Below, in pieces: positions 1 through 64,000 of a DNA stretch of 64,000 bases; position 1 is the first letter of the stretch; each line of letters starts with the position of its first letter. Made by a program: the position numbers and the translations under genes. Below the pieces are notes generated by a model. The model saw only the letters and a list, made by a program, of their open reading frames with translations. It had not been told where the DNA came from and did not search any database. The stretch is from Chloroflexota bacterium (GTDB taxonomy: Bacteria > Chloroflexota > Dormibacteria > CF-121), in NCBI GenBank assembly GCA_005889345.1, contig VBFR01000183.1:1315-65314 (forward strand). The letters are read 5' to 3'.

Positions 1-744
1 CGCAAGCCGAAGGCTCTCGTGGTGGCGACCGATGAAGACTGGCGGCCGGCCTTTCGCGTGGACGTGATCGCGAGTTACAAGACGGATCGCCTCGAGCGCG
101 GCGCCATGCCACCGGAGCTCCAGCCCCAGGAGCCGATCATCCATGCGGTCCTCCACGCGATTGGCGTCGAGGTGTTGGGAGCGGCAGGTTTCGAGGCCGA
201 AGACGTGATCGCCTCTCTGCTGCCGAAGATCAGCGGCAAGGTCGAGATCGTGACCGGCGACCGCGACCTCTTTTCGCTGGTGCGCGATCCGGATGTGACC
301 GTGCTCTACACGCAGAAGGGAATCGGCAACCTTCTAGTCGTCGATGAGGCGGAGGTCGAGCGCCGCTACGGCATCCCCGGTCGTTCGTACGGCGACTACG
401 CGGTGCTGCGCGGCGATCCGTCGGACGGGCTGCCCGGTGTGCCCGGCGTGGGGGAGAAGACGGCCGCCCAGCTGGTGCGTCGTTTCAAGGACCTCGACGG
501 GATCATCGCCAGCGGCAAGCTGGGTGATGTCGCCAACGCCTACATCCAGCGGGCACGCCGGGTCGGCGTCCCGGTCGGGATAGCCCCGGTCGCAAAACCG
601 AACGGGACGCGGCCTGCGGCACCCAAGGATCCGGTAGCGCTGGCAAAACTGACGGAAACCTATGGCATCGGCTCGTCGATCGACCGGCTGGTTCGAGCGC
701 TGGCCGGACCCCAGCCCCGAATCGTTGATACGCTTGGCGCGTGA
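1..744 (+). CDS. 5'-3' exonuclease (FEN/PolI N-terminal-like, standalone); 5' end lies outside the window
   Basis: H3TH motif GVPGVGEKTAAQLV and acidic active-site segments (VTGDRDLFSLV). The frame is open from base 1. It ends TGA 742-744, overlapping the next gene's GTG. Confidence 0.8.
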   Translation, partial: RKPKALVVATDEDWRPAFRVDVIASYKTDRLERGAMPPELQPQEPIIHAVLHAIGVEVLGAAGFEAEDVIASLLPKISGKVEIVTGDRDLFSLVRDPDVTVLYTQKGIGNLLVVDEAEVERRYGIPGRSYGDYAVLRGDPSDGLPGVPGVGEKTAAQLVRRFKDLDGIIASGKLGDVANAYIQRARRVGVPVGIAPVAKPNGTRPAAPKDPVALAKLTETYGIGSSIDRLVRALAGPQPRIVDTLGA

Positions 745-1010
745 TCGATCCCAAGCACCGCGTCACGATCGAATACTGCGTTCCCTGAAACTACCTCGAC
801 CAAGCCGTCGGTCTGGCGGCTGAGATCCTCGGGGCCTGGGCCCCGGTGATGATCGATGTGTCGCTGCGCACGGGGAGCAAGGGGCGCTTCGAGGTCACGC
901 TCGACGACCAGATGATCTTCAGCAAGGTCAAGTTGCATCGGTTTCCAAAGCGTGGTGAGATCCTCAAGCTCGCCGAGCCGGTGCTCGGACCGCCAATCGC
1001 CTGGCGCTAG
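741..1010 (+). CDS. SelW/Rdx-family selenoprotein (89 aa) with in-frame UGA (Sec) at 786-788 in a CxxU motif
   Basis: Translates as VIDPKHRVTIEYCVP-U-NYLDQAVGLAAEILGAW...GRFEVTLDDQMIFSKVKLHRFPKRGEILKL, which fits the Rdx fold signature (beta-strand, then CxxU, then a GxFEV...F.K.....P motif). GTG 741 is the first start after the in-frame stop at 726-728. It is missing from the ORF track because of the TGA. Confidence 0.65.
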
Positions 1011-1156
1011 CGCACAATTCACTCGTCCGCCGTCCACTCCCGTACCTGCTCGCGCTGCTGCTGGCGGCCGCGGCCTTCCAGTACTTCCGCCCGCTGCCGC
1101 TGACCGCGGCGACCGCGGTCGTCCCGGCAACGGAACGCCTCGGAAGCGCACCAGCA

Positions 1157-2206
1157 TTGCCCTGGCCGGCGCAGGGCGAGGCGGCCCTGTTCGTCGACGG
1201 CCTTGGCGAAATCGGGAGCTTCGGCGGACGATCCCCGGCGCCGATGGCCAGTACCGCCAAGATGATGACGGCGCTTATCCTGCTGGAAGATCATCCGCTC
1301 GGCCTCAATGAACCTGGGCCGACCATCACGGTCACGCGAGCCGACGTCAACACGTTCTACGCTCAACGAAATCAGGGGGAGTCCGTCCTGCCGGTGGTCG
1401 CCGGAGAGCAACTGAGTGAGTACCAGTTACTGCAGGGCCTGCTCCTGCCATCCGCGAGTAACTTCGCCGAGATGCTGGCAACCTGGGACCTCGGCGGCGT
1501 GCCGGCCTTCATCGCCCGCATGAACGCCCGAGCCACGGCGCTCGGCATGAGCGCCACCCATTACGCCGATGTCAGCGGCTTCTCCCCATTGAGCGTCAGC
1601 ATCCCGTCGGACCTGATCACGCTCGGCAAGACGGCGATGTTGCAACCGGTTTTCGCGCAGATCGTCGGCCTGCCGCAAGCCAGCCTGCCGGTCGCGGGCG
1701 TCGTCCACAATCTCGATACCCTCCTCGGCCAGCAGGGCGTGGTCGGGATCAAGACCGGGCACACCGACCAGGCGGGGGGATGCTTCGTCGCGGCGGCCGA
1801 CCTGACGATCGATGGCATCGCGGTGCGCGCGTATAGCGCGGTGCTGGGACAGCCCAGTGCCCTCGCGGGTGCTTTCGCGGCGACACGTACGTTGGTGCCG
1901 GCCCTGGTCTCGGCGCTCCATGCGCATACGGTGGTCCGCCACGACGACGTCATCGCCCGCTATCGCGCGCCATGGGATGAGTCGGGCAGCATCGTGGCGA
2001 GCCAGTCGGTCACGTGGCTCCTGCTCGACGGCACCGTCGTCACGCGCCAGGTGAAGCTCGACGACCTACCGGCCACGCTGCCGGCCGGAACGCGAGTTGG
2101 CACGCTGCTCCTGACGGCGGGCACGCGCCAGGCCGAGGTCCCCCTGGTAACGGCCACCGCCATCCAGGGCCCCGACGCGGGCTGGCGCCTGACGCGGGGA
2201 CTTTAG
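1157..2206 (+). CDS. D-alanyl-D-alanine carboxypeptidase (peptidase S11, PBP5/6-like)
   Basis: SxxK (ASTAKMM), SxN (PSASNF) and KTG (GIKTGHT) motifs. A hydrophobic signal-anchor (LPYLLALLLAAAAF) is encoded in-frame upstream (~1022-1156) with no canonical start codon, so the true start is probably upstream of 1157. Confidence 0.8.
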   Translation: MPWPAQGEAALFVDGLGEIGSFGGRSPAPMASTAKMMTALILLEDHPLGLNEPGPTITVTRADVNTFYAQRNQGESVLPVVAGEQLSEYQLLQGLLLPSASNFAEMLATWDLGGVPAFIARMNARATALGMSATHYADVSGFSPLSVSIPSDLITLGKTAMLQPVFAQIVGLPQASLPVAGVVHNLDTLLGQQGVVGIKTGHTDQAGGCFVAAADLTIDGIAVRAYSAVLGQPSALAGAFAATRTLVPALVSALHAHTVVRHDDVIARYRAPWDESGSIVASQSVTWLLLDGTVVTRQVKLDDLPATLPAGTRVGTLLLTAGTRQAEVPLVTATAIQGPDAGWRLTRGL

Positions 2207-2255
2207 ATCCGGCTTAAAGTTCGTAACGAGCGGGGCTGGTCAGCGTTCACGAGGC

Positions 2256-3491
2256 ATGGCGGCGTTCGCGGCGACTCGACCGGCAACTACCGGTGCGCGG
2301 GATCATCCGTTCGCCGGCGAGCGGCGCTTCAGGCTGTTTGCCGCTGCCGCGCTGGTCTCGATGCAGACCCTGGCCGCGGTCGGACTCGGATGGGATATCC
2401 AATGGCATCGGTGGCTCGGACGCGACTCGTTCCTGACGCCGCCGCACCTCATCATCTACACGGGCGTTGTTGGCGCCGGATTGATTTGCATTGCGGTCGT
2501 GCTGATCGAGACTGAGCGGTACTGGCGGCGGGTTCCCGGGGTTGACCGAACCTCGACCGTTTCCTTACTTGGCGTGTTCCACGCCCCGCTTGGATTCGTT
2601 CTCGCTGGTTTCGGTGCGCTCACCATGGCGCTGGCCGCGCCGCTGGACAATTACTGGCACCAGCTCTACGGCGTGGACGTGACCCTCTGGTCTCCCTTCC
2701 ACATGATGGGCCTGATCGGGGCCGGCATCGCGTACCTCGGCGCGGCCTACGCGCTCGCGTCAGAGCTGGTGCGTTCGCGCCGGGATGGGACCGCCGGGCG
2801 TCGCGTGATGATCTTCGGCTGGCCGGGCATCGCCCTCGGCGCGCTGTTCGCGCTGACGGCCGTGCTGCGCCTCGTTCGGGTCTTGATGGAGCCGTCGATC
2901 GAGACCTTTCCGACCTGGCAGCTTGGTCCCATCGAGGTGCTGACCAGCCCGATCGGTCTCACGCTTGCGGTGGTCCTGACTTCGATGGCCGCCGTCGTCA
3001 TGCTCCGCAAGCCGGGCGCCGCCACGCTGATGACCGTTATGGCGGCACTGTTCACCGCCACCGTGACCCTGCTGGCACCCATTGCCGTTCGTATCGTCGG
3101 TGATGCCTCCGGCTACACCTACCGCCTGCCAGGCCATCCACACATCAATTGGATCCAGGTGCTGCTGCCGTTTGCCTACGTGCTGCCGGCGATTGCGGTC
3201 GACGTCGCCTATCTGGCCCAGCTTCGGCGCTGGCATCGGATGCGAGCCAGCCTCATCGCCGGACTGGCGGGGTCGCTGCCAATGACGGCGATCGCCACCA
3301 TCCTCACCCTCGACGGCATCTCCAGCACGCAAGCGGCGCTCAGGATGCTTCCGGCCAGCTCCAACGACCTGCCGCCGCAGCCCGCCTTCCATGCGATCGC
3401 GTTGGGAGCTCTGCTCGCACTGGTCGTTGGTGGGTATGCAGGCCGGATCGGAGAGCAGCTTGGACGGATCTGGAGGCTGAACACCCGATGA
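2256..3491 (+). CDS. polytopic integral membrane protein, His-rich TM segments, function unknown
   Basis: About 10 hydrophobic helices with WHRW, NYWHQ and FHMMG motifs. Its stop overlaps the next start (ATGA). Confidence 0.6.
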   Translation: MAAFAATRPATTGARDHPFAGERRFRLFAAAALVSMQTLAAVGLGWDIQWHRWLGRDSFLTPPHLIIYTGVVGAGLICIAVVLIETERYWRRVPGVDRTSTVSLLGVFHAPLGFVLAGFGALTMALAAPLDNYWHQLYGVDVTLWSPFHMMGLIGAGIAYLGAAYALASELVRSRRDGTAGRRVMIFGWPGIALGALFALTAVLRLVRVLMEPSIETFPTWQLGPIEVLTSPIGLTLAVVLTSMAAVVMLRKPGAATLMTVMAALFTATVTLLAPIAVRIVGDASGYTYRLPGHPHINWIQVLLPFAYVLPAIAVDVAYLAQLRRWHRMRASLIAGLAGSLPMTAIATILTLDGISSTQAALRMLPASSNDLPPQPAFHAIALGALLALVVGGYAGRIGEQLGRIWRLNTR

Positions 3492-4060
3492 TGCGCCGGT
3501 GGCCGTCCGCACTGCTGGCCGTAGTGTGGCTGGGGCTGTCGGGCATCTCAGCCGCGGCGCAGGGACCGATCCGTTCGGAAACGCGCTACGCGGGCGCCTA
3601 CACGCTGCGAATCGACCTCTATAGCGACCCCGCTTTCACGGGTCGACGCCTGACCTTCGACGTGGTGGTGGCAGCAGCCGGCACCACCGATCAGCTCCGG
3701 AACCTGACGCTCGCGGCCTGGGCCATGCCCGAGGCCGGCACCAACGCGACCCCGGTCCGGGCCAGCATCAGCCAGGCCGGGCACGCCCTCGGGGGCTTCC
3801 AGGGATCCGTGACGCCGCAGGTGCGAGGAAGCTATCGTCTGCACCTGATCATCAGCGGGCCGGCCGGGACGAACGCCGTTGACCTGCCACTTCGCGTCGC
3901 GGCTCCGACCGCGATCCCGATCTGGCTCGCGTGGTCGATCGGGCTCTTACCGCTGCTCGGCCTGTTCGTGTTCGGGCTTCAGCAGCGCTCCGACCTGGCC
4001 CGCCTCCAGCTCATGGGTTCCACGGGGGAGGGCGGCGCATCAAGTCACGTCGTGACTTGA
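3488..4060 (+). CDS. secreted protein with C-terminal TM anchor, unknown function
   Basis: Signal peptide MMRRWPSALLAVVWLGLSGISAAAQG and a C-terminal helix WLAWSIGLLPLLGLFVFGL. Translationally coupled to the upstream membrane protein. Confidence 0.55.
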   Translation: MMRRWPSALLAVVWLGLSGISAAAQGPIRSETRYAGAYTLRIDLYSDPAFTGRRLTFDVVVAAAGTTDQLRNLTLAAWAMPEAGTNATPVRASISQAGHALGGFQGSVTPQVRGSYRLHLIISGPAGTNAVDLPLRVAAPTAIPIWLAWSIGLLPLLGLFVFGLQQRSDLARLQLMGSTGEGGASSHVVT

Positions 4061-6779
4061 TCCCCAGTTTTCGGTAGACATGCTGCAGGTGGGTCTCGAC
4101 CGTGTGCACGGAAACGGTGAGCCGCTGCGAGATCTCTCGATCCGACATCCCCTCGTAGGCGAGGCTGGCGACCCGAGCCTCGGCACCCGTCAGGGCATCG
4201 GGATTCTCTCGACGGCGGCGCTGGCGCCCGCCGACGGCGCCGAGCTCTTCGGCGGCACGAGTGGCGATCAGTTCGGCGCCAACCGAGTCCGCCAGCTCCA
4301 GCGCTTGGGCAAACGGTTTACGTGCCGCAACGCGCTCGCCCCGGCGTCGAAGGTAAACCCCGTAGCGTAAAAGGACGCGCGCCTGCAACGGTGGCGAGGG
4401 GACCGCGCGGCTCAACGCTCGCGCCTCTTCGTAGGCGGCCTCGACGCCTGGGCGATCACCGATCATGTCGGCTGCGGTGGCCCGCGCAAGTGCGAGCACG
4501 ACGCGCGGGCTTCGGCAGGGCAGGTGGCCAAGGCTTCCCTGCAGCCGTTCAACGATTCGCGCGGCATCCGACTCCCGATGGCTGACTGCGTAGGCGCCCA
4601 TCGCGTCGCCCATCCAGGGGACGACGCACGGCTCGAGGATCCCCGTCTGGTCCGCGAGGGCCTCGATCTTTTCGAAGAGTGCGCACGCGTCTTCCCGCCG
4701 GCGGTCCGCGAGCGCGAGCTGAGCGTCGACGTGCCAGAGCCACAATGAGCCGGGCCACCCGGCAATCGGATTTGCCAGCGAACGGGCCGTCTCGGTCCAT
4801 GATCGGGCCTCATCGAGCCGCCCCATCTCTATAAGGATGTAGCTGTGGGCGATGGCGGCCCAGAAGGCTCGCTCCGGAGCCAGATCGGCCAGGGCGCTGG
4901 CCCGGTCGAGCAGACTCAGGCCTTCCTGAAACCGCCCGGTACGGGCGCAGGTGTCGGCATGCATCACCGCCAGCGAGGCAATGGCTACGGGAAGGTTGAG
5001 TTGCTCAGCGGTCACCATGCCGGCCTTGAAGGCGCGTTCCGCCTCGTCATATCGCTCCATCCACTTGGCAACGTTGCCGTGGAGGCCGATCGCGCCCCAC
5101 GTCCAGGCGAAGTTGCCGATATCGCTGACAGGGTCCGCCTCGGCCTGCCGAGCCGCCTTCTCGATCACCTCGATTCCCTGCGGGTCACCCCCGACAAACG
5201 CCGAGAACGCCCACGCCGTTTCAGCGCGGATGCGGACGTCCTCGGACGCGTCGCGCGCCAATGCCTTCGCGCGGGCGGCAAGGGGTGTCGCACGAGCCGG
5301 CCCGACGGTGGGCCACGAAACATAGACCGCCTCCAGCAACGTGGTGACCGCCTCGCCCGGGTCAGATGGCGGCGAGGCGTTGACGGCCTGTTGGAATTCC
5401 CGCAGAGCGCCATCCGGGTCACCGCCGATGAAGCGGGCCCGTCCCAGCAACCGGCGCGCCGCCATCCGTTCGTCCTCAGCGAGCTCATCCATGGCGAGCA
5501 GCCGGCGGCAGATTGCCAGCGTTGCCTGGGCGTCGCCGCTCGCCAGCAACACGCCGGCAAGTGTCAGGAGCACGTCCACGCCGGCGCGGGAACCCGCCAG
5601 GGCCACAGCGGCCTCCAACCGCTGCCGGGCCGTGGCGAGAGCGCCCGCATCGCGCGCCTGGCGGCCGGCGCGTTCCAACACGGCGATCGCCTCAGGGTCA
5701 CCGGCGAGATCCGCGCGCATGGCATGTTCGGCGGCCTCAGCCGGATCGACGCCGCGCGCCAGCAAGGCCCGGAAGGCGATCGCGTGTTTGCCCGAGCGAA
5801 CGGGTGCCGGCACGCGCTCGTAGAGGGTCTGCCGCAGCAGCGGATGGGCAAATTCCGCCACCCCGTTTCTTGCGCGAACGACACCGCTGGCGAACAGGCT
5901 TTCCAGCGCCCCCTCCGCCTCGGGTCCTGAGAGTCCCGCCAGCTCCGCGGCCAGGGCCGGGCGGAAGGTGGTTCCAAGGATCGCGGCGGCGTCGGCGTAG
6001 CGGCGCTCGGAACCGCCACCGGCAAAGCGGCTCAGCAGCAAATCGGCCTCAGAATTCTCAACGCCCGGCGTTGATGGCGGAACATCCTTGCCACGGGCCA
6101 TCTGGATCGCCGCGTGCTCCAGGAGCAGGGGATTGCCCGAGGTCAGCGAAAACGCGCGGCTGACCTGTTCCGGTGGCAGGCTGCCGCCCACACGTTCCGC
6201 TAGGAGCGCCCCCGAGGCCTCCGCGCTGAGGAGATTGAGGCGCTCGATGCGGGCATCACCGCTCGTTGCCAGTCGTTGGGTCATGTTGAGCGCGTTCGGC
6301 GGCCCTGGTCGCAGCGTCCCGATGAGCGCGACCGGCAGCGGCCCGATTCGGCGACCGAGAAAAGACAGCAGACCGAGCGAATCGGGGTCCGCCCAATGGA
6401 GGTCGTCGAGCAGCAAGAGCACTGGCTCGACGCTCCGGCGCTGAAGAAAACGGAGCACGCCGTAGAAGCGGGCGGAGCGGGCATCGGTCCCGACAATGGT
6501 TGGCGTGCCCTCGGGCTCGATCGCGCCCTGGCTGCCCAGATCATCGAGGGCCTGGCTGAAGATCCCGAATGGGAGGGCGACCTCGGTCGCATCTCCCTGG
6601 CCGTCACCTACGACAAAAGTGGGTCCGGCCATTTGCCGGGCGCGATCGAGCATCGTGGTCTTTCCCAGCCCGGCCTCCGCGACAAGGAACAGCACACCAC
6701 CTCGCCCAGCTCGAGCCTCATCCAACGTGGCGTCGATCGCCGCGATCGCGGCTTCGCGCTCCCAAACCGGATGCCCCAA
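4011..6779 (-). CDS. LuxR-family large ATP-binding (LAL/MalT-like) transcriptional regulator
   Basis: N-terminal P-loop FLVAEAGLGKTT, a long TPR-like helical middle, and a C-terminal LuxR HTH (EARVASLAYEGMSDREISQRLTVSVHTVETHLQHVYRKLGI). Confidence 0.85.
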   Translation of the reverse strand: MGHPVWEREAAIAAIDATLDEARAGRGGVLFLVAEAGLGKTTMLDRARQMAGPTFVVGDGQGDATEVALPFGIFSQALDDLGSQGAIEPEGTPTIVGTDARSARFYGVLRFLQRRSVEPVLLLLDDLHWADPDSLGLLSFLGRRIGPLPVALIGTLRPGPPNALNMTQRLATSGDARIERLNLLSAEASGALLAERVGGSLPPEQVSRAFSLTSGNPLLLEHAAIQMARGKDVPPSTPGVENSEADLLLSRFAGGGSERRYADAAAILGTTFRPALAAELAGLSGPEAEGALESLFASGVVRARNGVAEFAHPLLRQTLYERVPAPVRSGKHAIAFRALLARGVDPAEAAEHAMRADLAGDPEAIAVLERAGRQARDAGALATARQRLEAAVALAGSRAGVDVLLTLAGVLLASGDAQATLAICRRLLAMDELAEDERMAARRLLGRARFIGGDPDGALREFQQAVNASPPSDPGEAVTTLLEAVYVSWPTVGPARATPLAARAKALARDASEDVRIRAETAWAFSAFVGGDPQGIEVIEKAARQAEADPVSDIGNFAWTWGAIGLHGNVAKWMERYDEAERAFKAGMVTAEQLNLPVAIASLAVMHADTCARTGRFQEGLSLLDRASALADLAPERAFWAAIAHSYILIEMGRLDEARSWTETARSLANPIAGWPGSLWLWHVDAQLALADRRREDACALFEKIEALADQTGILEPCVVPWMGDAMGAYAVSHRESDAARIVERLQGSLGHLPCRSPRVVLALARATAADMIGDRPGVEAAYEEARALSRAVPSPPLQARVLLRYGVYLRRRGERVAARKPFAQALELADSVGAELIATRAAEELGAVGGRQRRRRENPDALTGAEARVASLAYEGMSDREISQRLTVSVHTVETHLQHVYRKLGIKSRRDLMRRPPPWNP

Positions 6780-6828
6780 CTTCGCTCCCCGCGTAATGCT
6801 ACTCGCGGTGGCAAACGGTTACCGGATG

Positions 6829-7929
6829 CTAGTCAGGACTGCCCCAGCTCGCCGGCTTCAGGTCGATGCCATCGGGAATGAAGAGCAAACCGTCGGTGCG
6901 GCCGCGGCGATCGTCGACGCCGTATTGCCAGACGATCTTGTTCGTCTTTGGATCGATGACGATCACCCGGTTACGAAAGTCGTCGTTGAGCGCGATGTCG
7001 CCATTACCGAGGGCGATTGCGAGCGATGGGTGGTCGAGCATCCCCGGGCCGAAGCGGGGCGCATAACGCCAGACCGGCTGTCCCTTTGGGGTCATGATCA
7101 GGATCTGTCCGGGTCGGGCGTAATCGACCAGGAGGATGTTCCCGTCCGGCAGCATCTGCGCATCGGATGGATACTGAATGCCTGGTGCCCGGGTCGTCCA
7201 GTAGAGGGTGCCGTCCCAGCCGACCTCGCTAACCCAGGCGCCCAGGATCTCCGTGATCAGGACGTGGCCGTTCGCCAGCGGCGTGTCGCCGTTGGGCAGG
7301 CCGAAGGTCTTTGGCGGGTTGTGGGCGCAGTAGCCGGTCCGACCAAGTTGGGTCTTGATGGTTTTCGTGTCGTGATCGATGAGGATCACGCGGCAGTTGC
7401 GAATGTCCGCAACCCCAACGTTGCCGTCGGGCCACATGTAGGCGTCGTCCGGGCCATTGAGAAAGCCCCTGGCCGAGCCGTGGCGCTCGGACACGCCGTA
7501 TTGCCAGTCGATCCGATGGCTGGCGTAATCGACCAGCACGACCGCGTGCGACTCCTCCTCGTTGATGACGATCGATTTCCCGTCGGGGGCGTAGAAGGCG
7601 TCGTCGGGCCAGCGGAATCGCTCACCGGGCTGCAAATCGCCCGGCCGTGGGAATTCCCAGACGATCTTGCGGTCGGGCGTCACCTCGATCACGCGGTTGT
7701 TGGCGCGGTCGGCGATCAGCAGGTTGGCGGGCATCACGCCTGGGGCCGCAGTCGGCGGCGGTGCCGGCGTTGTCGCCGGGACCGGTGAGGGTGGTGGAAG
7801 CTCCTCGGCTTGCTGCGCCGCCTTCTGCGGCGCTGCTGCTGGGGATGAGCCGGAACAGCCCGCCAGGGCAAGGAAAAACGTCGCGAAGAGCGGCAGGACC
7901 GATAAGAACCTCTTAAGGAATGCCGCCAC
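6829..7929 (-). CDS. lipoprotein with beta-propeller (PQQ/ASST-like) repeats
   Basis: Lipobox LALAGCSG, a Pro-rich linker, and repeated NNRVIEV...KIVWEF / NRVIVIDPKTNKIVWQYG blades. Confidence 0.65.
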   Translation of the reverse strand: MAAFLKRFLSVLPLFATFFLALAGCSGSSPAAAPQKAAQQAEELPPPSPVPATTPAPPPTAAPGVMPANLLIADRANNRVIEVTPDRKIVWEFPRPGDLQPGERFRWPDDAFYAPDGKSIVINEEESHAVVLVDYASHRIDWQYGVSERHGSARGFLNGPDDAYMWPDGNVGVADIRNCRVILIDHDTKTIKTQLGRTGYCAHNPPKTFGLPNGDTPLANGHVLITEILGAWVSEVGWDGTLYWTTRAPGIQYPSDAQMLPDGNILLVDYARPGQILIMTPKGQPVWRYAPRFGPGMLDHPSLAIALGNGDIALNDDFRNRVIVIDPKTNKIVWQYGVDDRRGRTDGLLFIPDGIDLKPASWGSPD

Positions 7930-8041
7930 GCTACCGCGAAGTATAGGTATTCTGAAATCGGCCCAAGGCGCCGCACGTTTGGCAATAGGAAATCGCCTCG
8001 AGGTCCACGCGGTTTGCTACTGTGAAATCGAGGGCTCGATC

Positions 8042-8173
8042 ATGGGATTCACGAGCAAGCCTGTCAGGGTCATCGAAATACCGGAACCGGTGTCGGAGCC
8101 GTTGCTTGCCCCCGAGAGCGAGCCGCAGCGCACCGAGAGGGAAGAAGAGGTTCCGGTTACAACTCCGGCATGA
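8042..8173 (+). CDS. small acidic Pro/Glu-rich ORF (43 aa), overlapping the next gene by ATGA
   Basis: MGFTSKPVRVIEIPEPVSEPLLAPESEPQRTEREEEVPVTTPA; preceded by a GAGGG RBS-like stretch. The call rests on coupling only. Confidence 0.35.
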   Translation: MGFTSKPVRVIEIPEPVSEPLLAPESEPQRTEREEEVPVTTPA

Positions 8174-8766
8174 TCCCGGCGGTGGGTTACCGCTTCTGGC
8201 GGGTGGACCCTGACGATGCCTGGACGCGCGGCCGCTTGCAATCGCCCGTGGCGGAGACGCTCTGGCCGCCCCTGGACCGGCTCGACGCGGAGTGTCAAAC
8301 GCGTCCTGGTCTCCGTCTCGCCCGCGCCGGACTGCACCGCCACGACGAGGAGCGGATGTCGCCGGAGCCGGCGTGCAGCTGCGGCATCTATGCCTACCAC
8401 GACATCGCGCCCATGACTCGCGCGTTACGCGAGGAGCCCTATATGTTCGGTGGCGCCGTGCTGTGCTGGGGACGGATCGTGATCCATCCTGAGGGGCTGC
8501 GCGCCCAACACGCGCGGCCGCTGGCCCTCTGCCGGCCGGAAAGCCCGGGCGTGCAACAACGGACCGCTCTCCTTCTCCGCGAGGTCACCAGGGAGTATGC
8601 GATCCCCTTGCTCGAGCTCCGCGACCTGGTGGCGTACGCGAGCGAGTTCGGCGCCAGTTACAAGCCGGAACCGATTCCGCCGTCACGACGGGGCCTGGCG
8701 CGGGTCAGAGACGCCCTCTCCTGGCGTCAGATGCGACACCGACTGGGTAAAGCGTTCGGCGGGTAG
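8170..8766 (+). CDS. hypothetical Cys-containing protein (198 aa)
   Basis: Good codon bias, motifs ACSCGIYAYHD and VLCWGRIVIHPEG; I recognise no family. Confidence 0.5.
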   Translation: MIPAVGYRFWRVDPDDAWTRGRLQSPVAETLWPPLDRLDAECQTRPGLRLARAGLHRHDEERMSPEPACSCGIYAYHDIAPMTRALREEPYMFGGAVLCWGRIVIHPEGLRAQHARPLALCRPESPGVQQRTALLLREVTREYAIPLLELRDLVAYASEFGASYKPEPIPPSRRGLARVRDALSWRQMRHRLGKAFGG

Positions 8767-8787
8767 ACCCCGCTCGACGGTCGTCCG

Positions 8788-10695
8788 TCAGCCGGCCGAA
8801 ACCGCGATTTGGTCGAAGGCCGGGGAGTTCGCGAACTGATCGAATGAATAGCTGATCCGCGGTGGTACGACTTGAACCACGTTCTCGACAGCGTACGGTG
8901 CGATGGGCACGACGTTCTCCATGAGGTACATGTCGAGCTCGGTCCAACACTGCCTCTGTCGATCGCTACTCAGCAAACACTCGTGAATTCGGCTATCGAC
9001 GCCCGGAACGCTCGACACGCCATAGCCCCATTGGCGCAGTTGGGCGGGCGTTGCTCCGATCAGCGTATGGCGACACCAGGGGTTGCAGGCGGTGACCCGC
9101 GTTTCAGCTGTCGCTGGGGCGGTGAAAGCCGGACTCAAAACCGACGATGCGCTCAAGTAGCTCTTTCCCCCACCCATCGTGAGCACGAGAGGCACTTTGC
9201 GTGTGGGGTCGCTGGCCAAACCCTGGACGTCCTTGGGGGTCTGGACGTCAAGGACAATGCCGATTTGGTTGAGGTCGTCGGCGATGATCGATCCCATCTG
9301 AAGAAATACCGGCCCTCCCTGGGCGGCAACCGAATTGATCGCGAGTGCGAGAACGTGCTTGCATTCCGGCGCATCGCACATTCCGTTGTGGTCGCGGTCG
9401 TAGCGAGACTGTCTTATCTCCTGCATCGCCAGGTCCAGGTTGCCCCGGTAATCGGCGGTCCGGTAGGGGTCGTAGCTGGCCAGGGCGTTATTCTCCAGAC
9501 TGTCCGGGGCGATGTGCGTGGCGATCGTGGCGCCCAGGCCGCCACCGTAGCTGTCGACGAGGGCTCGCTTGTTGATGACGTAATTCACCGCCTTGCGGAC
9601 ATGGATATCGTCGAAGGGCGGAACCGCGAGGTTCATGCTGATATACCTGAAGCTGTCCCTTGAGCTCACCTTCACCTCGCCCAGCGCTCGGTTGGCGCGC
9701 ACCTTGTCGACCAGCCACGATTGCACCTGGAACGGAGGGCTTGGCAGCCAGACGAGATCGGCCTGGCGGCTTTCCCACAGGTGAGCCGCCTCATCGCGCG
9801 ACATGCCGATCGTGATCCGCATCTCATCGAGGTAGGCCGGTCGCAGCGGATCCGTTGCCGGCTTCCACGACGGATTGCGCACCAGCGTCAGGGACGAACC
9901 CGGGACAAAGCCGGAGACCGGTCTCTGCTTGTCTGGGGCGAGCTTGAAGTCGAGTTGCGGGCTGCCCTTGATCATGTAGGGCCCGGACGCGACCAGGAAG
10001 CGCCCAAAACCGCTATCGTGTCCGGTCGCCACGCCGTACGCGGCGGCTGCGTCAGGGGAAGGCGGGATGGGGGCACTGTTTGAAAGGGTAAAGCGATAGG
10101 GCAGGTCACTGGCCGGCTGATTGAGCCGAACCCTCAGGGTGTACGGGTTGGGGGTCTCGAGACCGGAGATGGTGGTCGTCTTCCCTTCACGGTACTGGTC
10201 AAACCCGTCGATGACGGAGTACACCCACGCCTGGCCGTTCGGGACGCGGGCCTCTCGCTGCATGGCCCTGACGAAGTCGGCCGCGAGGATTTCCCGATCG
10301 ATCGGCGGCGCATACTTGATTCCAGGGCGAATCCGGAATGTCCACGTCAGGGAATCCGCTGAGACGTCCGGCATGGCGAGCGCCAGGTCGGGGTGGAGTT
10401 CGGCGCCACCGTCCTGCGCCGGACGACCTGGGTAGGAAAAGAGCGTCCGTAGCAAGCAGCAGCGAAACAGTTCGGCAGAGTCGAGCCAGGTGTTGACCTG
10501 AGGGTCCAGGCCGTCCGCTTTTGGTGTGGGAAAGGTGAGCTCCGAGCCATTCCAGCTCGGCATCACCACCGTCAATACTCCGCCGCGAGCAGGGCCGGGG
10601 GTCGGCCGCGAGCCCGTTGCAGGGGCCGGATCACAGGCTGAGGCGACGACGGCCAGTACGCCGGCGAGCAGTGCCACCCTCGGGCTAGCTGCCAT
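8788..10695 (-). CDS. ABC transporter substrate-binding lipoprotein, family 5 (peptide/nickel, DppA/OppA-like)
   Basis: Lipoprotein signal MAASPRVALLAGVLAVVASAC and SBP_bac_5-like architecture. The start is set at 10695 because the upstream minus-strand gene ends at 10685. No permease or ATPase genes are nearby. Confidence 0.75.
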   Translation of the reverse strand: MAASPRVALLAGVLAVVASACDPAPATGSRPTPGPARGGVLTVVMPSWNGSELTFPTPKADGLDPQVNTWLDSAELFRCCLLRTLFSYPGRPAQDGGAELHPDLALAMPDVSADSLTWTFRIRPGIKYAPPIDREILAADFVRAMQREARVPNGQAWVYSVIDGFDQYREGKTTTISGLETPNPYTLRVRLNQPASDLPYRFTLSNSAPIPPSPDAAAAYGVATGHDSGFGRFLVASGPYMIKGSPQLDFKLAPDKQRPVSGFVPGSSLTLVRNPSWKPATDPLRPAYLDEMRITIGMSRDEAAHLWESRQADLVWLPSPPFQVQSWLVDKVRANRALGEVKVSSRDSFRYISMNLAVPPFDDIHVRKAVNYVINKRALVDSYGGGLGATIATHIAPDSLENNALASYDPYRTADYRGNLDLAMQEIRQSRYDRDHNGMCDAPECKHVLALAINSVAAQGGPVFLQMGSIIADDLNQIGIVLDVQTPKDVQGLASDPTRKVPLVLTMGGGKSYLSASSVLSPAFTAPATAETRVTACNPWCRHTLIGATPAQLRQWGYGVSSVPGVDSRIHECLLSSDRQRQCWTELDMYLMENVVPIAPYAVENVVQVVPPRISYSFDQFANSPAFDQIAVSAG

Positions 10696-11923
10696 GGACG
10701 GCAATCCATACCGACTGATCGTCGGCTGATAACGCATCGACCCTGCCTCCCACGGCGATCGACGACATGACTCGGTTGCTCCGCTGGTCGATGCGCAGGA
10801 TCCGACCGGCCGGTCCCTCCGCCACCCACACGTCATTGCGCGTCACGCTGACCTCCGTTGGATGCGCGTCGATCGGAATCTCGAGAGGCTGGTTGGTGAC
10901 CGGGTCGATGCGGACCACGAGGTCTGCCGATTCGCTCACGACCCAGACTCCACTTGGCCCGGCCGCGATGGCCGTCGGCGCTTCTCGCAGGCCGATGGTC
11001 GCGACCACGCGGGAGGACTGGGGATCGATTCGTGACACCGTGCCCTCGACCCCGTTGGCCACCCAGACTCCAGAGGCGTCCACGGCGATCGCTTCCGGCC
11101 CATCGCCCACCGCGATGCGATTCGTCACCATGCTCGTCGAGGGGTCGACTCGGTAGACGAGATCCTTGTTTTTATCGGTGACCCAGATGGAATTCCAGCC
11201 GTAGGCGATCCCCTGCGGGGCCACGCCGCTGCCCAGCGAAACGGGCTGGCCAAACTGGTTCGTCTTCGGATCAAATGGCTCGAGCGCGGTGTCGCCGAAG
11301 GCCGCGGCGATCCAGACCAGGCCACCGCCGACCGTGATGCCGACCGGTGGTGCGGGAACACCGTAGCTGCCGAGCACCGCTGCGGTCTTGGGGTCGATGC
11401 GAGTCAGGACCTTGTCTTCGTAACTCACGCTCCACATCCCGCCCATGCCGACCGCCAATGTGCTGGCTCGGGTCGACAGCGGCGACGACCAGCGGGTCGG
11501 CTGGCCACTCCCGGCGTCGACCTGGAGGACTCGACCTCGAGTTGGGGATGCCGGTACCGGTGCGTGACTGCGGAGGGAGACGGCGACGAGCCCACTCGCC
11601 GCCAGAACCGTGGCTGCGGCGAGCCCCAATACGGCCAGCCTGAGGGAGGGGCGCAATCGTTGGCGCTTGGTCGAGTCGTCCGGAAGCGCAGAGAATGGCG
11701 CAGCGTCGATTGGTCGTGGCCGGGGCTGGTCGAGTGCCATCCATGCGGCGATCTGGCTGCGCGTATGAAATCCGAGCTTGTTGCGGATCTGCTCGACATG
11801 GAACTCGGCAGTGCGCTCCGAGATAAATAGCTTGGCAGCGATTTGCCGGTTGGTCAGCCCCAGGGCGACGAGCTCCGCAACTTCACGTTCACGATGGGTG
11901 AGCGACAACGTCGCTGTGTTCAC
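10685..11923 (-). CDS. membrane-spanning one-component regulator: N-terminal LuxR-type HTH, one TM helix, extracytoplasmic YVTN/NHL-type beta-propeller
   Basis: HTH LTHREREVAELVALGLTNRQIAAKLFISERTAEFHVEQIRNKLG; TM helix LRLAVLGLAAATVLAASGLVAV; repeated blades (DASGVWVAN, GPSGVWVVSE, DQSVWIA). Confidence 0.7.
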   Translation of the reverse strand: MNTATLSLTHREREVAELVALGLTNRQIAAKLFISERTAEFHVEQIRNKLGFHTRSQIAAWMALDQPRPRPIDAAPFSALPDDSTKRQRLRPSLRLAVLGLAAATVLAASGLVAVSLRSHAPVPASPTRGRVLQVDAGSGQPTRWSSPLSTRASTLAVGMGGMWSVSYEDKVLTRIDPKTAAVLGSYGVPAPPVGITVGGGLVWIAAAFGDTALEPFDPKTNQFGQPVSLGSGVAPQGIAYGWNSIWVTDKNKDLVYRVDPSTSMVTNRIAVGDGPEAIAVDASGVWVANGVEGTVSRIDPQSSRVVATIGLREAPTAIAAGPSGVWVVSESADLVVRIDPVTNQPLEIPIDAHPTEVSVTRNDVWVAEGPAGRILRIDQRSNRVMSSIAVGGRVDALSADDQSVWIAVHGS

Positions 11924-12125
11924 AGCGGAGGCTTGGCGGTCGCGGCCTGGTCGGGCGCCCTCCTCACATAGACCAGCTGTCCGGCCATTCTCCCAGAATC
12001 ACGGGCAAGAAAGCAGGTACCAAATGCCGGTACTGGAGCCGGTACTTATCCCAGTGACGCCACCCCAACTCCGCCGTAGGCTGCGAGGCGGCATTTGCCG
12101 GATCTCTTGCGGAGAAGGAGTCGTC

Positions 12126-12992
12126 ATGCATAAGGGACTGATCGATCGTCACCCAACCGTCCGAAACCTTGGTCTTGCCTTGTTGGCGAGCCTGTTGAGC
12201 CTGGCGGCGGGTCCGAGGGCTCAGGCCCAGGATCAACAAGACCGGGGGTGTTCACAGCAAAGCCTGCACGGCGCTTACGGCTACAACTACGGGGGACCCG
12301 ACGGCCCCGCGATCCTCGTTACCACTACAACGGGCAAATTCTGGAGCGGCCCGGTAGCCTCGGCGGTGGGTTTGATGACGTTTGATGGAGTGGGCGGCCT
12401 CCGCGCGCAGGAGACGCGCACGTCCACTGGCCCGGTCATCCGCCGGTCTGGCACCGGAACGTACTCGGTGGGGGTGAGCAACTTTGCAGTACCGTCCCGG
12501 GCGGAGTGCATGGGCTCCGCCACGCTCGGCGGTGATTTCGGCGGCCTGACCTTTGATTTCATGATCGTGCCCGGTTCCAAAGGTCGCGAGTTTTCGCTGA
12601 TCATCACCAACCCGGGCAAGGTTCAAACCGGCGTCGCCCGAGAGACCGGCGACGAGCCATGTAGCGACGCCAGCCTCGAGGGGACGTATCGGGTCCAGAG
12701 TGCCGGGCTCAGCCTGATGTTTGGGCCGACCGCCGCCGTTGGCATGAGAATCCTCGATGGTGCCGGGAACCTGACGTGGGCAGAGGACACGCTCAGCCGC
12801 AATGGTCAGATCATGCACCGAGTGGGTCGGTCGGCGACCTATAGCGTGCTGGCCGACTGCACCATCAGCGAAGTGTTTGCCGACGGGCCGACGTTCGAAG
12901 GCGTTGTCGTCGCCGAAGGTCGCGAGGCCTACCTTGTGCGGACTGGGCCGGGTAACACCGGACCGATTCCCGTTTCTTACAAGCGCTGGTGA
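12126..12992 (+). CDS. secreted protein with two internal ~130-aa repeats, unknown function
   Basis: AAGGAG RBS 8 nt upstream; signal peptide LGLALLASLLSLAAGPRAQA; repeat units end GTYSV and ATYSV. Confidence 0.55.
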   Translation: MHKGLIDRHPTVRNLGLALLASLLSLAAGPRAQAQDQQDRGCSQQSLHGAYGYNYGGPDGPAILVTTTTGKFWSGPVASAVGLMTFDGVGGLRAQETRTSTGPVIRRSGTGTYSVGVSNFAVPSRAECMGSATLGGDFGGLTFDFMIVPGSKGREFSLIITNPGKVQTGVARETGDEPCSDASLEGTYRVQSAGLSLMFGPTAAVGMRILDGAGNLTWAEDTLSRNGQIMHRVGRSATYSVLADCTISEVFADGPTFEGVVVAEGREAYLVRTGPGNTGPIPVSYKRW

Positions 12993-12995
12993 GTT

Positions 12996-13796
12996 ATGGA
13001 GCTCAGGGCGTATGATCGGCCGGTGTTTCGCCGTACTTTTGCTGCCTCGGGTGCAGCGTTAGCCGCTGCCGCCGCACTGCTCATGAGTCAAGTGACGGTC
13101 TTCGCCTTTACCAGCGGCAGTATTGGCTACGACATCGGCTATCCGCAGTGCGGCGTCCCGGTATCGTCGTATCCGACGGCCAGTTTTGGGATCGTGGGCG
13201 TCAACGCTGGCTACCCCTTCACCTACTACAACCAGTGCCTGGCGTACGAGTACGCGAACACGCCCAATCCGTCCCTCTACATCAACACCGGCTACGATCC
13301 GAGCTACACCAATATCGACGCCACCCATTCAACGAGCCAGTGCGTGACGGCGTCGGCTTCGATTATTGGGAGTACGGACCAGCAGCGCGCATGGGCCGTC
13401 GGCTGTAGCGAGGCGTCACGCTCCCTGGCCTACGCCGCGTCCCAGGGAGCGTCCGCCCCGGCATCCTTATGGCTCGACGTCGAAACGGCGAACAGCTGGT
13501 GCGGGCAGTCCGGGACTGCGTGCACAGACCTCAGCCTGAATCAATACACGCTCCAGGGGCTCGTCGATACGCTTCACGCGGGCTCGTCGGCTCAGGTCGG
13601 CACCTACTCGACTGGGTATCAATGGAATGCGATCGTGGGCTCGCTCCCGGTCTCTGGCATCCAGTCGGACTGGGTGGCAACGGGCACGACGTCGGCGAAG
13701 CGCGCTCGTGCGTACTGCTCGAGAACCTTTAACGGGGCGCCGGTTCAGCTGGCGCAGTACTCGTCTCGGGGCTTCGATATGGACTACGCGTGTTGA
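12996..13796 (+). CDS. Tat-secreted DUF1906 (Rv2525c-like, glycoside-hydrolase-like) protein
   Basis: Twin-arginine-like FRRTFAASGAALAAAAALL, then GYDIGYPQCG...Cys-rich pattern recalled as DUF1906. Confidence 0.5.
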   Translation: MELRAYDRPVFRRTFAASGAALAAAAALLMSQVTVFAFTSGSIGYDIGYPQCGVPVSSYPTASFGIVGVNAGYPFTYYNQCLAYEYANTPNPSLYINTGYDPSYTNIDATHSTSQCVTASASIIGSTDQQRAWAVGCSEASRSLAYAASQGASAPASLWLDVETANSWCGQSGTACTDLSLNQYTLQGLVDTLHAGSSAQVGTYSTGYQWNAIVGSLPVSGIQSDWVATGTTSAKRARAYCSRTFNGAPVQLAQYSSRGFDMDYAC

Positions 13797-15474
13797 CGGT
13801 GGCGACCGGCCCTCGCTGACCTCCGCCGCGGATGTCATCGTCGTCGGCGCGGGACTGGCCGGGCTGGTCGCGACGGCGGAATTGGCCGACGCCGGGCAGC
13901 GGGTCATTCTGGTCGAGCAGGAACCCGAGCCCTGGCTGGGCGGGCAGGCCTTCTGGTCGTTTGGCGGCATCTTTCTCGTCAACTCGCCGGAGCAGCGGCG
14001 GCTCGGAGTTCACGATTCGCATGAGCGGGCGTTGAAGGACTGGATGGTGACGGCCGGATTCGATCGGCCGGAAGACGAGTGGCCGAGGAAGTGGGCCGAG
14101 GCGTACGTGACGTTCGCCGCCGGCGAAAAACGATCGTGGCTGCGTTCCCAGGGCGTCCGCTTCTTTCCCATCGTCGGCTGGGCCGAGCGAGGAGGCTCGC
14201 TACGTGGTGGGCCCGGGAACTCGGTGCCGCGCTTCCATGTGACGTGGGGCACGGGCCCAGGCGTCGTGGCGCCCTTCGAGCGTCGCGTTCGCGAAGCCGT
14301 GGCCCGTGGCCTCGTCACCGTCAAGTTCCGTCATCGCGTCGACGCCCTAACGGTTCGCGGCGGGTCCGTCGATGGCGTGCGTGGCGCCATCCTCGAACCG
14401 AGCGCCGTCGATCGAGGTCGACCGAGTTCGCGGGTGGAGGTCGGGGACTTTGAGCTCAATGCGTCAGCCGTGATCGTGACGTCGGGCGGGCTGGGCGGGA
14501 ACCATGAGCTGGTGCGAAAGAACTGGCCGGCCCGGCTGGGCGATCCGCCACGCGAGATGCTGAGCGGGGTGCCGGCTCATGTCGACGGCCGCATGCTCGG
14601 CATCACGGAAACTGCCGGCGGGACGGTGATCAACCGTGATCGCATGTGGCATTACGTGGAAGGGATCCAGAACTGGAAACCGATCTGGCCGAACCACGGC
14701 ATCCGGATCCTCCCGGGACCCTCGTCCATGTGGTTCGACGCAGCGGGGAATCGCCTGCCCGCGCCGCTCTTTCCCGGGTTCGACACGCTCGGCACGCTCG
14801 AGCACCTGGCGCGAACGGGCTTCGACTATTCGTGGTTTGTGCTGACGCAGCGAATCATCAAGCGCGAGTTCGCGCTTTCCGGGTCCGAGCAGAATCCCGA
14901 CCTGACGAACAAGGACCTTCGCCTGCTGCTGCAGCGGGTCATCTCGAAGTCCGGTCCGGCACCGGTTGAAGCCTTCAAGGAAAGGGGCACCGACTTCGTC
15001 GTCTCGAGCAACCTCGGCGACCTGGTTCGCGGAATGAACGCCATGACCGACGAGCCGCGCCTCGATCCCCTGAAGCTGGAGCGCGAGATCGCCGCGCGTG
15101 ATCGCGAGGTCGGCAACGGGATGACCAAGGACGCGCAGATCATCGCGATCCGTTCGGCGCGACGGTACCTCGGCGACCGGCTGATCCGGGTCGCGACGCC
15201 GCATCGCCTGCTGGATCCGGCGGCCGGCCCGCTGATCGCGGTTCGCCTGCGAATCTTGACGCGCAAGGCGCTGGGCGGCCTTGAGACCGACCTGTCCGGG
15301 CGCGTTCTGCGATCCGACGGAACGCCGCTACCCGGCCTCTATGCGGCGGGTGAGGTTGCCGGCTTCGGCGGAGGAGGGATGCACGGATACCGATCGTTGG
15401 AGGGCACCTTCCTGGGCGGCTGCCTGTTCTCCGGCCGCACCGCCGGCCGGGCCGTCGTGGCGGCTCTCGGCTGA
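13708..15474 (+). CDS. FAD-dependent oxidoreductase (FAD-binding dehydrogenase, COG3573/KsdD-like)
   Basis: Rossmann DVIVVGAGLAGLVATAELADAGQRVILVEQE. The start is uncertain: the track ORF begins at 13627, GTG 13708 is the nearest start upstream of the FAD motif, and it overlaps the upstream gene. Confidence 0.7.
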   Translation: MRTAREPLTGRRFSWRSTRLGASIWTTRVDGGDRPSLTSAADVIVVGAGLAGLVATAELADAGQRVILVEQEPEPWLGGQAFWSFGGIFLVNSPEQRRLGVHDSHERALKDWMVTAGFDRPEDEWPRKWAEAYVTFAAGEKRSWLRSQGVRFFPIVGWAERGGSLRGGPGNSVPRFHVTWGTGPGVVAPFERRVREAVARGLVTVKFRHRVDALTVRGGSVDGVRGAILEPSAVDRGRPSSRVEVGDFELNASAVIVTSGGLGGNHELVRKNWPARLGDPPREMLSGVPAHVDGRMLGITETAGGTVINRDRMWHYVEGIQNWKPIWPNHGIRILPGPSSMWFDAAGNRLPAPLFPGFDTLGTLEHLARTGFDYSWFVLTQRIIKREFALSGSEQNPDLTNKDLRLLLQRVISKSGPAPVEAFKERGTDFVVSSNLGDLVRGMNAMTDEPRLDPLKLEREIAARDREVGNGMTKDAQIIAIRSARRYLGDRLIRVATPHRLLDPAAGPLIAVRLRILTRKALGGLETDLSGRVLRSDGTPLPGLYAAGEVAGFGGGGMHGYRSLEGTFLGGCLFSGRTAGRAVVAALG

Positions 15475-15488
15475 TCCGTCGATCCGGT

Positions 15489-16241
15489 TCACGACGTCGG
15501 GGCTGGCTGCGATGCTCCCCCGATCCTCGTCAACTCCTCGTCCCGCTGAGAGAACAGGGCTGTGCGCAAGTCCCGGAGGGCCCGGACAGCGTCACCGCTG
15601 AAGGCTGGTCCGTGCATGCACGCCAGCACGCCAGGCTGCAATGCTTCCAAGCGATCAAAGACCCGTGCGGTGTGCTCGCTCACGGGGATGTACGTGGGCA
15701 ACTGTTTGTGAGAGGCCATCGTGCGTTCAACCATGTCGCCGCTGGTCATCGAGGTTTTCTCGCCGAGCTGGGTGAAAAGGTCGCTTGCCATCAGGGTGCC
15801 GGTTGTCTCCTCGAACGCCAGGATGGCATCCCAGCAGTGGGGGACCTGAGGTGTGATCAGGAATCGTAGCTTGTGCCGTCCAAGATCGAGGACCTCACCG
15901 TCGCCCATGGTCTTGGCCGGACGGATCGCAAAGTCGTTGACATTGACCGCGACACCGAGTTCGCTATGGACGGGTTCGGCATGCGGAGCTATCTGGAGAA
16001 ACTCATTGAGCGCTCCGGACTCGTCCGCTTCCAGGTGCGACCAGGAAATGTACCGCAGGCGGCTTGGGTCGATCACCTGGCGGACCGCCTCCAGGGTCAA
16101 GGGAAAGAGAAGTCGCTGCCCGGTGTGAAATAGCAGCGGTTTCTCATCCGCGATCAAGAACTGGTTGAAGGTGATGTTGGCTTCGGGGATGAAGGTTGCG
16201 ATCCGGAAGATACCGTCGGCGATTTCGTGCACATCGGCCAT
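15489..16241 (-). CDS. MBL-fold metallo-hydrolase (HxExDE variant, ODP/flavodiiron-like N-domain)
   Basis: SWSHLEADESG metal motif and beta-lactamase fold pattern. Confidence 0.6.
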   Translation of the reverse strand: MADVHEIADGIFRIATFIPEANITFNQFLIADEKPLLFHTGQRLLFPLTLEAVRQVIDPSRLRYISWSHLEADESGALNEFLQIAPHAEPVHSELGVAVNVNDFAIRPAKTMGDGEVLDLGRHKLRFLITPQVPHCWDAILAFEETTGTLMASDLFTQLGEKTSMTSGDMVERTMASHKQLPTYIPVSEHTARVFDRLEALQPGVLACMHGPAFSGDAVRALRDLRTALFSQRDEELTRIGGASQPAPTS

Positions 16242-16254
16242 TTGTTGTTCCCTC

Positions 16255-16851
16255 CTAGCGAGCTGCTGATCGTCGGTTCAACCACGTCACGATGACCTCG
16301 GTGATCAGTCGCGCGGCAGCCTCGGTCGAAAGGCCGGACCGCGTTAGCGACCGCCATACGCCGAAATCGGTCAGGGCCAGCGCTGCATCGAGAGCGTGGC
16401 GCCGCCGACGCAACGGCCCGAGCGTCTCGTCCACGAGAGCCTTCAGTCCAGCCTCGCGACGGCTGAGGATCGTATCGAGAACCGGAAGTTGGTGGCGGTC
16501 GATGGCAGCTCTAGGAGTCCACGGGGCTGTTCGTCCGTAGAAAGCGAACAGCTCCCTCACGAATTGGCCGATACGGTCCTCAGGGCGCGCCAGTCCGACG
16601 AGAATGCTGGGTCCGGGAGGCTTCGTGCGGAGCGCATTCTCGGAGGTACACGCCGGCACCAGCTGATCAAGACTGGGAAAATGCCGGTATACCGTGCCGA
16701 GCGCGACATCAGCGCGCTTCGCAATGTCGGGCCAGCTCGTGCCAAGGACGCCTTTTTCGGCATGGAGCGCGATTGCGGCGTCCACGATCCGTTTGCGCGT
16801 CTCCTCATTCGCGGCGGCCCGGCGGGTCATTCGGTAGATCCTCGGCGCCAT
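16255..16851 (-). CDS. TetR/AcrR family transcriptional regulator
   Basis: N-terminal HTH AAIALHAEKGVLGTSWPDIAKRADVALGTVYRHF. Confidence 0.8.
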   Translation of the reverse strand: MAPRIYRMTRRAAANEETRKRIVDAAIALHAEKGVLGTSWPDIAKRADVALGTVYRHFPSLDQLVPACTSENALRTKPPGPSILVGLARPEDRIGQFVRELFAFYGRTAPWTPRAAIDRHQLPVLDTILSRREAGLKALVDETLGPLRRRRHALDAALALTDFGVWRSLTRSGLSTEAAARLITEVIVTWLNRRSAAR

Positions 16852-16936
16852 GATTAATTAGATGAATGCTACATCCAATATTAAAGCCACGTCAAGCGAG
16901 GATGGTCGAGTCGAGGGGATCGAGTTCGGCCTGGGC

Positions 16937-18373
16937 CTAGAGGACGAGAGCCATTGGGCTCTGCAGGAGGCGCTTGACTTCCTGCAGGAACTGCGCGGCA
17001 GTTACGCCATAGAAGACCCGATGGTCGACGGAGAGCGTGACGCGCATCCGCTTGCCGGGGACGATCTGGCCGTCCTTCACCACCGGCTTGTCCTCGATCG
17101 CGCCGATCGCCAGGATGCCGGAATCGGGCGGGTTGATGATGGCCGTGAACTGATCGACGTCGTACATGCCCAGGTTCGAGATGCTGAACGTGTTGCCGAG
17201 GTAGTCCTGCGCTGACGCCTTGTTGCTGCGAGCGCGCTCGATCAGCTGCTTGGACTCTTTGGCGATGTCTTTGAGCGACTTCTGGTCGGCGTTGCGGAGG
17301 ACCGGCACGATCAACCGATCCGGAAGACCGACCGCGATCCCGATATTGATGTCACGCTTGCGCTCGATCCGGCCGTCGGCCCACGAGGCGTTGACTTCCG
17401 GGAACTTCGTCAGCGCCAGCGCGACCGCCTTGACGACCAGGTCGTTGAGGCTGATCGCTTCGGCCTTGTCGACCGCCTCGTTGAACATCTGCCGGAGGCG
17501 GACGGCATCGTCCATCGCGATCTCCGACGTGACGTAGAAATGCGGCGCCGAGAACGCGCTCTGGGCCAGACGCATCGCCACGGTCGTTTGCAACTTGGAG
17601 AGCTCGACGACCTCGACCTCGCCGGTGGGACGCGCGGTCGGCTGGTGCGCCTCGCGCGTGGGAGCGGCAGCGGCTTGCGGTTGGGTCTTCTGCTGGGCCG
17701 CGGCCTCAACGTCCTCTTTCGTGATCCGTCCGCCGGGGCCTGAGCCCTGCACGCGGCGCAGGTCGACGCCGTGCTCTTCGGCGAGGCGCCGGGCGACGGG
17801 GGAGACGCGCTGCCGCTCGCCATTCTCCTGCTCGGCGGGACGGCGAATCACATTGAGGGCAGCCTGCCCGGCCGCACCGACCTCGGTGCGGTCATCGGGT
17901 CCGCCGTGGGGATACTGCTCACCGCCGGCGTCAGCCGCGGCCTGGGCCGTGGCGGCGACCGCCTTGTCGGCCTGGGCAACGTGCGCCTCAGGTTTGGTCG
18001 CTTGTGGTTTCGGCGCGTCCGCAGCAGCTGGCTGCGCGCCCTGCTTCGGCTCGACGGCCGGCTGAGCAGCCTGCTTCGGCGCGGCGGCGTCTGCCTGACC
18101 TTGCCGCGCTGGCGTCTTTTCCGCTGCCGGTGCCGAGGTGCCGTCGCCGATTTCCGCAATCACGGCGCCAATCGGTGCGCTCTCGCCCTCGGGGACCACG
18201 ATCTTGCTCAGCTTGCCGCTTGCGTAGGCCTCGACCTCGATGTTGGCCTTGTCGCTCTCGATCTCGACCAGCGGCTCGCCCTTCTTGACCTCCTCGCCTT
18301 CTTTCTTCAGCCAGCGCAGGATCTTGCCGGTCTCCATTGAGTCCGACAGCCGCGGCATCTGGACGCTGGCCAT
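16937..18373 (-). CDS. 2-oxoacid (pyruvate) dehydrogenase complex E2, dihydrolipoamide acyltransferase
   Basis: Lipoyl domain (IESDKANIEVEA), E3-binding domain (VSPVARRLAEEHGVDLRRVQGSGPGGRI) and catalytic DHRVFYG. Confidence 0.9.
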   Translation of the reverse strand: MASVQMPRLSDSMETGKILRWLKKEGEEVKKGEPLVEIESDKANIEVEAYASGKLSKIVVPEGESAPIGAVIAEIGDGTSAPAAEKTPARQGQADAAAPKQAAQPAVEPKQGAQPAAADAPKPQATKPEAHVAQADKAVAATAQAAADAGGEQYPHGGPDDRTEVGAAGQAALNVIRRPAEQENGERQRVSPVARRLAEEHGVDLRRVQGSGPGGRITKEDVEAAAQQKTQPQAAAAPTREAHQPTARPTGEVEVVELSKLQTTVAMRLAQSAFSAPHFYVTSEIAMDDAVRLRQMFNEAVDKAEAISLNDLVVKAVALALTKFPEVNASWADGRIERKRDINIGIAVGLPDRLIVPVLRNADQKSLKDIAKESKQLIERARSNKASAQDYLGNTFSISNLGMYDVDQFTAIINPPDSGILAIGAIEDKPVVKDGQIVPGKRMRVTLSVDHRVFYGVTAAQFLQEVKRLLQSPMALVL

Positions 18374-19353
18374 CAGTTCTTTCCGAGCAGCGCCCTGGCC
18401 GTTACGATCACGTCCGCCTTGCCCGGGAAGGCGATCTTCTCCAGGCGCTTGTTGTAGGGCGCCGGCACCTCGGCGGCGCCGATCCGCGCGACCGGCGCGT
18501 CGAGATAGTCGAACGCTTCCTCGTAGACGCGCGAGGCAATCTCCGAGCCGACGCCGTACGAGCGCCAGCCTTCTTCGACCGTGATCAGCCGGCTCGTCTT
18601 CTTGACCGATTCAATCACGGGCGCCATGTCCAGTGGACGCAGGGCCCGCATGTCGACCACCTCGGCGCTGATGCCCTCTTTTTCGAGCTCGGTCGCGGCG
18701 TCCATGGCCACGATCAACATACGGGAATGCGCGCAGATCGTGATGTGCTCGCCCGCTCGCTTCACCTCGTTCTTGTCCAACGCCACCAGGTGGTCGCCGT
18801 CGGGGACCTCCCCCTTGACCGCGTAGGTGCCTTCGTTCTCGATGAACATCACCGGGTTGTCGTCGCGGATCGCCGACTTCAACATGCCCTTGGCATCGGC
18901 GGGAGTGCCGGGCGCGACAACCTTGAGGCCGGGGACGTGGGCGAACCAGTTCTCGTGGCTATGTGAATGCTGCGCTCCGAGCTGGTGGCCGCCGCCACCC
19001 GGGGTGCGGATGACCAGCGGAACCTTCGTCCCACCGCCGAACATGTAGCGGATGTGTGCCGCGGCGTTGACCACCTGGTCCATGGCGACCATGATGAAGT
19101 TGACGGTCATCATCTCGGCGACCGGCCGCAGCCCCGACATCGCGGCGCCAATGGCGGTGCCGATGATGATCTCCTCGGCGATGGGCGTGTCGAGCACGCG
19201 CTTCTCGCCGAACTCCTTCATCAAGCCGCGCGTCACCTTGAAGGACCCGTCGTAGAGGCCGATGTCCTCGCCCAGCAGGAACACCGACTCGTCGCGTTTC
19301 ATCTCCTCGCGGAGCGCCTGGTTGAGCGCGTCGCGCATGGCAAGAACGGCCAT
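18373..19353 (-). CDS. 2-oxoacid dehydrogenase E1 component beta subunit
   Basis: Transketolase-like pyrimidine-binding and C-terminal domains; shares single-nucleotide overlaps with its neighbours, so it sits in an operon. Confidence 0.9.
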   Translation of the reverse strand: MAVLAMRDALNQALREEMKRDESVFLLGEDIGLYDGSFKVTRGLMKEFGEKRVLDTPIAEEIIIGTAIGAAMSGLRPVAEMMTVNFIMVAMDQVVNAAAHIRYMFGGGTKVPLVIRTPGGGGHQLGAQHSHSHENWFAHVPGLKVVAPGTPADAKGMLKSAIRDDNPVMFIENEGTYAVKGEVPDGDHLVALDKNEVKRAGEHITICAHSRMLIVAMDAATELEKEGISAEVVDMRALRPLDMAPVIESVKKTSRLITVEEGWRSYGVGSEIASRVYEEAFDYLDAPVARIGAAEVPAPYNKRLEKIAFPGKADVIVTARALLGKN

Positions 19354-20369
19354 CAGCTTGCCGCCTCGCCGGCGTAGACGTCGCGATAAAGATCTTTGGG
19401 ATCCGGGTCCGGACTCTCCTCCGCGAACTTCACCGCCTCCTCGACCTGGGCGGTGACCTCCTCATCGATGCGCTGGATGTCGTCATCCGAGAGCATCTTC
19501 TGCTTCTTCATCTGTTCGCCAAGGCTGAGGATGGCGTCGCGTGTCTGCCATTCCTTGATCTCGTCCTTGCCGCGGTAGGTGTCGGGGTCCGACATCGAGT
19601 GGCCGCGGTAGCGATAGGTGACGCATTCGAGCAGGCTCGGCTCATGCTTCTCGCGGGCCTGGGCGACCAACTGGTCGGTGATGCGCCGCACGGCGAGTAC
19701 GTCCATCCCGTCGACCCGTTCGCCCGTCATGTCGTAGGCGCAGGCCTTCTTCCAGATCTCGGTGACGGCCGAGGCCCGGTTGACCGCGGTGCCCATACCG
19801 TAGAGGTTGTTGACGCAGATGAAGACGATCGGCAGGTGCCAGAGCTTGGCGACGTTCAGCGATTCGTGGAAGGCGCCGATGTTCGTCGCACCGTCGCCGA
19901 AGATGCTCATCACGACTTCGTCGGTGCCCTGGTAGTTGATGGCGTAGGCGCTGCCGCAGGCGATCGGGAGCGCTTGCCCGACGATGGCGTAGCCGCCGTA
20001 GAAGCGGTGTTCCTGGCTGAAGAGGTGCATCGAGCCACCCCGGCCATGCGAGGTGCCGGTCTCCTTGCCGAAGAGCTCGGCCATCACCGCTTTTGGCTCG
20101 ATCCCCTTGGCGATGGCGTGGCCGTGCTCGCGGTAGGTGCTGTAGACATAGTCCGCGGGCCGCAATGCCGAGATGGTGCCGACGATGGTCGCTTCCTCGC
20201 CGATGTTGAGGTGGCAGAAACCGCCGATCTTGGCGGCCTGGTACATCTCGGCGGTTTTCTCCTCGAAGCGCCGGATCAGCAGCATCTCGCGGTAGAGCTT
20301 GAGCAGGGTCTCCTTGTCGGAAAGTGCCGCCTTCGACCGGCTCTCGGCGGCTCGCTGTTCGACTTTCAT
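19353..20369 (-). CDS. 2-oxoacid dehydrogenase E1 component alpha subunit (TPP-dependent)
   Basis: TPP-binding GDGATNIG...N motif and LYREMLLIRRFEE N-terminus. Confidence 0.9.
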   Translation of the reverse strand: MKVEQRAAESRSKAALSDKETLLKLYREMLLIRRFEEKTAEMYQAAKIGGFCHLNIGEEATIVGTISALRPADYVYSTYREHGHAIAKGIEPKAVMAELFGKETGTSHGRGGSMHLFSQEHRFYGGYAIVGQALPIACGSAYAINYQGTDEVVMSIFGDGATNIGAFHESLNVAKLWHLPIVFICVNNLYGMGTAVNRASAVTEIWKKACAYDMTGERVDGMDVLAVRRITDQLVAQAREKHEPSLLECVTYRYRGHSMSDPDTYRGKDEIKEWQTRDAILSLGEQMKKQKMLSDDDIQRIDEEVTAQVEEAVKFAEESPDPDPKDLYRDVYAGEAAS

Positions 20370-20449
20370 GACGGCTCCTGGGACGCGCGCTGGAAAATGG
20401 GCTGCAAAACCCCCCTATTGTAGTGGCGAGGAGCGCAAATTCCGGGGCG

Positions 20450-21271
20450 TCAAACCGCCGTGGGCGGCTTGCTGGCTCTGAGTGAAAAGAAGAGCGGCAG
20501 CTTGCCGTCCAGCTCGGGTGGCAGGCGATAGCGGCCATCGTCGGAGGGGAGCAGGAAGGAGACCGGCCACTCGCAAAACGTGAACTCGTGGAGGAATTCC
20601 ACGAGAAGGCGCGACGTCGCGAGCCCGCTGACGATCTCGCCCAGGCTGTGGTTCCAGGCGTACTCGTGCTCGGCCTTCACGCGCGCCGTTCGGTCGGCAT
20701 AGGAGCCCTGCGGCTTGAACACGAGCGGCTCGCGCGTCGTGAAGTACGGATACCGAAGGCGGAGTTCGGTCACGCCGTCGTCGTCATCGAAGACCTGCGC
20801 GAACGGGTGAATCTCCGTGATGTAGAAGGCGCCGCCTGGCTTCAGGAAGTGCGCGACGACCTGCGCCCAGCGCTCGATGTCCGGCAGCCAGCCGAGTACC
20901 CCGCGTGAGGTGTAGACGATGTCAAAGCTTCCCGGGAGCAGCGCGGGCAGGTCGTAGAGGTCGGCGCAGACGAAGGTGGCGGGCAGCGACAGTTCGGCGG
21001 CTAGCGCGCGCGCCTGCTCGATCCCCGCCGGCGAAAAATCGGCGCCGGTCACCGTCGCGCCGAGCCTCGCCCAGGACAGGGTATCGAGGCCGAAGTGGCA
21101 CTGGAGGTGGAGCAGGGTCTTGCCCTCGACGGGACCGACCTCCTCGATCTCGTAGGCGCGGAGCCTGCTGTGACCGGCCCTGAAGGCGTCAACCTTATAG
21201 AAGTCGGACTGGTAATTGATGCGGGTCCACTCGTCCCAGAGCTCGCGGTTCGCCTGGAGGTACCTATCCAT
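20450..21271 (-). CDS. class I SAM-dependent methyltransferase
   Basis: Methyltransferase fold ([28 protein letters not shown]). The start is set at the internal Met (MDRYLQ) because queF ends at 21264. Confidence 0.6.
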
Positions 21272-21668
21272 CGCCGCGGCTGGCGCCGTTCGGCGAGTAT
21301 CCCTTCTGCGTATGACGGGCCGTGACCACCGTCTTGATGTTGCCGCGGACATTGAAGTCACCGACGACCTCCATGAATCGCGGATCGAGCAAGGTTACGA
21401 GGTCATCGAGGATTCGATTCACGGCTGCCTCGTGGAAGATCTCCCGGTCGCGAAACTTGTTGATGTAGAGCTTCAGCGACTTGAGCTCGACCAGCTTCTG
21501 GTCGGGGATGTACCGGATGTGGATCGTGGCGAAGTCGGGGAAGCCGGAATCAGGCGCCAGGCAGGTGAACTCGGGAATCGTGAAGTCGATCTCGTAGTCA
21601 CGCTCCGGCTTGTCGTTTTTGACCGCCTCGAGGGATGACTCGGCGATCATCTTGGCCCCGTATTTCAT
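21264..21668 (-). CDS. queF: NADPH-dependent 7-cyano-7-deazaguanine reductase QueF (type I)
   Basis: [41 protein letters not shown] matches the QueF signature, with the catalytic Cys in the EFTCL segment. Confidence 0.85.
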
Positions 21669-21817
21669 TGGTCAATGCTAGCCCACAAGAAAGGCCAGGA
21701 CCGGCGTTTATAGGCGGCAATGACGGAATCCCAGGGCGGGCCCCCTGATTCGTAGGCCGTCGGCGAAGACGTGGCCGCGGCCGATGCTGCCCTCGGATTA
21801 TCGGTTGGCCGCCTAAC

Positions 21818-22867
21818 TCAGGGGGTAACCGTAAAGGCCGTCCGCGAGCTCGTGACGCTGCCGTCGCCGTTGGTCAGCTGGATGACGTAATCCTGGACGA
21901 CGCTCCCGGCCGGCACTTTGACGGTGATGGTCGACGGGTTGACGAGTGTTGCGGCGAGACCATCGAACGCGCCATTGGGGCTGGCGAGCGGAACGAAATG
22001 GACCCGCAGCATAGCGCCGGCGCTAAAACCGCTGCCCTGGATCGTGATGACGGTATCTTGCGCCGACGGCGCGCGGGCCGGGCTGACCGCCTGGATCGAG
22101 AGCCCTGCGCTGGGCGAGCTGGTCGTGTCGCTTCCGCGCAACACCAAGGTCCCGGGGAGCGGCGCCAACGGCATTACAGACCCGGCTTGACCGTGCCACT
22201 TCCCGATGTCGCTCGAGGCGAGGCTGATGGGGAGCGCCTTCCCCGTGGTGGTGAGGATGCCGATCACCTTGCCGCCCGGTCCGACCAGGGGACCGCCGAG
22301 GTTTCCCGGAAGATCATCCACGCGAAGCGTCAGTTGCGAGTCGCTTCGCTCAGTCAGGACGGCCGGCGTCGAGGGCCGCAGGTTCGCCACCTTGGGACTG
22401 GCGAGCAGGACGGCCGGGTCGGCGGGCTGCAGTGCCGCCGCGTCGCCGAAGGGCAGTGGCGTCCCGTCGTTGCTGGCTCGAACCTCGGCGATCCCGAGCG
22501 ACGCATCGATCCCGATCACGCGCACGGGACGGGTGCCGCCGGTGTTGTCGATGAGCCGCAGGCTCTGGCTGCCGTCGACCAGGCTGGCCGCCGTCAGGAA
22601 GTCGCCCTGCGTGTCGATCAGGAAGGCCGTGCCGAACGAGTGCTCGTTGACGATCGTCATCACGCCGGCGAGATCCCGTTCCAGCTCGTCCGGCAGCAGG
22701 ACCGCGGACGGTGGCGCCGTGGGCGTCGGGGTCGGTGCCGGGGTCGCCGTCGGTTGGGCCAGGCGCTGGGCGGCGGTCGGGATCAGGACAGCCAGTCCCG
22801 CCACGACGAGCGCGACCACGAGTGCCGTCAGGAGCTGGTCCTTGCGGAGTCCGCGTAGAGGGCCCAC
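21818..22867 (-). CDS. membrane-anchored trypsin-like (S1C/HtrA-like) homolog with IPT/TIG-like C-terminal domain; catalytic His and Ser substituted (predicted inactive)
   Basis: TAASLV in place of TNNHVV, and GNLGGPLV in place of GNSGGPL; the Asp motif GIDASLGIAEV is retained. N-terminal TM helix and a Pro/Thr linker. Confidence 0.6.
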   Translation of the reverse strand: MGPLRGLRKDQLLTALVVALVVAGLAVLIPTAAQRLAQPTATPAPTPTPTAPPSAVLLPDELERDLAGVMTIVNEHSFGTAFLIDTQGDFLTAASLVDGSQSLRLIDNTGGTRPVRVIGIDASLGIAEVRASNDGTPLPFGDAAALQPADPAVLLASPKVANLRPSTPAVLTERSDSQLTLRVDDLPGNLGGPLVGPGGKVIGILTTTGKALPISLASSDIGKWHGQAGSVMPLAPLPGTLVLRGSDTTSSPSAGLSIQAVSPARAPSAQDTVITIQGSGFSAGAMLRVHFVPLASPNGAFDGLAATLVNPSTITVKVPAGSVVQDYVIQLTNGDGSVTSSRTAFTVTP

Positions 22868-22907
22868 AGGCCTTCAACGAAGCAGGGCATCGTATACATT
22901 CATCACG

Positions 22908-24107
22908 ATGCGGCTGCGGAATACCGAAACGAACGCGGTCCAGCCGCTCGAGCCCCATTCCGAACCGGTGCGGCTCTATGTCTGCGGCATCACGCCCTAC
23001 GACACGACCCACCTTGGCCATGCCTTCACCTATGTCGTGTTCGACGTGCTCGTGCGGGTGTTGCGCGCGGCCGGTCAACCGGTCCGCTACGTGCAAAACG
23101 TGACCGACGTCGACGATGACATCATCCGGCGGGCACGCGAGCTCGGTACCACCTGGGATCACCTCGCGGACAAAGAGACGGCACTCTATGTCGACGACAT
23201 GGCGGCGCTCAATGTGCTCGCCCCCGATGTCTTCCCCAGGGCCAGCCAGACGATCCCAAAGATCATCGCGCTGATCGTCAGGCTGGAGGCGCAGGGTCAC
23301 GCGTATCAGCGCGAGGGCAACGTCTATTTCCGCGTAGGGAGCATCGCGGATTACGGGCGCTTGAGCCGGCTGAGCCTTAAGGAGATGATCACCCTGTCCG
23401 CGCAGCGCGGCGCCGATCCGAATGACCCGCGCAAGCAGGACCCGCTCGATTTCGTCCTCTGGCAGGTAAGTGCCCTTGGCGAGCCGCGGTGGGACAGCCC
23501 CTGGGGCGTGGGCCGCCCCGGTTGGCACATCGAGTGCTCGGCGATGGTGCTGGAACACCTGGGCCCGCAACTCGATATCCATGGCGGCGGCGCCGACCTC
23601 ATCTATCCGCATCACGAGAGCGAGATTGCGCAGTCGGAATCCGCGACCGGGGTGCGGCCGTTCGCGCGTATCTGGGCGCACGTCGGCATGCTCCGTTACC
23701 AGGGCGAGAAGATGAGCAAGTCTCTGCGCAACCTGGTCCTCGTCCGCGACCTTTTGACCCGCTACGACGCCGACAGCATCCGGGTCCTGCTGCTCCGCCA
23801 TCACTATCGCGAGCCATGGGAGTACACACCCGACCAGCTCGATGAGGCGGCCGCCTGGACGGCGCGGCTGCGTGCGGCGGCTGGCGGGACACGCCAGGAC
23901 GTCGGCGACAGCGCCTTTGCGGCGCGGGCCGCGCTGGAGAATGACCTCGATACGCCCGGCGCTCTGCAAGTGTTGGAAGACGCCGTGGATGGCGGCGATG
24001 GCGGCTGGCGCGCCACCGCTGACCTTTTGGGGCTGCGGCTTGGTGCCCGTGCCGCGGAGGGGACAGAAATGAAAAAGGCGCTCGGGTGGCGAGCGCCTTT
24101 CTCGTAA
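22908..24107 (+). CDS. cysteinyl-tRNA synthetase paralog, MshC-like (Cys:GlcN-Ins ligase)
   Basis: HLGHAFTY (HIGH-like) and KMSKS motifs, about 399 aa, with no anticodon-binding extension. It resembles the recalled MshC sequence (LYVCGITPYD...HLGHA...YVQNVTDVDD). Confidence 0.6.
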   Translation: MRLRNTETNAVQPLEPHSEPVRLYVCGITPYDTTHLGHAFTYVVFDVLVRVLRAAGQPVRYVQNVTDVDDDIIRRARELGTTWDHLADKETALYVDDMAALNVLAPDVFPRASQTIPKIIALIVRLEAQGHAYQREGNVYFRVGSIADYGRLSRLSLKEMITLSAQRGADPNDPRKQDPLDFVLWQVSALGEPRWDSPWGVGRPGWHIECSAMVLEHLGPQLDIHGGGADLIYPHHESEIAQSESATGVRPFARIWAHVGMLRYQGEKMSKSLRNLVLVRDLLTRYDADSIRVLLLRHHYREPWEYTPDQLDEAAAWTARLRAAAGGTRQDVGDSAFAARAALENDLDTPGALQVLEDAVDGGDGGWRATADLLGLRLGARAAEGTEMKKALGWRAPFS

Positions 24108-24123
24108 TGGGGGAGGGAGTTAG

Positions 24124-24660
24124 TTAGTCGTTTCCCTCGCGGTCGGAGCCGGCCTTCGCCGAGTCACGCGTCTCGGTTTCCGGCTTCTCGACGTCTTGCT
24201 TCTCGACGTCCTGCTTTTCGACGTCCTGCTTCTCGACGTCGGGCTGCTTGACCTCCGCGGTCTGCGCCTTCAGTTCAGCAATCGCCGCCACGTACTCCGC
24301 CTTCAGGCTCGCGACTGCCTTGCAGGCATCAGCGACGATCTCCGTTAGCTGCGCGTTGAGAGCGGTGGCGTCCTTGGCGTCTCCTTCGTCGCTGGTTTCA
24401 GCGACAGCCTCGTCGATGCTGCTGTTCGCCTCCGCCGTAATTTCGGCGAGGGCGGCCGTGGTCTCGGCATTCAGAGCCGTCGCCTCGGTCCGCGCGTCGC
24501 CGGTCAGGGTTGCCGGGTCGGTCAGTACAACGGTTTTAGCGCAAGCGCTAACCGCGGCCTTGGCCGAATCGGCCGTAAGGTTGCCGGCAAAGCCCGCCAC
24601 ACTGGTGTAGAGGGCCAACCCACCGGCGACAATCATCGCGCCGAATACGTTTCGCTTCAT
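24124..24660 (-). CDS. secreted Ala-rich protein with C-terminal (KQDVE)x4 repeat
   Basis: Signal peptide MKRNVFGAMIVAGGLALYTSVAG and a 15-bp tandem repeat in the DNA. Confidence 0.5.
   Translation of the reverse strand: MKRNVFGAMIVAGGLALYTSVAGFAGNLTADSAKAAVSACAKTVVLTDPATLTGDARTEATALNAETTAALAEITAEANSSIDEAVAETSDEGDAKDATALNAQLTEIVADACKAVASLKAEYVAAIAELKAQTAEVKQPDVEKQDVEKQDVEKQDVEKPETETRDSAKAGSDREGND
24184..24243. repeat. 4 x 15-bp tandem repeat (cttctcgacgtcytg) encoding EKQDV units
   Basis: Direct inspection of the sequence. Confidence 0.8.
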
Positions 24661-24725
24661 GCCATCTAATACGCATTCGGATGGCCGGCTATTCGTAACG
24701 TTGTCGCGACCGGGTAACGCCGGCC

Positions 24726-25154
24726 TTACACAGGTTCGATGAGGCGATGAACCCGCGGTAAGCGCGCCGGGGGAAATGGTGGCAGGTCAGCGGGGCCGCG
24801 GGCTTCCAGTTCGATCCGGAGCACGGCCGTTTCACGCACCAGGCGCTCGACGTCGACCGTCATGCACGCCGGCCGGTACGGCTCCAACTTGGCCAGCCCG
24901 TGCCCGAGCTTCGCCACGGCACCCTTCCAATTGCCTCGCCGCCAGTGATAGAAGCCGACCCCAACCTGCAGGATGCCCTGGTAGAGATAGCGGACCTCGT
25001 CCGGCTCGCGAATCCAGATGCCCTCGAGCGTCTCGTGCTGCTCGAAGAACTCCTGGCGGTTGAATTCCTCGATGCCGTGGAGCAGCGCGTCCGGCGGGGG
25101 GTCGTCGCAGCGCGCGGTGCGGCGGGGCGAGGTCTTCTTTACGTGCGCCTTCAC
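24726..25154 (-). CDS. DUF309 family protein
   Basis: EFNRQEFFEQHETLEGIW pattern; overlaps the upstream kinase gene by 4 nt. Confidence 0.5.
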   Translation of the reverse strand: MKAHVKKTSPRRTARCDDPPPDALLHGIEEFNRQEFFEQHETLEGIWIREPDEVRYLYQGILQVGVGFYHWRRGNWKGAVAKLGHGLAKLEPYRPACMTVDVERLVRETAVLRIELEARGPADLPPFPPARLPRVHRLIEPV

Positions 25155-26374
25155 GCCGAGCTCTGGCCGGCGGCCGACGCGCGCGCGGTGTCGCCATCGG
25201 GCGACGCGGCCGGCAGCTCGAGATAGAAGGTTGTGCCTTTGCCTTCCAGGCTGTTGGCCCAGGCGCGGCCGCCATGTGCCTCGGCCACCCGACGCAGCAG
25301 GTACAACCCGAGCCCTTCGCCGCGTGCCGGCTGCTCCTCGGTCAGCGGGCTGAACAGTTCAGCCAGCCGGTCCGCGGACATTCCGGGGCCGTCGTCCTTG
25401 ACGATCAGCTGGCAACGATCGGGGGTTGACTGTCGCAGGCGAAGCTGGACCACGGTCGCGCTCCGCGCGTGCTTGAATACGTTATGGAGCATCTCGTCGA
25501 GCGCCGCCTCGAGCAGGGTCGCGTCGCCCCAGACGTCCGCGTGGGCGTCGAGCTGCAGACGCAGCTCCATGCCGGCGCCTGCCATCCGTTGCCGGATCCG
25601 CTGCGCCGCTGATTGCGCGACGGCATCCAGCGAGACCCGCACGGTGAAGGCCAGCTCCAGCGGAAGCCGTGAGAGCAGCAGGACCTGGTCGGCGATCCGC
25701 ATCAGGGTTTCTGACTGCTGGGCGAGGCGCTGCGCCACCACGGTCATCTGATCGGGGGGCACCTCGTTGTTGCTCAACATGTCGGCGTAGCCTCGCAGGA
25801 TCTCCAGCGGCTCCTTCACCTCCTCGGAGGCCAGCCGAATCGCGGATACCGGTGTGCGGGACCGGCCGTTGAGTGAGGTTGATCCGGGTCGCAGTCGCGG
25901 GGCGAGCAGTCCGGCCACCACCAGCAGTAGGTCCTGCTCCTCCGCGGTGAACACGCGGGCGCTCTTGCCCAACACCGCCAGCGTGCCGGTCACCTCTCCC
26001 TCCGCGTTGCGCAACTCGGTTCCCAGGTAGCTGCTGATGTCGAACTGCTGCCGCATGGCCAGCCGCTTGAAGGGCTGGCGTTTGGAGGCGTCGCGAACAT
26101 TGATCAGGCCCGAGTCGCTCTCCTCCTCGGCGGCGCCGAAGGTATCCTCCAGCGGTAGACGGGTACCCTGCTGGATCGCGGGTCCGCTCTCGACCTGGGC
26201 CGCGATGATCTCCAGCGTCTCGCCATCGATCTTGCCAAGGAACGCCGCCCGAGCGTCGAGCGCCTGGACCAGGCAGCCGATCGCGCTGTCGATGACATCG
26301 AGAACGGGCTTGTCGAGATTGGCAACCACCAGGCGGCGGACCAGGCTGAGGTGCGGCTGGCGGTCAGGGCTCAT
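25151..26374 (-). CDS. GAF-domain sensor histidine kinase
   Basis: HATPase_c (LHNVFKHARSATVVQLRLRQ...DDGPGM) and DHp regions. The start is set at MSPDRQ; the upstream 70 codons of the track ORF are probably not translated. Confidence 0.7.
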   Translation of the reverse strand: MSPDRQPHLSLVRRLVVANLDKPVLDVIDSAIGCLVQALDARAAFLGKIDGETLEIIAAQVESGPAIQQGTRLPLEDTFGAAEEESDSGLINVRDASKRQPFKRLAMRQQFDISSYLGTELRNAEGEVTGTLAVLGKSARVFTAEEQDLLLVVAGLLAPRLRPGSTSLNGRSRTPVSAIRLASEEVKEPLEILRGYADMLSNNEVPPDQMTVVAQRLAQQSETLMRIADQVLLLSRLPLELAFTVRVSLDAVAQSAAQRIRQRMAGAGMELRLQLDAHADVWGDATLLEAALDEMLHNVFKHARSATVVQLRLRQSTPDRCQLIVKDDGPGMSADRLAELFSPLTEEQPARGEGLGLYLLRRVAEAHGGRAWANSLEGKGTTFYLELPAASPDGDTARASAAGQSSA

Positions 26375-27286
26375 GAAGGGGTGCCCACGGTTATAACATG
26401 CCCACCATTGCCAGAGGTATCCAACGGGCGGGCGAACCTGCACCTGCACACGATCTTCAGCGACGGTGAGCTCACACCTGCAGAGGTTGTCGCGGCTCAC
26501 GCCGCCGCGGGGTTCGACGTCATCGCCCTCACCGACCACGACACGCTGGCCGGGATCGATGCCCTCGCCAGCCTGGAGGGCCACGGCCTGCGGATGATCT
26601 CAGGCGTCGAGCTGTCGATCGAAGATGAACCCGGTCGCGGCCTGGTCGACGCCCATCTACTCGGCTACGGCTTTGCCCTCAACAACCGGCGGCTACGCAA
26701 CCGCCTGCATCAAGCGAGCGAGGCGCGCGAGGCGCAGAAACGGCAAACGGTCGACCGGCTGGCGGCGGCCGGCTACCGGGTGACATGGGAGGCGGTGCGC
26801 GCCGGCGCGCGTGGCAACGTCGGCAAGCCCCATATCGTGGCGGCCATCGAGGCAATGCAGCCGGGCGTGGCGCGCGAAGAGTTGTACGCCGTGATGGGAC
26901 CAGGTGGGGCGGCACATGTTCCGCGCGCCACTGAGATGTCGTTGGATGAGGCCGTGGATATGGTGACGGCGGCGGGAGGCGTCACCGTGCTCGCGCACCC
27001 GGGAGTCTACCGTCATGTGCGCGACCTGCAGGTACTGTTTCGGGCGTGCGCTGTGGCAGGGGTGCTTGGGCTGGAGGTCACCTATCCGCAGGCACCCGAT
27101 GACCCCTATGGGCCGAAGAGTGCCGCGTTGATGGATCGTTTCCAGAAGGTCGCGGCCTCCTACGGTTGGGTGGCAACCGGCGGCGACGACTTCCATGGGC
27201 CTCGCGTCACACCGCTTATCCGATTGGCCGCCTGGACCGCCACGCCGGCGGCCGTTGCCGACCAGGTGCTCGCCCGCCGCAGCTAG
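26351..27286 (+). CDS. PHP-domain phosphoesterase (TrpH/YciV-like)
   Basis: NLHLHTIFSDGELTPAEVVAAHAAAGFDVIALTDHDT. The start may be GTG 26378 or TTG 26405 rather than 26351. Confidence 0.7.
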   Translation: MRLAVRAHEGVPTVITCPPLPEVSNGRANLHLHTIFSDGELTPAEVVAAHAAAGFDVIALTDHDTLAGIDALASLEGHGLRMISGVELSIEDEPGRGLVDAHLLGYGFALNNRRLRNRLHQASEAREAQKRQTVDRLAAAGYRVTWEAVRAGARGNVGKPHIVAAIEAMQPGVAREELYAVMGPGGAAHVPRATEMSLDEAVDMVTAAGGVTVLAHPGVYRHVRDLQVLFRACAVAGVLGLEVTYPQAPDDPYGPKSAALMDRFQKVAASYGWVATGGDDFHGPRVTPLIRLAAWTATPAAVADQVLARRS

Positions 27287-28719
27287 CGCGTCGTCAGAAA
27301 CCGCGTGATGGCCTCGGCGACGGCGTCGGGCCGATCGAGCGGTAGGAAGTGCCCACCGGGATCGATGATCTCAACCGTGCTTTCCCGAAGCTTGTGGTGG
27401 AGCGTTTCGGCCCAGCGCGGCTCGAGGAATGCATCGTTTGCTCCCCACAGGATTAACGTCGGCGTCTCGACCTCATCGATGTGCTTCGACCGGCTGGTTA
27501 GATCGCGGTTGTTGAGCGCCCGCGCCGCCCGCAGGTAGGCGCGCCGGCCGCCCAGGTCCTGGAAGGGTCGCGTCCACTCGTCAACCACCTCATCGTTGAC
27601 CCGACCGGGCGTCACCATCCCGGCCTCAAGGCCCTTGCGGAGCCCGCTGCGAAGATCGATGTTGACCATGATCTGATCCCACGCCGGCTCTTTCAGACGC
27701 GCGATGTCGGGGATTGGCCAGTTGTTGTCGACGATGCTGTCGATCAAGATGAGGCGGGCTACCCGCTGAGGTTCGTCGACGGCCATCAGTTGGGCGACAC
27801 CGCCGCCGATGTCGTGGCCCGCCACGGCCGCCTGGTGCACCCCGATCGTTTCCATGAAGGCCACCACATATCGGGCTTGTGCCGCGATTGAAAGATCGAC
27901 GTCCATGCGCTTGTCCGAGTCGCCGTAGCCGAGCAGGTCGGGCGCCAGCACCTCGAAGGTTGCGGACAGCGGCTCGATGACATCGCGCCAGAGATACGAG
28001 GAGCTCGGAATCCCGTGCAGCAAAACCAGCGGTGGACCCTGTCCCGTTCGGAGGTAGGCGATATCGCCCGCAAAGGTCCGGATCTTCCGTTTGCTGCGGG
28101 CGAGTGGCGCCATCCCGATGAGCTCGGTCGTCATTGGCGGCGATACCGTCGGCGTGGGCGCCCGCTCCAGGGCCGACGGCGGAGCGGCAAAGCGCGCGGG
28201 AGCTTGTGCAGTTGCCACGGCCGGTTCCTGCGGCGATGCCGGCAAGGCAGCATCGGTGGACGGCGCGACTCGCCGAGTGAGGATGACGTTTGTCGAGCTG
28301 GCGCGGGCGATCAGCTGGTTCTGCTGGTCGACGATCTCCGCCTCAGCCACTGCGATCTGCTGCCCGCGATGCACGACGCGGCCTATCGAGCGCAGCATGC
28401 CGGAATCGGCGGTCACGGCCTTGAGGAAATTGACGTGAAGCTCCGCGGTCGTGAAGTTCTCTCCCGGGAGAAGCGTGCTGAACACCGCGAACCCCATGGC
28501 GCTGTCGGCGAGTGACGCGAGCGCGCCCCCGTGAACGACGTTGTTCGGGTTGTACAACTCGGTGGTCGCCGGCATCTCGAAGGTCGCGCCGCCATCGGAG
28601 ACGGCGATGAAGCGCATGCGCAGGAGGCGAACGTAGGGCGGAGGGGGCGCAGCTCCACGCAGCGCGGCCTCGAGCAATTCGCGACCTGACATCTCTGCCG
28701 GGTCCGACATTGCCCGCAT
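27283..28719 (-). CDS. fusion protein: PaaI-type hotdog thioesterase (N-terminus) + alpha/beta-hydrolase fold (C-terminus)
   Basis: NVVHGGALASLADSAMGF hotdog motif, an Ala/Pro linker, then VLLHGIPSSSYLWRDV...AGHDIGGGVAQ. Confidence 0.7.
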   Translation of the reverse strand: MRAMSDPAEMSGRELLEAALRGAAPPPPYVRLLRMRFIAVSDGGATFEMPATTELYNPNNVVHGGALASLADSAMGFAVFSTLLPGENFTTAELHVNFLKAVTADSGMLRSIGRVVHRGQQIAVAEAEIVDQQNQLIARASSTNVILTRRVAPSTDAALPASPQEPAVATAQAPARFAAPPSALERAPTPTVSPPMTTELIGMAPLARSKRKIRTFAGDIAYLRTGQGPPLVLLHGIPSSSYLWRDVIEPLSATFEVLAPDLLGYGDSDKRMDVDLSIAAQARYVVAFMETIGVHQAAVAGHDIGGGVAQLMAVDEPQRVARLILIDSIVDNNWPIPDIARLKEPAWDQIMVNIDLRSGLRKGLEAGMVTPGRVNDEVVDEWTRPFQDLGGRRAYLRAARALNNRDLTSRSKHIDEVETPTLILWGANDAFLEPRWAETLHHKLRESTVEIIDPGGHFLPLDRPDAVAEAITRFLTTR

Positions 28720-28943
28720 TGTAGGCCCGACCTGGACGGAGCAACCATTTCGCTGGTTACGGTCCTTTGGTAACGGTCATGTCACGAGCGTGTGATAGCT
28801 CGTCGCCCCGCTGCAAGCCACAGCGTGCCTAAGCAGTTTGTCCTGTGTAGGCCGCAATGGAGCGGCCAGTAGGGAAGGGGTAAGGGGGACGTCCGCTGAA
28901 GTACGCTGCGCCGCGCTTTGCAACACACTCAGCCGTACTGCTC

Positions 28944-29855
28944 ATGGCAGCTGCGATGCCCTGGGTCGTGTTCCACGTCCCGGTCGGCGCCGCGCCAGCC
29001 CTCGCCGGTGGCACGGGGCCAGGTACGGCACTCGCCCAGGCGCCCTTTGGCCGCGCGGTCGATGGCATCGGGTGGTCGATAAGTGGCTCGCTGATCGTCC
29101 CCGCGCTGCCCGCGACGCCGCCGGCGGAGAAGCACCGCGAGATCATTCAGTACACCGCGGCCGACGGCGACACGCTCCGGGCGCTCGCGTCAAAGTACGG
29201 GCTATCCGTGAACACGCTGCTCTGGTCCAACCCCAAGCTGGTCGATCATCTGACCGCGGGTCAGGAGGTCGTCATTCCGCCCGTCGATGGCGTGCTCGTC
29301 AAGGTCAGCGCGAGTGACACCCTCGCCTCGCTCGCGCAGAAATACCGTGCGGAGTCGGACGCGATCATCGAGTTCAACCTGCTCCGTCATCCGGAGATGC
29401 TGCCGGTCAACGAGTACCTGATGCTGCCCTACGGCGTTGGTCCCGAGCCGGCATCGGTTCCGCAACCCAACCCGCAGACGGTGACCGCCGGCAAACGCTC
29501 CTGGTACGTCACGCCGGTGTACTCCTCAGGCGGCGCGAGCTATCCCTTCGGACAGTGCACCTGGTATGTCAACACCCGACGGCCGGCGCCCTGGGGTGGC
29601 AATGCCTGGCAGTGGTTCGGGCGGGCGCGCGCCTACGGCCGGCCCGAAGGTCCGACGCCGCGCGTGGGCGCCATCATGGTCACCTGGGAGTCACCCTACT
29701 GGGGCCACGTCGCCTACGTGGAGCAGGTCTACGCCGATGGCAGTTGGCTCGTCTCAGAGATGAACTACGCCAGCCCGACCGGCGGTGGCTGGGGCCGGGT
29801 CAGCTACCGGCACGTGATCCCAGGCACGATTCCGATCATCGGCTTCATCTACTAA
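28944..29855 (+). CDS. peptidoglycan hydrolase: 2 x LysM + CHAP domain
   Basis: LysM units (YTAADGDTLRALASKYGLSVNTLLWSN; VSASDTLASLAQKY) and CHAP Cys/His (GQCTWYV...GHVAYVEQV). The start is uncertain. Confidence 0.7.
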   Translation: MAAAMPWVVFHVPVGAAPALAGGTGPGTALAQAPFGRAVDGIGWSISGSLIVPALPATPPAEKHREIIQYTAADGDTLRALASKYGLSVNTLLWSNPKLVDHLTAGQEVVIPPVDGVLVKVSASDTLASLAQKYRAESDAIIEFNLLRHPEMLPVNEYLMLPYGVGPEPASVPQPNPQTVTAGKRSWYVTPVYSSGGASYPFGQCTWYVNTRRPAPWGGNAWQWFGRARAYGRPEGPTPRVGAIMVTWESPYWGHVAYVEQVYADGSWLVSEMNYASPTGGGWGRVSYRHVIPGTIPIIGFIY

Positions 29856-29856
29856 A

Positions 29857-29952
29857 TTCCCTCTCCCGCTTACGGGGCGGGCCGTCGGCCCACGCGAGCG
29901 GCGCTTCAGTGCCATGCGAGCGTTTGAGACGTTCGGGTCAGGGTGGGGGCTT
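29857..29952. repeat. MITE/REP-like palindromic intergenic element, copy A
   Basis: TTCCCTCTCCCGCTTACGGGG...GCGAGCGTTTGAGACGTTCGGGTCAGGGTGGGGG. Related copies at 47491-47640 and 53384-53420. Confidence 0.7.
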
Positions 29953-31288
29953 CCGCTTCGAGCAGCCGGCCGACGGCCAGCACGCGCGCCTCGTCATTCC
30001 ATTGCCCGACGACCTGCACGCCGATTGGCAGGCCGGCCGTCGCGCCAAAGGGGACCGATAGCGCCGGCAGGCCGGTCAGGTTGAAGGGCGCGGTGAGCCG
30101 CACCAGCGCGCCATCGACGGGCTCCTCCCCGGAACGCCAGTGCACCGTGCGCTCGCCGATAACGGGCGCCGCGATCGGGGTGCTGGGCAGCAGCAGGACA
30201 TCGATGTCGTGAAAAACGTCGCTCATGGCGGCCCGAATCCGGGCGCGCATGCGCTGCGCCAGCACGTAGTCGGCCCCGGCCACGAGCGAGCCCAGCTGGA
30301 GCCTGGTGCGGACGTCGACCCCGTAGGCGCGTGGTCGGGCGCGAATCCAGCGGGTATGGAGCGCGCTCGCCTCGGCGCGGAGCGTCACGAGCTGGGTCGC
30401 GACCGTCCACTGCAGGTCGGGAATCACGACCACGCGGACCCGCAACCCGCGCCGCCGCAAGGCCCGCGCCGCCGCGTCAAGCTGGCGCGAGACCGCCGGC
30501 TGAACGTTGTCGACAATCGATCCCTGCAGCATGCCAACCCGCAGTCCGCGCGTCGACGCGCGGCGGGACTTGCGCCCCGCATCCCCGCCCGAGAGGACAT
30601 CGAGCAGCACGCCGGCGTCCTCGACCGTCCGGGCCAGCGGACCCGCATGGTCGAGCGACCACCCCAGCGGGAATGTCCCATTCAGCGGGATCGCACCGAA
30701 CGTCGGCTTGAGGCCCACGCAGCCGCAGAGCGACGCGGGCACGCGAATCGATCCGCCGGTGTCAGAGCCGAGGGCGCCGGCGCACAGTCCGGCCACGACG
30801 GCGATCGCCGAGCCACCGCTGGAACCGCCTGGGCTGCGGCGGGGATCGTGGGGATTCCGAGCGATGCCCCACCACGGGTTGGCGGTGCTGACCCCGTAGG
30901 CGAATTCGTGGAGATTGGTCTTGCCGAAGACGATGGCGCCCGCCGCCCGCAACCGGGCGACGGCCGCGGCGTCGCTCCTCGGGACCCAGTCCTTGAGGAT
31001 GCGCGACCCGACGGTGGTCCGGAGCGCCCGCGTCGCGAAGAGGTCCTTTACCGCGATCGGCACGCCGAGCAAGGCGCCGCGCTCGCCCCGCGCGAGTCGC
31101 CGCTCAGCCCGCTGTGCGTCCCGCCGAGTCCGCCCGTCGGGCGGGGTGATGAAGGCGCGCAGCCCGGTGGTTGCCTCGATGCGCTGGATGTAGGCGTCCA
31201 CCAGCTCGACCGGCGACAGCCGCCGGCGGTGGAGCGCGGTTGCGATCTGGACCAGGGGTGCTGCTGCGAGCAGGTCAGGGGAGGCCAT
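29906..31288 (-). CDS. amidase (amidase-signature family, GatA/AtzE-like)
   Basis: GGSSGGSAIAV Ser-cisSer motif and the catalytic Lys in IAVKDLF. Confidence 0.85.
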   Translation of the reverse strand: MASPDLLAAAPLVQIATALHRRRLSPVELVDAYIQRIEATTGLRAFITPPDGRTRRDAQRAERRLARGERGALLGVPIAVKDLFATRALRTTVGSRILKDWVPRSDAAAVARLRAAGAIVFGKTNLHEFAYGVSTANPWWGIARNPHDPRRSPGGSSGGSAIAVVAGLCAGALGSDTGGSIRVPASLCGCVGLKPTFGAIPLNGTFPLGWSLDHAGPLARTVEDAGVLLDVLSGGDAGRKSRRASTRGLRVGMLQGSIVDNVQPAVSRQLDAAARALRRRGLRVRVVVIPDLQWTVATQLVTLRAEASALHTRWIRARPRAYGVDVRTRLQLGSLVAGADYVLAQRMRARIRAAMSDVFHDIDVLLLPSTPIAAPVIGERTVHWRSGEEPVDGALVRLTAPFNLTGLPALSVPFGATAGLPIGVQVVGQWNDEARVLAVGRLLEAEAPTLTRTSQTLAWH

Positions 31289-31442
31289 CCGTATCCTCGG
31301 GCGCTACCGCGGCCCTCAGCTGTTCGACCAGCGCCAGGTACCTCTTCCATGCGGGCAGCAGTGCCACCACGTCGGCCGCGCTCAGCCGAAGCCCGGCGGC
31401 CCGAGCGGCGGCGGTCAGTTGTTGCCTCTGCGTCACCGGCAC
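31275..31442 (-). CDS. GatC/AtzG-like small protein (about 56 aa), overlapping the amidase start
   Basis: VPVTQRQQLTAAARAAGLRLSAADVVALLPAWKRYLALVEQLRAAVAPEDTDGLP has the GatC-like pattern (V..LA.LA.L.L....V.....L..IL.YVEQL). Its TGA overlaps the amidase ATG (ATGGCCTCCCCTGA). Start codon is GTG 31442 or TTG 31451. Confidence 0.5.
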   Translation of the reverse strand: MPVTQRQQLTAAARAAGLRLSAADVVALLPAWKRYLALVEQLRAAVAPEDTDGLP

Positions 31443-31625
31443 AGTATGCAACCCGCCGCGGCGGGCCCGTGATCGGCTCCATCACCACTTGCGAGTGCGA
31501 AATGGTTTGACAAGAGCGATTCTTCCGCCCTATTCTGCGACTGCCGCCAACCGGCTCTTGGGGAGGCGTTGGATGGCGGTGGCGCTGCCGTTCATCTAAT
31601 TTTCATTGCTGAGGAGCCCCAGAAA

Positions 31626-33050
31626 ATGCTGCTTGTGGAAGTCCGCCGCCTCGATATCGCCCCCAACACCGACCAGTTCTGGACCATCGTTTCCCGCATC
31701 AACGGCCCTGAGTTCATGGGCGTTCTCTACCGGGCGCGCGAGGCGATCTTCGACAGCGCCGGGATCAGTTTCACCATCGACCTGCTGAACAAGTTCCTGC
31801 AATTCGACGTCACCAAGAGCTGGTCGTCGGCCGACGAAGGCGAGCTCTTCATGGGTCAGGCGCCGGTCGTCGGCTGGCTGCGTGTCCGTCGGCCGGGCTC
31901 GGCCACCTTGCGCGAGCTCCGCTCCGACGACGTCCACTTCATGGAGCTCGAGCACGCTTCCAAGCCAGCCTTCATCGAAGTCGGCGTCGCCTATCGCGCC
32001 GGGACCGAGAAGATCCGGACCGACTTCCTCAAGCGAGTCCGCACGGCAGCCCAGGAAGCCCTCGGCCAGGAAGTGGGCACACCCTCCTCGTGGCCCGTCC
32101 TGGCTCCGGTCGGCAGCCACAACTTCGACGCGATCCGCAAGTCCCGCCAGTCGATCAACGAGGTCAGCGCCGAAGAAAACCAGGCGATGGGCGCCTTCGC
32201 CTCGCCGGAGATTCGCGCGCTGATCCGGGATCTCGAGCGCGTCGGCTCGCTCACCGTTTCCGACCTCCCCAAGGTCCTCGGCGAAGCGCAGGGTACGGCG
32301 GTGGCCGGCCGCCTCGGGGAGCTCCGCAGTCTCGGCCTGATCCAGTCGGAGTACGTGATCGTGTGCTCCCGGACGGGCAATGCCGTGTTGCGCACCGACG
32401 ATCCCAACAAGCTGCAGAAGATGGCACCGGACTGGATGAAGTGCGCCTGCGGGCGTCCGCTGAACGAAGAGCGGGTGGACCAGGTGATCATGCCGACCGA
32501 CCGGGCCACCGCCCTCAACGACAAGGGCCGCTGGATGACGACCCTGGCGACCGCCATCCTCCCCAAGCTCGGCATCAGCCGCGAGCAGGTCATCATCGAT
32601 TCCAGCCCGGCGGGCACCGACATCGTGCTCGATTTGAGCGGTGACCTCGTCCTCGTGGTGCTCAAGGACCGTGAGTTCAACCTGGCGGATGCGTATGCCT
32701 TCAACGCGAAAGTCTCCCGCATCAAGGCCGCCGAGGGCGTGATCGTCAGCAATGAGGGTCTCTCCGGCGATGCGAAGAAGCTCGTCCAGGAAGAGCTCGG
32801 TCCGCAGCGCGCGCGGATTACGGACCCGTTCCGCATTTCGTTCGTGGAAGGCGTGCAGGGCCTGGAGCACGAGCTGGGCCGCGTCGTGGAGCGACGTCGC
32901 CGGCAATACTTCCTGCGGGCGCTCGGCGATCTGGCCACCATCCAGGGGCTGAACATCGGGCAACTGGCGCTGGCCAAGGTTGAAGCCGGCGGCCGCGCCG
33001 GCAAAGAGGGCGTGGTCGTTGCGGCCGAGGCCGTCGCCGCCGAAGCCTAG
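31626..33050 (+). CDS. hypothetical protein (475 aa): helix-turn-helix-like stretch, CxC element, C-terminal restriction-endonuclease-like (PD-(D/E)xK-type) motif
   Basis: GAGGAG RBS; a possible helix-turn-helix-like stretch LTVSDLPKVLGEAQGTAVAGRLGELRSLGLI (pattern only, no fold call possible); MKCACGRP; TDIVLDLSGDLVLVVLKDRE resembles a D...(D/E)xK nuclease core. I cannot name a family. Confidence 0.55.
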   Translation: MLLVEVRRLDIAPNTDQFWTIVSRINGPEFMGVLYRAREAIFDSAGISFTIDLLNKFLQFDVTKSWSSADEGELFMGQAPVVGWLRVRRPGSATLRELRSDDVHFMELEHASKPAFIEVGVAYRAGTEKIRTDFLKRVRTAAQEALGQEVGTPSSWPVLAPVGSHNFDAIRKSRQSINEVSAEENQAMGAFASPEIRALIRDLERVGSLTVSDLPKVLGEAQGTAVAGRLGELRSLGLIQSEYVIVCSRTGNAVLRTDDPNKLQKMAPDWMKCACGRPLNEERVDQVIMPTDRATALNDKGRWMTTLATAILPKLGISREQVIIDSSPAGTDIVLDLSGDLVLVVLKDREFNLADAYAFNAKVSRIKAAEGVIVSNEGLSGDAKKLVQEELGPQRARITDPFRISFVEGVQGLEHELGRVVERRRRQYFLRALGDLATIQGLNIGQLALAKVEAGGRAGKEGVVVAAEAVAAEA

Positions 33051-33062
33051 TTACGCAGCGTC

Positions 33063-33106
33063 AAACGCGCCGTGGCATCGTCCGGCCACGGCGCGTTTAC
33101 ATTTCT
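33063..33106 (+). terminator. Rho-independent terminator after the hypothetical gene
   Basis: aaacgcgccgtggc-atcgtccg-gccacggcgcgttt hairpin followed by a T-rich tract. Confidence 0.55.
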
Positions 33107-33167
33107 GTCCTGACTAAACTTCGCGTTCACCCGGGAATAGTGCAACGCGGTCGCGTACTGTACGTGT

Positions 33168-33359
33168 ATGCGTATCGGCAGCTTGGTTCTTGGCGTGATT
33201 GCGATCTTTGCCGGTGGCGTCTGGATCTTGCAAGGCGCGGGCGTGCTGCCGGGCAGTTTCATGACGGGCCAGCGGATGTGGCTCGTCATCGGCATCATCG
33301 TCGCGATCGTCGGAGTGGCGCTGGCCTACAACGCGATCCGCCGGCCTGCCCGGCCCTAG
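33168..33359 (+). CDS. small two-TM membrane protein (63 aa)
   Basis: MRIGSLVLGVIAIFAGGVWILQGAG...LVIGIIVAIVGVALAY; sits directly upstream of the Mo-enzyme gene. Confidence 0.45.
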   Translation: MRIGSLVLGVIAIFAGGVWILQGAGVLPGSFMTGQRMWLVIGIIVAIVGVALAYNAIRRPARP

Positions 33360-33363
33360 CCGC

Positions 33364-34791
33364 TTGGTCCGTCAGCGCCCGCTAATCGTCGGCTTGAGTG
33401 CCGGCACGCTGGCGCTCGGGGCGGACTACCTGGCGCACGCGGTGTTCGGGATCCCCCTGCTCCCGGAGCAGGCGGGCTACATCTTGCTGAAGCTGCTGCC
33501 CCTGTCGACGTTTGCGAGCTTGCTGAAGGCGCTCGGCGTTCTCGCCCGGCCGCTACTGCTCGTGGGCGCAACCGTGGTGATTATCGCGGCCTACGGTGCG
33601 GCCTCGATGCTGACGGCCCGAGTGTTCCCGCGCGGCTACGTGCTGGTCCTCACCGGGCTGGCGGCGTTGGTCAGCGCCATCGTCGCGATCGTTGCCTTCT
33701 CGCCGAGTGATTCATGGCCCGGGGCGGTGGTCGAAATCGTGTTGCTCGCCGGAATGGTTGCGTTGGTCGATCGTGCTGTCCGCGGGCTGGCCACCGCCGG
33801 TCCGGTCAACGAAGACCGCCGAATCGTGATGCGCAACATCTTTTATGGTGCGGTCGGCATCGCCCTGCTGGGCATCGGCTACGCGAACGTCCGGCGTTTC
33901 GCCACGGCGCTGGCCATGAAGGAGGGCAGCCGCACGCCGACCGAAATCACGCCGGTCAGCGATTTCTATGTCGTCTCCAAGAACATTAGCGGGGACCCGG
34001 TGGTCGATGCCTCGACCTGGCGTCTCAACCTGCCCGGCCGGTCGCTCACCTACGCGGAGTTGCTCGCCTTGCCGTCGCACCAGTTGGAGCTGACGCTGGA
34101 GTGCATTAGCAACGAGATTGGCGGGACGTTGATCAGCAATGGCAGCTGGAAGGGGCCGCGGGTGAGCGATGTGCTGGCGCTGACCTCGGTGCCGTCGAAT
34201 GCAACCTGGATGTTGATGGAAAGCGCCGACGGCTATACCGAGAGCTTTCAATTGCGCGATCTGACACCGGATCATCTGCTCGCCACCCATCTCAACGGCT
34301 CGGCCCTGTCCTCGATGCACGGCTTCCCGGCGCGCTTCATCTTTCCTGGCCGCTACGGCATGAAGCAGCCAAAGTGGGTCACGCGCGTCGGTTTTTCCGC
34401 GAGCGATAAGCCCGGCTATTGGGAAAACAACGGCTGGGATGAACGAGCGATCGTCAAGACGATGTCACGCATCGACCGGCCCACGGATGGTGCCGCTCTG
34501 GCGGCTGGAGCGATCCAGTTCGGCGGCATCGCCTTCGCCGGCTCCCGCCGGATCAGCGGCGTGGAGCTGAGTTGGGATGGTGGCCGCTCCTGGCAGCCCG
34601 CCGACCTGCAGCCTGAGTTCTCCCCGTACGCGTGGCGCTTCTGGCAGCTCAGCACCAGCATCGCCGCCGGACATTACAACGTCAAAGTGCGGGCCCGCGA
34701 CGGTGAGGGAACCTTACAGACGTCGAAGTCGGCGGCGACCCTGCCCAACGGGGCGGACGGCTACCACAGCATCACGCTCGATCTCGCGTAA
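33364..34791 (+). CDS. membrane-anchored sulfite-oxidase-family molybdopterin oxidoreductase (N-terminal polytopic TM domain + Moco domain + Ig-like dimerisation domain)
   Basis: Moco Cys motif LECISNEIGG and HGFPARFIFPGRYGMKQPKWVTRV, with 4-5 N-terminal TM helices. Confidence 0.75.
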   Translation: MVRQRPLIVGLSAGTLALGADYLAHAVFGIPLLPEQAGYILLKLLPLSTFASLLKALGVLARPLLLVGATVVIIAAYGAASMLTARVFPRGYVLVLTGLAALVSAIVAIVAFSPSDSWPGAVVEIVLLAGMVALVDRAVRGLATAGPVNEDRRIVMRNIFYGAVGIALLGIGYANVRRFATALAMKEGSRTPTEITPVSDFYVVSKNISGDPVVDASTWRLNLPGRSLTYAELLALPSHQLELTLECISNEIGGTLISNGSWKGPRVSDVLALTSVPSNATWMLMESADGYTESFQLRDLTPDHLLATHLNGSALSSMHGFPARFIFPGRYGMKQPKWVTRVGFSASDKPGYWENNGWDERAIVKTMSRIDRPTDGAALAAGAIQFGGIAFAGSRRISGVELSWDGGRSWQPADLQPEFSPYAWRFWQLSTSIAAGHYNVKVRARDGEGTLQTSKSAATLPNGADGYHSITLDLA

Positions 34792-34908
34792 CGTTCTCAG
34801 AGCCTTCTCAGGATGCCTTCAGCCACGTGGCGCGGGCGCCCGTCTACCGTAAGGTTGAGGTCGCCGGATTCCATGAGCCAACGCGTTGTAACTGGCAGGG
34901 AGAGGAAC

Positions 34909-35082
34909 ATGTCCTCGAACGCGACGCTGAGGTGGGCGTCGGTGCTGGGCACGCTGTTGCTGGCCTTGCTCTCAGGTGGTGTCGTCGCCACGTCACCCAA
35001 ACCTGCACAGGCGCCACTGCATCCGGCGGTAACCGTGCTGCCCAGTGATGCTGCGGTCCACAGTGAAAGCCATGTCTCCTGA
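34909..35082 (+). CDS. possible small secreted peptide (57 aa), speculative
   Basis: Signal peptide MSSNATLRWASVLGTLLLALLSGGVVATSPKPAQA plus a 22-aa tail; overlaps the apbE start by about 11 nt. Confidence 0.25.
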   Translation: MSSNATLRWASVLGTLLLALLSGGVVATSPKPAQAPLHPAVTVLPSDAAVHSESHVS

Positions 35083-35950
35083 ACTGACGACCCGCCACTT
35101 CGACGCGCTTGGCTCCACGTGCGAGTTGCTGAGTGTCGAGAGCGGGCCGGCCGCGCTCGAACGTTGTGAACAAAGGATTCGTGACGCGGAGGCCCGCTTC
35201 ACCCGTTTCCTTCGTGATAGCGAGCTGGCCGGACTGAATGCGAGCGACGGCCGCTACGTGCCGGTGAGCCCGGAAATGTTTGCCATGCTGGAGGCGGCGC
35301 TGTGGGCGTACGAGGAAAGCGAAGGGCTCGTCAACGCCGCGGTGCTCCCGGCGCTGCTGGCGGCCGGGTACGATCGCCCCTTCCGGCAAGGTCTGTCGGA
35401 GCCGTCCTGCCTTTACCCGACGCAATTGCCACCGCTTCCCGATGTGCTTCTTCTGGACCAGGTCACGCGCTCGGCGGCGCTCGCTCCAGGGGCTTCGCTC
35501 GACCTGGGTGGAATCGCGAAGGGCGCGCTGGCCGACCTTCTGATCGATGAGCTCGGTGAGAATGCGGTCTGCAATCTCGGCGGCGATCTCCGCCTGCGCG
35601 GCGCCGGTCCCGAAGGGGACGGCTGGCATATCGGACTCTGCGATGGCACGCTCGTCGCGCTGCGCGACGGTGCCGTCTGCACCAGCGGCATCAGCAAGCG
35701 GCGCTGGGGGCACTCGATGCATCACCTGATCGATCCGCGCACCGGGATGCCGGCGAAGACCGACCTTGCGGAAGTCTCCGTCGTCACGGACAGTGCCTTG
35801 CGGGGTGAGGTCTACGCCAAGAGTGCGATTCTCCTGGGAGCAGCGATGGGCATCGCCTTCCTCGAAGCCCGCGGCGTGCTCTACACCGTCGTGCCGGCCG
35901 AAGGGGTGGCTGCCGGCGCCGGCCCAAGTGAGCTTCCGGCGGCGGCGTGA
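35072..35950 (+). CDS. apbE: FAD:protein FMN transferase ApbE
   Basis: RHFDALGSTCELL N-terminus and the LDLGGIAKG motif. No signal peptide is visible. Confidence 0.8.
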   Translation: MSPELTTRHFDALGSTCELLSVESGPAALERCEQRIRDAEARFTRFLRDSELAGLNASDGRYVPVSPEMFAMLEAALWAYEESEGLVNAAVLPALLAAGYDRPFRQGLSEPSCLYPTQLPPLPDVLLLDQVTRSAALAPGASLDLGGIAKGALADLLIDELGENAVCNLGGDLRLRGAGPEGDGWHIGLCDGTLVALRDGAVCTSGISKRRWGHSMHHLIDPRTGMPAKTDLAEVSVVTDSALRGEVYAKSAILLGAAMGIAFLEARGVLYTVVPAEGVAAGAGPSELPAAA

Positions 35951-36492
35951 CGCTTGACCAGCTGCTCTGGCTGACCTCGCGCGCGGCGGCCCTGACCGCC
36001 TTCTTCGTTCTCGCGGCCGCCCTGGTGACCGGCCAGGCGCTGCGCAGCGCCATGTTCGAGGGAGCGATGCGCAATCGCGACCTGTCGAATCTGCACCGCT
36101 TCCTTACCGTCTGCTGGGTGCCGTTCGTCGGCCTGCACGTGCTGGCGATGACACTCGACGCCGTCGCACGGATCAGCCCGATCGACCTCGTGATCCCCTT
36201 CCATGTCTCGTATGCCTCACTGGCGATCGGCTTCGGCACCATTGGATTCGATCTCCTGCTGATCGTGACCGTCACCGGCTACTTGAGGCGGCACCTCGAC
36301 CCCCTCGCCTGGCGCTGGCTCCACCGGCTCTCCTATCCGATGTTCGGCGCGTTTGCGCTCCATGCCCTGCTGTCCGGGACCGACTTCGCGCGCCCGCTCG
36401 TGCTCGCGCCGGCCGCCGGCGTGGTCGCCTTCATCATCATCGTGAGCCTGGCGCGCCTCGCCTTCGGGCGGATGGAAACGACACAGCGCTAG
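35947..36492 (+). CDS. MsrQ/YedZ-like ferric-reductase-type transmembrane heme protein
   Basis: Six TM segments with paired His (HRFLTVCWVPFVGLHVL; WRWLHRLSYPMFGAFALHAL), the same spacing as E. coli MsrQ. Overlaps the apbE stop (ATGA). Confidence 0.6.
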   Translation: MTLDQLLWLTSRAAALTAFFVLAAALVTGQALRSAMFEGAMRNRDLSNLHRFLTVCWVPFVGLHVLAMTLDAVARISPIDLVIPFHVSYASLAIGFGTIGFDLLLIVTVTGYLRRHLDPLAWRWLHRLSYPMFGAFALHALLSGTDFARPLVLAPAAGVVAFIIIVSLARLAFGRMETTQR

Positions 36493-36505
36493 ACTCGTCG
36501 GCACC

Positions 36506-37273
36506 ATGGATGCCTGGGAGCGAGCGATCGCCTTCATGCGCACCGTCGACGAGCGCTCAGCCGAGTCCGTCGTGCCCTTTCGCTGGGGCCGCGCCCTGAT
36601 CAATCAACGGCTGAATCGGGTTCCCGATCTCAACTTCCTGATCGCAGACCGGGTGGAGGATGCGGGCGCGTCCGCCCTGAACGGAGAGGCGGAACGGATC
36701 CAGGGCGCCGTGGGCCTCCAATATCGACGCGTTAACGTTGATGACCGCGCGGCTGCGGAACGCTTCTCGGCTGGTTTCCGAACACTCGGGTACACGCCCG
36801 AGCGCTTTGTGATCATGGCGCACCGCCGGCGGCCGGACCACGAGGTCGATACGGCTACCGTGAAGGAGGTCGACTGGGAACTGATGCGCCCGGCCCGCGA
36901 GCGCGAGATCGCCAGCCAGCCCTGGGGAGCTGATCCACGCGTCGTGCAGCAGCTGCTCGCCAAGCACCAGTTGACCGCCCAGGGCACTCGTACCCGGTAC
37001 TTTGCGGCGCTGCTCGAGGGCAACGTCATCTCGTCGTGCGAGCTTCGAAGCGAGGGTGACACGGCGCAGGTCGAGACGGTGGAGACGCTGCCGGAATTCC
37101 GGCAGCGCGGCCTCTCGCGGGCGGTGGTTAGCGCCGCGCTGCATGCTGCGGCGGGATATGCCTTCGTCTTCCTGGTGACGGACGCGGAAGACTGGCCCCA
37201 GCACTACTATCGCCGGCTCGGCTTCGAACCCGTCGGCATCGAGTCGAGGTTTCTCCGAATCACCGATAGCTGA
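36506..37273 (+). CDS. GNAT family N-acetyltransferase
   Basis: ETLPEFRQRGLSRAVVSAALHAA acetyl-CoA-binding motif. Confidence 0.7.
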   Translation: MDAWERAIAFMRTVDERSAESVVPFRWGRALINQRLNRVPDLNFLIADRVEDAGASALNGEAERIQGAVGLQYRRVNVDDRAAAERFSAGFRTLGYTPERFVIMAHRRRPDHEVDTATVKEVDWELMRPAREREIASQPWGADPRVVQQLLAKHQLTAQGTRTRYFAALLEGNVISSCELRSEGDTAQVETVETLPEFRQRGLSRAVVSAALHAAAGYAFVFLVTDAEDWPQHYYRRLGFEPVGIESRFLRITDS

Positions 37274-37309
37274 CAGTGGCAAACGGTAGGCTGAACGAGA
37301 TCGCCGATC

Positions 37310-37684
37310 GTGTTCGGCATGGAAGACCAAGGCCAGGAGGGTCCTGCGATGCGTGTTATCGATGTCGTCAACGAGGCAAAGGCTGCGATGCGGGCGTCCG
37401 AAGTCTTCGGCACCCCCTACGAAAAGAATGGGATCACGATCATCCCTGCGGCGAAGATCGCCGGAGGCGCCGGTGGTGGGGGTGACCAGGCCCAGCCTCA
37501 GGCCGGCGGAGTTGGCTTCGGCGTGTCCTCGCGGCCGGTTGGCGCCTTCGTGATCAAAGGCGACGAGGTGAGCTGGCAGCCGGCCCTCGACCTGAATCGA
37601 ATCATCCTGATGGGACAGGTCGTCGCGATCGTGGCGCTGCTGACCGCGCGCGCGATCGTGAAAGTGGCCGCGAAGCGCCGTTGA
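37310..37684 (+). CDS. YtfJ/GerW family protein
   Basis: GITIIPAAKIAGGAGGGGDQ...GVGFGVSSRPVGAFVIKGDEV pattern. Confidence 0.65.
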   Translation: MFGMEDQGQEGPAMRVIDVVNEAKAAMRASEVFGTPYEKNGITIIPAAKIAGGAGGGGDQAQPQAGGVGFGVSSRPVGAFVIKGDEVSWQPALDLNRIILMGQVVAIVALLTARAIVKVAAKRR

Positions 37685-38928
37685 TGGCGACGGCGATCGA
37701 CGTCGACCTGCAGTCCGTTCGCCGTCAGTTCCCCTCACTCGCTCTCACGATCGACGGTGAGCCAGTCGTCTACCTCGACAATCCCGCCGGGACCCAGGTG
37801 CCGCAGCGCGTCATCGACCGCACCGCCGACTACTGGCGGACGATGAATGCCAACCAGGGCAGCGTCTTTCCGACCAGCCGGCGGTCGGATGCCCTGATCG
37901 CGCAAGTTCGTGAGGCGGCCGCGACCTTCCTCAACGCTGCCTCTGCGGACGAGATCGTCTTCGGACCGAACATGACGACGCTGACGTTCGCGTTCAGCCG
38001 CGCGATCGGGCGCGAGCTACGGCCGGGCGACGAGATCGTCGTCACCCGGCTCGACCACGATGGGAACGTCTCGCCCTGGCTGGCACTTCAGGAGCTCGGC
38101 GTAAGCGTGCGCTTCGTCGACATCAAGGTCCCTGAGTGCACGCTCGACATGAGCGATCTGCATCGCCAGCTGACGCCGCGCACGCGGTTGGTGGCGGTGA
38201 CGCACGCGTCGAATGTTGTGGGCAGCATCCCCGATCTTGCGGCGGTTGCGCGCGCGGCCCACGCTGCAGGCGCCTGGGTATGGGTTGATGCGGTTCACTA
38301 CGGGCCGCACGGACCGATCGATGTCCGCGCCATCGACTGCGACTTTCTTGTCTGTTCGAGCTACAAGTTCTTCGGTCCGCACCAGGGGATTCTCTACGGA
38401 CGCCGGGAGCTGCTGCAGCGCCTGCGTCCCTACAAGGTCCGGCCGGCGAGCGACGAGGTGCCGACGCGCTGGGAGACCGGAACACAAAACCACGAGTGTC
38501 TCGCCGGGCTCCTCGGCGCCTTCGAGTACCTGGCGGCGATCGGTGGCGACGACCGGGTGCGGCGGCCGGCGCTGGAAGCGGCGATGGATCGCATCCGCCG
38601 CCACGAGCGGGCCCTGGTGGCCCGCCTGATCGACGGCCTGCAGCAGATTCCTGGGATCGCGATCTACGGCATCACGGCGCCGGCGGAGCTCGATCACCGG
38701 GTGCCAACCGTGTCGCTGACCTGGCTGCCGCATCGACCCGAGGCCCTGGCGGGCTGGCTGGCCAGCCACCAGGTTTTTGCGACCCATGGCGACCACTACG
38801 CGACCGAGCTGATCACGAGACTGAAACTCGTGGACGACGGCGGCACGCTGCGCATCGGCATCGCCCACTACAACACGGCGAGCGAGATCGACCTCGTGCT
38901 GGAACTACTCGCCGGTTTCCGCGGGTAG
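37681..38928 (+). CDS. cysteine-desulfurase-like class V aminotransferase (PLP-dependent)
   Basis: Aminotransferase class V fold; the PLP Lys lies in SSYKFFGPHQGILYG. Confidence 0.8.
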   Translation: MMATAIDVDLQSVRRQFPSLALTIDGEPVVYLDNPAGTQVPQRVIDRTADYWRTMNANQGSVFPTSRRSDALIAQVREAAATFLNAASADEIVFGPNMTTLTFAFSRAIGRELRPGDEIVVTRLDHDGNVSPWLALQELGVSVRFVDIKVPECTLDMSDLHRQLTPRTRLVAVTHASNVVGSIPDLAAVARAAHAAGAWVWVDAVHYGPHGPIDVRAIDCDFLVCSSYKFFGPHQGILYGRRELLQRLRPYKVRPASDEVPTRWETGTQNHECLAGLLGAFEYLAAIGGDDRVRRPALEAAMDRIRRHERALVARLIDGLQQIPGIAIYGITAPAELDHRVPTVSLTWLPHRPEALAGWLASHQVFATHGDHYATELITRLKLVDDGGTLRIGIAHYNTASEIDLVLELLAGFRG

Positions 38929-38939
38929 GCGCAAGGCGA

Positions 38940-39914
38940 TCAGACGCTGATGAGGAGCACGCCGGCGAAGGCGAGGCCGATCCCGGCTTGCTGCACGCGA
39001 GCCATGCGTTCATTGAGCACGATGCGGGCCAGGATCACGGTCGACACCGGGTAGAGCGACGAGAGGATGGATACGACGCTCAGCAGGCCGAGCGTGGTGG
39101 CAAACGCGAAGAAGACGTCGGCGCCAACGTCGAGGACGCCAATGGCAAACAGGGCCGGCAGGTCGGGGAGCGCGACCTTGATCCGCGAGCGGAACGCCAC
39201 GGCGAGCAGCAGCAGCGCCGCCACACTTCCGGTCCGCGTCGCCAGTACGCCCCAGACGGGATCCGGCCGGCTCGCGTAGCGGATCGCGACCAGGAAGAGG
39301 CCGAAGGCGAGCGCCGCGACAAGCGCGAGAGCGACGCCAGGGAGGAGGCGCCGCCCGGACTCGGTGGGGCGGCGATCGACAGCCAGCAGCGCGATTCCGC
39401 CGAGCGCCAGGGCCATGCCGAAGACCTGCAGCGCCGTCGGTCGCTCGCCCAAGACCAGGCCAACCAGGATCGGCACCACGGGCCCCGTCGCGGCGATGGT
39501 CGAGACGACGCTGATAACCCCGATCGCCATCCCTCGATAGACCGCCGACAACCCGACCAGCCCGGCGAGTCCGGCGACGATGCCGGCGACCATCCAGAGG
39601 CCCGGTCGCGGGGCGCCGCCGCGAACGATGACGACGATGGCGATCAGCACGAGCGTCGGCGGCTGGGAGACGAACAGAACGGCGAACACGCCCAGGCGAC
39701 GGGTGTTGATGCCACCGATGAAGTCGCCGATGCCCCAGCTGACGCTGGCGGCAAGGGCGAGTAGAACGGCCGTCAGCGCGCCACCCGACGAACGGTCGTG
39801 CCCGTCAGCAGGTCGCCCAGGCGCCGGCGCTGCCGGCTGCGGAGGACCAGAACGGCGTCCACCGGCCAGAGGGGAATTAGGACCGCCAGCAGGTTGCGCA
39901 GGGTCGCGCGCCAC
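38940..39914 (-). CDS. EamA/DMT family transporter
   Basis: Ten TM helices with EamA repeats. The N-terminal about 45 codons overlap the upstream gene, so the true start is probably near 39780. Confidence 0.7.
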   Translation of the reverse strand: MARDPAQPAGGPNSPLAGGRRSGPPQPAAPAPGRPADGHDRSSGGALTAVLLALAASVSWGIGDFIGGINTRRLGVFAVLFVSQPPTLVLIAIVVIVRGGAPRPGLWMVAGIVAGLAGLVGLSAVYRGMAIGVISVVSTIAATGPVVPILVGLVLGERPTALQVFGMALALGGIALLAVDRRPTESGRRLLPGVALALVAALAFGLFLVAIRYASRPDPVWGVLATRTGSVAALLLLAVAFRSRIKVALPDLPALFAIGVLDVGADVFFAFATTLGLLSVVSILSSLYPVSTVILARIVLNERMARVQQAGIGLAFAGVLLISV

Positions 39915-40870
39915 CAGCCGGGTACGCCAGCAGGCCCGTAGACCGAGATCCCCATCAATGTTTTTCCGATCGTCTGCCCGGTGCGCGCCTCAATGGGAAC
40001 GCGATACGCCAGTGCGATAACCGCCAGCAGCAGGATGCCCTCGGGATCGAGCACGATCTCGACGGTGTCCAGCCCGGATACCGCGGTCAGAATCAGGATC
40101 GCGCCGGTGAATGCGATCGCGAGGTCGATCAGGCCGGCCCACACCCGGCGGACGAGGGGAAACTGGCGCCACCGGCCATCGTCGGGATGCCGGAAGATCG
40201 CCGCGTCGATCGTATCCGCCATCTGGCGGCGCACGCCCAGCACGATCGGGTCCAGGGCTGCAAGGGCGCCTCGGCGTGCCAGCCAGCGCACCGAGAGGAT
40301 GACCGCGAGGGCCGCCAGCACCGTCACGGCGATGACGAAGAATCGATGCTCGGCCCGGTGGAACATGCGGACCGCCGGCTGGCCCGCCAGGGCGCCGAGT
40401 CCGACAAAGATCGCGATGTACACCACGACCGACGGGGTGAGACCCGCGGCAAACGTCAGGCGCGACATCTTGCTGACGCCGGCAACCTGGGTGGTGGTGA
40501 TGCGAAGGCCCGGTATCAGCCGGCCGATGAAGACCGCCGGTGCCCCGCGGCGTCGGAGCAGGTCGGTCGTGCGGTCCAGCGCCGGCCGGAAGCCGAGCGC
40601 GTCCGCGGCCTTCAGCAGCGCGGGGCGCCCCACGGCGGCGAAGACTTCCCGGCCAACCATCGCACCGAGGATGGTGGCGAGCAGCAGCGCGCCCACCATG
40701 GGCACCGGGTCGACGGTGTCGCTGGCGATGGCGATCCCCGCGATGATCAGGAGCAGATCGCCCGGCGCAAAGGGGATGGGGATTCCGCTCTCCTCGACGA
40801 AGACGAGCCCGGCGATCACGAACATGAGCAGGTCGCCGCTCAGGCTGCCGATAGAGGTGATGGGATTCAT
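39773..40870 (-). CDS. membrane protein fusing a DedA/VTT domain (N-terminus) with an RDD domain (C-terminus)
   Basis: FVEESGIPIPFAPGDLLLIIAG VTT motif, and an RDD-like segment TGQTIGKTLMGISV. Confidence 0.6.
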   Translation of the reverse strand: MNPITSIGSLSGDLLMFVIAGLVFVEESGIPIPFAPGDLLLIIAGIAIASDTVDPVPMVGALLLATILGAMVGREVFAAVGRPALLKAADALGFRPALDRTTDLLRRRGAPAVFIGRLIPGLRITTTQVAGVSKMSRLTFAAGLTPSVVVYIAIFVGLGALAGQPAVRMFHRAEHRFFVIAVTVLAALAVILSVRWLARRGALAALDPIVLGVRRQMADTIDAAIFRHPDDGRWRQFPLVRRVWAGLIDLAIAFTGAILILTAVSGLDTVEIVLDPEGILLLAVIALAYRVPIEARTGQTIGKTLMGISVYGPAGVPGWWRATLRNLLAVLIPLWPVDAVLVLRSRQRRRLGDLLTGTTVRRVAR

Positions 40871-40906
40871 GACGCCAGTTCCTCTAACTCTGACGGAGTC
40901 AGGTGC

Positions 40907-42493
40907 CTAGCCGATCAGCTCGCGGATCAAGGGGATCGGCATGGCCCCGCAACCGAGAAAGGCATCGTGGAACGCCTTCAGCGTAAACCCGGGGCGGCGC
41001 TGCAGGTCCTTGCGCAGTTCGAGGATCAGCAGTTTGCCCAGCGTGTAGTTCAGGTACATCGGATCCCAGGCGCCGCGCGTCGCCTCGCGGGTGGCGGGCA
41101 GCTCCGTCATGTATCCGACGGACTTGAACAGGTCAATGGCGTCCGCCATCGCCATCCCCTGGCAGTGCAGGCCGAGGGCGACGAGGAATCGGCAGTCGCG
41201 CAGCAGTGCCTCGAGGCGCTGAGCCAGCAACTGCATCGGGTCGGCAGAATAGCCGATCTCCAGCATCATCTCTTCAACGTAGTGGGCAAAGCCTTCGCCT
41301 GTGCTGTACGTCCAGAACAGTTGACGCGTCGGCGATGTGGCCTGCCGCTCGAACAGACCCTGGACGTAATGGCCTGGATACGCCTCGTGGATCGAGGTGC
41401 CTTCCATCGTGGCGTAATTCATGTAGCGCAACCATTCCTCGCTTTTGGCCGCATCCCAGTCGGCGCGGGGGACCGTCACCCAGTAGTAGCTGTCGGTGGC
41501 GACGGTTTCGAGCGGTCCGGCGCTGTCCATGGCGGCGCTGATATAGGCGGCATAGGACGGCGTGGGTTGGACCAGGCAGCGGCCATCACTAGGAAGCGAC
41601 ACGACGTCGCGCTCCACGAGAAAAGCGCGAAGGCGGCCCAGCATCGCGGTCACGTCGGCGATGATCGAGGTCGCGCTCGGGTGGTGATCCTCCAGGCGCG
41701 TCACCGCGCCCTGGACGCCGGCCCCGGGTGCGATCTGCTCGGCTGCCGCTTCGGCGGCGGCACGATTGCGGTCGATGTCGGCGCGCACCATGCGTTCGAG
41801 CGCAGGGACGTCGAGCTGCACGAATTCGCGCAAGTCCAGCAGGCGGAGGAAGTGGTCCGTGCCGAGGGCATAGGCGTCGTCGGCCGTCGCGACCCTCGCC
41901 TGCAGTCCAACGCCAAAATCTCGCAGTTGGGTGCTGGCCACCTCGATGGCCTTGAGCGTTTCTGCGTGGCCGGCGGCGGCGGCACGGACTTCACCGTCGA
42001 GGTACGCGACCTGGCCGTCGACCGCCTCGATCGCGATCTCGAGGTTGGGGCGCGGCAGCACCGCCTCCAGGTTGTCGCGGGCCGCCTCGAGGAAGCCGCC
42101 GTACCCGAGCAGATGGCGGCGAAGCGCCGCGAAGCGGTCCTCCAGCGGGGCGTACGGCCGCTTCACGTAAAAGCTGACGTCCAGCTCACTGGGTCCGGCG
42201 TAGAACATCGGCTCACGAAATGGCAGCCGTAACTCCGTGAGCTCGAAACGGGCGGCCTCGAGCTGGGCGACGAGCGCGCGGCGGTCGATCGCCTGGCCAG
42301 GATCGAGTCCCATCACCGCGCCGATCGTGGAGAGGTCGCGGTCGATTTCCGCCACGCGAGCGCGTATCGCGGTCCTGGAAAGATCGCCGACCACGCCGTC
42401 GAACCGGTGATCTCCGACGTAGCGGGCGTGGGTCGGCGAAAAGCGCAAGAAGCCATCGATCACCTTCCGCTCGACGGCCGGCCATTCCCCCAC
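40907..42493 (-). CDS. DUF885-family putative metallopeptidase
   Basis: HEAYPGHYVQ (HExxPGH) motif and size about 530 aa. Confidence 0.6.
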   Translation of the reverse strand: MGEWPAVERKVIDGFLRFSPTHARYVGDHRFDGVVGDLSRTAIRARVAEIDRDLSTIGAVMGLDPGQAIDRRALVAQLEAARFELTELRLPFREPMFYAGPSELDVSFYVKRPYAPLEDRFAALRRHLLGYGGFLEAARDNLEAVLPRPNLEIAIEAVDGQVAYLDGEVRAAAAGHAETLKAIEVASTQLRDFGVGLQARVATADDAYALGTDHFLRLLDLREFVQLDVPALERMVRADIDRNRAAAEAAAEQIAPGAGVQGAVTRLEDHHPSATSIIADVTAMLGRLRAFLVERDVVSLPSDGRCLVQPTPSYAAYISAAMDSAGPLETVATDSYYWVTVPRADWDAAKSEEWLRYMNYATMEGTSIHEAYPGHYVQGLFERQATSPTRQLFWTYSTGEGFAHYVEEMMLEIGYSADPMQLLAQRLEALLRDCRFLVALGLHCQGMAMADAIDLFKSVGYMTELPATREATRGAWDPMYLNYTLGKLLILELRKDLQRRPGFTLKAFHDAFLGCGAMPIPLIRELIG

Positions 42494-42570
42494 GGCTTTG
42501 AGGCTAGCAGGAGCCCGGGAACCGTCATGGGGGCCGTAAGGGAGCGCTGTTACGTTGACGTCACCGAATC

Positions 42571-44085
42571 ATGCGCCAGCCATCATCGCCCCGTCACCTG
42601 CTGTCAAGCGTTCGCCCCGCGATGGCGGCCCTGCTAGCAGCGGGCGGCCTGGCGCTGACGATCGTGCCTGCTGTGCCCGCCTGGGCGGCCTCCAACCAGG
42701 CCCATCTCGATCGTCAGGTGCTCAAGGCGATGCAGGCGGGACGGTCCATCCGCGTCATCGTGGTTGCCCGCGGCGATCTGAACATCCTGCAGTCCGATCT
42801 GCGGCGCACCGGTCTGGAACATACCGTGCGTGTCCCGATTGCCCACGGCATCGCCGTCGAGCTGACGCCCGCGCTGATCGACCACTTCCGCGTGGACGCG
42901 AACGTCGCACGTCTGATCTATGACGCACCCGTCACGCTCAGCGATACCCCCTTCAACCCAACGGCGCTGGCGACCGCCTATCCGGCGGTTGCGGACGCGG
43001 TGACGATCTGGAGCAATCCGGTGGCGCCGCTCACCGGGCAGGGGATCGGGGTCGCTGTCATCGACAGTGGCATCGCCTCACACCCCGACCTGGGGGATCG
43101 CATCATCGCGAGCCAGGACTTCAATCCGAACGTCACCGGCACGGATGACGCGTACGGCCACGGCACCGCAGTTTCCGGGATCATCGCCGGGGATGGCACG
43201 GCGAGCCTGGGACAGTACATCGGCGTGGCACCGCAGGCGAACCTCATCAACCTCCGGGTCAACGACGGCACCGGCGGCGCGCCGACCTCCGCCATCATGA
43301 ACGCCATTCTCTGGGCGGTCGTCAACAGGAAGACCTACAACATCCGCGTGCTTAACCTCTCGCTGCAGGCGTCGGTGCAGGAGAGCTACCGCACCAGCGC
43401 GATCGATGCCGCCGTCGAATATGCGTGGCTGAAAGGCCTCGTCGTGGTCGTGGCCGCGGGTAACAGCGGGCCCGACAGCGCGCTCTATGCGCCGGCGAAT
43501 GATCCATATGTGATCACGGTTGGGGCGACCGACGACCAGGGCACCCCCTCGACGGCCGACGATGCGCTGGCGAGTTTTTCGAGCTATGGACTCACCCAGG
43601 ACGGCTTCACCAAGCCGGACGTCGTCGCGCCCGGCCGGCGGATCATCACCACGCTGGCACCGAACAGCAGTTTCGCGCTGAACTACCCGAGCTTCATGGT
43701 TGGCACGCAGTACATCCAGCTGAGCGGCACCTCGGTGGCGGCCCCGGTGGTCAGCGGAGCGGCGGCGCTCTATATCGAGAGCAATCCGACCGTGCGTCCA
43801 GGCCAGCTCAAGGGCGTGCTCCTCGCGACCAGCAACCACCTCGCGCTCACCGGTACCGGCGCGGGGTATCCGGACGTCGCGCATGCCATCGCCTATCCCG
43901 GCCTGCTCGGCAATGCCGACCACGGCCTCGACCCTAACAACTACCTCAAAGTCCTCTACATGGCGGCCAAAAACCTGACGACCATGCCGCTGGTCTCCTG
44001 GGATACCGTCTCCTGGGACACCGTTTCCTGGGACAGCGTCTCCTGGGATAGCGTCTCCTGGGACGCCGTGAGTTGGGGTAGCTAG
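42571..44085 (+). CDS. S8 family subtilisin-like serine peptidase with N-terminal propeptide and C-terminal (SWDxV)x6 repeat
   Basis: Catalytic Asp (AVIDSGI), His (HGTAVSG) and Ser (GTSVAAP) motifs, and a signal peptide. Confidence 0.85.
   Translation: MRQPSSPRHLLSSVRPAMAALLAAGGLALTIVPAVPAWAASNQAHLDRQVLKAMQAGRSIRVIVVARGDLNILQSDLRRTGLEHTVRVPIAHGIAVELTPALIDHFRVDANVARLIYDAPVTLSDTPFNPTALATAYPAVADAVTIWSNPVAPLTGQGIGVAVIDSGIASHPDLGDRIIASQDFNPNVTGTDDAYGHGTAVSGIIAGDGTASLGQYIGVAPQANLINLRVNDGTGGAPTSAIMNAILWAVVNRKTYNIRVLNLSLQASVQESYRTSAIDAAVEYAWLKGLVVVVAAGNSGPDSALYAPANDPYVITVGATDDQGTPSTADDALASFSSYGLTQDGFTKPDVVAPGRRIITTLAPNSSFALNYPSFMVGTQYIQLSGTSVAAPVVSGAAALYIESNPTVRPGQLKGVLLATSNHLALTGTGAGYPDVAHAIAYPGLLGNADHGLDPNNYLKVLYMAAKNLTTMPLVSWDTVSWDTVSWDSVSWDSVSWDAVSWGS
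43993..44082. repeat. 6 x 15-bp tandem repeat encoding VSWDT/VSWDS pentapeptides
   Basis: Direct inspection of the sequence. Confidence 0.8.
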
Positions 44086-44087
44086 CG

Positions 44088-44798
44088 ATGAAAGGGGGAC
44101 GACTCTCAGGCCCGGCGCTCGCCTACATCGCTGGAGCCAGCATCGTCGCCATCGCGGTCGCGGTGATCCGTTGGCACAGCGAAATCGACGGCAACGTCGT
44201 GCTGTTCGGCGTGATCGCCGGCCTGGGCATGCTGGCGCATGCGTATCCGGTTCAGGGGTTCCGTCACCAGGCGTACCAGGTCACGTTGCCTTTCATCGTC
44301 ATCGCGGCCGCCACCTTCAGCACCCCGGAGTTGGTGGCGTTTATCGTCTTGATCCACCTGGCCGAGCAGGTCCGGCTTCGCCGGCGGCTCTACATCCAGT
44401 GGTTCAATGTCTGCGATTATTACCTCAGCGCAGCGGCCGCGGCCGCTGTCTACCAGAGGGCAGCGCAGCTGCTCCCGGATGATGCTTTCGGTTACCTCGC
44501 CGCCGCCCTTTCGGCGGGCTGTGCCTTCGTCCTCCTCAACCGTGTGCTGTTGGCCGGCGCGCTCTGGTTCGCCCGCGGCCTTTCGCCGCGTGCCTCCGGG
44601 CTCTTCCAGTCCGAGTTGCTGGCTGCTGACCTGATCATCACGTGGATCGCGGGCCCAATGTTGCTGCTCACGCTGCAGACTGGACCCTGGACGGTGCTCG
44701 TCACTGCTGGCCCGCTATTGCTGGCACGCCCCGCGCTATCAACCCTGCTGGCACGGCGCCAGACTCCGGAGCGCCCGGAGGCGGCGCGGGCTGCTTGA
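44088..44798 (+). CDS. polytopic membrane sensor-type domain protein, paralogous to the N-terminal domain of the downstream GGDEF protein
   Basis: YQVTLPFIVIAAATFSTPELVAFIVLIHLAEQVRLRRRLYIQWFNV aligns with YYTTTIFFFAAAALLHPGYVVVIVLAAHAVEWLRVRTRWYIQAFNV in the next gene. Confidence 0.6.
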   Translation: MKGGRLSGPALAYIAGASIVAIAVAVIRWHSEIDGNVVLFGVIAGLGMLAHAYPVQGFRHQAYQVTLPFIVIAAATFSTPELVAFIVLIHLAEQVRLRRRLYIQWFNVCDYYLSAAAAAAVYQRAAQLLPDDAFGYLAAALSAGCAFVLLNRVLLAGALWFARGLSPRASGLFQSELLAADLIITWIAGPMLLLTLQTGPWTVLVTAGPLLLARPALSTLLARRQTPERPEAARAA

Positions 44799-44805
44799 GC
44801 GGTCG

Positions 44806-46023
44806 ATGAGCGATCTGCCGCGCGTAGCTCGGTTGTATGTGGTCGGCGTGCTGCTGGCTGCGCTGATCGCCGGCATGGCGGGAGTCCTGCTGGCGCCACC
44901 ACGGCTCGGGCTGGCGCCCATCGCGCTGCTGCTCCTGTTATGTGCCACGATCGCCCAGCAGTTCAAGGTCAAGAGCCCCAAGCACCAGTCGTATTACACG
45001 ACAACCATCTTTTTCTTTGCGGCGGCGGCCCTTTTGCACCCCGGCTACGTGGTCGTCATCGTCCTCGCGGCTCATGCGGTGGAGTGGCTGCGGGTCCGCA
45101 CCCGCTGGTACATCCAGGCCTTCAATGTGGCGAACTTCCTCCTCTGCTCGATGGCGGCCGGCGCCATCTTCGGCCTCGGCCAGTCGGGTCATGGCAGCGG
45201 CCGTGCTGTCTTGTTCGTCGCGCTGGCCGGCGTGGCCTTTGTCGGGCTCAACCACCTGCTTACCGCCCTTGTTATCACGTGGGCGCGCGGTGTTCCAATC
45301 TCTCGAGCGGGCACCCTGGATTGGGAGAACGTCGGCACCGACCTGGCATTGATGTCGGTTGGCGCCCTCGGTTCGCTGCTGTGGCTGACGAATCCGTGGC
45401 TGGTGCCGCTCTGCCTCGGCCCCCTCTTCTTGATCTACCGCTCGCTGCTGGTTCCCAGCCTCAGAGAAGAGGCGCGCACGGATCCGAAGACCGAGCTGGC
45501 CAACATGAAGCACTGGAACCAGCTGGCACAGGCCGAGGTCGAGCGCGCCCGCCGCTTCGGTCGACCCCTCAGCGTCGTCCTGGCCGACGTCGACCTACTC
45601 CGCGACATCAACAATCGGCATGGGCACCTGGTGGGGGACCAGATGATCCGACGAGTGGCAGACGCCATCCGGGCGGCACTACGCGAGTACGATGTGCCCG
45701 CCCGTTTCGGCGGCGACGAGTTCGCCATCCTGATGCCGGAGACCACCCTTGCTGAAGCCATGGCGGTGGCTGAGCGGATCCGGCGGGGAGTCGAGTCGAT
45801 CGCGCTCAAGATCGCGGATGGCTCGAGCCCGGCGGCCACTGTCAGCGTCGGAGTCGCGCTGTTCCCCGGCCACGGTCGAACCGCATCGGACCTGCTCGCG
45901 GCAGCCGACCGCGCCGTCTACCAAGCGAAGGCATTGGGTCGCAACCGTGTCTGCGCATTTGCCGACCCCCATGCCGAGCGCCTGGTGCGGATTCCGGTGG
46001 CAGCGCGGCGCGAAGCCAGCTAG
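44806..46023 (+). CDS. diguanylate cyclase (GGDEF) with N-terminal polytopic membrane domain
   Basis: GGDEF motif in RFGGDEFAIL, plus HGHLVGDQMIRRV. Confidence 0.85.
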   Translation: MSDLPRVARLYVVGVLLAALIAGMAGVLLAPPRLGLAPIALLLLLCATIAQQFKVKSPKHQSYYTTTIFFFAAAALLHPGYVVVIVLAAHAVEWLRVRTRWYIQAFNVANFLLCSMAAGAIFGLGQSGHGSGRAVLFVALAGVAFVGLNHLLTALVITWARGVPISRAGTLDWENVGTDLALMSVGALGSLLWLTNPWLVPLCLGPLFLIYRSLLVPSLREEARTDPKTELANMKHWNQLAQAEVERARRFGRPLSVVLADVDLLRDINNRHGHLVGDQMIRRVADAIRAALREYDVPARFGGDEFAILMPETTLAEAMAVAERIRRGVESIALKIADGSSPAATVSVGVALFPGHGRTASDLLAAADRAVYQAKALGRNRVCAFADPHAERLVRIPVAARREAS

Positions 46024-46334
46024 CTGGACTTCTTGGGCCGCCGACTGCTCCTGCGGTCCGCGTGCGCGCGCATGAAGGTATAGGTCTTCTCGGCCGCGTA
46101 ACCCTTATGGACGGCGTCCTGGATGCGCGGCCAGAATTCTTCCTTCACCCAGTTACGCGCCACCAGCACCTCGACGCCCGCGAGGCGAAGGTCGCCTTTC
46201 TCCAAATCGGACGTCGTATCGCCCCGTTGCAGGGAGCGCACAGCGTCGAGGCTCAGGTTGGGAAGGAGCCATCCGTGCGGGATGAGGACCTCGGCCTGCC
46301 CGCGCGGCTCGTCTGGCACGGTGCAACTGTACAA
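46020..46334 (-). CDS. hypothetical small protein (104 aa)
   Basis: Convergent 4-nt overlap with the GGDEF gene; coding-like composition. Confidence 0.4.
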   Translation of the reverse strand: MYSCTVPDEPRGQAEVLIPHGWLLPNLSLDAVRSLQRGDTTSDLEKGDLRLAGVEVLVARNWVKEEFWPRIQDAVHKGYAAEKTYTFMRAHADRRSSRRPKKSS

Positions 46335-46369
46335 CGGCGGCCGCCCGCCACGTAACGTATGCTGCTGAC

Positions 46370-46795
46370 GTGCCGGTGTTGAAAACGATTCACGTGCTGG
46401 GCGCGATCTTCCTGCTGGGGGGCGTCAGCACGCACGTGTTACTGCGGCCGATGGCGGCGCGCGCGGCCGATGTCGCGCAGCACGCGCTCTACCAGTTCGC
46501 CTGGCGGGTGCAGCTGGCGCTCGTCTACACCGGCTCGGCGCTGGTGCTCATCACGGGTCTGCTGATGTGGATCGGCCGTTTCAAGCTCTTCACCGGCTGG
46601 CTCCTCCTCGGTTTCCTTCTCTATGTGGCGGCCGCCGGCCTGGATGGCGCCTTTCTGGCCCCCAACCTGCGGCGCGCGCGCGGTGCGACGGGGGAGGGAT
46701 CGGCCCCGGTGGCAGCAGCGGCAGTGACGATCCAGCTGGTCGCCTGGTTGCTGCTCGTCGTCGTCGTCTTCCTCATGGTCGCGCAGCCCTTCTAG
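46370..46795 (+). CDS. small polytopic membrane protein (DUF2269-like)
   Basis: Four hydrophobic helices; HVLGAIFLLGG. Confidence 0.5.
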   Translation: MPVLKTIHVLGAIFLLGGVSTHVLLRPMAARAADVAQHALYQFAWRVQLALVYTGSALVLITGLLMWIGRFKLFTGWLLLGFLLYVAAAGLDGAFLAPNLRRARGATGEGSAPVAAAAVTIQLVAWLLLVVVVFLMVAQPF

Positions 46796-46799
46796 GCAC

Positions 46800-47387
46800 T
46801 TGGCGCCGCTCGGGCCGATCACGCTGACGGGGAGCCACATCCGATTGGAGCCGATGCGTCCTTCGCACGCGCCGGCCCTTCTCGAGGCCGGGCGCGATGA
46901 GGGCATCTGGACCTGGATGCCGGCCCGTCCGCTGACGGCGGAAACGATGGACCGTTGGCTCGAGAAGGCGATGCATGCCGAGTCCCAGGGTCGCGAGTAC
47001 CCCTTCGTTGTCGTCCGCCTCGTGGACAACCGGGTCATCGGCAGCACCCGGTACCTCGACGTCCAGGGGGACGATCGGACCGTCGAAATCGGCTGGACCT
47101 GGTATGCGCCGGATGCCTGGGGCGGCGTCGTCAATCCCGAGGCGAAGTACCTGCTCATGCGCCATGCCTTCGATGACTGGCACGCCATCCGGGTGGCGTT
47201 GAAGACCGATATCAACAACCTGCACTCCCAGGCGGCCATCAAGAAGCTTGGCGCCCGCTACGAGGGGACGCTTCGCAACCAGCGCATCCGTCCGGACGGG
47301 AGCTATCGCGATACGGTGATCTTCTCCGTGATCGAGAGTGAGTGGCCGGCGGTCAAGGCCGGGCTCGAAGAACGCTTGCGCGCCTAG
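46800..47387 (+). CDS. GNAT N-acetyltransferase (RimJ/RimL-like)
   Basis: IGWTWYAPDAWGGVVNPEAKYLLMRHAFDDWHAIRVALKTDINNLHSQAAIKKLG. Confidence 0.7.
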   Translation: MAPLGPITLTGSHIRLEPMRPSHAPALLEAGRDEGIWTWMPARPLTAETMDRWLEKAMHAESQGREYPFVVVRLVDNRVIGSTRYLDVQGDDRTVEIGWTWYAPDAWGGVVNPEAKYLLMRHAFDDWHAIRVALKTDINNLHSQAAIKKLGARYEGTLRNQRIRPDGSYRDTVIFSVIESEWPAVKAGLEERLRA

Positions 47388-47899
47388 CTCTTCCCGCCGT
47401 TAAGGACGCGAAGGCCTGCTGGATTCTCTTTAGCTGGCGAATTTTCGGCCGCCATCTCGAGTGGCAGGGTCATCGTGGACGCACTCGCTTTTTCCCTCCT
47501 CCGCTTGCCGGGCCCGTCGGCCCACGCGAGCGGCGCTCGGGGCGTCGCCCCACGCGAGTGGCGCTTGAGTGCCACACGAGCGTTTGAGACGTTAGTGCCA
47601 GGCGAGCGTTTGAGACGTTCGGGGAGGGTCAGGGAGGGGGTTGCCTCAGCGGGAAGGTTCGGGCTGGGCGCTTCCTTGCGCCGCGTCCGATAGCCGCTGG
47701 CGACCTTGGCCGTCGCCGCCTGGGCGGCTGCGATCACCTCGGAAGCAGACACGTCCGGGTTGGCGAGCGCCTCCAGATCGAATGGGACCATTTCGCTGAC
47801 GCAAATCTGGCGCTGCGGGTCGATGATCACGACCGCGACAAAGGGCTCTTGACTTGTGATGCTCGGATGGATCTGTGACCACGGAATGACATTGCCCAT
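47384..47899 (-). CDS. hypothetical ORF; only the first about 85 codons look credible, and the 3' part runs through a MITE-like repeat
   Basis: The N-terminus MGNVIPWSQIHPSITSQEPFVAVVIIDPQRQICVSEMVPFDLEAL is preceded by the conserved 23-nt palindromic motif. Residues beyond about 85 are encoded by the repeat at 47491-47640. Confidence 0.35.
   Translation of the reverse strand: MGNVIPWSQIHPSITSQEPFVAVVIIDPQRQICVSEMVPFDLEALANPDVSASEVIAAAQAATAKVASGYRTRRKEAPSPNLPAEATPSLTLPERLKRSPGTNVSNARVALKRHSRGATPRAPLAWADGPGKRRREKASASTMTLPLEMAAENSPAKENPAGLRVLNGGKS
47491..47640. repeat. MITE/REP-like palindromic element, copy B (with internal duplications)
   Basis: TTTCCCTCCTCCGCTTGCCGGGCCCGTCGGCCCACGCGAGCGGCGCT...GCGAGCGTTTGAGACGTT x2...CGGGGAGGGTCAGGGAGGGGG; homologous to 29857-29952. 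Confidence 0.7.
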
Positions 47900-47915
47900 G
47901 ACGGGAGCCTAACCC

Positions 47916-47938
47916 GCCGTTTTGACAGCTGTCTGTCG
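47916..47938 (-). promoter_or_regulatory. conserved 23-nt palindromic motif CGACAGACAGCTGTCAAAACGGC (core TGACAGCTGTCA), about 17 nt upstream of the 47899 ORF start
   Basis: Identical 23-mer, in the same orientation relative to its gene, at 55991-56013 upstream of rmuC. Confidence 0.5.
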
Positions 47939-47943
47939 CAGCG

Positions 47944-50900
47944 TCAGCCGCTCGGGACTTCCTCTTCGACCTCGTCGCGGCTGGACCCGTTGGCCTGCGC
48001 CTCCTCAGCGGAGGCAGGAACGAGCGAGGGGCCAGGCAACCGGATGATGGTCCAGTCGTCGGCCTTCTCGGCGCGGTCGGCGAGCGCCTCGTCCTTCGAG
48101 AACAAGATCACCTGGTGGTCGAGGCGGCCGAGTTCGTTCATCGCCGCGGTCAGACGGCGCCGGTCGGCGTGAACCAGCGCTTCGTCCAGCAGCAGAGGCG
48201 GTGGCTCCGCGTTTCCGCCGATAATGCGCGCCAGCGCCAGCCGCTCGAGCAGGTAGATCAGGGAGCGCGTGCCCAGGCTGAGGTTGTCGACATCCTTATA
48301 AGTCCGCTGGTCCTGCGTGCGGACCTGCAACGCGAGGTCTTCGCCGATGCGCACATCGCGATAGCGGCCGTTCGTGATGGGGGAGAGCTGACCCTGGAGT
48401 TGCGACTTCAGCCTGGGGATCACGGCCCGCCGCACCGATTTCGCCGCGGCTTCGAGCGTTTCGATGGCGAGGTCGTAGGCGTGGGCCTCGGCCTCGAGCT
48501 CCTGCAGCTGTTCGCGGGCGGTTGCGATCTCCTCCTCGAGGGTGGCCACGTCCCCGATCTGGGTCAGCCGATCGTTCAGTAACTCCTCCGCCCGCGCCCG
48601 TTCCTCCTGGGCGCGCTCCTTCGTACCGCGGTGCTGGTCGCGCTGCCGTTCGAGCTCGGCGAGTGGCAACGCCGCGAATTGCGCCACCGCGGCAGGGTCC
48701 ACGCTCCGGCTGGTCTCCTCGAGCTGGCGCGTCAGGTCGTCGACGAGCTGTCGCAGCGACGCCCCTTCGTCGTTGGCAGCGGTCCCCCGTTGCGCTTCCA
48801 GCTCGGCGAGGCGAGCGCTCGATGCGCGGTAGGCCTCGGCATGACCGACGCCGGCCTCCCAGGCCTGGGATGCGCGCTCCATGTCGGTGTCGTCGATGCC
48901 GGCCGGCGTGTAGATGGCCGCGAGCTGACGAGCGTAGTCATCGGCTTTGGTGCGCTCGGCGACCGAGCGCTGTCCCGGCGCCCGGAGTTGCTCCAATTGC
49001 GCGTCGAGCTGCTCGATCCGGGTGCGGACCTGCTGGGCGGTGCGCGCGGCCTCGCAACTCGCGATGAAGTCGCGGGCGGCACCGAGCGCCTCCCGCCGGT
49101 CGAAGCCCAGCTGGTCGAGCAGGCTGTGCAGCCGCTGCCGAAGCGACTCGCGTCGCTGGTCCAGCTCGGATTCGGCACGGGACGCATCCTGTGACCGCTC
49201 GCTGGCGGCGTTCCAGGCGAGCGTGTCCTGGGCGAGCGACTCGATCTCACGCGCCGTCTCGTCGACGGCCTCTTCGGTGGGCGCGGGCTGCGGAAGTCCC
49301 CACGACCCGACCAGCTCGCGAAGGCTGCGACCCGCAATCTGGGCCCGCTCCTCCAGCTCGGTAGCCTGGCGGTCGAGTTCGAGACGGGTGGCGTCGTAGC
49401 GCACCTTCTGCAGGTGCTCGACCAGGGCCTGCTGGAGTTCCGCTGAGCTTCGCACCCCCCACGGCTGCAGGATCTCGCGCCGTTTGATGCGAGCCTCGTC
49501 TTTCGCCCGCAAGCGGCGGTCGACCTCACGAACCGCGGCCCCACGGACCCAGATGCCGATGCCCGTCGAGAGGACCCCCATGCCGAGCAGGAAGAACGCG
49601 GCGCCGGCCAGCAGAATCGTGCCGTTGCTCTGGAGCGCGAGGAAGGCGACCAGGATCGCGAGTGCTGTCAGCAGAAGGCCGCCCAGCATCGCGCCGAGGA
49701 AGGTGCGCTGCCGGCTGCGAGCCCGCTCCGCCATCGCTTCCTCGCGTCGCATCGCCTCCTCGGCTTGCTGGCCGGTCTTGATGACGTCGGGGACTTCCTT
49801 GTAGCGGGCGATGTCGTGCTTGAGCTGCTCGAGGCGTGGTGGGAGCTCGGCGCCGGCGCGGCGGCGTGCCTCGAGGGCGACGTTGTGGCGCTCCCGCCAT
49901 TCGGAGAAGACGCGCTGGAACTCCATCTGGCGCGCGGGCCAGTCCAGGTTGTTGCCGATCAGGCCCGGGTGCCGCTCCGCGATCCGGCGAGCCTCCTCCG
50001 CCGCGGTCTGGGCGCGGAGGTGGACGTCGGGCGCCTGGGTATCGGCGACATTCAGGGTGGAGAGAAGCTCACGAACCGTGGGTTCCTGGGCGAGGGCGGC
50101 GTCGTCGATGCCACGGGCTCGCGTTTCGTGCCCCTGTGCCTCCGTTTCCAGCTTCTGGCGCTCGGCGTCCAGCTGCTGCACCTGGGCCGTGCTGTCGGTG
50201 GCGCGACGTTCGAAGTCGGCCTGGGTCTCGCGAGTAGCCCGCAGGTGGCTCCGCAGGTCCTGAACCTCTGCCTGGCGGTCGAGCGGGAACATCGCGAATC
50301 GGGTGTGCTGCTCCTGCCGGCCGCGTTCCTCCGCGATCGCCTGCTCCAATGCGTCGACCCGCTCCAGCCGGTGACGCGCATCCTGCAGCCGGGATGCCAG
50401 CAGGGCGGCCTCGAGCGTTTGGACGATGCCCAGCTCGGCTTCGGTGAGCGCCGAAACGGTCTCCCGCTTCTGGGCGAGCTCATCGACCGCGGCGCGAGCC
50501 TGCCGCGCGGCGGCGAGCTGTCGCTCCAGCTCTGTCAGGCGAGCCTCGAGATCGTGCAACGGGCCGGTCCGCCCGCGTGGTTTGCCGATTCGATGGGTCC
50601 GTTCCTGGCGCAACCGGTCGAGAACCTTCTGCGCGGTACGGTCGGGATGCGCCGAATCCGCAAGGGCGATGATCGCCTCCTTGATGGTGCCGGCGTCTTC
50701 CAGGCGCAGCACCTCGCTGCGCGAAATGCACGCGGTGTTGGTATAGATATCGCGGCTGACGCCGAGCAGCTGCCGTCCCACCTGCAATCCGCCCGACGCA
50801 TCGTGGTCGAAGCGGTCGCCGAGCTCGGCACCGGTGCTGATGTCGAAGACGCGAACCGTCTCGGCGTCCAGATCGCGCTCCACGCGGAGCTGCGTCCCGT

Positions 50901-51153
50901 CCTCGAGCACGACGTCGAGGACCAGCCCGAAGTTGCCGCCCTGCCACGGGCGCCAGCGGTCGGCGCGCTCCACCAGCGCCGAATGGGCGCGATCGGCGGA
51001 CTGCAGTCCATAGAGGCCGGTCACGATGGCCTCCTGCAGCGTCGACTTGCCGGCCTCATTGGGTCCGACGACGAGGTTCATCGTCGGCCCGAAGTGCAGC
51101 TCCATGCCGGAAAGCGTGCCGAAGCCCTCGATCTCGATCCGGGTTAAGCGCAC
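47944..51153 (-). CDS. SbcC/Rad50-like AAA ATPase with central transmembrane helices (YhaN/COG4717-like)
   Basis: N-terminal Walker A VVGPNEAGKST, long coiled coils, two or three TM helices (LLLTALAILVAFLAL; LLGMGVLSTGIGIWV), and a C-terminal signature/Walker B region (LLLDEALVHAD). Confidence 0.8.
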   Translation of the reverse strand: MRLTRIEIEGFGTLSGMELHFGPTMNLVVGPNEAGKSTLQEAIVTGLYGLQSADRAHSALVERADRWRPWQGGNFGLVLDVVLEDGTQLRVERDLDAETVRVFDISTGAELGDRFDHDASGGLQVGRQLLGVSRDIYTNTACISRSEVLRLEDAGTIKEAIIALADSAHPDRTAQKVLDRLRQERTHRIGKPRGRTGPLHDLEARLTELERQLAAARQARAAVDELAQKRETVSALTEAELGIVQTLEAALLASRLQDARHRLERVDALEQAIAEERGRQEQHTRFAMFPLDRQAEVQDLRSHLRATRETQADFERRATDSTAQVQQLDAERQKLETEAQGHETRARGIDDAALAQEPTVRELLSTLNVADTQAPDVHLRAQTAAEEARRIAERHPGLIGNNLDWPARQMEFQRVFSEWRERHNVALEARRRAGAELPPRLEQLKHDIARYKEVPDVIKTGQQAEEAMRREEAMAERARSRQRTFLGAMLGGLLLTALAILVAFLALQSNGTILLAGAAFFLLGMGVLSTGIGIWVRGAAVREVDRRLRAKDEARIKRREILQPWGVRSSAELQQALVEHLQKVRYDATRLELDRQATELEERAQIAGRSLRELVGSWGLPQPAPTEEAVDETAREIESLAQDTLAWNAASERSQDASRAESELDQRRESLRQRLHSLLDQLGFDRREALGAARDFIASCEAARTAQQVRTRIEQLDAQLEQLRAPGQRSVAERTKADDYARQLAAIYTPAGIDDTDMERASQAWEAGVGHAEAYRASSARLAELEAQRGTAANDEGASLRQLVDDLTRQLEETSRSVDPAAVAQFAALPLAELERQRDQHRGTKERAQEERARAEELLNDRLTQIGDVATLEEEIATAREQLQELEAEAHAYDLAIETLEAAAKSVRRAVIPRLKSQLQGQLSPITNGRYRDVRIGEDLALQVRTQDQRTYKDVDNLSLGTRSLIYLLERLALARIIGGNAEPPPLLLDEALVHADRRRLTAAMNELGRLDHQVILFSKDEALADRAEKADDWTIIRLPGPSLVPASAEEAQANGSSRDEVEEEVPSG

Positions 51154-51183
51154 GCTGGCCTCACCACGGCCGCCAGGCTGGCG

Positions 51184-52278
51184 TCATTCCTCGAAGGCAT
51201 CGAGGGCGAGCTGCAACGCGCGGCCGACCGCCTGCTCCTCCTGGCGCGACCCCTGCTTGTGGTCAACCAGCTTGCGCACCATTTCGCCCCGACTGGTGAA
51301 CTCCTGCGCGGCGGCCTCGAGGTCGTGCGACACGCGCGACTGGTCGCGAAACTCGAGATAGGCGAAGCCATCACTGCACTCCCGCGAGAGCACCTGCGGA
51401 TCCAGGATCAGCGAATGGGCGCGCTCGCCGGTCAGCGTGGCACGGATGACGGCGCCATCGAGGTGTTTCTCCTCGCGCATCGCTTCGACCGCGTCGCGAA
51501 CGTGATCGATGCTCGTCATGCCGCTGACGTCGATCGTTTCCTGGGCGAACTGCCGCTGGTTGATGTCTTCCAGCAACACCTGGAGGCCGCCATCGTCGCC
51601 GATCGTCAGCAGCGCCGTGCAATGACGTCCGGATTCATTCCACCCGAGCGGCTCCGGGCTGCCGGGATAGGTGATCGACTCCGACCTCCGGGCGTCGTGA
51701 TAGTGGCCGAGCAGCGCGTGACGGAAGCCGGCCTCCTGGACCTGGGCGGGCAGGATGGGCTTGTAGGGGGTCACGTCCTGCGGGACCTGGCTCATGTCCG
51801 AGGCATGGAGCAGGAGGAGGTGCGTGCCGTCCTCGCGCCGGGCGAAATCACGCAGCGGCGCCTCCGGCACGTCCGATCGCATGAAACCCGCGGTCCAGAT
51901 CTCGACGTTCGCATAGCGGTAGGGTCGCAGATCCTCGTGCGTCGCGACCGTGACATTGTCAGGCCAGCGCAGGTATCGGTATGGTGAGCTCGGCACGGCC
52001 GGATCGGCGTGGCCGGGGGCGATCAGGACCGGGAGCCCGGCGTCGCCCAGGGTCTGGACGATGAAGCTTGCAGTGTCGCGCGTGACGTGATCGTGCTCAA
52101 AGAGATCGCCACCGCAGGTGAGCACGTCGGCCTGAGCCTCCCGAGCGCGTTCGACGATCCGTTGAAGGGCCGCCCGAAGATCCTCGCGGCGTCGTTGGGC
52201 GCCGACGCCATAGAGGCGCTCACTCGCGAAGGATCGATCGAGATGCAGGTCAGCGAAATGGAGCAGGCGAAGGGCCAC
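51184..52278 (-). CDS. SbcD/Mre11-like metallophosphoesterase (YhaO-like DNA repair exonuclease)
   Basis: LHFADLHLD...GGDLFEH...calcineurin-like phosphoesterase motifs; sits immediately upstream of the ATPase gene. Confidence 0.8.
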   Translation of the reverse strand: MALRLLHFADLHLDRSFASERLYGVGAQRRREDLRAALQRIVERAREAQADVLTCGGDLFEHDHVTRDTASFIVQTLGDAGLPVLIAPGHADPAVPSSPYRYLRWPDNVTVATHEDLRPYRYANVEIWTAGFMRSDVPEAPLRDFARREDGTHLLLLHASDMSQVPQDVTPYKPILPAQVQEAGFRHALLGHYHDARRSESITYPGSPEPLGWNESGRHCTALLTIGDDGGLQVLLEDINQRQFAQETIDVSGMTSIDHVRDAVEAMREEKHLDGAVIRATLTGERAHSLILDPQVLSRECSDGFAYLEFRDQSRVSHDLEAAAQEFTSRGEMVRKLVDHKQGSRQEEQAVGRALQLALDAFEE

Positions 52279-52416
52279 AAATCCCCCGTAACCACGCGAA
52301 TTGTGCCTGGCGCGATGGCATAAGCAGCGCGAAAGCAGCGCCCATTATAAAGGTTGCGCTGAATTTGTTCCGAATCAGCCGGCGCCGCGATAACAGCATC
52401 TAGACTGAGGGACGAA

Positions 52417-53379
52417 GTGGGCTCGTTCGAGAAGGGGGATCGCGGGGCCCGGATCCTCAAGATCCAGACGCTGCTCCAGGGCAATCCCCACGGTTTGACG
52501 ACCGGCGAGATCGCGCGCCGCAGCGGCGTGAATCCGCGCACCACCTATCGCGACATTCGGGCGCTCGAAGCGATGAACGTGCCGGTCTACGAGGACAACG
52601 GCCGGATCGCGATCGACCCGAACTACTTCGTAGCGCCGGTCAAGTTCACCTTGCGCGAGGCGATGGCGCTCCTCATGGGCGTTCGCCTGATGCACCGGCA
52701 TCGCGACCAGGCGGATCCGGACGTCGCCGACGCCTTCACCAAGCTGGCGGCGGTCCTGCCCGCGCCGGTCGCGGAGTACGTGCACGCCACGGTTCGTCAG
52801 ATGGCCGATCGTCCGTCCAACCCGACGTACTCGCGCGTCCTCCAGACGGTCGCGCTCAGCTGGGCGGGGCACAGGGCGGTGCGCATCTGGTACCCGAGCG
52901 CGAACCACGAGGTGAAGCCGCGCGAGATCGAACCGTATTTTCTCGAGCCCTCGCTGATCGGGCACAGCAGCTACGTGGTGGCGCGCGATCGCGGACTGCG
53001 GGAGATGCGGACCTTCAAGCTGGAACGGATCACGCGGGCCGAGCCAATGTCCGAGACCTATCAGATCCCGCCTGAGTTCGAGGTCAACAAGTACCTGGCC
53101 GGAGCCTGGGGCATCTACCACTCCGGCGAGCCGGTAGAGGTCAGACTGCGCTTCTATCCACCGGCGGCGGCTCGCGTGAAGGAATCGATCTGGCATCCAT
53201 CGCAGAAGCTCAGCGATGGGCCGAGGGGCTCGGTCAACATGACGGTGACGGTAACCGGGACGCTCGAGATCACCCCGTGGATCCTGGGGTGGGGCGACGC
53301 CGTCGAAGTGCTGGCGCCCGCGGACCTGCGCAAGAAGATCAACGAGGTGGGCACGAAAATGGCCTCCCGCAACAAGTAA
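52417..53379 (+). CDS. HTH-WYL-domain transcriptional regulator (PafBC/YafY-like)
   Basis: N-terminal HTH ILKIQTLLQGNPHGLTTGEIARRSGVNPRTTYRDIRAL, and a WYL region AVRIWYPSANHEVKPREIEPYFL. Confidence 0.8.
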   Translation: MGSFEKGDRGARILKIQTLLQGNPHGLTTGEIARRSGVNPRTTYRDIRALEAMNVPVYEDNGRIAIDPNYFVAPVKFTLREAMALLMGVRLMHRHRDQADPDVADAFTKLAAVLPAPVAEYVHATVRQMADRPSNPTYSRVLQTVALSWAGHRAVRIWYPSANHEVKPREIEPYFLEPSLIGHSSYVVARDRGLREMRTFKLERITRAEPMSETYQIPPEFEVNKYLAGAWGIYHSGEPVEVRLRFYPPAAARVKESIWHPSQKLSDGPRGSVNMTVTVTGTLEITPWILGWGDAVEVLAPADLRKKINEVGTKMASRNK

Positions 53380-53383
53380 TTCG

Positions 53384-53420
53384 TTCCCTCCCCCGCTTGC
53401 GGGGGAGGGTAGGGTGGGGG
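53384..53420. repeat. solo palindromic element (TTCCCTCCCCCGC-TT-GCGGGGGAGGG + TAGGGTGGGGG), corresponding to the joined ends of the MITE-like repeat; possible terminator
   Basis: Perfect 11-bp inverted repeat. It matches the 5' and 3' termini of copies A and B. Confidence 0.6.
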
Positions 53421-53440
53421 CATAAAACAGGAGGGACGAA

Positions 53441-53806
53441 ATGAGCGTTTATCAGGTAGTCGCGAAATTGAAGCCCACGAAGATCTGGGAGGGGGTGCTC
53501 GGCCGCGTGGTCAACGGAGAACGGCTCACGATCGGGTTCGTCGACATCGACCCCAACGCGCAGGTTCCGGAACACCGGCACGAGAACGAGCAGGTCGGAT
53601 TCGTCCTCCGCGGTTCGGTGACCATGGTGGTCGACGGTAACGCGCGCGAGCTACGGGTGGGGGAGACCTATACGATCGCCAGCCAGCTTCCCCATTCGGC
53701 GAAGGCTGGGGGGGACGGCGTGTCAGTTGTTGACGTCTTCGCGCCGGTTCGCCAGGACTGGAAGGACAAGCCGACCGTCGAGCCGTTTCCCGGACGCTGG
53801 CCCTGA
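53441..53806 (+). CDS. cupin domain protein
   Basis: AGGAGG RBS; PEHRHENEQVGFVLRGSV...GETYTIASQLPHS cupin motifs. Confidence 0.7.
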   Translation: MSVYQVVAKLKPTKIWEGVLGRVVNGERLTIGFVDIDPNAQVPEHRHENEQVGFVLRGSVTMVVDGNARELRVGETYTIASQLPHSAKAGGDGVSVVDVFAPVRQDWKDKPTVEPFPGRWP

Positions 53807-53807
53807 G

Positions 53808-54599
53808 TTAGAACAGGCCCCGATACTCTCCGCCGTCGACCGCCAGCGTCGTTCCGGTGATGAAGCTGGCCGCGTCGCCAGCCAGGAAGACGACCGCGGC
53901 CGCCAGCTCGTCAGGCCGTCCATGGCGGCCCAGCGGGATGTTGCGGATGCTGCGCGCCGTGTACTCCCCGGGGTCGACGCCGAGCGTGATCGCCTGGTGG
54001 CGGTTCTCCTCCCGGATGCGGTCGGTCTCGAAGCGGCCGGTGAGGATGGAGTTCACCCGAACCTCGGGGGCGGCCTCCTTCGCCAGGGTCTTTCCCATGG
54101 CAACCACGGCCGGCCGCAGCGCGTTCGAGAGCACGAGGTTGTCGACCGGCTGATGCGCCGCGATCGAGGTGAGATTGACGACGGCGCCTCCATCACGCCG
54201 CAGCGCCGGCAGGGAGGCGCGCGTCAGGCGAACGGCGCTCATGAACACCAGGTTGAAGGCCTCCGCCCACGCCTGGTCGTCGAGTTCCGCCACGGTCCCG
54301 AGGATGGGCCCGCGCGTGTTGTTGACGAGCACCTCGAGGCCGCCGAGCGTTTCGACCGCCCATTCGACGAGGTCGCTGCACTGGTCGGGTTGGCGGACAT
54401 CGGCGACCCGCGCGACGACGTCATAGCCCTCGTCGCGCAGCGTCTTCGCTGCGGCTCGGATGCGCTGCTCATCGCTCGAGGAAATGGCCACGCGACAGCC
54501 CTCCGCGGCGAGCGCCCGCGCCGAAGCGAACCCGAGGCCCCGACTGGCCGCGGTCACCAGCGCGCGTCGTCCGCGAAGTCCGGTTTCCACCGGGGACAT
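53808..54599 (-). CDS. SDR family oxidoreductase
   Basis: TGxxxGxG in ALVTAASRGLGFA, and the catalytic YxxxK region. The start is set at the internal Met MSPVETG. Confidence 0.8.
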   Translation of the reverse strand: MSPVETGLRGRRALVTAASRGLGFASARALAAEGCRVAISSSDEQRIRAAAKTLRDEGYDVVARVADVRQPDQCSDLVEWAVETLGGLEVLVNNTRGPILGTVAELDDQAWAEAFNLVFMSAVRLTRASLPALRRDGGAVVNLTSIAAHQPVDNLVLSNALRPAVVAMGKTLAKEAAPEVRVNSILTGRFETDRIREENRHQAITLGVDPGEYTARSIRNIPLGRHGRPDELAAAVVFLAGDAASFITGTTLAVDGGEYRGLF

Positions 54600-54624
54600 A
54601 CTAGGAGCGGCGCGATGCCCTAGG

Positions 54625-54834
54625 CTAGGCGGCGAGACGCGGTTGCTTGCCGCAGGCGGGGCACGGCGTTCCCGCCTTGAGTTCGGCCCGCTTGAAGGCG
54701 TGTCCGCCGCAATGCGGGCAGAGCGCGCCGGGACGGAGGGGAGCGGCTTGCTCCGCCTTCTGCATGCGCTCACGGAGATGACTGTCGTCTTCTTTCTCGA
54801 TGAAGCGCGGATCGGTAGGCGTCTGGGTGCTCAT
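54625..54834 (-). CDS. small zinc-ribbon protein (69 aa)
   Basis: CPHCGG...CPACGK. Its start overlaps the upstream gene's stop by 4 nt. Confidence 0.5.
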   Translation of the reverse strand: MSTQTPTDPRFIEKEDDSHLRERMQKAEQAAPLRPGALCPHCGGHAFKRAELKAGTPCPACGKQPRLAA

Positions 54835-55679
54835 GCGGCCTTCAGCTCGTGTGGCTGGAACTGCTCCGGCCGCAGCCGGTCGCCGATGGCACGGCCGATG
54901 ACTTCCGGATGGAGCTCGACGCCGCGCTGGAAGGGGTGGACGCTCAGGATCGCGGGCACGGTTCGGTCGCCCAGCTTCACGTCGAGCACCCGGCCGTGCA
55001 AGGTGGTCATCCGACCCCAGCCATCCCAGGTTTGAATCGTCCGCCACCAGAGATGGCGGGCGACCGGACCGCCCATGGCGACGACCAGCTGCGGGTTGAT
55101 GCTCGCGAGCAGGCTCTGCAGGTGGCGGTCGACACACTGGTTGACGGCGTCATCGATAACCAGGTCCGGGTTTGCCGTGGGGCAACGGACGGCCCAGGTA
55201 TGGAAGGCGAGGTCCATGACGTCGTGCTTCTCCGGTTTCTGCCCGAGCCGGCGGCGCGCGTTGAGCAGCACCGCCCGTACGAATTGGTAGTAAGGCTGCG
55301 GCGTGTCCGATGTCATGTGGTGCTCGAGTCCGGATTCGTGATCGAGCCACTCGCTGAAGGCCTCGTTGCTGGCGCTGGCGGCATCCAATGGGCTGGGGCT
55401 GATGAACACGATGGGCGCCTGCGGGTTCCCGAACCCGATCTCCGGCCGGCGCAGCGGCTCAGCCAGTCCAGCGCAGGGGCTGTCGGCGCCCCGGTCCGCC
55501 TCGGCGATTGCGCAGCCGTGCAGCCGCTTGAGCGCGTCCGAGCCGAAGAACTGCAGGTACTGCTGGCCCTTGCTCACGCTGTGAAAACGACGCGCGGTGG
55601 CCGGTGAAGCTTGCGCCCCGGCGGCTAAGATTTCTCGGTGGCCCAGGTTCCCGGGATCGACGTCAGCCAGCTCCGGCAA
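54831..55679 (-). CDS. uracil-DNA glycosylase superfamily protein
   Basis: IGFGNPQAPIVFISPSP motif A-like and a C-terminal HPF motif (SVHPFQRG). The start is probably internal, because the ORF overlaps the rhodanese gene on the other strand. Confidence 0.55.
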   Translation of the reverse strand: MPELADVDPGNLGHREILAAGAQASPATARRFHSVSKGQQYLQFFGSDALKRLHGCAIAEADRGADSPCAGLAEPLRRPEIGFGNPQAPIVFISPSPLDAASASNEAFSEWLDHESGLEHHMTSDTPQPYYQFVRAVLLNARRRLGQKPEKHDVMDLAFHTWAVRCPTANPDLVIDDAVNQCVDRHLQSLLASINPQLVVAMGGPVARHLWWRTIQTWDGWGRMTTLHGRVLDVKLGDRTVPAILSVHPFQRGVELHPEVIGRAIGDRLRPEQFQPHELKAA

Positions 55680-55958
55680 CGACTCAAGGCCGAGCCGGCG
55701 CCCTTCTTACTGGACGTCCGCGAGCCGTGGGAATATCAGGAGGCTCACGTGCCGGGCGCGCAATTGATCCCGCTCGGGGAGCTGGAGCAACGCGTGAACG
55801 AAGTGCCACGGGATCGCCCGATCCTGGCCATTTGCCATAGCGGCCAGCGGAGCCTCGCCGCGGCCGGCTACCTCCAGCAACTCGGCTACACCTCGGTCAG
55901 CAACGTCGACGGCGGCACTGCCGCCTGGATCGAACGAGGCTTCCCCGTAGACAAATAG
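55638..55958 (+). CDS. rhodanese-domain sulfurtransferase
   Basis: Active-site Cys loop ICHSGQRS. Confidence 0.75.
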   Translation: MAQVPGIDVSQLRQRLKAEPAPFLLDVREPWEYQEAHVPGAQLIPLGELEQRVNEVPRDRPILAICHSGQRSLAAAGYLQQLGYTSVSNVDGGTAAWIERGFPVDK

Positions 55959-55990
55959 CCTTCCCAGCTTGCCGGGGAGGGCAGGGGCTC

Positions 55991-56013
55991 CGACAGACAG
56001 CTGTCAAAACGGC
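55991..56013 (+). promoter_or_regulatory. conserved 23-nt palindromic motif CGACAGACAGCTGTCAAAACGGC upstream of rmuC
   Basis: Exact copy of the motif at 47916-47938; lies 75 nt upstream of the rmuC GTG. Confidence 0.5.
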
Positions 56014-56088
56014 CTGCTTGACTTTGGGAGTGAGCCAAACCACCATTGACACGACCAACCGTCCTTTTCACGTCCTGAAGGAGTCCAA

Positions 56089-57192
56089 GTGAGCGTCCTC
56101 GAACTGGTCCTCGCGGTGCTACTGGTCGCCACCCTGATCTGCCTTGTCGGCCTGCTCCTCCGGCGGCCGGCCGCGACCGCTCCCTCTGACGCGGTGCTGG
56201 CGGCGCTCACCGATCTGGGCGCCCTCAGGTCACACGTCGAAACCGTCAGCAATCAGCAGAGTGCACTGAGTCAGTCGCTCAGCATGGTGCAGACGGCGGT
56301 TCAGGGCGTTGAGACCAAAGTGCTCGAAAGCTCGGCGGGCGTCCGCGATGCGATCGGGAAAGACCTGTCCGACGCACGCGTCGCCATGGAACGTTTGAAG
56401 GCCGACGCTGAAGAGCGCCGCCGCATGGAAGAGGACGTGCAGGCCTCAGCGCGCCGGATCGAGACCGTCCTGCTCGGCAGCCGCACACGTGGTGCGGCCG
56501 GCGAGAACATCCTTCAGGACGCGTTCCGCCAGTTTCCCGCTGAGATGATCGACATGAACTTCCGGGTCAACGGCAAGGTCGTTGAGTACGCGCTGGTCCT
56601 GGCCAACGGCAAACGGCTGCCGATCGATAGCAAGTGGCCATCCCCGGAATTGCTCGACCGGCTCAGCGACGGCTTGCAGGAGCCGGGCAAAGAGACGACG
56701 CTCGTCCAGGAGATCGAGCGAGTCCTGCGGCTGAAGGTGCGGGAGGTCAAGCAGTACATCGATCCGGCGGCGACGCTCGGCTTCGCCGTGGCCGCCGTTC
56801 CCGACCCGGTCTTCAACGCCTGCCGTCGCGCCCACCTCGAGGCCTATCGCGAAGGGGTGATCCTGATGCCCTACAGCATGACCATCCCCTACGTGCTGGC
56901 CCTCTTTCGCCTGCACCTGCAGTACGCGAAGTCCATCGACATCGAAAACCTCGAGGGCTACTTGCAGCAAATCGACGATAACGTCGCCGCGCTCGATCGC
57001 CTGCTCGAGAACAGCATTGCGCGTGGCAGCACCATGATCCAGAACGCCTTCACCGACGCTAAGCGCAACCTGGGACAGATGCGGGGTGCGCTGGCCGCCA
57101 TGCGCGCGGTGCCGCAGGCGGCCTTGGGCCAGGAGCCGGACATCGACCAGGTCGACGAGCCCGACCTCCAGTTGCTGATCTCCCGCCGCTAA
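56089..57192 (+). CDS. rmuC: DNA recombination protein RmuC
   Basis: AAGGAG RBS; N-terminal TM helix, coiled coil, and an RmuC C-terminal nuclease-like domain (LVLANGKRLPIDSKWP). Confidence 0.8.
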   Translation: MSVLELVLAVLLVATLICLVGLLLRRPAATAPSDAVLAALTDLGALRSHVETVSNQQSALSQSLSMVQTAVQGVETKVLESSAGVRDAIGKDLSDARVAMERLKADAEERRRMEEDVQASARRIETVLLGSRTRGAAGENILQDAFRQFPAEMIDMNFRVNGKVVEYALVLANGKRLPIDSKWPSPELLDRLSDGLQEPGKETTLVQEIERVLRLKVREVKQYIDPAATLGFAVAAVPDPVFNACRRAHLEAYREGVILMPYSMTIPYVLALFRLHLQYAKSIDIENLEGYLQQIDDNVAALDRLLENSIARGSTMIQNAFTDAKRNLGQMRGALAAMRAVPQAALGQEPDIDQVDEPDLQLLISRR

Positions 57193-57193
57193 T

Positions 57194-57694
57194 TTAAGTG
57201 AGGCCCGGTGTGCGCGCGAGGCGCATGACGAGCACGAGGAGGAGAAGGAAGCCGCCGCCGACGAGCATCATCAGGGTGCTCGGGTGGGTCCCCGTGTCGT
57301 CGATCACGAGCTGGTCACTCGCCGTTGCGGTACCGGCTTCGTTCGTGACGGCGACCAGGTAGGAACCCTGCGCCAGGTTCTCGGGCAGCTTCATGAGCAG
57401 GTGATTGGCATCGGGTACCTGAATGGTGGTTGCCGGACGTCCGCCGACTTGCACGGTGGTCGTTGGGGTCAGGTGCTGGCCGAGGATCATGATGTTGGGC
57501 AGTACGGTCGGGTTGACCTTGACCGGGTTCAGCTGGTAAATCTGCGGCGCAAGGCTGACCGGTGCGGGTCGGGGCGCCGCCGGTTTCGGTGTTGGAGTCG
57601 GGCGCTTGGTAGCGGCATAGGCCGGCAGACTGGTCAAGGCAAGCGCCACCAAGCTCGCCAGACCACCCGCCGCCAGGCGCCGCGCTGCTGTCAT
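57194..57694 (-). CDS. secreted IPT/TIG-like domain protein with C-terminal TM anchor
   Basis: Signal peptide, a Pro/Thr linker, a beta-rich domain, and the LMMLVGGGFLLLLVLVM anchor. Confidence 0.5.
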   Translation of the reverse strand: MTAARRLAAGGLASLVALALTSLPAYAATKRPTPTPKPAAPRPAPVSLAPQIYQLNPVKVNPTVLPNIMILGQHLTPTTTVQVGGRPATTIQVPDANHLLMKLPENLAQGSYLVAVTNEAGTATASDQLVIDDTGTHPSTLMMLVGGGFLLLLVLVMRLARTPGLT

Positions 57695-57796
57695 GAAGTT
57701 CCTCTATCAGAAGTAAACGTCCGCCACCGTCTGGACGTCTACCGAATTGGGCCATTCGCGCTACGCAGACGGACGTAGCTGTAACCCGCAGCGCAA

Positions 57797-57830
57797 CAAA
57801 AAAGCCCCTGCCCTTAAGGGGGCAGGGGCT
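57797..57830 (-). terminator. Rho-independent terminator of the histone-like gene
   Basis: GC-rich hairpin gcccctgccc-ttaa-gggggcaggggc followed on the minus strand by TTTTTT. Confidence 0.7.
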
Positions 57831-57844
57831 GGCGATCGACTCGT

Positions 57845-58327
57845 CTAGCGGTTTCCGCCTCCCGGCCAGGTCTGCTCCGGGGGACGCTCGCCGATCTTGA
57901 TGCGCTCGGCCCCGCCCGAGGAGCCGGACTCGGATTCGCTACCCATTCCGGACTCGCTGCCGAATCCACCGAACGACGGCATGCTCGGCGGCTCAGCCGG
58001 CCGTGCCACCGGACGCGTCCCGAACGTGGTGGACGGCTTGGGGGCCGCCGGAGCTGCGGGGCGGGGCGCCGGGGTCGCCGCGCGAACGGCGGGCTTGGGG
58101 GCGGCTTTCGGCGCAGCTGCCTTGGCGGGTGCGGTCTTCCGCTTGGCCGGGGCGCTTCGCTTCGCCGTCGCGCGCTTGGCGGTCGTCTTCTTGGTAGCTG
58201 ACCGCTTCGCCGTGCTCTTCTTTGCCGTGCTGCGCTTGGCCGTCGCCTTCTTGCCGCCGGCCCGCTTGGCCGTCGATCGCCTGGCGGTCGACTTCTTCTT
58301 AGTCGAGGATTTCTTCTTCGCTGGCAT
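57845..58327 (-). CDS. histone H1-like Lys/Ala-rich nucleoid-associated protein with acidic Gly/Ser/Glu tail
   Basis: MPAKKKSSTKKKSTARRSTAKRAGGKKATAKRSTAKKSTAKR... in about 8 degenerate repeats, then a PAAP-rich stretch, then GSESGMGSESESG. Confidence 0.65.
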   Translation of the reverse strand: MPAKKKSSTKKKSTARRSTAKRAGGKKATAKRSTAKKSTAKRSATKKTTAKRATAKRSAPAKRKTAPAKAAAPKAAPKPAVRAATPAPRPAAPAAPKPSTTFGTRPVARPAEPPSMPSFGGFGSESGMGSESESGSSGGAERIKIGERPPEQTWPGGGNR

Positions 58328-58703
58328 TTTTCCTCCCTCGGATGCGTGACGCAGAGTTCGCGCCTGGTTCATGCGGATGAGGACCCGCTGCTGTTACCTG
58401 CGATTTATAGCATCGGCTCTCCCCAAAGACAAGCACTTCCCCGCGTGGCACATCACTAGCCGATGACGCTCCTGGTGCCGCAGCAACCTCGCCGCCCAAT
58501 CGCCGGTCGGCTCCACGCTGCACCGCGCTCACACAGCAACCTGACGAGCGAGTCCCGAAAGGGGCCTCGAGACTGATGCGCGATTCCGACTCAACCCGCG
58601 CAGAGGTTGTGGAGCGGGAGACCACGCTGCGTGCTCGTCCACCACCCAGAGATACGTCGGTAGCCGGCGCGCAGCGCTTCCCGGGTCAGCCAGCCTCGCT
58701 CCA

Positions 58704-59489
58704 TCAGCGTGTGCTCAGCCAGTCCAACACCGTGGTGAAGAGGGCGTCATGCTCGAGATCGACGGTGATCGCATGGCCGGAGCGCTCGAACCAGACGAGC
58801 TGCTTGTCGGTCGATGCGATCGTGTCCATGATGTGGGGCGCGTTTGCGACATCGACCGTTCGGTCGCGGCGGCCGTGAGTGATGAGCGCCGGAGCCGTGA
58901 TCCGCGGCAGTTCGTGGTCGACGACTCGCAGCAGCCGCATCAGGCTTTCGATGCAGACACTCGGCCGGCGGGCGTAACTATGCAGCAGACGCACGGCGCT
59001 CGGATCGCCCAGGTCGACGTCATCGCCCGGCACATGCCAGCGCGCCACGTACTTGAGCCCGCGAATCACCCTGATGCGCCAGTCGCGGAAGTAGACCGGC
59101 GAGCTCATCGCGCCCATGGTGAAGATGCCGCGGACTTCCGGATGGGTGGCCGCCAGGTGGAGCGCCAGCGTCCCGCCCAGGGACTGGCCGCCGACGAACA
59201 CGTCGGGGCAGTCACGCGCCAGCTCCGCGAGGGCATCTTCGGCGGAGCGCACCCAGTCCGGCCAGCGGGTGGTGGCCATGGCCTCGGGCGTCAACCCGTG
59301 CCCGGCGAGTAACGGTCCCATGACGTCGTAGCCGCGGGCGGCCAGGAACTGTCCCATGCCGCGCATCTCCGGCGGAGTCCCGGCAAAGCCGTGGATCAGC
59401 AGGATGCCGCGCGTCCCGCCGCGAAACCGAAAGGGCCGGAGTTGCGCCGGCTCAGCGGGGCTGCTCCAGACGGATTTCGTGCCGACCGC
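58704..59489 (-). CDS. alpha/beta-hydrolase carboxylesterase (Est/YvaK-like)
   Basis: LLIHGFAGTP...GQSLGG nucleophile elbow, Asp in RDRTV, His in SGHAI. The start is set at MAVGTK. Confidence 0.75.
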   Translation of the reverse strand, partial: AVGTKSVWSSPAEPAQLRPFRFRGGTRGILLIHGFAGTPPEMRGMGQFLAARGYDVMGPLLAGHGLTPEAMATTRWPDWVRSAEDALAELARDCPDVFVGGQSLGGTLALHLAATHPEVRGIFTMGAMSSPVYFRDWRIRVIRGLKYVARWHVPGDDVDLGDPSAVRLLHSYARRPSVCIESLMRLLRVVDHELPRITAPALITHGRRDRTVDVANAPHIMDTIASTDKQLVWFERSGHAITVDLEHDALFTTVLDWLSTR

Positions 59490-59610
59490 CATCAAGTTCG
59501 CAGTGTATCGGCCCGCAAGTTCGCGCCGCCGCGTCCGGTTATACAGGCCGGGCGAGGACTCGTCCGTCGGTGCGAAACCACTGACCGAAGCTGGGGGTGA
59601 ACAGGGCGCA

Positions 59611-59931
59611 ATGGCGATCGTCGGGTGGCTCGTGGCGCTGGCGCTGGGTATCGTGCTTGCGCTCTTTTCCGTGGGAAACCAGCAGCCGGCCGTCATCAAT
59701 GTTCTCGGCGCCACCTACCAGGACATCCCCACCTGGGTGGTGATGCTCGCCTGCGCAGCCATCGGCGCGCTGATGGTGCTTGTCATCAGCCTGGTCGATC
59801 GGGTGCGCTGGTTCATGGCCAGCCGCTTCACCAAGAAAGTTCTGCTCGAGCACAAGAAGATGATCATCCAGCGCGACAACCGGATCAGCGAGCTCGAGCA
59901 AGAAGTGCTTCGGCTCCGCGGAGCTGCCTGA
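59611..59931 (+). CDS. LapA-domain (DUF1049) small membrane protein
   Basis: Two TM helices followed by a coiled coil; start at MAIVGW. Confidence 0.5.
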   Translation: MAIVGWLVALALGIVLALFSVGNQQPAVINVLGATYQDIPTWVVMLACAAIGALMVLVISLVDRVRWFMASRFTKKVLLEHKKMIIQRDNRISELEQEVLRLRGAA

Positions 59932-59938
59932 GGCGAGG

Positions 59939-60358
59939 ATGACCCTCAAGGCCTGCCCGCAGTGCGGGTACCGCTATAACGCGCCCGAGAACCAGACGTG
60001 CGGGAAGTGCAAGGGCTGGCTCGGCGGTCCGGTGGCGGCCACCGCCGCCGTTGCGCAGCCGCGGCGTTCTCTGATCCCGCGGACACTACCCGAGTTTGCC
60101 TGCTACCTCCCGGTACCCATCGGGGCGCTGCTGGGCTTCCCCAACCCAATCGGCGCGGTCTTCGGCTTGCTGATGTCCGCGCTGCTGATCAAGGTCGTTC
60201 GCCTCGACATGGAGCGCTTCTCTAAGGGCCTGCTCATCGGCATCGTTATCGCGGGCGTCTTCTTCGTCTACTTGATCTTTCTGCTGATCTTCAGCATCCT
60301 GTTCAATCTGCTTGAACCCGTCCTTCAGCCACTGGTAGGGCGAAGCTTCAAGCAGTAG
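59939..60358 (+). CDS. zinc-ribbon membrane protein
   Basis: CPQCGYRY...CGKCKG followed by two TM helices. Confidence 0.5.
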   Translation: MTLKACPQCGYRYNAPENQTCGKCKGWLGGPVAATAAVAQPRRSLIPRTLPEFACYLPVPIGALLGFPNPIGAVFGLLMSALLIKVVRLDMERFSKGLLIGIVIAGVFFVYLIFLLIFSILFNLLEPVLQPLVGRSFKQ

Positions 60359-60370
60359 CGGGCGGCCGCG

Positions 60371-61645
60371 GTGCGGTCCCTTCGCCGGCTGGCCCGTCCT
60401 GCGTTGCTCCTGTTGCTGGTGGTTGCCGCGCTGCCGGCGACGCTCGGCCCAGGTTCGGGGCGTCCAACGGCCCAGGTCGCCCCGCCGACGCCGTCGGCCC
60501 GGTCGTCGGCTACCCCGGCCCCCCCGCCGAGTCCTGCTGCCCTGCCGGCCCCCACACCAGATTCGCGCCCGCCGCTCTTGACCCTCGACATGGCCGTCGG
60601 CCAGATGATGGCGGCGAGCTTCGCGGGACCGAGCGTCACCGAGGGCCTGCGCCGCCTCATCATCGATCAGAAGGTCGGCACGGTGCTGATCTTCGGCGAC
60701 AACTTCACCGACGCGGCGAGCCTGCGTCGGCTGACGGCGGAATTGCAGCGACTGGGTCGGGAAGCCGGCCTGCCGGCGCCACTCCTCGTCGCCGTCGACG
60801 AAGAGGGTGGCAGGGTGATGCGGATTCATGACGGTGTAACCGCCCTGCCTTCGGAGCTTGAGCTCGGTGCCCGCGGCGCGCAAGCCGTGAGGCAGGCAGT
60901 GGCCGACAATGCGTCGGGCCTTCACGCGTTGGGCATCCAGCTCAACCTGGCGCCGGTTGCGGACCTACGCTCAAACCCCGCCGACGCCGTCATCGGCGAC
61001 CGCTCGTTTGGCGGCGATCCCGCCGCGGTCGGCCCGCTGGTGGCAGCCGCGGTCGACGGCCTCCACGATGGAGGCGTCGCGGCAACCTTGAAACACTTTC
61101 CGGGCCTGGGTGGGGCCGCCGGTGACCCGCACAGCGTGATGCCGACGGATCCCGAGAGCCTCGATCGTTGGATCGCGACCCAGGCGCGCAGTTTTCAGGC
61201 GGGCATCGATGCGGGCGCCGATGCCGTGATGACCACCGCCGTTGTCGTGCCCGGCCTCGACCCCAGCGGGACGCCGGCGCTCTTTTCCAGAGCGGTCGTC
61301 ACCGGCCTCTTGCGCGAGCGCCTGCAGTTCCAGGGCGTGATCGTGACGGACGGCCTCGGCATGGGCGGGATCACCATGCTGTACGGCCTTCCGGACGCGA
61401 CCATCGCCGCGGTGCGCGCCGGCAACGACCTCGTGCTGCTCAACAGCGCCGACGCCGGCTACCAGGCATCGGCGATCGACGCGGTCAAGCAGCAGGTGCG
61501 CGCGGGGGCAATCCCGATGGACCAGGTGCAGGCCTCAGCCGCGCGGGTGATTGCCCTGCGCGCCCGCTGGCCGGTCTGGGCGCCATCTCTGATGGATCTG
61601 GCGGCGGCGCCGCCGACCTTCGAGCTCGCCCTAAGCCGTCGCTGA
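60371..61645 (+). CDS. nagZ: beta-N-acetylhexosaminidase (GH3, NagZ-like), secreted
   Basis: KHFPGLGGAAGDPH motif, a signal peptide and a Pro-rich linker. Confidence 0.8.
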   Translation: MRSLRRLARPALLLLLVVAALPATLGPGSGRPTAQVAPPTPSARSSATPAPPPSPAALPAPTPDSRPPLLTLDMAVGQMMAASFAGPSVTEGLRRLIIDQKVGTVLIFGDNFTDAASLRRLTAELQRLGREAGLPAPLLVAVDEEGGRVMRIHDGVTALPSELELGARGAQAVRQAVADNASGLHALGIQLNLAPVADLRSNPADAVIGDRSFGGDPAAVGPLVAAAVDGLHDGGVAATLKHFPGLGGAAGDPHSVMPTDPESLDRWIATQARSFQAGIDAGADAVMTTAVVVPGLDPSGTPALFSRAVVTGLLRERLQFQGVIVTDGLGMGGITMLYGLPDATIAAVRAGNDLVLLNSADAGYQASAIDAVKQQVRAGAIPMDQVQASAARVIALRARWPVWAPSLMDLAAAPPTFELALSRR

Positions 61646-62695
61646 GCGGGCTCCCACTTCCTGCCCAGGGCGCACCAGCCAGTTGAGCGCGTTCACGTAG
61701 GCATTGGCCGCCGCCTCGATGACGTCGAGGGCCATGGCGCGCCCGATGACAACGTGCGACCCCTGGCTCAGTGTCACGACCGCCTCCCCAAGGGCGTCGC
61801 TGCCCTGGGTCGCTGCCGCCAGGCTGAAGTCTTCGAGCTCGGCCTCCACGCCGGTCACGGACTGGATGGCGCGGAAGACGGCGTCGAGCGTGCCGTTTCC
61901 GCTGGCGGTTCCGGTCGTGCTGTTTCCGTCGTCGATGATCGATACCTCGGCACTGCTCGAGAGACCGCTCTGGGAATGCACCTGCACCTCCTTGAGCGCA
62001 TACCGTCCCGGCGTGGCGCGCCCGAGGGCCTCATCGACCGCCAGCTTCAGATCCTCGGCGTACAGAACACGTTTGCGCTCGGCGAGGCTCATCACGAGCG
62101 AGTACACGGATCCGAGTTGCTGTTCCTCCAGCTGGATGCCCATCGCCCCCAACTCCTCGGCCAGCCGCCGCCGGCCCGCCGCGGTACCGACCTGCCCATG
62201 TTGCGGGGCGTAGCCAATGTCTTCGGGATCGATGAACGCGGGAACCACCGACTTCGGGCGGCGCGGAGGACTGAAGACGGACGTGGGGAAGGCCGCGCGC
62301 ACTTCTTCGATCCAGCGTTCCCACCCGGAATAATCCATGGTGGCGAGCATGGCAACATAAGCGTCGAACCGAACCAGCAGCGCTGCGGGCTGGTCGTGAT
62401 GCTTGATGATCAGCGTGGTGCCGCTTTCCTCCAGTGCCTGAAGAATGGGATCGAGGTTGCGGGCGAGTTCGGGAGCCGAAATGACTTTGAGCACGACGCC
62501 ATCGTAGACTGGCATTTCGCGCGGGTCAAACATCATCGCTGGTGGTTTCCGCTGGTCGCCCTGCTGGCGCTGGCCGCGTGCCAGCAGGTCCCCACGCGAT
62601 CTCCAACGCCGAGCGCGACCGCTCGCGTCACCCCCTCGAGCATTGCCGCCTGTCCGGCTACACCAGCAGCGCCGGGCCAGCAGGTTTTGCTTCAA
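61631..62695 (-). pseudogene. ORF combining a Phd/YefM-like N-terminal segment with the LeuA (2-isopropylmalate synthase) linker and allosteric regulatory domain; no catalytic TIM barrel. Possible gene remnant or novel fusion.
   Basis: MPVYDGVVLKVISAPELARNLDPILQALEESGTTLIIKHHDQPAALLVRFDAYVAML is Phd-like. The C-terminus SIIDDGNSTTGTASGNGTLDAVFRAIQSVTGVEAELEDFSL is a LeuA_dimer-like regulatory domain. Confidence 0.45.
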
Positions 62696-63700
62696 AGTTT
62701 GCCCGCGCCCGATGACCTCGCGTTCGACAACGCTGGCCGTCTCCTTTTCAGCGACATCAAAGCCGGAACCGTCTCGGCGCTCAAGGCCGATGGCTCCGTC
62801 GAGCGTATCGCCGGTGGGATGTCCGAACCGGAAGGAATCGTGCTACAGGACGATGGGCGCATCCTCGTCGCCGAGCAGGGCCGGAACCGGGTCATCGCCA
62901 TCGATCCCCAGACGCACGCCGTCAGCCAGTGGCACGCCTTTGCGAATCGAACCGGACGCGCCGGGATCGACGGCATTGGTCCGGTGTTGCCGAGCCTAGA
63001 TGGCTCGGGTAATTTGCTTTCGACCGGTGGCAACGTGATCGTGCCGGACAGCCCAAACGGCGTTGTGTGGCGCGTCACCGCCGACGGCAAGACCGCGACG
63101 CAGATCGCGAGCGGCATGGTGCGCCCAGTCGGGGCCGCGATTGATAAGAACGGGCGGATCTTCGTTGCCGATGAGGGCGGCGCGCTCTGGGTGCTCGATC
63201 CGGCACGGCGTCGCTTCGCGACCTTGCCAACGCCCGATGATGTCCTTGTCAGCCGGGCCGGTCATATCTTCGTCAATACGCTGGGCGACAACGCAATCCA
63301 CGAGCTCGACGCCCAGGGTCATCAAGTCAGTGTCATCACCGGAATCCAGCAGCCACAGGGCATCGCGCTCGATTACGCCGACAACCTGTACTACACCGAG
63401 TTCAACGCGGGTCGCATCGACCGCGTGGTCCGGACTTTCGTGCTCGATCCGCCGAAGGTGACGCGGACGACCCGCGGCACATTCATCATCTGTCCCGCTA
63501 TCCGTCGAGCCGCTGGATTCAATCGGCCACTCGGCCTTCTCGGCGGCTCGAGCGCAAAGACAGCGATTCTCCAGTTGCTGCAGCCGGGGACCGATTCATC
63601 AGGAGCGCTTGAAGTGCAGACGCCGGAGACCTCGATCGGCATCACGGTTAGCGATGGTGGGCTCTTGTCGCAGTCGCAGACCGTTGCACTTTCGCCCTGA
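62525..63700 (+). CDS. lipoprotein with NHL/SMP-30-like beta-propeller repeats
   Basis: Lipobox LVALLALAACQQ and repeated blades (DDGRILVAEQGRNRVIAIDP; NGRIFVADEGGALWVLDP). There is no canonical start codon in front of the signal peptide, so the start is approximate. Confidence 0.6.
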   Translation, partial: VKHHRWWFPLVALLALAACQQVPTRSPTPSATARVTPSSIAACPATPAAPGQQVLLQSLPAPDDLAFDNAGRLLFSDIKAGTVSALKADGSVERIAGGMSEPEGIVLQDDGRILVAEQGRNRVIAIDPQTHAVSQWHAFANRTGRAGIDGIGPVLPSLDGSGNLLSTGGNVIVPDSPNGVVWRVTADGKTATQIASGMVRPVGAAIDKNGRIFVADEGGALWVLDPARRRFATLPTPDDVLVSRAGHIFVNTLGDNAIHELDAQGHQVSVITGIQQPQGIALDYADNLYYTEFNAGRIDRVVRTFVLDPPKVTRTTRGTFIICPAIRRAAGFNRPLGLLGGSSAKTAILQLLQPGTDSSGALEVQTPETSIGITVSDGGLLSQSQTVALSP

Positions 63701-64000
63701 TCATTCCGTGCCCTTGATCGACGCCAGGGGCACGAGCTCGTGCTCGATCGTTGCCAGGCCCGCGCGGGTGACCGCCTCGACCACCTCGCGGGACGATTTG
63801 TAGGCGTCCTTCGATTCGTCGATGGGGACGATGCCGTCGGTGTTCACCACGATGCCCGCCTCGCGGTAGGCGGCATTCACCTCGTCCTGCTTGAGGCCCT
63901 TCCGGGCCGCATTGCGCGACATCCGGCGGCCGGATCCGTGGTTGACGCTGTAGCCGCTCAGATGCGCGTGTTCGGCCGCCCGGAGGATGAAGCTCGAGTC
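63701..64000 (-). CDS. rtcB: RNA-splicing ligase RtcB (C-terminal part; the gene continues beyond the window end)
   Basis: C-terminal MSRNAARKGL...PLASIKG matches the RtcB tail, and upstream in-frame sequence continues to the window edge. Confidence 0.7.
   Translation of the reverse strand, partial: DSSFILRAAEHAHLSGYSVNHGSGRRMSRNAARKGLKQDEVNAAYREAGIVVNTDGIVPIDESKDAYKSSREVVEAVTRAGLATIEHELVPLASIKGTE

Follow-up and report, generated by a model that had tools for sequence, protein, structure and literature searches.

The locus analyzed here raises the question of whether an Mre11/Rad50-like gene pair next to a WYL-domain regulator represents a DNA repair module or a defense-type nuclease system. 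An earlier note on the window (the whole stretch of 64,000 nucleotides that was analyzed) had described three open reading frames between positions 47944 and 53379 and had left this question open. All three are present in this interval, with a 138-bp intergenic region parting the regulator gene from the divergent phosphoesterase–ATPase operon (table 1). We consider it reasonably likely that the pair, of the SbcE/SbcF family, builds an Mre11/Rad50-like machine for processing DNA ends that is tethered to the membrane and probably controlled by the neighboring ssDNA-sensing WYL regulator in a LexA-independent damage response.

Table 1. Features of the locus and its surroundings (positions within the window).
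Feature	Position	Strand	Basis
orf171, clade-specific small protein; own transcription unit, possibly coregulated	47384–47899	-	Conserved neighbor
Invariant box CGACAGACAGCTGTCAAAAC upstream of orf171	47919–47938	-	Sequence, related loci
SbcE/YhaN-type Rad50/SMC-like ATPase, 1069 aa	47944–51153	-	ORF, Pfam, PDB, AlphaFold2
Walker B PLLLDEA, aa 986–992, catalytic Glu present	48178–48198	-	Translation
Predicted transmembrane helical hairpin at coiled-coil apex (zinc-hook position)	49546–49704	-	Hydropathy, AlphaFold2
Walker A/P-loop GPNEAGKST, aa 30–38	51040–51066	-	Read from translation
SbcF/YhaO-type Mre11/SbcD-like metallophosphoesterase, 364 aa	51184–52278	-	ORF, Pfam Metallophos
Phosphoesterase motif III GHAD (aa 89–92), not GNHD	52003–52014	-	Alignment
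Divergent promoter region, regulator gene versus operon	52279–52416		Alignment of 25 related loci and window
Candidate -10 TATAAT, operon	52344–52349	-	Kept in aligned loci; putative promoter
Pseudo-palindrome GCTGATT-N8-ATTCAGC, candidate operator	52358–52379		Read from sequence; putative binding site
Candidate -10 TAGACT, regulator gene	52401–52406	+	Inferred; 10 nt before GTG start, near-leaderless
wHTH-WYL-WCX transcription regulator, 320 aa	52417–53379	+	ORF, Pfam HTH_11, WYL, WCX
Uracil-DNA-glycosylase-superfamily protein, marginal	54831–55679	-	Pfam UDG 24.3 bits, exactly at cut-off; syntenic
Same invariant 20-nt box CGACAGACAGCTGTCAAAAC upstream of rmuC	55991–56010	+	Sequence, related loci
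RmuC-family DNA recombination protein	56089–57192	+	Pfam RmuC 1.5e-11; syntenic where related loci reach

Conservation of the Locus

The window belongs to a Candidatus Dormibacterota bacterium. The three-gene arrangement recurs in every Dormibacterota locus with a long enough contig and is therefore not due to chance. Gene order was constant over about 15 kb in the loci of 31 GTDB species (72–94% identity), and the trio and its housekeeping flanks were syntenic wherever the contig reaches, both in these loci and in 13 close metagenome contigs. The earlier note had suggested that a defense locus would be patchy and a repair locus core among close relatives; the locus is core, as far as MAG contigs from one clade, rather than complete genomes, can show. 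Homologues were absent from 72,556 plasmids and 50,697 phage records, no mobile-element or defense genes were found in the surroundings of the locus, and the rest of the window is housekeeping (cysteinyl-tRNA synthetase, 2-oxoacid dehydrogenase E2, and transporters). These data show vertical inheritance of the pair within a constant chromosomal neighborhood in Dormibacterota, a soil phylum; the locus is not a mobile anti-phage island. Among distant family members, which occupy housekeeping contexts (e.g., prfA), nearly all of 67 loci have a phosphoesterase gene immediately ahead of the ATPase gene where the upstream DNA was recovered, and the two genes often overlap by a few bases.

Architecture and Family Assignment of the Gene Pair

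The ATPase matches the Pfam families AAA_23, AAA_27 (PF13514; 43.7 bits, cut-off 22), and SbcC_Walker_B (aa 931–1006). Among solved structures, Rad50 head domains match it best, and structure matching showed that the AlphaFold model of the ATPase resembles Smc5/6, condensin, JetC, MukB, and Rad50. The Rad50/SbcC-like ends that had been read from the translation are in place, with GPNEAGKST at aa 30–38 and LLLDEA at aa 987–992. Homologues across Dormibacterota share 63–93% identity, and those outside the clade only about 22–36%; even the latter retain the Walker A residues G30, N32, E33, G35, K36, and T38, and L989 and D990 of Walker B are invariant family-wide.

A Kyte–Doolittle analysis (19-aa window) identified two hydrophobic segments in the center of the ATPase (aa 484–507 and 511–536, peak 2.6) with Q-S-N between them, which in the AlphaFold2 model form the ends of long helices (454–508 and 513–565) joined by a 4-residue turn. 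Both analyses therefore indicate a two-helix hairpin and not three helices: the transmembrane helices that had been proposed for the middle of the coiled coil stand, and their number, given as 2–3, becomes two. The analysis shows an ATPase whose head halves are of the Rad50 type and whose two long coiled-coil arms end in an apical two-helix transmembrane hairpin, through which the protein would be inserted into the membrane. Arg/Lys-rich sequence on either side of the hairpin is consistent with a cytoplasmic location of both arms. The ATPase contains no CxxC motif (zinc hook), and a central CxxC was found in none of 124 distant relatives, 101 of which carry a central transmembrane segment. The hairpin also recurs in most complete ATPase ORFs of distant metagenome loci. 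Judged by sequence, the predicted hairpin is a trait of the whole family and not of this locus alone, as is the pairing with the phosphoesterase.

The phosphoesterase had likewise been described as Mre11/SbcD-like and as preceding the ATPase, which agrees with its Pfam Metallophos match and its position directly upstream. The NCBIfam sbcd and Mre11_Halo models match it with scores below their cut-offs, and SbcD chains in the PDB give weak matches. Overall, these data support the assignment of the pair as a new member of the known, poorly characterized SbcE/SbcF (YhaN/YhaO) family, which the earlier note had proposed: PF13514 scores above its cut-off, JGI labels many ATPase homologues "uncharacterized protein YhaN," the pairing is the same, and the center is hydrophobic and hook-less, as in Bacillus subtilis SbcE (PMC2811018). 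The likeness to Bacillus SbcE/SbcF (COG4717, AAA_27), judged from the published description, extends to the Rad50/SbcC-like heads with long coiled coils, the SbcD-like phosphoesterase gene directly upstream, and the link to the DNA damage response. In contrast to Bacillus yhaONM, a clade-specific small protein takes the place of a yhaM-type gene downstream, a divergent WYL regulator is found and no LexA box, and motif III of the phosphoesterase reads GHAD instead of GNHD. As in SbcCD and Mre11-Rad50, one operon encodes a calcineurin-like phosphoesterase together with an ABC-type ATPase whose coiled coils run antiparallel, and the head domains are recognizably homologous. SbcCD and Mre11-Rad50 differ in carrying a zinc hook at the apex where a transmembrane hairpin is predicted here and in motif III; furthermore, scores lie far below the NCBIfam equivalog cut-offs, and the signature and H-loop regions deviate, reading LSxGT and FSKD throughout the family.

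The WYL Regulator and its Candidate Operator

The Pfam domains HTH_11, WYL, and WCX and the divergent orientation bear out the previously described HTH-WYL regulator. Of the two regulator types that had been considered, PafBC and BrxR/CapW, only the former is matched: DriD (phmmer E 7e-16 across the full length, at low identity) and PafC (2e-10) are the best PDB relatives, DriD and PafB/PafC are the only solved ones, and no BrxR or CapW chain was matched even at E<=10. Eight out of 11 ssDNA-contact residues of DriD (PMC10853764) are conserved or conservatively replaced in the regulator (alignment of DriD Y168, R176, R178, Y192, R204, W206, R207, and Y240 with Y159, K167, R169, Y186, R198, F200, K201, and Y234), and both base-reading arginines are retained (R37 and R41 of DriD, aligned with R41 and R45 of the regulator). 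DriD and PafB/PafC are ssDNA-sensing damage regulators. Sensing of ssDNA is also reported for CapW-type defense regulators (PMC11662680), so that repair cannot be told from defense by the class of regulator alone; CapW/BrxR share the domain architecture and the orientation divergent from the controlled operon, but the neighbor here is no recognized defense system and the locus is not patchy. In contrast to PafBC, the regulator is encoded by a single gene instead of a pafB-pafC pair and does not lie beside proteasome genes. A single gene adjoining its putative target operon is also the arrangement of SiwR, which under genotoxic stress activates the operon beside it as a local WYL regulator (PMC10693628). 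None of the distant family members has a WYL regulator beside the pair, and the link is therefore specific to the Dormibacterota lineage.

The candidate -10 hexamer of the operon is conserved throughout the aligned loci, with an offset in one of them, and a consensus scan found no -35/-10 pair there. The center of the pseudo-palindrome, which occurs once in the window, lies ~22 bp upstream of the TATAAT center. This organization resembles that of DriD-dependent promoters, in which a -10 is not accompanied by a -35 and a palindrome covers the -35 position (PMC13004042); the likeness extends to PafBC and SiwR targets. The PafBC RecA-NDp-type motif, for which a search had been suggested, is absent in its exact form from this promoter, and neither a DriD box nor other known WYL boxes were found at the locus. 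The inner part of the pseudo-palindrome, CGGAAYAAAYTC, is kept in close relatives and lost in more distant ones; this apparent restriction counts against the proposed regulation, and an operon with a perfect TATAAT could simply be constitutive. For the regulator gene, most of the aligned relatives have a TAnACT-type hexamer 7–11 nt ahead of the start codon.

A Proposed Damage-Responsive Repair Module

The earlier uncertainty between repair and defense shifts toward a damage-responsive repair module because of the core distribution, the family traits, the relatives of the regulator, and the precedent of Bacillus yhaONM, which is SOS-controlled, has a role in double-strand-break repair, and belongs to the LexA regulon (PMC2731908, PMC3896406). 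The absence of plasmid and phage copies, the housekeeping flanks, and the RmuC and UDG-like genes of the neighborhood were counted toward the same reading. Two ATPase protomers would join their coiled coils via membrane-embedded hairpins in place of a hook, so that the DNA ends on which heads and nuclease act would be kept close to the membrane's inner face. Damage-produced ssDNA would bind the WYL domain, and the regulator might then act at the pseudo-palindrome of the -35-less promoter, either activating (like DriD, PafBC, and SiwR) or lifting repression (like CapW), which would raise operon expression. If this is true, WYL control is the functional counterpart of the LexA control of yhaONM in Bacillus.

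Alternative Explanations

It is distinctly unlikely that the pair works as a nuclease system against phages or plasmids, tethered where foreign DNA enters and gated by a CapW/BrxR-type repressor that is released on infection. WYL regulators do often gate defense systems and sense ssDNA (PMC11662680), PADLOC Cas-associated WYL models match the regulator (Cas3c N-terminal part 2.8e-79, WYL 1e-38), and SbcE of B. subtilis accumulates at the DNA entry site, the competence pole (PMC2811018). SMC-like ATPases work in Lamassu and Wadjet, the ATPase model resembles JetC, and the ATPase partially matches LmuB in PADLOC (1.4e-16). However, its PADLOC matches are mostly confined to the generic P-loop N-terminus and the phosphoesterase has none, and the synteny in 31 out of 31 related species loci, the lack of copies on the plasmids and phages searched and of mobile-element or defense genes nearby, the housekeeping contexts of distant members, and the damage regulators as nearest solved relatives all argue against defense. 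Very unlikely, in turn, is a phosphoesterase that is catalytically impaired in the clade, leaving a membrane-bound complex, driven by ATP, that mainly tethers or senses DNA instead of acting as a nuclease. Motif III reads GNHD in about 50 distant relatives, and in an alignment of 63 family members nearly all distant ones have PGNHDP, whereas each of the 29 GTDB Dormibacterota loci compared has G[H/N][A/S/T]D; the clade has swapped GNHD for GHAD. The lost histidine corresponds to Pyrococcus Mre11 H85, which is required for exonuclease activity, and canonical exonuclease chemistry is therefore uncertain, a point that also weighs against the repair reading. Against impairment, motif VI and the metal-binding motifs I (DLH), II (GD), IV (H), and V (GHYH) are all intact, strong purifying selection acts on the protein (65–93% identity among related loci), and a His in place of the Asn could still coordinate metal; other calcineurin-like phosphodiesterases function without a His at this site.

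A repair module under WYL control is also compatible with a third, unlikely explanation, in which the regulator mainly targets orf171 and rmuC, the operon is constitutive or otherwise controlled, and the divergent adjacency is secondary. The 20-nt box upstream of these genes is identical at both and invariant in all related loci examined, and the 64 kb contain exactly two copies of its 10-bp palindrome (expected 0.05). At orf171 it is followed by N7, TAGGCT (47906–47911), 6 nt, and ATG, giving a TGTC-N12-TAnnnT geometry, which is that of the mycobacterial PafBC promoter (TGTCRGTG-N8-TAnnnT). SiwR and PafBC require the -26 position (PMC10693628), and the box includes CGAC-N8-GTCA, near the DriD core CGAC-N7-GTCG (PMC10853764); the operon promoter has its full consensus TATAAT without such a box. 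On the other hand, the box is missing from the regulator's own promoter region, where WYL regulators usually autoregulate, and could belong to another regulator elsewhere in the genome. At rmuC it is followed by N7 and TTGACT (56018–56023), a poor -10, and the divergent layout is present with near-constant spacing in every locus covering it. The orf171 product has 338 homologues, none with a name, and an almost invariant N-terminus (75 aa) and a C-terminal tail LRVLNGGK; the gene and its promoter are inverted in 6 out of 31 species.

The SbcE/SbcF-Type Gene Pair and Its Membrane Hairpin

The locus consists of an SbcE/SbcF-type gene pair (YhaN/YhaO) that carries a membrane hairpin at the apex of its ATPase, is vertically inherited, and lies beside a DriD/PafC-like regulator and genes of DNA metabolism. 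The three open reading frames that had been proposed for it, encoding an ATPase, an SbcD-like phosphoesterase, and a divergent regulator, were all found exactly where the earlier note had placed them.

Positions of the genes and sequence elements of the locus in the window
Feature	Position	Strand	Description
S8 subtilase gene	42571-44085	+	C-terminal SWD(T/S/A)V repeats
orf171	47384-47899	-	Downstream of the ATPase gene; real protein restricted to the clade
Box CGACAGACAGCTGTCAAAAC before orf171	47919-47938	-	20 nt; invariant across relatives
ATPase gene	47944-51153	-	1069 aa
Phosphoesterase gene	51184-52278	-	364 aa; 30 nt upstream of the ATPase gene, same strand
Phosphoesterase motif III	52003-52014	-	GHAD (not GNHD), read against the family alignment
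5' UTR of the operon	52279-52343	-	Roughly 60 nt
Candidate operon -10 element	52349-52344	-	TATAAT
Pseudo-palindrome	52358-52379		GCTGATT-N8-ATTCAGC
Regulator start region	52401-52419	+	Variable start calls in homologues
Regulator gene	52417-53379	+	320 aa; divergent from the phosphoesterase gene across 138 bp
Cupin and short-chain dehydrogenase genes	53441-54773		Variable interval
Box CGACAGACAGCTGTCAAAAC before rmuC	55991-56010	+	Identical 20 nt, inside a 22-nt identity

The ATPase contains a Walker A motif in its N-terminal half (GPNEAGKST, aa 30-38) and a Walker B motif in its C-terminal half (LLLDEA, aa 987-992), and matches the Pfam families AAA_23, AAA_27 (PF13514), and SbcC_Walker_B. 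The profile search with PF13514 that the earlier note had suggested gave a match above the gathering score (43.7 bits, cut-off 22) in which only the first 57 of the 206 model positions are aligned; the same family is assigned in precomputed annotations to nearly all full-length homologues, many of which carry the JGI label "uncharacterized protein YhaN." Rad50 head domains in the PDB match the ATPase, and the NCBIfam Rad50 and SMC models match it far below their cut-offs (39.9 vs a cut-off of 700 for the Rad50 model PRK03918). Hydropathy analysis identified two strongly hydrophobic segments (aa 484-507 and 511-536) that are split by Q-S-N and bordered on both flanks by Arg/Lys-rich sequence. 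An AlphaFold2 model based on 42 homologues (mean pLDDT 75) contains very long helices at aa 454-508 and 513-565 with a four-residue turn between them, and because of this layout the hydrophobic segments are predicted to form the tips of the two coiled-coil arms. The top structural matches of the model were Smc5/6, condensin, JetC, MukB, and Rad50. Both analyses agree with the earlier proposal of membrane helices within the coiled coil but reduce the suggested two to three helices to two, which form a hairpin. No CxxC motif is present anywhere in the ATPase, and its apex is the transmembrane hairpin (aa 484-536).

The partner protein, a calcineurin-like phosphoesterase, resembles SbcD and Mre11 weakly but over its full length (NCBIfam sbcd 43 vs a cut-off of 77.65; Mre11_Halo 39.5 vs a cut-off of 550). 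Apart from motif III, its motifs (I, II, IV, V, and VI) are preserved. In each of the 29 GTDB Dormibacterota loci that were compared, motif III reads G[H/N][A/S/T]D, and about 50 distant relatives have the canonical PGNHDP. Judging from these alignments, the motif III histidine was lost in the Dormibacterota clade, although purifying selection is otherwise strong.

The proposed membership in the YhaO/YhaN family is supported by the Pfam/COG assignment and by the common architecture, and in every feature tested at the sequence level the pair fits the SbcE/SbcF family. In Bacillus subtilis, SbcE (YhaN) is an SbcC-like SMC protein with heptad regions of about 300 aa and a "unique central domain" that lacks a CxxC motif, is hydrophobic in its first half, and is completely insoluble, and SbcF (YhaO) is its SbcD-like partner (PMC2811018). 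Mutants show sensitivity to double-strand breaks and a slight defect in transformation, the proteins gather as foci at the competence pole, and such phenotypes are known for B. subtilis only (PMC2811018). The ATPase studied here shares with B. subtilis SbcE the coiled-coil arms around a hydrophobic, hook-less center. The yhaONM genes are induced by damage and belong to the LexA SOS regulon (PMC2731908, PMC3896406), whereas the Dormibacterota pair is accompanied by a WYL regulator and its operon lacks yhaM. Canonical SbcCD and Mre11-Rad50 differ from the pair: they carry a zinc hook (CxxC) at the apex instead of a transmembrane hairpin and GNHD instead of GHAD, and the pair scores below the NCBIfam cut-offs for SbcD, Rad50, and Mre11. 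Since the SbcE/SbcF family is already known and named, the Dormibacterota pair is a further member from an uncultivated phylum and nothing categorically new. Its variant features are WYL instead of LexA, the GHAD motif, the absence of yhaM, and a nearby promoter box with PafBC geometry. Searches of the CC-licensed literature for COG4717/AAA_27 and for YhaN with "transmembrane" returned nothing relevant, and no discussion of an SbcE/SbcF membrane hairpin as a zinc-hook replacement was found in it.

A Conserved Chromosomal Neighborhood

Homologues with 63-100% identity are found in Candidatus Dormibacterota metagenome-assembled genomes. The gene order around them is constant over ~15 kb in 31 GTDB species loci and comprises genes for an S8 protease, a membrane protein, a GGDEF protein, a small ORF, DUF2269 and GNAT proteins, and orf171 (a clade-specific small-protein gene), followed by the ATPase, phosphoesterase, and divergent WYL regulator genes, the cupin and short-chain dehydrogenase (SDR) genes, a UDG-like gene, and the genes for a rhodanese and RmuC. 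The same locus was identified on 13 close metagenome contigs, and the WYL gene is present in all 11 that reach upstream of the phosphoesterase gene. No ATPase homologue turned up in tBLASTn searches of 72,556 plasmid and 50,697 phage records, and outside the locus the 64-kb window carries ordinary chromosomal genes (cysteinyl-tRNA synthetase, 2-oxoacid dehydrogenase E2, a solute-binding protein, and a histidine kinase). Because of the conserved synteny, the lack of plasmid and phage homologues, and the housekeeping surroundings, the locus is regarded as a vertically inherited core locus and not a patchy defence island, on the evidence of metagenome-assembled contigs of one clade. The earlier note had left the choice between repair and defence open and had suggested presence or absence among relatives as a check; across the 31 species loci the outcome was core and syntenic. 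The cupin and SDR genes are the sole variable spot of the otherwise fixed neighborhood: only about half the related species carry them. At its C terminus the S8 subtilase has SWD(T/S/A)V repeats in succession (VSWDTVSWDTVSWDSVSWDSVSWDAVSW).

A DriD/PafC-Like Regulator

The regulator had been described as an HTH-WYL protein, and Pfam matches to HTH_11, WYL, and WCX confirm this class as wHTH-WYL-WCX, the architecture of DriD and PafBC. The only solved relatives that were found by sequence in the PDB are DriD (E = 7e-16, full length), PafC (2e-10), PafB, and PafBC; no BrxR or CapW chain matched, even at E ≤ 10. Alignment with both DriD and PafC extends over the full length of the regulator. The residues of DriD that contact single-stranded DNA (ssDNA) have been published (PMC10853764), and 8 of these 11 are identical or conservatively replaced in the regulator. 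Identical are Y168, R178, Y192, R204, and Y240 of DriD (Y159, R169, Y186, R198, and Y234 of the regulator), conservative replacements are found for R176, W206, and R207 (K167, F200, and K201), and S172, R189, and R288 differ (N, H, and L). The base-reading arginines R37 and R41 of DriD also have counterparts (R41 and R45). Since the contact residues are mostly kept, sensing of ssDNA by the regulator is plausible.

PafBC differs from the regulator in that pafB and pafC are paired at the Pup-proteasome locus, whereas a single regulator gene is found here with cupin, SDR, and UDG-like genes as neighbors. The top PADLOC match of the regulator is to the N-terminal third of a "Cas3c" model; this model evidently contains a fused WYL regulator, which explains the odd JGI "Cas3" names of some homologues. 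Gene callers often place the start of homologues 10-35 aa upstream (330-356 aa), and these longer starts are probably wrong.

The Divergent Promoter Region

The promoter region was aligned for 25 related loci and the window. A TATAAT hexamer located ~65 nt before the phosphoesterase start is essentially invariant in this alignment, and no -35 element is recognizable upstream of it. The pseudo-palindrome is centered ~22 bp upstream of the center of TATAAT, and its inner part is kept in the closer relatives only. At DriD-dependent promoters the -10 element is clear, a -35 element is missing, and its position is covered by a 7-N7-7 palindrome (PMC13004042), and the operon promoter is similar in organization; the -26 region is required for SiwR and PafBC (PMC10693628). 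On the regulator side, a TAnACT-type hexamer is conserved 7-11 nt ahead of the start codon in most relatives, and this short distance suggests that the regulator mRNA is leaderless or nearly so.

The 5' UTR of the operon is nearly invariant, with encoded proteins that are just 65-70% identical across species. An RNA element in this region was considered but is not supported: the 20 pairs predicted by RNAalifold have next to no covariation behind them, and no Rfam family matched at E ≤ 1. An inverted repeat around the -10 element (CAGCGC/GCGCTG) was taken as a chance occurrence, because its upstream arm is not conserved among relatives. The search for the PafBC RecA-NDp motif proposed in the earlier note was negative: the exact motif is absent from the locus, and the one match with a single mismatch in the 64 kb, at position 37271, precedes an unrelated gene and corresponds to chance level. 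Likewise, no DriD box (ATACGAC-N7-GTCGTAT) was found at the locus and no Gram-positive LexA (Cheo) box (GAAC-N4-GTTC) in the window.

A Promoter Box Shared by orf171 and rmuC

The orf171 protein has a nearly invariant N-terminal domain of 75 aa and ends in a conserved LRVLNGGK tail; the disordered linker between the two is hypervariable. In the structural model just the N-terminal 75 aa are folded, as a beta-hairpin and a long helix; no match was found in Pfam, NCBIfam, or PADLOC, and a fold search against the PDB gave no match with E < 0.1. In 6 out of 31 species, orf171 and its promoter are flipped as a 400-bp unit. Because of these inversions, orf171 was rejected as a third gene of the operon and is considered a separate transcription unit.

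The orf171 promoter comprises the box CGACAGACAGCTGTCAAAAC, 7 nt, the hexamer TAGGCT, 6 nt, and the ATG, and the transcript appears to be leaderless. The box is invariant ahead of both orf171 and rmuC in all relatives examined, and a 10-bp palindrome within it occurs exactly twice in the window (0.05 copies expected). The layout from box to hexamer is TGTCAAAA-N8-TAGGCT before orf171, and TTGACT takes the place of the hexamer before rmuC. The mycobacterial PafBC (RecA-NDp) promoter is TGTCRGTG-N8-TAnnnT. The TGTC-N12-TAnnnT spacing of this mycobacterial consensus equals that at the orf171 box, and the CGAC-N7-GTCG core of the DriD box resembles CGAC-N8-GTCA within CGACAGACAGCTGTCAAAAC. The shared box points to a candidate activator of the WYL type that may work on orf171 and rmuC, the genes that flank the locus.

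Possible Mechanisms and Regulation

Overall, we consider it fairly probable that the locus serves membrane-hairpin end processing under a WYL regulator that is switched by ssDNA. The hairpins from two protomers would join in the membrane and assume the apex-joining role of the zinc hook, and the ATPase heads and the phosphoesterase would act on DNA ends near the membrane. ssDNA arising from damage would switch the regulator and alter transcription from the common divergent promoter, so that the WYL regulator would take the place that LexA has in Bacillus. It is improbable that the locus encodes a defence nuclease under a CapW-like repressor. CapW likewise senses ssDNA (PMC11662680), and ssDNA sensing alone therefore cannot separate repair from defence. 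A defence system gated by a BrxR/CapW-type repressor would be expected to match a recognized system and to be patchy or carried on mobile elements or islands, and the locus shows none of these features. PADLOC gave no defence-system match for the phosphoesterase, and for the ATPase mostly generic P-loop matches and a partial match to LmuB. Even less credence is given to the pair as a catalytically impaired tether or sensor, which is very unlikely when the altered motif III is set beside the remaining intact motifs.

The regulator might instead have orf171 and rmuC as its main targets, and the operon would then be under other control. The box CGACAGACAGCTGTCAAAAC before these two genes, which does not occur in the promoter region of the regulator itself, bears on this alternative, which is unlikely but compatible with end processing under the WYL regulator. 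Both sets of targets are combined in a further, tentative reading that we regard as rather unlikely, in which the Dormibacterota would possess a compact, LexA-independent damage regulon and the DriD/PafC-like WYL factor would drive the membrane-tethered SbcE/SbcF pair, with its nuclease active site rewired to GHAD, and, via CGACAGACAGCTGTCAAAAC-N7-(-10), rmuC and the leaderless small protein with the LRVLNGGK tail. If this regulon reading is true, WYL promoters of the "sigma-adaptation" type occur outside the Actinobacteria, and the membrane hairpin generally replaces the zinc hook of Rad50 across ~4,800 protein clusters (E ≤ 1e-10). A candidate WYL ssDNA sensor in the Dormibacterota where Bacillus has LexA would represent a regulatory replacement, and the conserved promoter box could be a starting point for defining an uncultivated phylum's first damage regulon.

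Family-Wide and Clade-Specific Features

Searched exhaustively with phmmer, a set of 1.84 billion cluster representatives yielded 4,791 clusters that match the ATPase at E ≤ 1e-10, and the closest relative outside the Dormibacterota is 36% identical. Among 124 full-length distant relatives (24-36% identity), 101 have a mid-length segment hydrophobic enough to span a membrane and none contains a central CxxC motif. The remaining 23 (~19%) represent a subgroup without the transmembrane hairpin. A few of these hairpin-less ATPases (P0278 and P0299) have, where the hairpin would be at mid-length, an amphipathic helix rich in Arg and Trp, which is possibly a peripheral membrane anchor. SbcE/SbcF is thus a large branch of the Mre11-Rad50 superfamily with experiments in Bacillus only, and the transmembrane hairpin that stands in for the zinc hook across the family merits experiments: how a Rad50-like clamp closes and works with a membrane-fixed apex, and which DNA it serves, incoming DNA or the ends of a broken chromosome close to the membrane.

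Across 67 distant metagenome loci, a phosphoesterase gene is almost always located directly upstream of the ATPase gene, and the two genes often overlap by a few bases. Adjacency to a WYL gene was rejected as a family trait: a regulator profile matched the Dormibacterota loci and 0 of the 67 distant loci, with the limitation that the profile was built from close relatives and could miss very divergent WYL proteins. The SbcE/SbcF family is thus defined by the membrane hairpin and the gene pairing, and the WYL neighbor, which the profile found in Dormibacterota loci only, was acquired by the clade. The neighbors of the pair in the distant loci are heterogeneous, unrelated housekeeping genes (prfA, an ABC transporter, and a CoA-transferase) and one OLD-like ATPase. 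This ATPase, encoded in a single distant metagenome locus (L063, 3910-5763, minus strand) by a gene divergent from the pair, resembles by eye an OLD/AAA_15-type ATPase with a TOPRIM-like C-terminal region and is the sole defence-like neighbor seen among the distant loci.
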